DNA of 27,026 bases, taken from contig CAYTKU010000001.1 in the NCBI GenBank assembly GCA_964438795.1, positions 1-27,026 of the forward strand, given 5' to 3'. The translations under genes were made by a program, and so were the position numbers. The notes below the pieces were generated by a model, which saw nothing but the letters and a program-made list of their open reading frames with translations, did no database searches and had not been told where the DNA came from. Positions within the stretch are counted from its first letter, which is position 1, and each line of letters opens with the position of its first letter. This document shows, piece after piece, positions 1 through 27,026 of this stretch. This stretch comes from an uncultured Gammaproteobacteria bacterium (GTDB lineage Bacteria > Patescibacteriota > Patescibacteriia > Magasanikbacterales > UBA922).

Positions 1-1105
1 ATCTCGGTGTACTCGTCACCTGAATATTCTCAGGCACGATCTCTATCCATATTTTTCCTGGTGCCAGGGGAATCTCGATCCCCGAACCATCCAAAAATTT
101 CGTCCGGAACGTTCGAGAATCTTTTTTCCATACGCCCTCAAATCTTTCACCATAAACATACACTTCTACCTTGCCTTCGCCAATCGTTCCAAGTGCACGA
201 CGACCCACATCATCAAGAATTTTGTCTGTCACATGCTGCACAATCACCGTACTGGCCTTGACTGGATTTCCATTACTATCCACATGCACAGTGTTGGAGT
301 GAAATCTTTCAAAGACTTTCAACTCTGAATTGTATTTCCATTTCACGACATACGAAGGACGCAAAAATGGAATCTGCACATCACTCACGCAGTTTGCTGC
401 ACACTCGCGGGTTGAACTGGCTGAAAAATTCCAACTTTCGAACTTGGCATCAACATTTTTGTCCGCATATCTTTCATACACATCTTTCCACAGATCGCTC
501 GAAGTAAAGGCATTGTGCGGAGCACTTTTATTTTCATCACGCCAAAAATATATTCCACGATAAAATTCATCGACATCAAAAATATTATACTGATCAATCT
601 TTTGCAGTGCTTCGGGAGACCCACCTACATGCATATACACGGCACCAGGATATTCAGAAACAAAATCCAAATAATATGGACGTGCACTACGCACTGGTCC
701 AGCCTTCTCCACATCTGAATCAAGAGGAAAAAGTGCCAAAAATCTCGTAATGTTGCCCTCGGCCGGTGCTTCATAGACTACGCTGGCCTGAGCAATTCCA
801 TCTTGTGGTCGAGCAGAAGTAAAATTCTCAATCATCACCCCAACGAGTGGTTGAAATTCTTCGGATTCACTCGGCACACACTCCCCTGTCAAGCCACTTT
901 GAAATTCACATTCTACCCTCTGATTTTGGGTCGAAGTCGCAGTGCCCATAGTATCATCCATCACTCCCCCAGTTTCTGTTGGCCTTCCTCGCAAGATAAA
1001 ATACAAGAGCAAAATAATCGCACAGAAAAATACCACAGCCGCAATCGCATAAAACAATTTTTCTTTGTCTTTTTTTATATCTTGCAAAAGTTTTTTGAAA
1101 TTCAT
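1..1105 (-). CDS. DUF3048 (YerB-like) domain protein with N-terminal membrane anchor; 3' end runs off the window
   Basis: Not in the ORF track (no stop inside the window). Manual translation from ATG at 1105: MNFKKLLQDIKKDKEKLFYAIAAVVFFCAIILLLYFILRG (TM) ... VGVMIENFTSARPQDGIAQASVVYEAPAEGNITRFLALF ... GPVRSARPYYLDFVSEYPGAVYMHVGGSPEAL ... PGKIWIEIVP, the characteristic DUF3048 and DUF3048_C motifs. Confidence 0.85.
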   Translation of the reverse strand, partial: MNFKKLLQDIKKDKEKLFYAIAAVVFFCAIILLLYFILRGRPTETGGVMDDTMGTATSTQNQRVECEFQSGLTGECVPSESEEFQPLVGVMIENFTSARPQDGIAQASVVYEAPAEGNITRFLALFPLDSDVEKAGPVRSARPYYLDFVSEYPGAVYMHVGGSPEALQKIDQYNIFDVDEFYRGIYFWRDENKSAPHNAFTSSDLWKDVYERYADKNVDAKFESWNFSASSTRECAANCVSDVQIPFLRPSYVVKWKYNSELKVFERFHSNTVHVDSNGNPVKASTVIVQHVTDKILDDVGRRALGTIGEGKVEVYVYGERFEGVWKKDSRTFRTKFLDGSGIEIPLAPGKIWIEIVPENIQVTSTPR

Positions 1106-1237
1106 ACATTGTTGTGGTCAGTGTTATTATATGATAGAAAGATTTTTCTTTTATGGAGCTGCAATACTTTTTTACTTTTATTACCGACGTGTACAAAAAT
1201 AAAAAGGTATAAAGCGAATAAAAGAAAATTTTTCTCC

Positions 1238-2581
1238 CTAGGCTACTATTTTACCATACAATATCCATTCTTCCACTTTGAAAATTTCTATCTCTACAAT
1301 TTGACCAATAAAACTCTCGTCACCCTTGAACCTCGCTCGTTTCATCTCCAGCGTATTGCCACTACACCAACCATTGGCACATTCTTCTACCAATATTGAT
1401 ACCTTTTGCCCCAGATACTTCTGATTTTTGCGAAGCACTGTTTCTTCCATCAGTTTTTGGAGGACCCACCAGCGACGTTTCTTTTCTTCTTTTGACACAT
1501 CATCTTTGAAAGCCTTTACAGCGAGCGTTCCACTGCGAGTAGAATATTGTGCACTGTAGGAAATATCAAAATCACACTGTTTGTACAGATCAACCGTATC
1601 TTCAAATTGCTCTTCGCTCTCACCACAAAACCCGACAATAATATCTGTGCCAAGGGCAATATCCGGTTTTTTCTCCCGAATACGTTTCACGAGGTCAATA
1701 TAAAAATCTCGTTTGTGACGACGATTCATGCGTCGAAGCACCTCATCATTGCCAGACTGCACTGGCAAATGCAAAAAATTCACTTGTTTTGGCAAAGTCA
1801 GCGCATCAATCACCTCTTCGGTCATGAAGATCGGATGAGGAGCCGTATAGTGAATACGCTGCACCCCATCTATCTGATTGAGCTCCCAGAGAAGTTTGGC
1901 AAAATCGCTTTTGGTGTAGGGATTGTTCGGACTAAAATATTCTGGATCTGGTGCAATATAATGATTGACAATCTGACCAAGCAGGGTGATCTCGAGGCAC
2001 CCATGAAGTGCCAAGTCCGTGGCTTCTCCCAAGATCTCTTTGAGAGAACGGTTGAGCTCAAGCCCACGCGAAAACGGCACCACACAGTAGGTACAAAAAT
2101 GATTACACCCCGTCTGAATCGTAACAAACGCCTGATAGGCTTTTTTTATGGTCGGACGAAGATTGAAGTAGTGCTCCGACATATCTTCGAGCGGTGCGAG
2201 GTTTGGATTGAGCTCCCCCAGCCACTTTGGGAGATGCACCATGTCTTTGGTCGGAAAAAAAAGGTCAACCGCAGGCATTTTCTTTTGCATTGCGCCGTCC
2301 TTGTCTCGCCCTGGCATACAGCCCGTCACCGCTACGATGAGATCGGGGTTTTTGACCTTGAGGTCGGCAAATTTGTGCACCATACTATAGATACGATCCT
2401 CGGCAGCCTGACGAACCGAACAACTATTCAGCAAAATCACATCAGCCTCGTCCTCTATCTCAGTAGAAACCATGTTCAGACGATCAAAAATCGACTCGAT
2501 ACGCTCAGAATCGTTCTTGTTCATCTGACACCCAAAGGTGATTATTTTATACTGAAATTTTTTGTGTTCTGCTGCTTGCAT
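1238..2581 (-). CDS. miaB: tRNA-2-methylthio-N6-dimethylallyladenosine synthase (radical SAM methylthiotransferase)
   Basis: UPF0004 motifs TFGCQMN, NSCSVRQAAE, VTGC; radical SAM CNHFCTYC; LHLPVQSG; TDIIVGFCGE; C-terminal TRAM-like region. Start moved from GTG 2602 to ATG 2581 because 2592-2620 is a consensus promoter. Confidence 0.95.
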   Translation of the reverse strand: MQAAEHKKFQYKIITFGCQMNKNDSERIESIFDRLNMVSTEIEDEADVILLNSCSVRQAAEDRIYSMVHKFADLKVKNPDLIVAVTGCMPGRDKDGAMQKKMPAVDLFFPTKDMVHLPKWLGELNPNLAPLEDMSEHYFNLRPTIKKAYQAFVTIQTGCNHFCTYCVVPFSRGLELNRSLKEILGEATDLALHGCLEITLLGQIVNHYIAPDPEYFSPNNPYTKSDFAKLLWELNQIDGVQRIHYTAPHPIFMTEEVIDALTLPKQVNFLHLPVQSGNDEVLRRMNRRHKRDFYIDLVKRIREKKPDIALGTDIIVGFCGESEEQFEDTVDLYKQCDFDISYSAQYSTRSGTLAVKAFKDDVSKEEKKRRWWVLQKLMEETVLRKNQKYLGQKVSILVEECANGWCSGNTLEMKRARFKGDESFIGQIVEIEIFKVEEWILYGKIVA

Positions 2582-2591
2582 AAGTCCCAGG

Positions 2592-2620
2592 ATTATACCC
2601 ACTCAAAGTGAAAAATTCAA
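2592..2620 (-). promoter_or_regulatory. sigma70-type promoter of miaB
   Basis: Minus strand TTGAAT (2620-2615), 17 nt spacer, TATAAT (2597-2592); ATG follows 10 nt later. Confidence 0.75.
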
Positions 2621-2727
2621 GGGTAGATACGAGTCACAATCCCCACAGGCCCAGAAGAGCTACGATATGGCAAGTCGAGACCACGATTGCGATCCCAGCC
2701 CCTCACACAATTTTTTCCTCTCAACCC

Positions 2728-2756
2728 AGCTTAATTTGAAAGCATTTTTTTGACAA
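2728..2756 (-). promoter_or_regulatory. candidate second leftward promoter upstream of miaB
   Basis: Minus strand TTGTCA (2756-2751), 17 nt, TAAGCT (2733-2728). Confidence 0.4.
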
Positions 2757-2764
2757 AATGCTTT
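2739..2764. repeat. 10-6-10 inverted repeat overlapping the divergent -35 hexamers (candidate operator)
   Basis: AAAGCATTTT (2739-2748), TTTGAC, AAAATGCTTT (2755-2764): perfect 10 bp arms. Confidence 0.6.
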
Positions 2765-2778
2765 TTTTGTGTTATGGT
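2750..2778 (+). promoter_or_regulatory. sigma70-type promoter of the orphan gene pair
   Basis: TTGACA (2750-2755), 17 nt, TATGGT (2773-2778) with extended -10 TG at 2770-2771. Confidence 0.7.
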
Positions 2779-2816
2779 ATTTTTAACTTATCTTAGCTAA
2801 ATTTTATTACTTCTCT

Positions 2817-3692
2817 ATGAGAAACGCTGAGTTTGGAAGACCTCTCCCAATAGGAGCATCTAATGAAGAAATGGAAAGTGAAGATATATTAGATATTGAC
2901 GACTTAAAAATAAAATTTGAACGCCTCAAGCCGCTTTCATCAGCAAAAAGTCAAACTATTGAATCAAATCTTGAACAACTTCAAAATTATTTCAATGATG
3001 CTACAAAAGAAAAAGAATTTGAAAAACTCTATAAAGATCTTGATGGTCTTCTGGATGCTTTTGGAAAAGAAAAACAAAGAGAAGATAATCAAATAAAAAG
3101 AGAGGAAGAGGCAGCAAAAAAAGAACTTCCAGGAATTATTTTAGAAATTCGAGCGAAGTTGGCTCTTCTTCCGAGCGCTGAAGCTAAAGCTATGTATGCA
3201 CCTCTTTTATTACGTTTAAATGATATTCGCGATCAAAATTTACCCTCTGCCGCCCTTGAATACGCAGATCGTATTCTCAGCCTTCTGGATTTAGAAAATA
3301 ACTCTCTAACAATTGACCAAGGTAGAGTAATCTTAAAGCCAAGACCAAAATATTACAAAAATGAAGAAAGGCTAATTAAAAAAACTGAAGAGCAAACAGC
3401 AATAACATCCGAAAACCACGCTCTCACTATTGATAAAGATAGTGGGGTATTAAAATTTCGAGCAAAGTCTCACAAAAATGAAAAACCAAATATTCCTGAC
3501 CTCGACCCTGATACTGTGTTTGATAAAAAAGCTCTTATACCTTCTGAACAAGAAATGCCTGCAACAAATGATAATATAGATTCTCCGTCTGCACAAGATA
3601 CGGCACAAAGCCCAAATAGTGAAACTTATGTTGATTGGAGTGTGGGTTTAGATGAGGATAGGGAAGAGCCACAAAAGAAAGCGGTGGCTTAA
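2817..3692 (+). CDS. hypothetical soluble charged protein (291 aa), helical N-half, acidic disordered tail
   Basis: Long ORF with own promoter and TATG start; no family motif recognised; internal imperfect repeat NSLTIDQGRVILKPRPK / HALTIDKDSGVLKFRAK. Confidence 0.8.
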   Translation: MRNAEFGRPLPIGASNEEMESEDILDIDDLKIKFERLKPLSSAKSQTIESNLEQLQNYFNDATKEKEFEKLYKDLDGLLDAFGKEKQREDNQIKREEEAAKKELPGIILEIRAKLALLPSAEAKAMYAPLLLRLNDIRDQNLPSAALEYADRILSLLDLENNSLTIDQGRVILKPRPKYYKNEERLIKKTEEQTAITSENHALTIDKDSGVLKFRAKSHKNEKPNIPDLDPDTVFDKKALIPSEQEMPATNDNIDSPSAQDTAQSPNSETYVDWSVGLDEDREEPQKKAVA

Positions 3693-3770
3693 AACTTTAT
3701 TCGGTTCAAAATAAATTTTTCAAACTCATTATTCCAAATTTTTTAATAACTTTTCATATCATTTAAAGAT

Positions 3771-5801
3771 ATGTCAGAACAACCTCCTCATTTTCTTCCT
3801 ATGGAAGCACGCCTAAAATCTACTCAATTAGAACCTCGTACGAAAAGCGGTAGTGCATATGAACGTGCGGTTGCTGACGCATTACTCCAAGAAGATCACA
3901 GACCGGGCAGAATTGAAGAAGAGGAGGCAGAAATAGCTAGAAAAAAACAAACAGATGCCCCTGAGTTACTTATTGCTAGGAAAAAAAAAGCTGATAAACT
4001 TGCAGAAAGAAGAGCTGAACGAGAAAGACAAAACAGACAATTAGAACAGGAAGAAGCAGAAAGAAGAAATTTAGAATACCAAACAAAATCTGCAGAGGAA
4101 ACTCGATCTGCTCTCGCCGATGCACGTGCCCTCATTAATGAGGAGCCCGAAGTTAAGCACGCAGCCACATCAGTACATAATGCTCTTTCTGATGTACATA
4201 ATTTGCTATCTGATGAAACAGGAATTAGTGCAGTAAGAGGACTGCAAGATAGAAAGAGATCTGATGAGGAGATTGAAAAAGCCGGTGATATTCCAACCCT
4301 ACGAACACGGCACCGAAGAGTAGAAGATGCTCCTACTCGTATTTCAAACGACATGGCAAAAGATCGTGATGCAAGAGAGGCAAGGATAAAAGCAAAAGAT
4401 GAAGAACTTGATACGCAAGATAAAGAATCGCGTGCAGAACAAGCGGCACAGAAATTAAAATTGAGAGAAACTTTTAAACGTGTAAATGGGTTGATTCAAC
4501 TATTTGGAAGGGAATTATTGCAACAAAAATATAGTCTATCTATTCCAATGATCGAAGGTCTTTCTGAGGATGAAATTAATAAACTTGATAGGCGTCTCAA
4601 GGCAATTCAAAAAGAAGAAAATATTGAAATGGATCGTTTGTACCAAGAAGCTGAAGCTGATCGAACTAATCGAGCTGATAGAGACCGTCGTCAAACAAGT
4701 CAAGTAAAGACAAGTACTTATGAACCAAAACCACAAGAATCTATTATCGTAGATGATTTAGATGCGATGAAGAATGAAGAAGAAGTTGAAGCTTATGTAA
4801 GAGATAATTTTGATGCTCCTCTAGCTGAATCTGATAAGTTGATTGCTCAAGCAGAAAAACAAAAAGAAGAAGACGCTTTCTTTGAAGAACAAGCAAAAAG
4901 ACAGCAAGCCGAACGTAAAATAGCAAGAGAGATATCAGCCAGAGAAAAAAAAGGAGCAGAGCCTGTCAATTTAGCTGATTTACCTGAACTGCAACCAGAA
5001 CCAGTAGAATTAGCAAGGCCTCCTTATCAAGTAAGTAGACGGGAATTACGTAGAAATTTACATAACCCTTTGGATTTATCACCGAATTTTGTTAAGCCTG
5101 AATCTGATTTACAAGAAGAAGGAAACGACAGGATAAAAAAACCTGTTATTGATGCTACACGCAGAGATCCATCATCGGTTTATAGACTAGCAGGAGCAGA
5201 ATTACAAGAGCACCCAGAAAGAGTTCACGCACTTTCTGAGGAAGTGGAAAGAAGACAGGCCTGGGCTCTGCAAATACCAAGAATGAATCGAGCAGAGCTT
5301 ATCAACGCTGCTACAAGATTTGGTATTGATTTACGTGACCAAACTCCTCTGGGATTACACAACGCTACTCGTTTAATAAATTCAGGAACCGAGCGTGGGA
5401 AAATTTTTAGTATGTTATTCGACAGGTTTGTTCATGTAAATACTGAACAAAAGAGAGGTGAAAATGAAAAACAAGAACGAGTTAGAATAGCACGAGAACA
5501 AATAGAATCTGCGAGTGTTCAAATGCGCGATCTTCTAGAAAAAACCAGATCAATATTAACATTAGCACAACAACAAGAAATTCAACAAATTTTACTCCAA
5601 AAAGTTCAAGCCGAAAGAGTCGGAGATGTACCTAAAGCATTAGACTTGATAGAAACAGCAACAAATACGTTAAAACGATTTGAAAGACTCTACGAAGAGC
5701 TGCAAAGAACTGGTGCATTAAAAACCTCAACCCCACCAACAATCAAACCCCCAGGACTACTTTCACGAATCGGATCCTTTCTTGGATTCGGAAGAAAATA
5801 A
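3771..5801 (+). CDS. hypothetical E/R/K-rich coiled-coil protein (676 aa) with amphipathic C-terminal tail
   Basis: 2 kb ORF followed by a terminator; no TM or signal peptide; ends PPGLLSRIGSFLGFGRK. Confidence 0.85.
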   Translation: MSEQPPHFLPMEARLKSTQLEPRTKSGSAYERAVADALLQEDHRPGRIEEEEAEIARKKQTDAPELLIARKKKADKLAERRAERERQNRQLEQEEAERRNLEYQTKSAEETRSALADARALINEEPEVKHAATSVHNALSDVHNLLSDETGISAVRGLQDRKRSDEEIEKAGDIPTLRTRHRRVEDAPTRISNDMAKDRDAREARIKAKDEELDTQDKESRAEQAAQKLKLRETFKRVNGLIQLFGRELLQQKYSLSIPMIEGLSEDEINKLDRRLKAIQKEENIEMDRLYQEAEADRTNRADRDRRQTSQVKTSTYEPKPQESIIVDDLDAMKNEEEVEAYVRDNFDAPLAESDKLIAQAEKQKEEDAFFEEQAKRQQAERKIAREISAREKKGAEPVNLADLPELQPEPVELARPPYQVSRRELRRNLHNPLDLSPNFVKPESDLQEEGNDRIKKPVIDATRRDPSSVYRLAGAELQEHPERVHALSEEVERRQAWALQIPRMNRAELINAATRFGIDLRDQTPLGLHNATRLINSGTERGKIFSMLFDRFVHVNTEQKRGENEKQERVRIAREQIESASVQMRDLLEKTRSILTLAQQQEIQQILLQKVQAERVGDVPKALDLIETATNTLKRFERLYEELQRTGALKTSTPPTIKPPGLLSRIGSFLGFGRK

Positions 5802-5815
5802 AAATATATCAAATC

Positions 5816-5849
5816 AAAAAACCACCGGCTTCAACACTGGTGGTTTTTT
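5816..5849. terminator. bidirectional intrinsic terminator between the orphan pair and thrS
   Basis: AAAAA-ACCACCGG-cttcaaca-CTGGTGGT-TTTTT: 8 bp stem (one G-U) with A and T tails between convergent genes. Confidence 0.85.
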
Positions 5850-5900
5850 ATATCAAGAACCTCACCCTACACTCTCCTACAATAAGAGGATACTTTTTTC

Positions 5901-7646
5901 TTATAATCTCTCCGCAATTTCCTTCACTACTCTCTGCATAAAAAGATCCTTTTCCATCTTCTCTTGTTCTTCTTGACCTCGTACACGAACCATGAGCGGT
6001 TCACCTGCGAGCTCTTTGTCACCGACAACGAGGACATAGGGAACTTTTGCTCCAGCCGCTTTACGGATTTTGTTTCCCACAGTTTCGTCCACACTGTCTA
6101 CTTCGACGCGAATTCCTGCAGCGAGAAGTTCTGCCTTGAGACTATTTGCACCAACCAAATGCTTGTCATTCGAGACAGGCAAAATTCGCACTTGGACTGG
6201 AGAGAGCCAAACAGGAAATGCTCCGGCATAGTGTTCGATCAAAACCCCCATAAATCGTTCAGGAGATCCGACAATTGCACGGTGAATCATAACTGGAGTT
6301 TTTTCTGTTCCATCTTGATCTGCATAGACCAGGCCAAATCGTCCTGGCATGTTGAAATCCAGCTGAATAGTGGAGATCTGCCATTCACGGCCAATAGAAT
6401 CTTTGGCCATGATATCCATCTTTGGACCATAAAAGGCTGCTTCTCCTTCGGCTTCTTTGAATTCAATGTTATTTTCTTGAAGCAATTTTCGCATGATAGT
6501 TTGGGCATTTTCCCAGAGAGCATCATCACCCAGATATTTTTCTTTTTCATTTGGATCACGGAGCGAGAGCCGAATCCAATAATTGAGCCCATAGGTCTGA
6601 AGCGCTTGTTTTACAACACCAAGCACTTGGTTGAACTCAGATTGAATTTGATCTTCCCGGCAAAAGATATGTCCATCATCCTGAGCAAAACAACGTAAAC
6701 GAGTAAGCCCAGAGAGTTCACCAGGGCGTTCATCCCGGTAAAGATTGGCAAAGTCAGCAAAACGAAGTGGCAAATCACGGTAACTGCGAGTCTGACTGGC
6801 ATAGATCTGTGTATGCTGTGGACAGTTCATGGGTTTGAGATAATAGGGTTCTTCACTATAGTGAGATTTTACTTCCAGCATGTCGTCTTTGTACTTGTCA
6901 TAATGCCCAGACACCTTAAATAACTCGGCTTTGTTCATGTTTGGTGTCTGCACTTCTTCAAAACCAATTTGACCATTGAGCTCACGAGAATATCCAATAA
7001 TCTGATTGCGAACAATACATCCTTTTGGAGTAAACAGAGGAAGTCCAGGCCCTACGAGATCAGAAAAAACAAAGAGTCCAAGTTCTTTGCCGAGCTTGCG
7101 GTGATCACGTTTTTTGGCTTCTTCGAGCATGGTCAAGTGGTTTTGGAGTTCTTCGGCAGAAGGAAAAGCTGTTCCATAGATACGAGTGAGCATCTTGTTG
7201 TTTTCATTTCCACGCCAGTAAGCACCTGCTACAGAGAGGAGCTTAAAATGCTTGAGATCTTCACTTGGATTTTCGCTGTGTCCACCTTTACAGAGGTCCG
7301 TAAAGTTTCCACAAGAATAAAAAGTCAACATTTTTCCTTCTTCGGAAAATTCAGTAATGAGTTCACATTTGTATTCATTGTCAGCAAAATATTGTTTCGC
7401 TTCGTCAATACTCACTTCCTTTTTTTCAAACCCTTTCCAAGATTTCACGGCTTCTCGCATTTTTTCTTCAATTTTGGCAAGATCATCTTCAGATATCTTT
7501 GTATCAAGAAAATCAAAATCATAATAAAAGCCATTTTCAATTGGTGGCCCAATGGTACGTTTGGCCTCAGGGTAAAGTTCCTGTACTGCCGCAGCCAAAA
7601 GGTGCGCACAGGAATGGCGTAGGTGTTCGAGTTGTTCTTTGTCCAT
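5901..7646 (-). CDS. thrS: threonine--tRNA ligase, short form lacking the N-terminal TGS domain
   Basis: Editing domain RHSCAH and FTDLCKGGH; Zn-binding KPMNCPQH; motif 2 YRDERPGELSGLTRLR; GEAAFYGPK; IHRAIVGSPERF; C-terminal anticodon-binding domain. Confidence 0.97.
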   Translation of the reverse strand: MDKEQLEHLRHSCAHLLAAAVQELYPEAKRTIGPPIENGFYYDFDFLDTKISEDDLAKIEEKMREAVKSWKGFEKKEVSIDEAKQYFADNEYKCELITEFSEEGKMLTFYSCGNFTDLCKGGHSENPSEDLKHFKLLSVAGAYWRGNENNKMLTRIYGTAFPSAEELQNHLTMLEEAKKRDHRKLGKELGLFVFSDLVGPGLPLFTPKGCIVRNQIIGYSRELNGQIGFEEVQTPNMNKAELFKVSGHYDKYKDDMLEVKSHYSEEPYYLKPMNCPQHTQIYASQTRSYRDLPLRFADFANLYRDERPGELSGLTRLRCFAQDDGHIFCREDQIQSEFNQVLGVVKQALQTYGLNYWIRLSLRDPNEKEKYLGDDALWENAQTIMRKLLQENNIEFKEAEGEAAFYGPKMDIMAKDSIGREWQISTIQLDFNMPGRFGLVYADQDGTEKTPVMIHRAIVGSPERFMGVLIEHYAGAFPVWLSPVQVRILPVSNDKHLVGANSLKAELLAAGIRVEVDSVDETVGNKIRKAAGAKVPYVLVVGDKELAGEPLMVRVRGQEEQEKMEKDLFMQRVVKEIAERL

Positions 7647-7707
7647 ATGACGAAAAAATTAAAAACTAAAATTACAAATTACACATATTGAAATTTCTTG
7701 GAAAAAT

Positions 7708-7838
7708 TTTTCGGAGATAACTTTTTGGGCACATTAGCGAAGTGGCCGGGCCGGTTCCGACGAAGTCGGAGAGGCCACGAGCTACGTAGTGAGCGAGCCG
7801 CTGGGCGAGCGAACGGCACAAAAAGTTATCTCCGAAAA
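7708..7838. repeat. 131 bp palindromic element (MITE/REPIN-like) with perfect 20 bp terminal inverted repeats in the thrS leader
   Basis: TTTTCGGAGATAACTTTTTG (7708-7727) / CAAAAAGTTATCTCCGAAAA (7819-7838); GC-rich core with nested hairpins GTGGCC..GGCCAC (7742-7778) and TCCGAC-gaa-GTCGGA (7756-7770). Confidence 0.8.
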
Positions 7839-7860
7839 TCTAAATGAAAATTCCAGACAC

Positions 7861-7920
7861 AAAAATAAAAAACCCCAGTATACGCTCTACCACTCAAAAG
7901 TGATAAATCATATACCGGGG
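7861..7920 (-). terminator. T-box attenuator terminator
   Basis: Minus strand CCCCGGTATA (7920-7911) pairs with TATACTGGGG (7882-7873), internal hairpin TATCACT/AGTGGTA, followed by TTTTTTATTTTT (7872-7861). Confidence 0.85.
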
Positions 7921-8036
7921 TCCTAATCCTTCGGTGTCACTCAGGACAAGAATTAAGACGGTTCCACCCGTAGTTTTACTTGAAATAGATTGTCTTGATA
8001 CTCACAGGGTTAGTATCCCCTGCTCCAAACGTATCT
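7861..8036 (-). ncRNA. T-box riboswitch (Thr) controlling thrS, with an apparently ultrashort Stem I
   Basis: Minus strand: T-box bulge TGGAACC (7966-7960) flanked by helix A1 CGGG (7970-7967)/CCCG (7919-7916) and 12 bp helix A2 GTCTTAATTCTT (7959-7948)/AAGGATTAGGAC (7931-7920); the 3' strand overlaps the terminator; putative Stem I 8035-7997 has apical loop GAU-ACU-AA. Confidence 0.85.
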
Positions 8037-8042
8037 GCTGCT

Positions 8043-8071
8043 AGATTACCGCAAAGCCAAAACTCTGTCAA
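8043..8071 (-). promoter_or_regulatory. sigma70-type promoter of the T-box/thrS transcript
   Basis: Minus strand TTGACA (8071-8066), 17 nt, TAATCT (8048-8043); predicted start near A8036, immediately before the first Stem I base. Confidence 0.75.
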
Positions 8072-8074
8072 ATT

Positions 8075-9295
8075 TTATTGAATAAACTTTATAGATTTAA
8101 TAGTATCATCATCTCCACCAGCTGAACAAATAGTTGAAAACCCATAGTTATATTTTTCTCCGAGAACAATAGTTTGACCACCTCCACAGAGAGCCTGCCA
8201 CTTGTAAGTAATCACTTCTTTCCCACCAATAACTGACTCGGTGATTTCTAGTCCAGCATGTAATTTCTCTGGTGAAGGGACATCCAAGGCTTCTAAACGT
8301 GAAAGAATTTGCTCTTTACTTTCCTTTGGCAAAATTTCCATCCATTCGTTCGCATCTACCCACGAAGCACACCCTTCTCCTGTCACAAGAATATCTCCAT
8401 AGAGAATCTTCTTATCTTTTTGATCATACGGATTAAGAATGTAGGTATCCCCTCCCCATAGAGGATTATACGGCAATTGGAGTTCTATACCATACTCTTG
8501 ACTGCGATAGGTTACTCTTTTTTCTGATAATTCATTATAGTTAGTGCGACCATCGAAAAATGAATACTGACACGCATCCGGCAGTAATTCTTTTGTAACA
8601 TCACTGTTGCCTCGAGTGATAGACAGTCGTTGCGGTGAAAGTTCCCACGGCATATCAACACTCTTTGATTGGTATCTACCACAAGGGAGTGAAGGAAATT
8701 GACACTCTCCCATTATTTCTAAAAGTCCATTCTCCAGCCAATTTATAGAACGTGAACCTGGGAGAAAATGTCGTTTATTGGTCTGAAGGTCATAAATAAC
8801 AGCACAAGATTCTTCCCAACAATCAGCCTGCAACAGTACAAATCGACCCTTTGGGGATAATTGCGCTTTGGTAAAAAAAACTTGATTCAAATCAATAGTG
8901 GCTAAACCATTTTCAATGGATTTGGAAATAGCCAGCTCAACTGCCTGATTTTTTGAAGAAAGATAATAAAAATCACCATAGGAAATACCACGAGAGTTTT
9001 TTCCCCGCTCCAAAAACATTATATTATTATCTATCTGAAGAAAATTAGGAGTTTTCCCTATATCAAGAAGTGTTTCAACAGACACAGGAACATTTTCTAC
9101 CGGGTTACTCGTCAATTTGTTTGGTGTTGAGGTGGTATCGACTGGATTTTTTATATTTTGAAGATCTTCTGTTTGATTCGTAGGAACAAAAACTGTCACT
9201 ATGTTTTGTTTTTCCGGATAAAGAAAATAACCACTAATTCCAGCAACAATAGCTACAACCAATACTAAAAATATATATTTATATTTCTCGAACAT
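8075..9295 (-). CDS. membrane-anchored extracytoplasmic protein (406 aa); possible partial beta-propeller plus PsbP-like C-terminal domain
   Basis: N-terminal TM (IFLVLVVAIVAGISGYFLY), T/N/P-rich linker, LSPKGRFVLL blade-like motif, closely spaced Cys pairs, C-terminal TYRSQEYGIELQLP..IGGKEVITY..IKSIKFI pattern. The ORF is secure; domain calls are by eye. Confidence 0.75.
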   Translation of the reverse strand: MFEKYKYIFLVLVVAIVAGISGYFLYPEKQNIVTVFVPTNQTEDLQNIKNPVDTTSTPNKLTSNPVENVPVSVETLLDIGKTPNFLQIDNNIMFLERGKNSRGISYGDFYYLSSKNQAVELAISKSIENGLATIDLNQVFFTKAQLSPKGRFVLLQADCWEESCAVIYDLQTNKRHFLPGSRSINWLENGLLEIMGECQFPSLPCGRYQSKSVDMPWELSPQRLSITRGNSDVTKELLPDACQYSFFDGRTNYNELSEKRVTYRSQEYGIELQLPYNPLWGGDTYILNPYDQKDKKILYGDILVTGEGCASWVDANEWMEILPKESKEQILSRLEALDVPSPEKLHAGLEITESVIGGKEVITYKWQALCGGGQTIVLGEKYNYGFSTICSAGGDDDTIKSIKFIQ

Positions 9296-9326
9296 AGGAT
9301 TGGAAAAGCCGATTTATTCTTAGAAG

Positions 9327-9365
9327 AATTGATAAATTTGGTTGGAGATCAAAGCCTCACGAGAA
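9327..9365 (+). repeat. truncated tandem copy of the left end of the 9411-9533 element
   Basis: AATTGATAAATTTGGTTGGAGATCAAAGCCTCACGAG aligns with AATCGATACATTTGGATGGAGATCGAGGCCGCAACGAG at 9413 at roughly 80% identity. Confidence 0.7.
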
Positions 9366-9410
9366 GACAGAAATAGAATTTTATAAAACTGATGATATGG
9401 TGCGCCATTG

Positions 9411-9533
9411 AAAATCGATACATTTGGATGGAGATCGAGGCCGCAACGAGCATATGAGCGAGGCGTAGCCGGAGGCTACGGTGAACGAAATAGCGCAGTG
9501 AGAACGAAGATATACACCAAATTTATCGATTTT
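9411..9533. repeat. 123 bp palindromic intergenic element (copy A) abutting the stop codon of the 380 aa gene
   Basis: 17 bp terminal IR AAAATCGATACATTTGG / CCAAATTTATCGATTTT (1 mismatch); inner hairpin CGTAGCC-gga-GGCTACG (9464-9480). Confidence 0.75.
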
Positions 9534-10674
9534 ATTCTACTTCTTTTACAGTAACCTGAACATGGTCGGTAATATGAGGCACACTCTGCATCCAAGCTGG
9601 ATGAAACTGTACATCCACACTATGAACATGATCAAGAGTCAAGAGATACCTTCGAACCTCTTCTTTGTTTTTTCCAAAGAACATCGTACGATCAATTTGT
9701 TTACTCTGAGGATTGAGGGTGGCGACTCCATCATAAAAGAGATGAACCGTTGCTACCATTTTTTCTTTGTTGTATTCAGCAAAAGTAACCGTTGGATCTT
9801 TTTCATTTGTTTCAATGATTTCACTATTATCGATCGCGCGCTTGGCAAGCAAACTTTTTGCCAGAGTCGTCATTTCAGTATTGTCATAAAAAATTCCTAC
9901 CACTGTTCCAGAACCAATCAGATCAAAACTCGAAACCGTAGCTCCTACCTGTGCAGTCGAAGTAACATCATAGCTCTCTAAAGTAAATACTGCTTTTTTA
10001 TCCCCCAAACGTGCTCCCAAAACACTTTCACCTTGTTTTTGCAAAGCATCAGCAAATGAGCGTTTGGCTGATTCAAAATCATCTGAACCAAGAGATCCAA
10101 CCGTTTTCATACCACCAGACATAGGAGCCTCACTCATAGCATAGACTTGTTTTTGTCTTGCTTCATTGAGTCCTGGTATAGTAAATTTTGCTGGACCAAT
10201 ATTTCCTTCTTTTCCTGGTTTGTCTGCATAGACTTCAGCGACGATTTTGCCATTGGCAGGGACAGTCACTGCATTTTTGAGACGAAAGAGCACACCACCG
10301 TCAGAGAGCAAACGAGTCGTTGCCACCAATCCTTGAGCACTTGGAGAATCATTTTGAAGTGTTACATTGCCACCAGCAAGAGCAGGTTCTTCACGATTGC
10401 CCGTAACCTGAAATGATTTGGTCACACTCACAACCGTTGATGTTACCACTCCTTCAATATCACTTCCACCAGAAACAGATCCAATCTTTACATCAGTACT
10501 CACATCGACAGGTGTAGGTTTGGCCACAATAACAATTTCAGCTCTCTTTGAAGACATAAAAACAATGATACCGAGCAGTATCAACGTAATCACCAAAAAA
10601 GAAATGGCAATAATTTTGTAAAAACGAACTGGTTGCTGACTTGAAAGCGAGGTTTGATGGTGACGTGAAACCAT
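9532..10674 (-). CDS. single-pass membrane protein with baseplate J/gp47-like domain
   Basis: One N-terminal TM, then AGGNVTLQN..QGLVATTRLL..GVLFRLKNAVTVPA..VYADKPGKEGNIGPAKFTIPGL..VYA..MSGG, the pattern of CPR proteins annotated baseplate J/gp47 family (recognised by eye). Confidence 0.65.
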   Translation of the reverse strand: MVSRHHQTSLSSQQPVRFYKIIAISFLVITLILLGIIVFMSSKRAEIVIVAKPTPVDVSTDVKIGSVSGGSDIEGVVTSTVVSVTKSFQVTGNREEPALAGGNVTLQNDSPSAQGLVATTRLLSDGGVLFRLKNAVTVPANGKIVAEVYADKPGKEGNIGPAKFTIPGLNEARQKQVYAMSEAPMSGGMKTVGSLGSDDFESAKRSFADALQKQGESVLGARLGDKKAVFTLESYDVTSTAQVGATVSSFDLIGSGTVVGIFYDNTEMTTLAKSLLAKRAIDNSEIIETNEKDPTVTFAEYNKEKMVATVHLFYDGVATLNPQSKQIDRTMFFGKNKEEVRRYLLTLDHVHSVDVQFHPAWMQSVPHITDHVQVTVKEVE

Positions 10675-10697
10675 AATGACAGGGCTTAAAGTTATGT

Positions 10698-10715
10698 ATT
10701 ATAAGTAGTATAGCA
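10698..10715 (-). promoter_or_regulatory. tandem -10 elements upstream of the baseplate-J-like gene
   Basis: Minus strand extended -10 TGcTATACT (10715-10707) and a second TATAAT (10703-10698); no clear -35. Confidence 0.5.
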
Positions 10716-10770
10716 CAAAATTGAATATTTAGGTATATATTTGAAACATCGAAACGTAGTAATTTGAAAT

Positions 10771-10860
10771 AGATCAAGGCCGCAGCGAGCATCGCAGTAA
10801 GACGTAGTCAAATCTACGTCGAACGAGGAACGGACAGAACAACGTAGCAATGTGCCAAAA
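10771..10860. repeat. diverged copy (B) of the palindromic intergenic element, just downstream of the PilB/GspE stop
   Basis: AGATCAAGGCCGCAGCGAGCAT (10771-10792) is 20/22 identical to 9432-9453; hairpin GACGTAG-tcaaat-CTACGTC (10801-10820) matches copy A's CGTAG/CTACG stem, followed by GAACGA in both; terminal IRs decayed. Confidence 0.65.
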
Positions 10861-10869
10861 TAAAAGGTT

Positions 10870-12591
10870 TTATTCGATGACACGAAACACTTCGTCTATA
10901 CTCGTAATCCCATCAAGCGCTTTCAAAATTCCATCCTGTACCATAGTAATCATACCATTTTCAATAGCAATACGTTCAATTTCATATTCAGAGACCTGAC
11001 CAGAGAGGACAATCTCTTCAATTTGCTTATTCATTACAAAAATTTCATAAATACCAAGACGTCCTTTGTACCCAATCTGGTTACAAGCACTACATCCAAC
11101 TCCTGTATAAAATTTCTTTGGCTTCAGCTCTGCTTCTTTTTGAACCGTTTCTGACATCGAAGCAAATACTTTTGCAACACGATCCATCTCATCCTGTGAA
11201 AGATTTGCTTCTTTTTTACATTCATTACAGAGTTTACGAAGTAAGCGCTGTCCAATTACACAATTGAGTGCTGGAGCAAGCAAAAATGGCTTTACACCCA
11301 TAGAGAGAAAGCGTGGAATAGCACCCGCAGCTCCATTTGTATGGATAGTAGAGAGAATCAAATGCCCAGTCAGAGCTGCCTGAATAGCAATATCGGCTGT
11401 TTCAAGATCACGGATTTCTCCAACCATGGCAATATCTGGATCTTGACGAAGCATAGAGCGAAGTCCTTTGGCAAATGTATAGCCGCGAGACATGTCGATT
11501 TGACTCTGATTAATACCTTCCATTTTATATTCTACTGGATCTTCGAGCGTCAAAATTTTAACTCCAGGTTGATTGAGAATATTCATCATGGCGTACAGCG
11601 TAGTGGTTTTACCACTTCCAGTTGGACCCGTCGTAATCACCATTCCATTTGGTCTTTCGATCTGACGTTTTACTTCTTCGAGTGCAGAACCACGAATACC
11701 CAAATCATCAAGAGACAATCCTTCACGATTTTGAACGAGCAGACGCATAACCACACTCTCGCCATAGACGGTTGGGAGTGTCGAGACACGTACATCGACG
11801 TCCCCACTTTTGAGCTTGATCGTATAGCGACCATCTTGCGGTTTATCATTGACATTGATTTTCAAAGAAGAAATCAATTTGATACGTGAAATTAAATTTT
11901 TGTAGGTTTCACGAACAAGAGTAGCAGCATCATGCAGTATTCCATCAAGGCGAAAACGCACCACAATCCCCTTTTCCTCGGCTTCAATATGGACATCTGA
12001 TGCACCAAGTTTGAGTCCAGCACCCAAAATTGAGGTCACAATCTCCGTGGCATTTTTACCCTGAATATTTTCTTGGAATGACGCAAAATCATTGACAGAA
12101 GCCTGTACTTGCTCCAGATCCTCTTCACGAATTTCCACATCTTTGGTCAGAGCCTTTACGGTCGGCAAAGTCAGATATAAACGCATAACACGATCAAAAC
12201 TTGACGGTGAAATAGTATAGAGAGCACCATTGGAATTATTTTTTTCAGCAACCGTTTTCATTAGCTGTTGCACTTCTTCCTGCGAAGGATCTATCGCACC
12301 AATACGAATTTCATCTTGATCGCAAAAAAAACAAACCGCACCGAGCCTTTCGGCTTCTTCTTGCGGAACCTGACGCAAAGCCTGCTGACTCACAGGAAAT
12401 TTTTCAAGTGAAATATAGGGAAAACCAGCCATACCCGCAAATCTCTGCGTTTCGACTTCTTTTTCCTTGTGTGCGACTTGTCCCATTTTGGCTTGAAATT
12501 TTTCTTCGACTTCAGAGGAAGAAATTTTCAAAACAGGTCTTGGGGGTATAGCCACATCATCAGTATTTTGCAAAGCAGAATTATCAGACAT
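10870..12591 (-). CDS. GspE/PilB family type II secretion / type IV pilus assembly ATPase
   Basis: T2SSE N-terminal domain, ASDVHIE, Walker A GPTGSGKTTT, Asp box LEDPVE, Walker B RQDPDIAMVGEIRD, His box GHLILSTIHTN, tetracysteine CNEC..CSAC. ATG 12591 preferred over GTG 12600. Confidence 0.93.
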   Translation of the reverse strand: MSDNSALQNTDDVAIPPRPVLKISSSEVEEKFQAKMGQVAHKEKEVETQRFAGMAGFPYISLEKFPVSQQALRQVPQEEAERLGAVCFFCDQDEIRIGAIDPSQEEVQQLMKTVAEKNNSNGALYTISPSSFDRVMRLYLTLPTVKALTKDVEIREEDLEQVQASVNDFASFQENIQGKNATEIVTSILGAGLKLGASDVHIEAEEKGIVVRFRLDGILHDAATLVRETYKNLISRIKLISSLKINVNDKPQDGRYTIKLKSGDVDVRVSTLPTVYGESVVMRLLVQNREGLSLDDLGIRGSALEEVKRQIERPNGMVITTGPTGSGKTTTLYAMMNILNQPGVKILTLEDPVEYKMEGINQSQIDMSRGYTFAKGLRSMLRQDPDIAMVGEIRDLETADIAIQAALTGHLILSTIHTNGAAGAIPRFLSMGVKPFLLAPALNCVIGQRLLRKLCNECKKEANLSQDEMDRVAKVFASMSETVQKEAELKPKKFYTGVGCSACNQIGYKGRLGIYEIFVMNKQIEEIVLSGQVSEYEIERIAIENGMITMVQDGILKALDGITSIDEVFRVIE

Positions 12592-12599
12592 ACCAATCA

Positions 12600-13607
12600 C
12601 TATTTTTTATTTCTAAAAGGAATAAACCACGAAAGATGATGAACAATACGACTTTCGATACCATGACTGTGCATTTTGCTAAAAAGATACGTCCACACTG
12701 AGGTCGTAATCAGCGTAAAAAAAGATCCGAGAACAACCAGATAGGCAACAAAACAAAAAATACCACTTATTCCCATAAAAAACCAAAGGTAGCCATTTGT
12801 AATGGTCTCAGAAAAGAGCACACCGAGAAGAAGAGGAGAGAGAAAGACTCCTCCACCAACCACTGCAAGTACTGCGACCAGGATATTGGCCATCAAAATC
12901 ACAAAACCCACTTCAAACGACACAAGAAGATGATTTTTAAACAAAATCCACGCATTTTTGAGCGCCTCCCAAAGTTTGTATTCTTCTATCACAATATAGC
13001 CCACAGTATAGATAGAAAGACACGAGAGGATAAATCCCAAAACAACAGAAACGCACAAAATAATAACAAGAGAAAGAGTACTCACAGAGGACGTTTGCAA
13101 AAGCGCATGCATAGTCGCTCGACTAATAAGTATAGTAAGCAGTATAATCACGCTTTTGCGAAAAAAATGGACCGCAAAGAGTCTCCAAAAATGATTGATT
13201 CCAGATTGCCAGGCTCTCCCAACATCCACAACCGTCTTGGCTCTGAGCTTGTGCCCCGTGATATAGACAAGAGCAGCCTGAGAAACAAGGGCCAAAAACA
13301 AAAATAAAGCAAAAATACCAAACAAAATCACCCACATCCAAATACCCAACACCCAGGTATCCAGTGGGAGGGTAAGAGAAGTAAAAAAAGAAACAGATGA
13401 AGACAAAATAGAAGGAAGATTGCCCCATGATTCATGAGCAGTCCCCTGTTCAAGTGCACTAAAAAATCTCGTCACAAATTCGAGTAGGCCCATTTGACCC
13501 AAAAAAGTCGCAAAAAGTCCAAGGGGCCAGAGAATTTTGTGTTCAACCAAAACACGCCATGCATGATGAAATGCTTGTTTATAGGTAGGTTCTTTGTGCA
13601 AAAGCAT
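12600..13607 (-). CDS. polytopic membrane protein of unknown function (335 aa)
   Basis: About 7-8 hydrophobic segments; its TAG stop (12602-12600) lies 8 nt before the ATPase ATG. Confidence 0.8.
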   Translation of the reverse strand: MLLHKEPTYKQAFHHAWRVLVEHKILWPLGLFATFLGQMGLLEFVTRFFSALEQGTAHESWGNLPSILSSSVSFFTSLTLPLDTWVLGIWMWVILFGIFALFLFLALVSQAALVYITGHKLRAKTVVDVGRAWQSGINHFWRLFAVHFFRKSVIILLTILISRATMHALLQTSSVSTLSLVIILCVSVVLGFILSCLSIYTVGYIVIEEYKLWEALKNAWILFKNHLLVSFEVGFVILMANILVAVLAVVGGGVFLSPLLLGVLFSETITNGYLWFFMGISGIFCFVAYLVVLGSFFTLITTSVWTYLFSKMHSHGIESRIVHHLSWFIPFRNKK

Positions 13608-13637
13608 AGAAAATAAAAAAACTTTTCTTTGGAATTT

Positions 13638-13646
13638 AGTATATCA
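13638..13646 (-). promoter_or_regulatory. extended -10 promoter for the membrane protein/ATPase unit
   Basis: Minus strand TGaTATACT, 30 nt before ATG 13607. Confidence 0.55.
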
Positions 13647-13671
13647 CACTTTGGCTGAATCAAAAAAGACT

Positions 13672-13700
13672 TTGTGAATAAATAGAGTTTCGGATATAAT
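13672..13700 (+). promoter_or_regulatory. promoter of the ABC operon
   Basis: TTGTGA (13672-13677), 17 nt, TATAAT (13695-13700), 16 nt before the ATG. Confidence 0.6.
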
Positions 13701-13716
13701 AGAGAAAAAAATAAAT

Positions 13717-14511
13717 ATGTTTTCCAAATATTTTGCTATTTATAAACTCAGTTTTGCCACGCAAATCAATTACCGATTGAATTTTTTTCTTGGCCGTATA
13801 CGTAATATTGTCATTCTTTTGGTCCTGTATACACTCTATTCAACACTGACAAAGACAGGATCATTTGCTGGGTATACACGAGAAGAATTTTTAACGTACA
13901 TTTTTCTTCTTCATATTTTACGAAATTTTATATTTGGGTCCCAGAGTCGTCTCGCGGCCACTGAAATTAATGATGGAACATTTTCAAGTTATTTTAGTAA
14001 ACCACTTGGGCACCCCCTCTACATATATATGAGAGAACTCGCTGAACGGATAACTCTTGTTTTTACCTCTGTTTTTGAACTTTTTGTTTTTTGGCTTATT
14101 GTAGAACCAAATCTTATTTTTCAAACAAATTTTTCTCTTCTTTTGTACTTTGGTATTTCAGTCATCTTGGCCCACTTTCTTTATTTTATTTTTAGCTACA
14201 TGGTCAGTATGATCGCTTTTTGGTCGCGTGAAGCTATGGGACCACGATTTTTGTTTGAATGGTTGCTCGAGATGATGAGTGGTGCGTATTTTCCAATTTC
14301 AATTCTTCCGATCGCTGTACGATCAATCATTGAAATTTTTCCTTTTATGTATATGATGTTTATTCCGATTCAGATTTATCTCCAAAAAATACCCCTCTCC
14401 GAAGTACCCTCGACTCTTTTTGTTCAGACAATATGGGTTTTTGTGCTCTTTTTCGGAGCTTATGCACTCTGGAAGCTCGGACTCAAAAAATACACTTCCG
14501 AAGGAATCTAA
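13717..14511 (+). CDS. ABC-2 family (DUF990 / ABC2_membrane_6) permease, type A copy 1
   Basis: About 6 TM; INDGTFSSYFSKP, MSGAYFPISILP, FIPIQIYLQKI, ends GLKKYTSEGI. Confidence 0.85.
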   Translation: MFSKYFAIYKLSFATQINYRLNFFLGRIRNIVILLVLYTLYSTLTKTGSFAGYTREEFLTYIFLLHILRNFIFGSQSRLAATEINDGTFSSYFSKPLGHPLYIYMRELAERITLVFTSVFELFVFWLIVEPNLIFQTNFSLLLYFGISVILAHFLYFIFSYMVSMIAFWSREAMGPRFLFEWLLEMMSGAYFPISILPIAVRSIIEIFPFMYMMFIPIQIYLQKIPLSEVPSTLFVQTIWVFVLFFGAYALWKLGLKKYTSEGI

Positions 14512-14513
14512 AT

Positions 14514-15296
14514 ATGAAAAAATATTTTTTTGTCTGGATACAACTGACCAAAAATGCCTTTAGCACGATACTTGCGAGCCGAATTGACTCTTTTTCGTAT
14601 TTATCTGGAAAAATTTTACGATTCTTTTTCTTTCTGTTTTTGATACAAGGTATTTTTCAATATACAGATACTCTCGTCGGATATACCAAATCTCAGGTTA
14701 TTTTATTTTTTTTGACCTACAATCTGATTGATGTACTCGCTCAAGCATTTTTTCGAGGGATATACACACTCAAACATGATGTTCGAAAAGGAAATTTTGA
14801 TTTTTTTTTGATGCGTCCGATCAGTCCCCTCTTTTATTCGTTGACCAAGCTCACAGATCTTCTTGATTTTATCTTTCTTATTCCTATTGTGTATCTCACA
14901 AGCCAAGCCATACACAACCTTGGTCTTTTGATGCCGATATCTCTTGGCATGTATATTTTCTTTTTGTTTTTAGGACTCATTATTGTTCTCTCTATTCACA
15001 TACTTACGGCAGCGCTCACGATTCGAACCGTAGAGAGTGATCATATTATTTGGCTCTACCGTGAATGCATGACACTTGGACGATTTCCACCAGAAATATT
15101 TTCTTCCAAAGTACAATTTGTTTTTACTTTTCTTATTCCAGTGATTATTGCATCAGGATTCCCCGTCAAAGCACTCTTTGGTCAGGCAGATCTTCAGATG
15201 ATCCTCATGAGTATTTTGGTTACTCTTTTGTTTTTTGTCATGTCAATTGTTTTTTGGAAAAATAATATCAAATATTATTCGAGTGCCAGTAGCTAA
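14514..15296 (+). CDS. ABC-2 family (DUF990) permease, type B copy 1
   Basis: VRKGNFDFFLMRPISPLF, GRFPPEIF, ends KYYSSASS. Start at ATG 14514 (MKKYFF), 2 nt after the previous stop. Confidence 0.85.
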   Translation: MKKYFFVWIQLTKNAFSTILASRIDSFSYLSGKILRFFFFLFLIQGIFQYTDTLVGYTKSQVILFFLTYNLIDVLAQAFFRGIYTLKHDVRKGNFDFFLMRPISPLFYSLTKLTDLLDFIFLIPIVYLTSQAIHNLGLLMPISLGMYIFFLFLGLIIVLSIHILTAALTIRTVESDHIIWLYRECMTLGRFPPEIFSSKVQFVFTFLIPVIIASGFPVKALFGQADLQMILMSILVTLLFFVMSIVFWKNNIKYYSSASS

Positions 15297-15304
15297 AAGA
15301 CTCT

Positions 15305-16099
15305 ATGAATAAATATTTTACATGCTTCAAAGCACAAATCACCAAACATTTAACCTATCGAGGACGAATGCTTATTTGGATTTTTGTAGATATGGGGCAA
15401 TTTCTTATCCTACCATTTTTGTGGCTCGCTATCTATGCAGGAAGAACTGATATCCGAGGATTTACTCCTGCTGATATTATCACTTACTATATTCTGATGG
15501 CCTTTATCTCATTGGCATCAGCATCACACGCAGGAGAATATATAGAAAGAGATATACGCTATGGAGACCTGACCAAAGCCCTGTTGCGTCCAATAAATTA
15601 TGCAGTCAAAATGTGCAGCGAAGGATATGCCTATAATTTTTTGGTTTCACTTTTGGCATTACCATTTTTTTTGATTTTTTCAGTTTTATTTCCCGAATAT
15701 ATTATTCTTCCAAAATCTTTTTTGACCGTAATTCTTTTTGTTTTTTCTTTGGGCCTTGCCTATATACTATCGTGTTTATTGCATGTAATTATTGGATTGA
15801 GTGCTTTTTGGCTCGAGCAAAGTGGTGCTGCCATGCAAATGCGATCACTCCTTGAAAAAGTATTTGGCGGAGAACTCGCCCCCCTCACACTCTACCCTCT
15901 GGTATTACAAACCATTGCTATTTATCTCCCTTTTCAATACCTTGCATTTATTCCTGCCCAAATTTATCTTCAAAAAATTCAACTTCATGAAATATTTTAT
16001 CACTTTTTGATTGCATTTGGCTGGATTATTTTTTTGTCCCTTCTGTGTATTTTTCTCTGGAAACGAGGACTCCGGCGATATGAAGCACCAGGAGCCTAA
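15305..16099 (+). CDS. ABC-2 family (DUF990) permease, type A copy 2
   Basis: IRYGDLTKALLRP, FGGELAPLTLYP, FIPAQIYLQKI, ends GLRRYEAPGA. Confidence 0.85.
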   Translation: MNKYFTCFKAQITKHLTYRGRMLIWIFVDMGQFLILPFLWLAIYAGRTDIRGFTPADIITYYILMAFISLASASHAGEYIERDIRYGDLTKALLRPINYAVKMCSEGYAYNFLVSLLALPFFLIFSVLFPEYIILPKSFLTVILFVFSLGLAYILSCLLHVIIGLSAFWLEQSGAAMQMRSLLEKVFGGELAPLTLYPLVLQTIAIYLPFQYLAFIPAQIYLQKIQLHEIFYHFLIAFGWIIFLSLLCIFLWKRGLRRYEAPGA

Positions 16100-16114
16100 A
16101 ATTTCTTCTTGAAT

Positions 16115-16903
16115 ATGAAAAAATATTGGAATATATACAAAGTATTTTTGGCAAACTCATTTTCAGTTGAAGCGCAGTACCGCAAACATATTGTGCTCAA
16201 CCTGTTCACGAACCTGGCTTATATGGGCCTCGTCTTTTTGACCATTCACATTTTGTTTCAATATGCTGAAGCTATTGGCAATTGGACAAAAGGTGAAGTT
16301 TTTTTGCTCTCGACGATATGGATTATTGTGGATGAAATATGTATACTTTTTTTTGAACCAAATATTCGAAGTATTCCAGATAAAGTAACACGAGGAGAAC
16401 TTGATTTGTACTTTACCAAGCCGGTAAATTCCCTCTTTCTCATAACAGCCGAAAAAATTCAACTCAATAACCTCTACAAACTTGTCATCCAATTTGGAAT
16501 TTTAGGATTTATCCTCAATTATTTTCAAATAGATCTTGATCTTATATCAATACTGCTGAGTATATTTTTGATCGGATGTTCATCAATAATTTTATATTCT
16601 GTTTTACTTTTTTTGAATACCCTCAGTTTTTGGTTTTATAAAATCGACAATATTAATGGAGCTTGGTTTACTTTTTATGATTTTGGCAAATACCCACTCA
16701 ATATTCTTCCAAAATTTATGAAAATTTTATTTCTTACAGCGATCCCCATTGCATACACAGCTTATTTTCCAACACAAGCACTCCTCGGAAAAATTTCTCC
16801 AAGTGTTGTATTTTTTGTGTTTGGTATGACCCTGATCTTCTTTGTCCTCTCTCTGTTATTTTGGAGACATGCAGTAAAATCCTATACCAGCGCAAGCAGC
16901 TAA
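16115..16903 (+). CDS. ABC-2 family (DUF990) permease, type B copy 2
   Basis: VTRGELDLYFTKPVNSLF, GKYPLNILP, ends KSYTSASS. ATG 16115 preferred over TTG 16109. Confidence 0.85.
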   Translation: MKKYWNIYKVFLANSFSVEAQYRKHIVLNLFTNLAYMGLVFLTIHILFQYAEAIGNWTKGEVFLLSTIWIIVDEICILFFEPNIRSIPDKVTRGELDLYFTKPVNSLFLITAEKIQLNNLYKLVIQFGILGFILNYFQIDLDLISILLSIFLIGCSSIILYSVLLFLNTLSFWFYKIDNINGAWFTFYDFGKYPLNILPKFMKILFLTAIPIAYTAYFPTQALLGKISPSVVFFVFGMTLIFFVLSLLFWRHAVKSYTSASS

Positions 16904-16957
16904 ACCATATTCTCAATTTCCAAAAATACCAAAAACATGTATACTAAAGAACATACT

Positions 16958-17938
16958 ATGTCCCTCATTGAAGTCAAAAATTTGAAAAAAACGTACGAAT
17001 ATTACAAAAAAGCTCCTGGTCTTTTGGCGTCGATCAAAAGCCTTTTTCACCGTGAAAAACTTTTTACCGAGGCAGTCAAAGATATAAATTTTTCTATTGA
17101 ACAAGGTGAAATTGTTGGTTTTTTGGGTCCCAATGGTGCTGGCAAAACCACCACGCTCAAAATGCTCTCTGGAATACTTTACCCATCTGGCGGAGAAGCA
17201 ACCGTCCTCGGACATACACCATGGAAACGAGAAAAAGAATTTCAAATGAACTTTGCTCTGGTCATGGGACAAAAAAATCAACTTTGGTGGGATCTGCCTG
17301 CCATGGAAAGCTTTATCCTCAATAAAGAAATTTACGAAGTGCCTGATAAGATTTTTTCCGAAACCCTCGAAGAACTCTCAACTTTGCTCGATATCAAAAA
17401 ATTGCTTGACGTACCCGTACGAAAACTTTCCCTCGGTGAACGTATGAAATGCGAGCTCGTGGCAGCACTGCTCCATTCACCCAAAGTCCTTTTTCTCGAT
17501 GAACCGACCATTGGACTCGATGTAATCTCACAAAATAACATTCGCGAGTTCCTCAAAGAATATAACAAAAAGAAAAAAACAACCATTATTTTGACCTCCC
17601 ACTATATGGAGGATGTAGAAGCTCTCTGTGAGAGGGTAATTGTGATCAATCATGGTACGATTGTGTATGATGGAGGACTCAAGGCACTCCTCAATCACTA
17701 TGTAAAAACGAAAACTCTCGAAGTAAGCTTTACTTCATCAGTCCTCAAAAAAGATTTGAATGGTTTTGGAAAAATCAAAGAATGGAACAAACAAAGAGTG
17801 GTTCTCGATGTTCCAAAAGAACAGATAAAAATTGTTGCTGCGAAAATTTTGACCACCCTCCCCGTTGACGATATTCTCATCAATGAAATATCAGTAGATG
17901 ATGTCATCCGAACAATGTTTCAAGAGCAAAAAAAATAA
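16958..17938 (+). CDS. ABC exporter ATP-binding subunit
   Basis: Walker A GPNGAGKTT, signature LSLGERMK, Walker B FLDEP, H-loop TSHYM. Alternative start ATG 16937. Confidence 0.95.
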   Translation: MSLIEVKNLKKTYEYYKKAPGLLASIKSLFHREKLFTEAVKDINFSIEQGEIVGFLGPNGAGKTTTLKMLSGILYPSGGEATVLGHTPWKREKEFQMNFALVMGQKNQLWWDLPAMESFILNKEIYEVPDKIFSETLEELSTLLDIKKLLDVPVRKLSLGERMKCELVAALLHSPKVLFLDEPTIGLDVISQNNIREFLKEYNKKKKTTIILTSHYMEDVEALCERVIVINHGTIVYDGGLKALLNHYVKTKTLEVSFTSSVLKKDLNGFGKIKEWNKQRVVLDVPKEQIKIVAAKILTTLPVDDILINEISVDDVIRTMFQEQKK

Positions 17939-17962
17939 TATTATTCTCCATAACCCCACTCT

Positions 17963-19030
17963 ATGCCAACAAAAGGAAAAATGGACTTCCAAAAAATTAA
18001 GACAAAATTCTTTTTTGGACTCATCCTCATTTTTGCAATTGGATTTCTCTACCTGACGGCTCCCTACTCCTATTCTATCTTTTGGGCCGCCATTTTTGCG
18101 ATCATGTTTTATCCGCTCTATACCTTTATAGTGCACCATATCAAAATGCCAAATCTTGGTGCTGCAATAACCACAGTCATTGCTTTTGTGTCAGTCCTCT
18201 TGCCCTTGTTTGCAATAGGTCTGCTCCTGCTCAATGAAGCAAGTAATCTCTCAACAAAATTTGCTGCCTCTGAACAATTTAGTGATATGCAACAGCTTCG
18301 AGAAAGCGCCAGTGAGATTCCATATATAGGATCGTATATCAATGAAAACTTTTTACAGATTCAAGAAAAAGTTATCAATGGTGCCAAAGATATCAGTCTC
18401 TGGTTTGTAAAAAATCTTGGGACTATCACACAATACTCGTTTGGATTTTTCTTTAGTTTGTTTATCATGTTCTATACCCTCTTTTATTTTCTCAAAGATG
18501 GAAAAGAATTTTTGCACAAACTGCTCTACCTCTCTCCACTCGGAGATGAATATGAAGAAATGTTGTATGCACGCTTTACTTCTACTGCACGAGCAACACT
18601 GAAAGGTACATTCATCATCGGAGGTATCCAAGGGACGCTTGGAGGAATTTTGTTCTGGCTTACCGGGATTGAAGGAGCGCTGATTTGGGGCGTCATGATG
18701 ATCCTTCTCTCTATCATTCCGGCAGCAGGATCAGCTCTGGTCTGGGTGCCTGCTGGTATTATCATGCTACTCCTCGGCAATACATGGGAAGGACTGACCA
18801 TACTCCTCTTTGGTGGACTCGTGATCAGTACCATCGACAATCTGCTTCGACCAACACTGGTCGGACGCGATATCCAAATGCATTCACTTCTCGTGCTCTT
18901 TTCCACCCTTGGCGGAATTGCCCGTTTTGGCATTACTGGATTTGTTATTGGACCCATTATTACGGCCCTTTTTCTCTCTATCATCAGTATCTACGAACAT
19001 TATTATCAGAAGGAATTAAAGAAAAATTAA
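17963..19030 (+). CDS. AI-2E family transporter
   Basis: Multi-TM; ALIWGVMMILLSIIPAAGSALVWVP, IDNLLRP, LVLFSTLGG..FGITGFVIGP are AI-2E (PF01594-type) motifs. Confidence 0.9.
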   Translation: MPTKGKMDFQKIKTKFFFGLILIFAIGFLYLTAPYSYSIFWAAIFAIMFYPLYTFIVHHIKMPNLGAAITTVIAFVSVLLPLFAIGLLLLNEASNLSTKFAASEQFSDMQQLRESASEIPYIGSYINENFLQIQEKVINGAKDISLWFVKNLGTITQYSFGFFFSLFIMFYTLFYFLKDGKEFLHKLLYLSPLGDEYEEMLYARFTSTARATLKGTFIIGGIQGTLGGILFWLTGIEGALIWGVMMILLSIIPAAGSALVWVPAGIIMLLLGNTWEGLTILLFGGLVISTIDNLLRPTLVGRDIQMHSLLVLFSTLGGIARFGITGFVIGPIITALFLSIISIYEHYYQKELKKN

Positions 19031-19069
19031 TCTTCTCAGGAAAAAATCTGACACTATTCCTAAAAAAGC

Positions 19070-19097
19070 AAAAAATACCCTTCTCGGGTATTTTTTT
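19070..19097. terminator. bidirectional intrinsic terminator between the AI-2E gene and tRNA-Leu
   Basis: AAAAAA-TACCC-ttctc-GGGTA-TTTTTTT. Confidence 0.8.
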
Positions 19098-19098
19098 G

Positions 19099-19181
19099 TG
19101 TCGCAGGCGGGGATCGAACCCGCAAGACCTTACGGCCAAGGGATTTTAAGTCCCTCGTGTATACCATTCCACCACTGCGAC
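19099..19181 (-). tRNA. tRNA-Leu, anticodon TAA, CCA end not encoded
   Basis: Acceptor GTCGCAG/CTGCGAC plus discriminator A; D-arm GTGGAATGGTATACAC; anticodon stem AGGGA/TCCCT with loop CT-TAA-AA (anticodon 19148-19146); long variable arm; T-arm GCGGG-TTCGATC-CCCGC; followed by CAA rather than CCA. Confidence 0.97.
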
Positions 19182-19196
19182 TTATCGAACAGAGAG

Positions 19197-19225
19197 AATA
19201 TACCAAACTGACTTGAAAAAATCAA
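19197..19225 (-). promoter_or_regulatory. tRNA-Leu promoter
   Basis: Minus strand TTGATT (19225-19220), 17 nt, TATATT (19202-19197). Confidence 0.6.
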
Positions 19226-19241
19226 GGCAAACGGGTATAGT
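19213..19241 (+). promoter_or_regulatory. uppS promoter
   Basis: TTGAAA (19213-19218), 17 nt, TATAGT (19236-19241). Confidence 0.65.
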
Positions 19242-19264
19242 AGAGCTTCACAATTATTTTTTGT

Positions 19265-19960
19265 ATGTCCAATTCCACCCCTCCGTTTCAACACCTCGCC
19301 ATTATCATGGATGGCAACCGCCGCTGGGCCAAAAACCAAGGCCTCCCCAGTATAAAAGGTCATAGTGAAGGAGCCGAAACCCTGAAAAAAATTACAGAGC
19401 TCGCAGGAAATATGGGTATACCCTATATCACTTTTTATGCCCTCTCAACCGAAAACCTCAAAGGCCGTTCACCACAAGAGCTGAAACATATTTTCACTCT
19501 CATGGAAAGAATGAAAAAATATCTCAAAGATCTCAAAAAAAATGAGATCCAAATGCGATTGATCGGAGATATTGAAGCAATTCCAGAAAAAACAAAAGAT
19601 ATACTCAAAAACTTAGTCAAAGAAACCAAGCCTCACAAAAAAATGGTTTTGACCCTTGCTGTCAACTATGGTGGACGAGACGAAATCATACGTACCGTAA
19701 AAAAACTTTTGGGAAAAAAGCTTCGACCATCACAAATCACCGAACAATTTTTTCAAGAACATCTTGATACCAAAGATGTTCCTGATGTTGATATGGTTAT
19801 ACGCACTGGTGGTGATCAGCGTCTGTCAAACTATCTGCCTTGGCAAAGCACCTATGCTGAACTTTACTTCACTCCTACCTACTGGCCAGCCTTTGGTGAA
19901 AAAGATCTCCAAAAAGCCATTGATTGGTTTCTCGAACAAAAAAGAAATAAAGGCAAATAA
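19265..19960 (+). CDS. uppS: undecaprenyl (cis-polyprenyl) diphosphate synthase
   Basis: HLAIIMDGNRRWAK, GH..G, YALSTEN, NYGGRDEI, DMVIRTGGDQRLSNYLPWQSTYAELYF. Confidence 0.95.
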   Translation: MSNSTPPFQHLAIIMDGNRRWAKNQGLPSIKGHSEGAETLKKITELAGNMGIPYITFYALSTENLKGRSPQELKHIFTLMERMKKYLKDLKKNEIQMRLIGDIEAIPEKTKDILKNLVKETKPHKKMVLTLAVNYGGRDEIIRTVKKLLGKKLRPSQITEQFFQEHLDTKDVPDVDMVIRTGGDQRLSNYLPWQSTYAELYFTPTYWPAFGEKDLQKAIDWFLEQKRNKGK

Positions 19961-19977
19961 AACTTGAAACATAAAAT

Positions 19978-20010
19978 AAAAAACCGGTCACACGAAGCGA
20001 CTGGTTTTTT
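19978..20010. terminator. bidirectional intrinsic terminator between uppS and nrdB
   Basis: AAAAAA-CCGGTC-acacgaagc-GACTGG-TTTTTT. Confidence 0.8.
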
Positions 20011-20045
20011 ATATCCACGACAAGCGAATATTTTTTTTCTTCGTA

Positions 20046-21080
20046 CTACCAATCCAATGTTCCACCAACCTGATATTCTGTTACACGAGTTTCAAAAAAA
20101 TTTTTCTCTTTTGACAAATCAATTGCTTCACTCATCCATGGAAATGGGTTTGGGGTATGAAATTGTTCTGGAAGTCCAACACGAGACAGGCGTCGATCAG
20201 CAATATGCTCGATATACTTGGTAAAGCCTTCAGCATTCATTCCAAAAATTCCTTTTGGAAACACTGTATTGGCAAAAGTATATTCGAGTCGAGCCGCTTC
20301 TTTGACCAAATCAATAATATGCTGTTGAAATTCTGGAGTCCAGAGTTCTGGCTGTTCTTCTTTGATCGTATTGATCATGTTGATACCAAAATTGAGGTGC
20401 TGGGATTCATCGCGCATAATATATTGAATCTGTTCAGCGCAGCCCTGCATTTTATTTTGACGTTGAAACCCAAATATAACAGCAAATGAACTATAAAAGA
20501 AAATTCCTTCCATGATGAGAGAAAACACACACAAGTTTTCCAAAAATTTTTGATCATTTTCAAGTGTGCCAGTTTTGAAATCTGGATTGAAAATTCCTTC
20601 ATTAAATCCAAGAATAAATGAAGCTTTGTTATAGATCGCTTCGACTTCACGGTACATATTGAAGATTTCGCCTTCTTCAAGGCCAAGAGACTCTACAATA
20701 TATTGGTATGCATGTGTATGAATGGCCTCTTCATATCCCTGACGAAGCAAATACATGCGGCACTCAGGAGAAGTAATATGTTTGTACAGAGCAAGAACAA
20801 CATTGTTCGCAGCAATAGAATCAGCTGTGGTAAAAAATCCAAGTACAGTCTTGAGCGCTTGTCTCTCATCTTGATTCAAAAATGTTGGAGATTTCCACTG
20901 CTCAATATCTTTTTGCATGGCAATTTCTGTTGGAAGCCAGTGATTCGAATTTCCTACATTGTACGCATTCCAAGCAAACGTATGTTTCATTGGATAAAGC
21001 TGAACCACATCCGCATCTTTCCCATTGATAATACGACGGTTATTGATATTTACCTTTTCATTGGTCATTTTGATTGGCAT
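20046..21080 (-). CDS. nrdB: class Ia ribonucleotide reductase beta (R2) subunit
   Basis: Ferritin-like ligands D87, E118, H121, E191, E225, H228; radical Tyr125 (EEAIHTHAYQY); C-terminal NFFETRVTEY. Confidence 0.96.
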   Translation of the reverse strand: MPIKMTNEKVNINNRRIINGKDADVVQLYPMKHTFAWNAYNVGNSNHWLPTEIAMQKDIEQWKSPTFLNQDERQALKTVLGFFTTADSIAANNVVLALYKHITSPECRMYLLRQGYEEAIHTHAYQYIVESLGLEEGEIFNMYREVEAIYNKASFILGFNEGIFNPDFKTGTLENDQKFLENLCVFSLIMEGIFFYSSFAVIFGFQRQNKMQGCAEQIQYIMRDESQHLNFGINMINTIKEEQPELWTPEFQQHIIDLVKEAARLEYTFANTVFPKGIFGMNAEGFTKYIEHIADRRLSRVGLPEQFHTPNPFPWMSEAIDLSKEKNFFETRVTEYQVGGTLDW

Positions 21081-21155
21081 AGAGAAAATAGTTGTTAATA
21101 TTCAAAATACATGGAACAATATACACTTTGTATTGTTATCTCTGTATCTTGTATT

Positions 21156-24005
21156 TTACTGACAAGATTCACACGTTGGATCACTGATCTTGCAGAGTTT
21201 TACGCCTGTTACTGGATCAACGTCTGATGCCTTTGTAGCAGGAGAAACGGTTTCAGTAGCAGGCACAGGTGTAGGTGATACAGGTGCCGTTGTTGTAAAA
21301 CCTTTTCTCTCATGAGTTGAACCATATTGTTTGGTATCAACCGTAGATTTTTCTACTTGACTTGCTCCGAGAGTACGCAAATAATACGTTGTTTTGAGCC
21401 CCATTTCCCAGGCATACATGTAAATGTCACTAATTTCTTTTCCACTTTTACCACCATAAAAAATATTGAATGATTGACTCTGATCAATCCATTTTCCACG
21501 AGCGGCGGTCTGTTTGATACCCCAACGAGGATCAATGTCAAAAGTTTCTTTATATTTATCTTTGAGGTGCTGTGGAATTTCATCAATATTATTGATATTT
21601 CCATCAAAATATTTTATTTTCCCAAGCATTTCATAATCCCAAAGACCAAGTTTTTTGAGATCTTCTACCAACCATTCATTGACAATAATAAAATCTCCTG
21701 TTTGATTTGATTTTACATAAATATTTTTGTAGATCGGCTCAATACTTGGCACACTTCCATTGATCGTAGAAATCGTAGCGGTTGGAGCAATCGCCATACA
21801 GTTGCTGTTACGCATACCATATTTTTTGACATGCTCACGGACTGGTGCCCAGTCCATACTACTTGATCGATCAACCGGGATAGCCATACCACGCTCTTGT
21901 TCAAGAAGTGCAATCGTATCAATTGGAAAAATACCTCGATCCCATTTTGAACCTTTGTAGCTTTGGTATCGACCTCGCTCACGCGCCAATTCTGAAGAAG
22001 CCAAAATAGCATAATAAGAAATAGCTTCCATGCTGGTATCAGCAAAGCGCACAGCCTCTTCACTATCAAAAGGAATATCAAGAATATAGAGTGCATCTTG
22101 TGTTCCCATAATTCCAAGACCAACAGGACGATGCTTCATGTTTGAAACCTTTGCCTCTTTGGTTGGATAAAAATTCAAATCAATAACATTGTCGAGCATT
22201 CTCATGGCAAAATGAATAGTTTCCTGAAGCATAGCCTGATTCAATTTTCCATCAACCACATGTCTTGCCAAATTGACAGAACCAAGATTACATACGGCTG
22301 TTTCTTCAGCAGAAGTATTGAGAGTGATTTCTGTACAAAGATTTGAATTGTGTACCACACCAACATGATCTTGTGGAGAGCGAATATTGCACGCATCTTT
22401 GAAGGTCACCCAAGGGTGTCCTGTTTCAAAAAGCATGGTAATCATTTTTTTCCAAAGATCTCGCGCTTTCATGGTTTTGTGAAGACGAATTTCGCCTTTG
22501 CGAGCTTTTTCTTCATAGAGTTCATACTTTTCTTTGAACTCACGACCATAAATATGATGCAAATCTGGTGTTTCGTCTGGTGAAAAAAGTGTCCAATCCC
22601 CATCAGATTTTACTCGCTCCATAAAAAGATCTGGAATCCAATTACTGGTATCCATATCATGCGTACGGCGACGCTCATCTCCAGTATTTTTGCGAAGTTC
22701 AATAAAATCTTCAATATCCCAGTGCCATGTTTCCATATACACACAAGTAGCACCACGACGTTTTCCACTTCGATTGATAGCAACGGTCGTATCATTTGCA
22801 ATTTTCAAAAATGGAACCGTTCCTTGACTCTCAACACCTGTTCCTTTGATGAGAGCTCCTGTTCCACGAAGATTGGTCCAATCAGTTCCAACTCCACCAG
22901 ACCATTTGGAGAGCTGTGCATTGTCACCGTATACTTTAAAAATATGATCGAGTGAATCTTCTACGGTATTGAGATAACACGCACTCATCTGAGGATGCAT
23001 CGTACCAGAGTGAAACAATGTTGGAGTCGAAGGAGTATATCGCAAAGTAGAAATAATTTCATAAAATTCCACTGCTTTTTTTTCTTTGATTTCATCTTTT
23101 TCATTGAGTGCAAATCCCATGGCAACGCGCATCCAAAAAAATTGAGGTCCTTCAAAAATTTCTTTCGTAACAGGATTTGACGTAAAATAACGATCATTCA
23201 ACGTCTGCATGGCCATAAAATCCAAGAGATCGTCACGTTCAAATTTGAGCTTGGTCGCAAGAGAATTCAAATCAAACGTCAACATTTTTGGGTCAAGACG
23301 ATTCGCTGCCACTCCCTTACGAATACATTCTGGAAAAACTTCACGGAGCTGTTTTTCAAGAAGAGAAAAATCAATTTTGTCATGTCCAATAATATCTTTG
23401 TAGAGTTTCCACAAAAGAAGACGAGCTGCGACTTTGGAATACGCAGGATCTTGTTCAATCGAACTTCGTACGACCATGATCAAGCTTTTTGTAATATCCC
23501 TTGTACTAATATCTTCATGGAGCTCCAATCGGCATTGTTCTGCCAAAGCTTCAATATTTACTTCTTTTTCAAACCCTTTCGATGCATATACCAATGTTTT
23601 TTTGAGTTTTGCAAGCGAAAAAAGTTCTTTTTTTCCATCTCTTTTTGTGATATAGAGTCCTTCTTCTTCTATTTTTCTCTGAACTTCTTGTTTTTTTACT
23701 TCGCGGACCTTGCTATGTTCATAGCGATAAATAATATAATTTTTGGCTACATCAAAATAACCTTTTTCCATGAGAACATTTTCTACAGTATTTTGAACAT
23801 CTTCCACACCAGGAGTACGTTCTTTAAAATTTTCTTCCAAATGATTGACTACATCCTCTGTAATTTCAGATAAGAGTGCATCAGTACTCGAGCCAAAGAT
23901 ACTTTCAAACGCTTTTTGAAGCGCATGAAAAATTTTTTCTGGCTGAAACGCAACAATTTCACCGCTGCGTTTTTTGATTTGAGTGAGGGTGGAGACAGGA
24001 GCCAT
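21156..24005 (-). CDS. nrdA: class I ribonucleotide reductase alpha (R1) subunit with two N-terminal ATP cones
   Basis: Cones IKKRSG.. and ITKRDG..; PSTPTLF, MSACYL, SNLCTE, VCNLGS, IAPTATIS, TTYYLR, C-terminal CESCQ. Start at ATG 24005; the track's TTG 24107 extension covers the promoter and NrdR boxes. Confidence 0.96.
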   Translation of the reverse strand: MAPVSTLTQIKKRSGEIVAFQPEKIFHALQKAFESIFGSSTDALLSEITEDVVNHLEENFKERTPGVEDVQNTVENVLMEKGYFDVAKNYIIYRYEHSKVREVKKQEVQRKIEEEGLYITKRDGKKELFSLAKLKKTLVYASKGFEKEVNIEALAEQCRLELHEDISTRDITKSLIMVVRSSIEQDPAYSKVAARLLLWKLYKDIIGHDKIDFSLLEKQLREVFPECIRKGVAANRLDPKMLTFDLNSLATKLKFERDDLLDFMAMQTLNDRYFTSNPVTKEIFEGPQFFWMRVAMGFALNEKDEIKEKKAVEFYEIISTLRYTPSTPTLFHSGTMHPQMSACYLNTVEDSLDHIFKVYGDNAQLSKWSGGVGTDWTNLRGTGALIKGTGVESQGTVPFLKIANDTTVAINRSGKRRGATCVYMETWHWDIEDFIELRKNTGDERRRTHDMDTSNWIPDLFMERVKSDGDWTLFSPDETPDLHHIYGREFKEKYELYEEKARKGEIRLHKTMKARDLWKKMITMLFETGHPWVTFKDACNIRSPQDHVGVVHNSNLCTEITLNTSAEETAVCNLGSVNLARHVVDGKLNQAMLQETIHFAMRMLDNVIDLNFYPTKEAKVSNMKHRPVGLGIMGTQDALYILDIPFDSEEAVRFADTSMEAISYYAILASSELARERGRYQSYKGSKWDRGIFPIDTIALLEQERGMAIPVDRSSSMDWAPVREHVKKYGMRNSNCMAIAPTATISTINGSVPSIEPIYKNIYVKSNQTGDFIIVNEWLVEDLKKLGLWDYEMLGKIKYFDGNINNIDEIPQHLKDKYKETFDIDPRWGIKQTAARGKWIDQSQSFNIFYGGKSGKEISDIYMYAWEMGLKTTYYLRTLGASQVEKSTVDTKQYGSTHERKGFTTTAPVSPTPVPATETVSPATKASDVDPVTGVKLCKISDPTCESCQ

Positions 24006-24040
24006 AGGCCATAGAAAAATAAAAAATGAAACCGAATCAA

Positions 24041-24088
24041 ATACTATATATTGTGGTTTGTGTACACTATTACCACAATATGTAGTGT
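24041..24088. promoter_or_regulatory. tandem NrdR boxes
   Basis: ATACTATATATTGTGG (24041-24056) and CCACAATATGTAGTGT (24073-24088) both fit acaCwAtATaTwGtgt and lie 32 bp apart, upstream of nrdA. Confidence 0.8.
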
Positions 24089-24106
24089 TTGGTCTAAGTA
24101 CTGACA

Positions 24107-24115
24107 ATTATAACA
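24107..24115 (-). promoter_or_regulatory. nrdAB extended -10 promoter
   Basis: Minus strand TGtTATAAT; weak TTGGTC at 17 nt spacing (24135-24130). Confidence 0.65.
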
Positions 24116-24167
24116 TATTTAAAAAGCGTGACCAAATATGTCTTTTTTTTGCTGAAAAAAGGTTCTT

Positions 24168-24221
24168 TTGTCCACCACAGGTGGCATTGTACAGATGTTA
24201 TCCACAATTGATTGTTCATAA
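24168..24221. promoter_or_regulatory. DnaA box cluster
   Basis: Perfect TTATCCACA (24198-24206); 1-mismatch TTATGAACA on the minus strand (24221-24213); 2-mismatch TTGTCCACC (24168-24176). Confidence 0.6.
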
Positions 24222-24240
24222 CTTTTTTTCATGATACCAT
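24212..24240 (+). promoter_or_regulatory. ruvB promoter
   Basis: TTGTTC (24212-24217), 17 nt, extended TGaTACCAT (24232-24240); ATG 9 nt later. Confidence 0.55.
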
Positions 24241-24249
24241 TAGCCTACT

Positions 24250-27026: not shown

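What the first reader, a model, noticed from the sequence alone, without database searches (positions are those of the whole stretch)
7861..8071. Miniaturised transcriptional T-box riboswitch with an apical-loop Thr specifier upstream of thrS
Seen: a TTGACA-17-TAATCT promoter places +1 near 8036. A 39 nt hairpin follows directly: GAUAC/GUAUC base stem, an asymmetric loop with tandem G-A/A-G positions (GA 8025-8024 and GA 8003-8002, K-turn-like with a 5 nt bulge), a G-U plus CAGGG/CCCUG stem, and the 8 nt apical loop GAU-ACU-AA, where ACU is a Thr codon followed by a purine. Only 26 unstructured nt separate it from a textbook antiterminator (UGGAACC bulge, 4 bp A1, extended 12 bp A2) that is mutually exclusive with a strong terminator. 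Established: canonical T-boxes have a roughly 100 nt Stem I with an internal specifier loop and distal interdigitated T-loops. Ultrashort Stem I with an apical specifier is known from actinobacterial ileS T-boxes, which act on translation and depend on Stem II and IIA/B. UGGA matches a U73 discriminator, as in the Bacillus thrS T-box. Inference: this is ultrashort, transcriptional, Thr-specific, apparently without Stem II/IIA-B, and in a probable CPR genome, a combination I do not know to be described. Caveat: loop GAUACU can alternatively pair with AGUAUC (8002-7997), giving a pseudoknot that would hide the specifier.
Basis: partly seen in the sequence, partly recalled or inferred. Interest (0 to 1): 0.88.

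Follow-up and report, generated by a model that had tools for sequence, protein, structure and literature searches.

The report
Minimal threonine T-box leader of thrS
The RNA leader of the threonyl-tRNA synthetase gene in this tiny-genome (Magasanikbacteria, candidate phyla radiation) bacterium looks like a real tRNA-sensing T-box transcription switch. It is stripped to one small codon-presenting hairpin plus the tRNA 3'-end sensor, and it lacks every part that described T-box classes use to grip the tRNA.

Summary
It comprises a 39-nt hairpin (8035-7997) with ACU in an 8-nt end loop, a 26-nt unstructured linker, an antiterminator with the UGGAACC bulge, and a mutually exclusive terminator. 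thrS lies downstream.

- Four related genomes and one metagenome contig keep the same mini hairpin. One stem pair changes on both sides, and the loop codon changes only synonymously (ACU/ACC).
- tRNA-Thr genes of a same-genus genome have U73, which matches UGGA.
- In 240 genomes of the order the T-box core sits before thrS (102 sampled leaders), glyS (31) and ileS (16). Short-leader end loops carry ACN, GGN or AUC to match the gene.
- Other thrS leaders of the order have longer Stem I forms. One long form aligns end to end with Rfam's T-box model, with Stem II and Stem III already missing.
- Mini forms stand at three or more separate places in a ThrRS tree, so the upper Stem I was lost repeatedly.

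Rfam's model misses the window. The leader fits none of the four published T-box classes, and I found no paper on T-boxes in these bacteria. This scan has reported similar minimal T-boxes on other DNA many times. Function is inferred only; there is no RNA or binding evidence.

The parts
8043..8071 (-). Promoter: -35 TTGACA (8071-8066), 17-nt spacer, -10 TAATCT (8048-8043); predicted +1 near 8036
   Evidence: Read. The -35 hexamer and its spacing are conserved in all five mini leaders and in most leaders of the order. The -10 matches only 3 of 6 positions and was not listed by the consensus scan.
7997..8035 (-). Ultrashort Stem I: 5-bp base helix, GA/GA inner loop (K-turn-like), 6-bp specifier helix, 8-nt end loop
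   Evidence: MFE -13.4 kcal/mol, z -3.0. All cells pair in the five relatives, with one pair changed on both sides and three on one side. It lines up with the base of longer Stem I forms in related leaders.
8010..8017 (-). End loop GAUACUAA with specifier ACU (8014-8012) and the following purine A8011
   Evidence: The loop is ACU or ACC in the five mini leaders. ACN followed by a purine is found in thrS loops across the order. glyS loops carry GGN and ileS loops carry AUC.
7971..7996 (-). Single-stranded linker; holds the conserved AAGACAAU and AAGUA motifs; no Stem II, IIA/B or III
   Evidence: MFE 0. The middle is variable and the ends are conserved in alignment A1. In Rfam's alignment of long-form relative L290, Stem II and Stem III are deleted.
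7916..7970 (-). Antiterminator: A1 (4 bp), 7-nt T-box bulge UGGAACC (7966-7960), A2 (12 bp)
   Evidence: One search gives -16.9 kcal/mol. 96.7% of cells pair in A1, against 29-46% when the partners are slid. The core GGGUGGAACCGUC occurs in 181 of 240 genomes of the order.
7861..7920 (-). Intrinsic terminator hairpin (7920-7873) and U-run; shares 7920-7916 with the antiterminator
   Evidence: -28.6 kcal/mol, z -7.7. 98.1% of cells pair, with 4 terminator pairs changed on both sides.
7708..7838 (.). Inverted-repeat element inserted between the terminator and thrS; not part of the switch
   Evidence: The arms 7708-7730 and 7816-7838 are 96% complementary. A form that skips 199 nt (7648 to 7848) stands in two public DNA runs, so the insertion is polymorphic.
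5901..7646 (-). thrS (threonyl-tRNA synthetase, 581 aa), the regulated gene
   Evidence: Pfam finds tRNA_SAD, tRNA-synt_2b and HGTP_anticodon. It is the only ThrRS found in the 69%-complete assembly.

Best explanation
This is a tRNA-Thr-sensing transcription attenuator of the T-box family in a minimal form.

Proposed steps:
1. Transcription starts near 8036.
2. The first 39 nt fold into a bent hairpin that shows the Thr codon ACU in its end loop.
3. The anticodon of tRNA-Thr(GGU) pairs with ACU (A-U36, C-G35, U-G34), and A8011 stacks below.
4. When the polymerase has made the T-box bulge, the free 3' end UCCA of uncharged tRNA-Thr pairs with UGGA (7966-7963). This holds the weaker antiterminator (-16.9 kcal/mol) against the stronger terminator (-28.6 kcal/mol), and transcription runs on into thrS.
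5. Charged tRNA cannot do this. The terminator then forms and transcription stops at the U-run.

Shown here: the sequence elements, their mutual exclusion, their conservation, the match of codon to gene, and the match of the bulge to the discriminator base.

Inferred: tRNA binding, the response to charging, and that two short base-paired contacts suffice without the tRNA-elbow platform, Stem II or Stem III. A helper factor cannot be excluded.
For: Anatomy and energies:
-.

Conservation:
- Five mini leaders share only 61-85% ThrRS identity, yet they keep Stem I (100% of cells paired, one compensatory pair), the antiterminator and the terminator. All three beat the slid controls.
- The only loop change among them is the synonymous ACU/ACC.

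Match to tRNA:
- tRNA-Thr(GGU) and tRNA-Thr(UGU) of same-genus genomes have U73.

Match of codon to gene across the order:
- Core matches precede 102 thrS and 31 glyS (both UGGA) and 16 ileS (UGGU).
- In MFE-predicted first hairpin loops, ACN plus purine occurs in 22 of 36 short thrS leaders, GGN in 17 of 26 glyS leaders and AUH plus purine in 7 of 13 ileS leaders. Cross-matches are almost absent (seen by eye).

Homology to canonical T-boxes:
- Long-form thrS leader L290 aligns to RF00230 over model positions 1-219 (30.9 bits) and has the AGAGA bay.
- ileS leader L305 scores 38.6 bits.

Signs that the mini form is in use:
- In L002-L004 the terminator lies directly before the thrS start, so expression of this essential gene needs readthrough.
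- Only one thrS was found in the window's own incomplete assembly.
- Mini forms recur at three or more places in the ThrRS tree.
Against: - No experiment and no RNA reads cover the leader.
- Rfam RF00230 gives no hit on the window even at E up to 10.
- The published view is that transcriptional T-boxes need the long Stem I with its tRNA-elbow platform. It also holds that short Stem I forms bind tRNA barely at all without Stem II (PMC7583486; PMC10482949).
- No tRNA-Thr gene is assembled in this 69%-complete genome, so the tRNA match rests on congeners.
- ACU needs a G-U wobble with GGU.
- The -10 hexamer is weak.
- Only five sequences share the exact architecture, so covariation within Stem I is thin: one compensatory pair.
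Confidence: 0.8

Rival explanations
1. Decaying relic. The upper Stem I was lost, tRNA can no longer be bound, and the leader is only a leaky terminator. thrS would be expressed by basal readthrough or from another promoter.
For: - The parts thought necessary for tRNA capture are absent.
- In the window a 131-nt inverted-repeat element lies between terminator and thrS and could carry a promoter.
- A weak promoter-like match lies inside the terminator.
Against: - The loop codon, the UGGA bulge, both alternative structures and the promoter are kept in five diverged genomes, with compensatory changes.
- The same reduction recurs in other lineages and keeps ACC in the loop.
- In L002-L004, and in the variant without the inserted element, the terminator abuts thrS.
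- Nearly all glyS leaders of the order use the same mini design.
Confidence: 0.08
2. Specifier-independent sensor. The antiterminator senses any uncharged tRNA with U73 through UGGA. The hairpin would be only a structural or protein-binding element (K-turn) whose loop does not read the anticodon.
For: - The hairpin has a K-turn-like GA motif that could bind an L7Ae-type protein.
- A three-base kissing contact alone is weak.
Against: - The loop triplet follows the downstream gene across thrS, glyS and ileS leaders.
- The only loop change among the mini leaders is synonymous for Thr.
- glyS and thrS both use UGGA, so specificity must come from somewhere else.
Confidence: 0.05
3. The true transcript starts further upstream, and a full-length Stem I overlaps the end of the upstream gene. 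The 39-nt hairpin would then be a later stem.
For: - The -10 hexamer is weak.
- There is no transcript data.
Against: - The upstream ORF runs to 8075.
- Its 3' end is coding sequence conserved in relatives and ends just before the conserved TTGACA.
- No T-box Stem I motif and no Rfam hit lies upstream.
- The hairpin lines up with the base and specifier part of longer Stem I forms in related leaders, whose promoters sit in the same relative place.
Confidence: 0.03

Closest known systems
Class II (glyQS-type) transcriptional T-boxes, e.g. Bacillus subtilis glyQS (as defined in PMC10482949)
   Same: It acts on a transcription terminator. It has no Stem II or IIA/B, and a single-stranded linker joins Stem I to the 3'-end sensor. 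The UGGN bulge logic is the same.
   Different: [quoted passage not shown] The window has none of these.
Class III ('ultrashort Stem I') ileS T-boxes of Actinobacteria, e.g. Nocardia farcinica and Mycobacterium (Sherwood 2015; PMC10482949, PMC7583486)
   Same: Stem I is short, has no elbow platform, and carries the specifier in the end loop.
   Different: Class III requires Stem II (S-turn) and the IIA/B pseudoknot for tRNA binding, is Ile-specific and mostly controls translation. The window has a bare linker, a Thr codon, an 8-nt loop and a terminator.
Class I thrS T-box of Bacillus subtilis (Rfam RF00230)
   Same: It regulates the same gene, has a Thr specifier and a UGGA bulge for U73, and switches between a terminator and an antiterminator.
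   Different: Class I has the full Stem I, Stem II, IIA/B and Stem III. The window scores nothing against RF00230.
Longer thrS T-boxes of the same order (loci L008, L290, L005, L010) and mini glyS/ileS T-boxes of the same order
   Same: They share the T-box core, the linker motifs, the promoter placement and the lack of Stem II and III (thrS). glyS leaders share the end-loop specifier design.
   Different: The long and intermediate thrS forms hold ACC in an internal loop below a further helix. glyS mini forms keep Stem III. ileS mini forms keep Stem II and IIA/B.
Minimal T-box leaders reported earlier by this scan in other CPR genomes (Thr, Gly, Ser, Pro, Val, Asp, His, Ile)
   Same: They have an end-loop specifier plus a terminator, are missed by Rfam, and have no published description that was found.
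   Different: They are on other DNA. Here Stem III is also missing, and related genomes hold the longer forms of the same leader.

Membership tests
T-box leader family (tRNA-sensing riboswitch) | Conserved T-box sequence forming a 7-nt bulge UGGNACC between helices A1 and A2, with N complementary to the tRNA discriminator base | tested here: met
   UGGAACC lies at 7966-7960 between a 4-bp A1 and a 12-bp A2. tRNA-Thr of same-genus genomes has U73. ileS leaders of relatives have UGGU.
T-box leader family (tRNA-sensing riboswitch) | Antiterminator mutually exclusive with a downstream terminator (or sequestrator) | tested here: met
   Positions 7920-7916 are shared. The energies are -16.9 against -28.6 kcal/mol. 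Both structures are kept in five relatives.
T-box leader family (tRNA-sensing riboswitch) | Specifier codon in Stem I that matches the amino acid of the regulated gene, followed by a purine | tested here: met
   ACU-A lies in the loop before thrS and is ACC in L002. The codon follows the gene in glyS and ileS leaders.
T-box leader family (tRNA-sensing riboswitch) | GA motif (K-turn) at the base of Stem I | tested here: inconclusive
   GA at 8025-8024 faces GA at 8003-8002, and the pattern fits the RF00230 consensus at that place (alignment). The bulge is 4-5 nt rather than 3, and no structure test was possible.
T-box leader family (tRNA-sensing riboswitch) | Reaches the Rfam RF00230 gathering score (93 bits) | tested here: not met
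   There is no hit at E up to 10 in the window or the genome. Relatives score at most 38.6 and 30.9 bits.
T-box leader family (tRNA-sensing riboswitch) | Uncharged cognate tRNA raises readthrough | not testable with these tools
   This needs in vitro transcription or a reporter assay.
Class I/II transcriptional T-box | Long Stem I with distal double T-loop platform (AG bay and distal loop) that stacks on the tRNA elbow | tested here: not met
   Stem I ends in the specifier loop after 6 bp. The AGAGA bay is present in long-form relative L290.
Class I/II transcriptional T-box | Stem III directly upstream of the antiterminator | tested here: not met
   The linker 7996-7971 has MFE 0. Stem III is also deleted in the Rfam alignment of L290.
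Class III (ultrashort Stem I) T-box | Short Stem I without the elbow platform, with the specifier in the end loop | tested here: met
   The loop is 8 nt, against the 5-6 nt stated for class III.
Class III (ultrashort Stem I) T-box | Stem II with S-turn plus IIA/B pseudoknot, required for tRNA binding | tested here: not met
   There is only a 26-nt unstructured linker. By contrast, the ileS leaders of relatives do align to Stem II and IIA/B.

The most novel reading that the evidence does not exclude
This would be a fifth T-box architecture. It would be a natural co-transcriptional tRNA sensor that works with only two short base-paired contacts, codon-anticodon in a hairpin tip and UGGA-UCCA in the bulge. 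It would have no elbow platform, no Stem II or IIA/B and no Stem III. It would have arisen repeatedly by deletion of the upper Stem I in Magasanikbacteria. Orthologous long, intermediate and mini leaders exist in closely related genomes and would form a ready-made natural deletion series.
Probability: 0.55. Interest if true: 0.85.

Novelty: new variant of a known kind. Interest (0 to 1): 0.7.

Why it matters
T-box reviews state that transcriptional T-boxes need the long Stem I to catch tRNA fast enough. They also state that short Stem I forms depend on Stem II (PMC7583486, PMC10482949). A conserved leader that drives a terminator with neither part, and without Stem III, challenges that rule. 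It also sets a lower bound of about 120 nt, from the predicted start near 8036 to the end of the antiterminator at 7916, for a tRNA charge sensor.

Relatives hold long, intermediate and mini versions of the same thrS leader. The contribution of each lost part can therefore be measured with natural sequences.

Standard annotation with Rfam misses these leaders. T-box regulation of thrS, glyS and ileS in candidate phyla radiation bacteria is therefore under-counted.

Tried and rejected
- Rfam at the gathering threshold and at the E-value threshold gave no T-box hit in the window or the genome.
- No tRNA-Thr is assembled in the window's genome. I used tRNA genes of same-genus genomes, found by pattern and BLAST.
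- A metagenome scan with a 15-mer from the leader gave mostly chance matches and one true mini leader, L191.
- Public RNA runs gave no coverage of the leader, so there are no 5' or 3' ends.
- I considered pairing of linker AAGAC with GUCUU of A2 as an anti-antiterminator. I dropped it by eye because the two do not vary together in L006 and L007 (sequences).
- My regular-expression classification of Stem I types failed for about half of the leaders. I used leader length instead.
- I first read the presence of a long form (G002) in the same genus as proof of a deletion within the genus. The ThrRS tree does not follow the genus, and the AU test gives p = 0.033 against the four mini rows forming one clade. 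The order of events there is therefore unresolved.

Full report
**What is there**

On the minus strand the upstream ORF ends at 8075. It is followed by TTGACA (8071-8066), a 17-nt spacer and TAATCT (8048-8043).

From about 8036 the RNA folds into a 39-nt hairpin:
- a 5-bp base helix (8035-8031 with 8001-7997);
- an inner loop with GA facing GA;
- a G-U pair plus a 5-bp helix;
- the 8-nt loop GAUACUAA, with ACU at 8014-8012.

The hairpin alone has -13.4 kcal/mol, z -3.0.

The next 26 nt have no fold at all (MFE 0).

Then comes the T-box core: a 4-bp A1, the bulge UGGAACC (7966-7960) and a 12-bp A2. Together these give -16.9 kcal/mol.

A terminator follows (7920-7873 plus a U-run; -28.6 kcal/mol, z -7.7). 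It reuses 7920-7916, so the two structures exclude each other.

The next gene, 7646-5901, is ThrRS. It is the only ThrRS found in this 596-kb, 69%-complete assembly.

The consensus scans list neither the promoter nor the terminator. The -10 hexamer matches only 3 of 6 positions. The terminator stem has an unpaired position inside it, which is probably why the scan missed it. I rest on conservation and folding energy instead.

Contigs from independent public DNA runs carry 7859-8076 without a single difference.

**Who it belongs to**

The closest ThrRS genes in public genomes are from Candidatus Magasanikbacteria/Magasanikiibacteriota, part of the candidate phyla radiation.

Rfam's T-box model finds nothing in the window or the genome, even at E up to 10.

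**Relatives with the same mini leader**

Three same-genus genomes (loci L002, L003, L004) and one metagenome contig (L191) carry the same leader before thrS. Their ThrRS proteins are only 61-85% identical to the window's.

In the alignment (A1):
- The promoter hexamer TTGACA, the hairpin, the T-box core and the terminator are kept.
- The loop is GAUACUAA in four and GAUACCAA in one. That change is synonymous only in the ACN frame.
- Stem I pairs in 100% of cells. One pair changes on both sides (C-G to U-A) and three change on one side.
- The antiterminator structure pairs in 96.7% of cells and the terminator structure in 98.1%. With slid partners the figures are 29-57%.

Five related sequences make a small sample. 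The covariation is consistent but thin.

**The tRNA**

The window's genome has no tRNA-Thr assembled.

In same-genus genomes, tRNA-Thr(GGU) and tRNA-Thr(UGU) both end in U73-CCA. That is the complement of UGGA. GGU reads ACC directly and ACU with a G-U wobble.

**The wider order**

The core GGGUGGNACCGYC occurs in 181 of 240 genomes of the order. The reversed control pattern is rare.

I fetched about 180 of these places. Of 175 core matches, 102 precede thrS and 31 precede glyS, all with UGGA. Sixteen precede ileS, all with UGGU. The rest look like chance matches.

I measured thrS leader length from the -10 hexamer to the core. It falls into three groups: 9 at 65-73 nt, about 45 at 81-125 nt and about 42 at 129-169 nt.

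- **Long forms.** They have an internal-loop specifier (GGUACCAC) under a further helix with an AGAGA bay. One of them, L290, aligns to RF00230 over the whole model (30.9 bits). Stem II and Stem III are both deleted in that alignment.
- **Intermediate forms.** They keep only a short helix above the specifier.
- **Mini forms.** They end in the specifier loop.

The ancestral thrS T-box of this order therefore already lacked Stem II and Stem III. The window has in addition lost everything above the specifier.

**Does the loop codon follow the gene?**

- By eye, the glyS leaders with a recognisable promoter (26) have the same mini Stem I in almost every case, with GGC or GGA in the end loop. They also have a Stem III.
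- ileS leaders have AUC in a 7-nt end loop. They align to Rfam's Stem II and IIA/B (38.6 bits).
- In an automatic count of the first predicted hairpin loop, ACN plus purine occurs in 22 of 36 short thrS leaders, GGN in 17 of 26 glyS leaders and AUH plus purine in 7 of 13 ileS leaders. The few cross-matches are largely overlaps such as AUUG inside AUUGGC.
- Among thrS loops, ACN is the only frame shared by all. UAC fails in L022, L285, L014 and L016.

**Repeated loss**

Mini thrS leaders occur in four genera:
- the window's genus;
- a second genus of the same family (L328, L331, L332), whose congeners L329 and L330 have the intermediate form with near-identical flanks;
- two genera of another family. 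L276 has congeners L275, L277 and L278 with the intermediate form. The fourth is L302.

On a ThrRS tree the mini label needs at least four changes. It is more clustered than in every one of 500 label shuffles (mean 7.8 changes).

The tree does not follow the genus assignment. The four mini rows of the window's genus are not one clade (AU p = 0.033, group named after seeing the tree). I therefore do not claim that the deletion happened inside the genus. I claim only that there are three or more separate origins.

**How it most likely works**

It works as in any transcriptional T-box, but with only two contacts: codon-anticodon at the hairpin tip and UGGA with the uncharged 3' end. The steps are listed under the best explanation.

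The sequence logic and its conservation are shown. Binding, charge sensing and sufficiency of the two contacts are inferred. A helper protein, for example one that binds the K-turn, cannot be excluded.

**Comparison with what is known**

PMC10482949 defines four classes:
- Class I: long Stem I with elbow platform plus Stem II.
- Class II: the same without Stem II; Gly-specific.
- Class III: short Stem I with end-loop specifier; needs Stem II; mostly translational; ileS.
- Class IV: intermediate Stem I plus Stem II.

PMC7583486 states that transcriptional T-boxes generally require the long Stem I. It also states that truncated Stem I forms barely bind tRNA without Stem II.

The window combines the class III Stem I with the class II linker. 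It lacks Stem III, is Thr-specific and ends in a terminator, so it fits none of the four classes.

Full-text searches for T-box together with candidate phyla radiation names found nothing. The TBDB paper does not mention these phyla.

**Earlier work of this scan**

Similar minimal T-boxes were reported by earlier agents on other DNA many times: 150 notes in at least 143 genomes. Several are thrS leaders of other candidate phyla radiation lineages. This is therefore not the scan's first sighting.

New here are three things:
- Stem III is missing as well.
- There is an order-wide count by gene.
- Long, intermediate and mini orthologues exist side by side.

**Limits**

- There is no transcript or binding evidence.
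- The tRNA match rests on congeners.
- Covariation rests on few sequences.
- Stem I types were assigned by leader length and by eye.

Noticed in passing
window 7708-7838 (arms 7708-7730 and 7816-7838): An inverted-repeat element is inserted between the T-box terminator and the thrS start. Two public DNA runs also hold a form that skips 199 nt (7648 to 7848). Depth over 7774-7807 is several-fold higher, so it looks like a mobile, repeated element. A different inverted-repeat element sits at the same place in L008.
   Followed up: partly
L305, L306, L308 (ileS leaders of same-family genomes): These ileS T-boxes have a 7-nt end loop holding AUC, Stem II and IIA/B (RF00230 38.6 bits on L305), a UGGU bulge and a U-run after the switch. 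They may be a transcriptional version of the actinobacterial class III design. The geometry of their terminator was not worked out.
   Followed up: partly
L405, L363, L354, L338 and about 20 more glyS loci: By eye, almost all sampled glyS T-boxes of the order have an ultrashort Stem I (K-turn-like base, 5-bp helix, GGC or GGA in the end loop). Most have a Stem III hairpin just before the antiterminator.
   Followed up: partly
L279-L289, L013, L022, L030, L343, L346: A third thrS Stem I design was seen. A GGYGAUUGA...CUAAGCC base encloses a hairpin with a 7-nt CUACCAA loop plus one or two further small hairpins, which looks like a multi-branch junction.
   Followed up: no
window 7996-7989 and the same place in most thrS and glyS leaders of the order: A conserved motif (AAGACAAU, or ACAAAUU) lies directly after the 3' strand of Stem I. 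It has no partner that varies with it. Its role is unexplained.
   Followed up: partly
L012, L018, L281, L283, L292, L293, L302, L303: In several relatives the first ORF after the T-box is a protein of about 180 aa (N-terminus ...ITLRP...), with thrS behind it. I did not test that.
   Followed up: no
ThrRS tree of 78 loci: The ThrRS tree does not follow the genus and family codes. For example, G173 and G002 fall away from their congeners. This hints at exchange of thrS, perhaps with its leader, among Magasanikbacteria.
   Followed up: partly
window 8075-9295, 9532-10674, 3771-5801, 10870-12600: Three large ORFs around the leader (406, 380 and 676 aa) have no Pfam or NCBIfam match. 10870-12600 is a PilB/GspE-type secretion ATPase. 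The 406-aa ORF upstream of the leader keeps its place before thrS in relatives.
   Followed up: no
window 19099-19181 (-): A tRNA-Leu(UAA) gene lies here. It is the only Rfam hit of the window at the gathering threshold.
   Followed up: no
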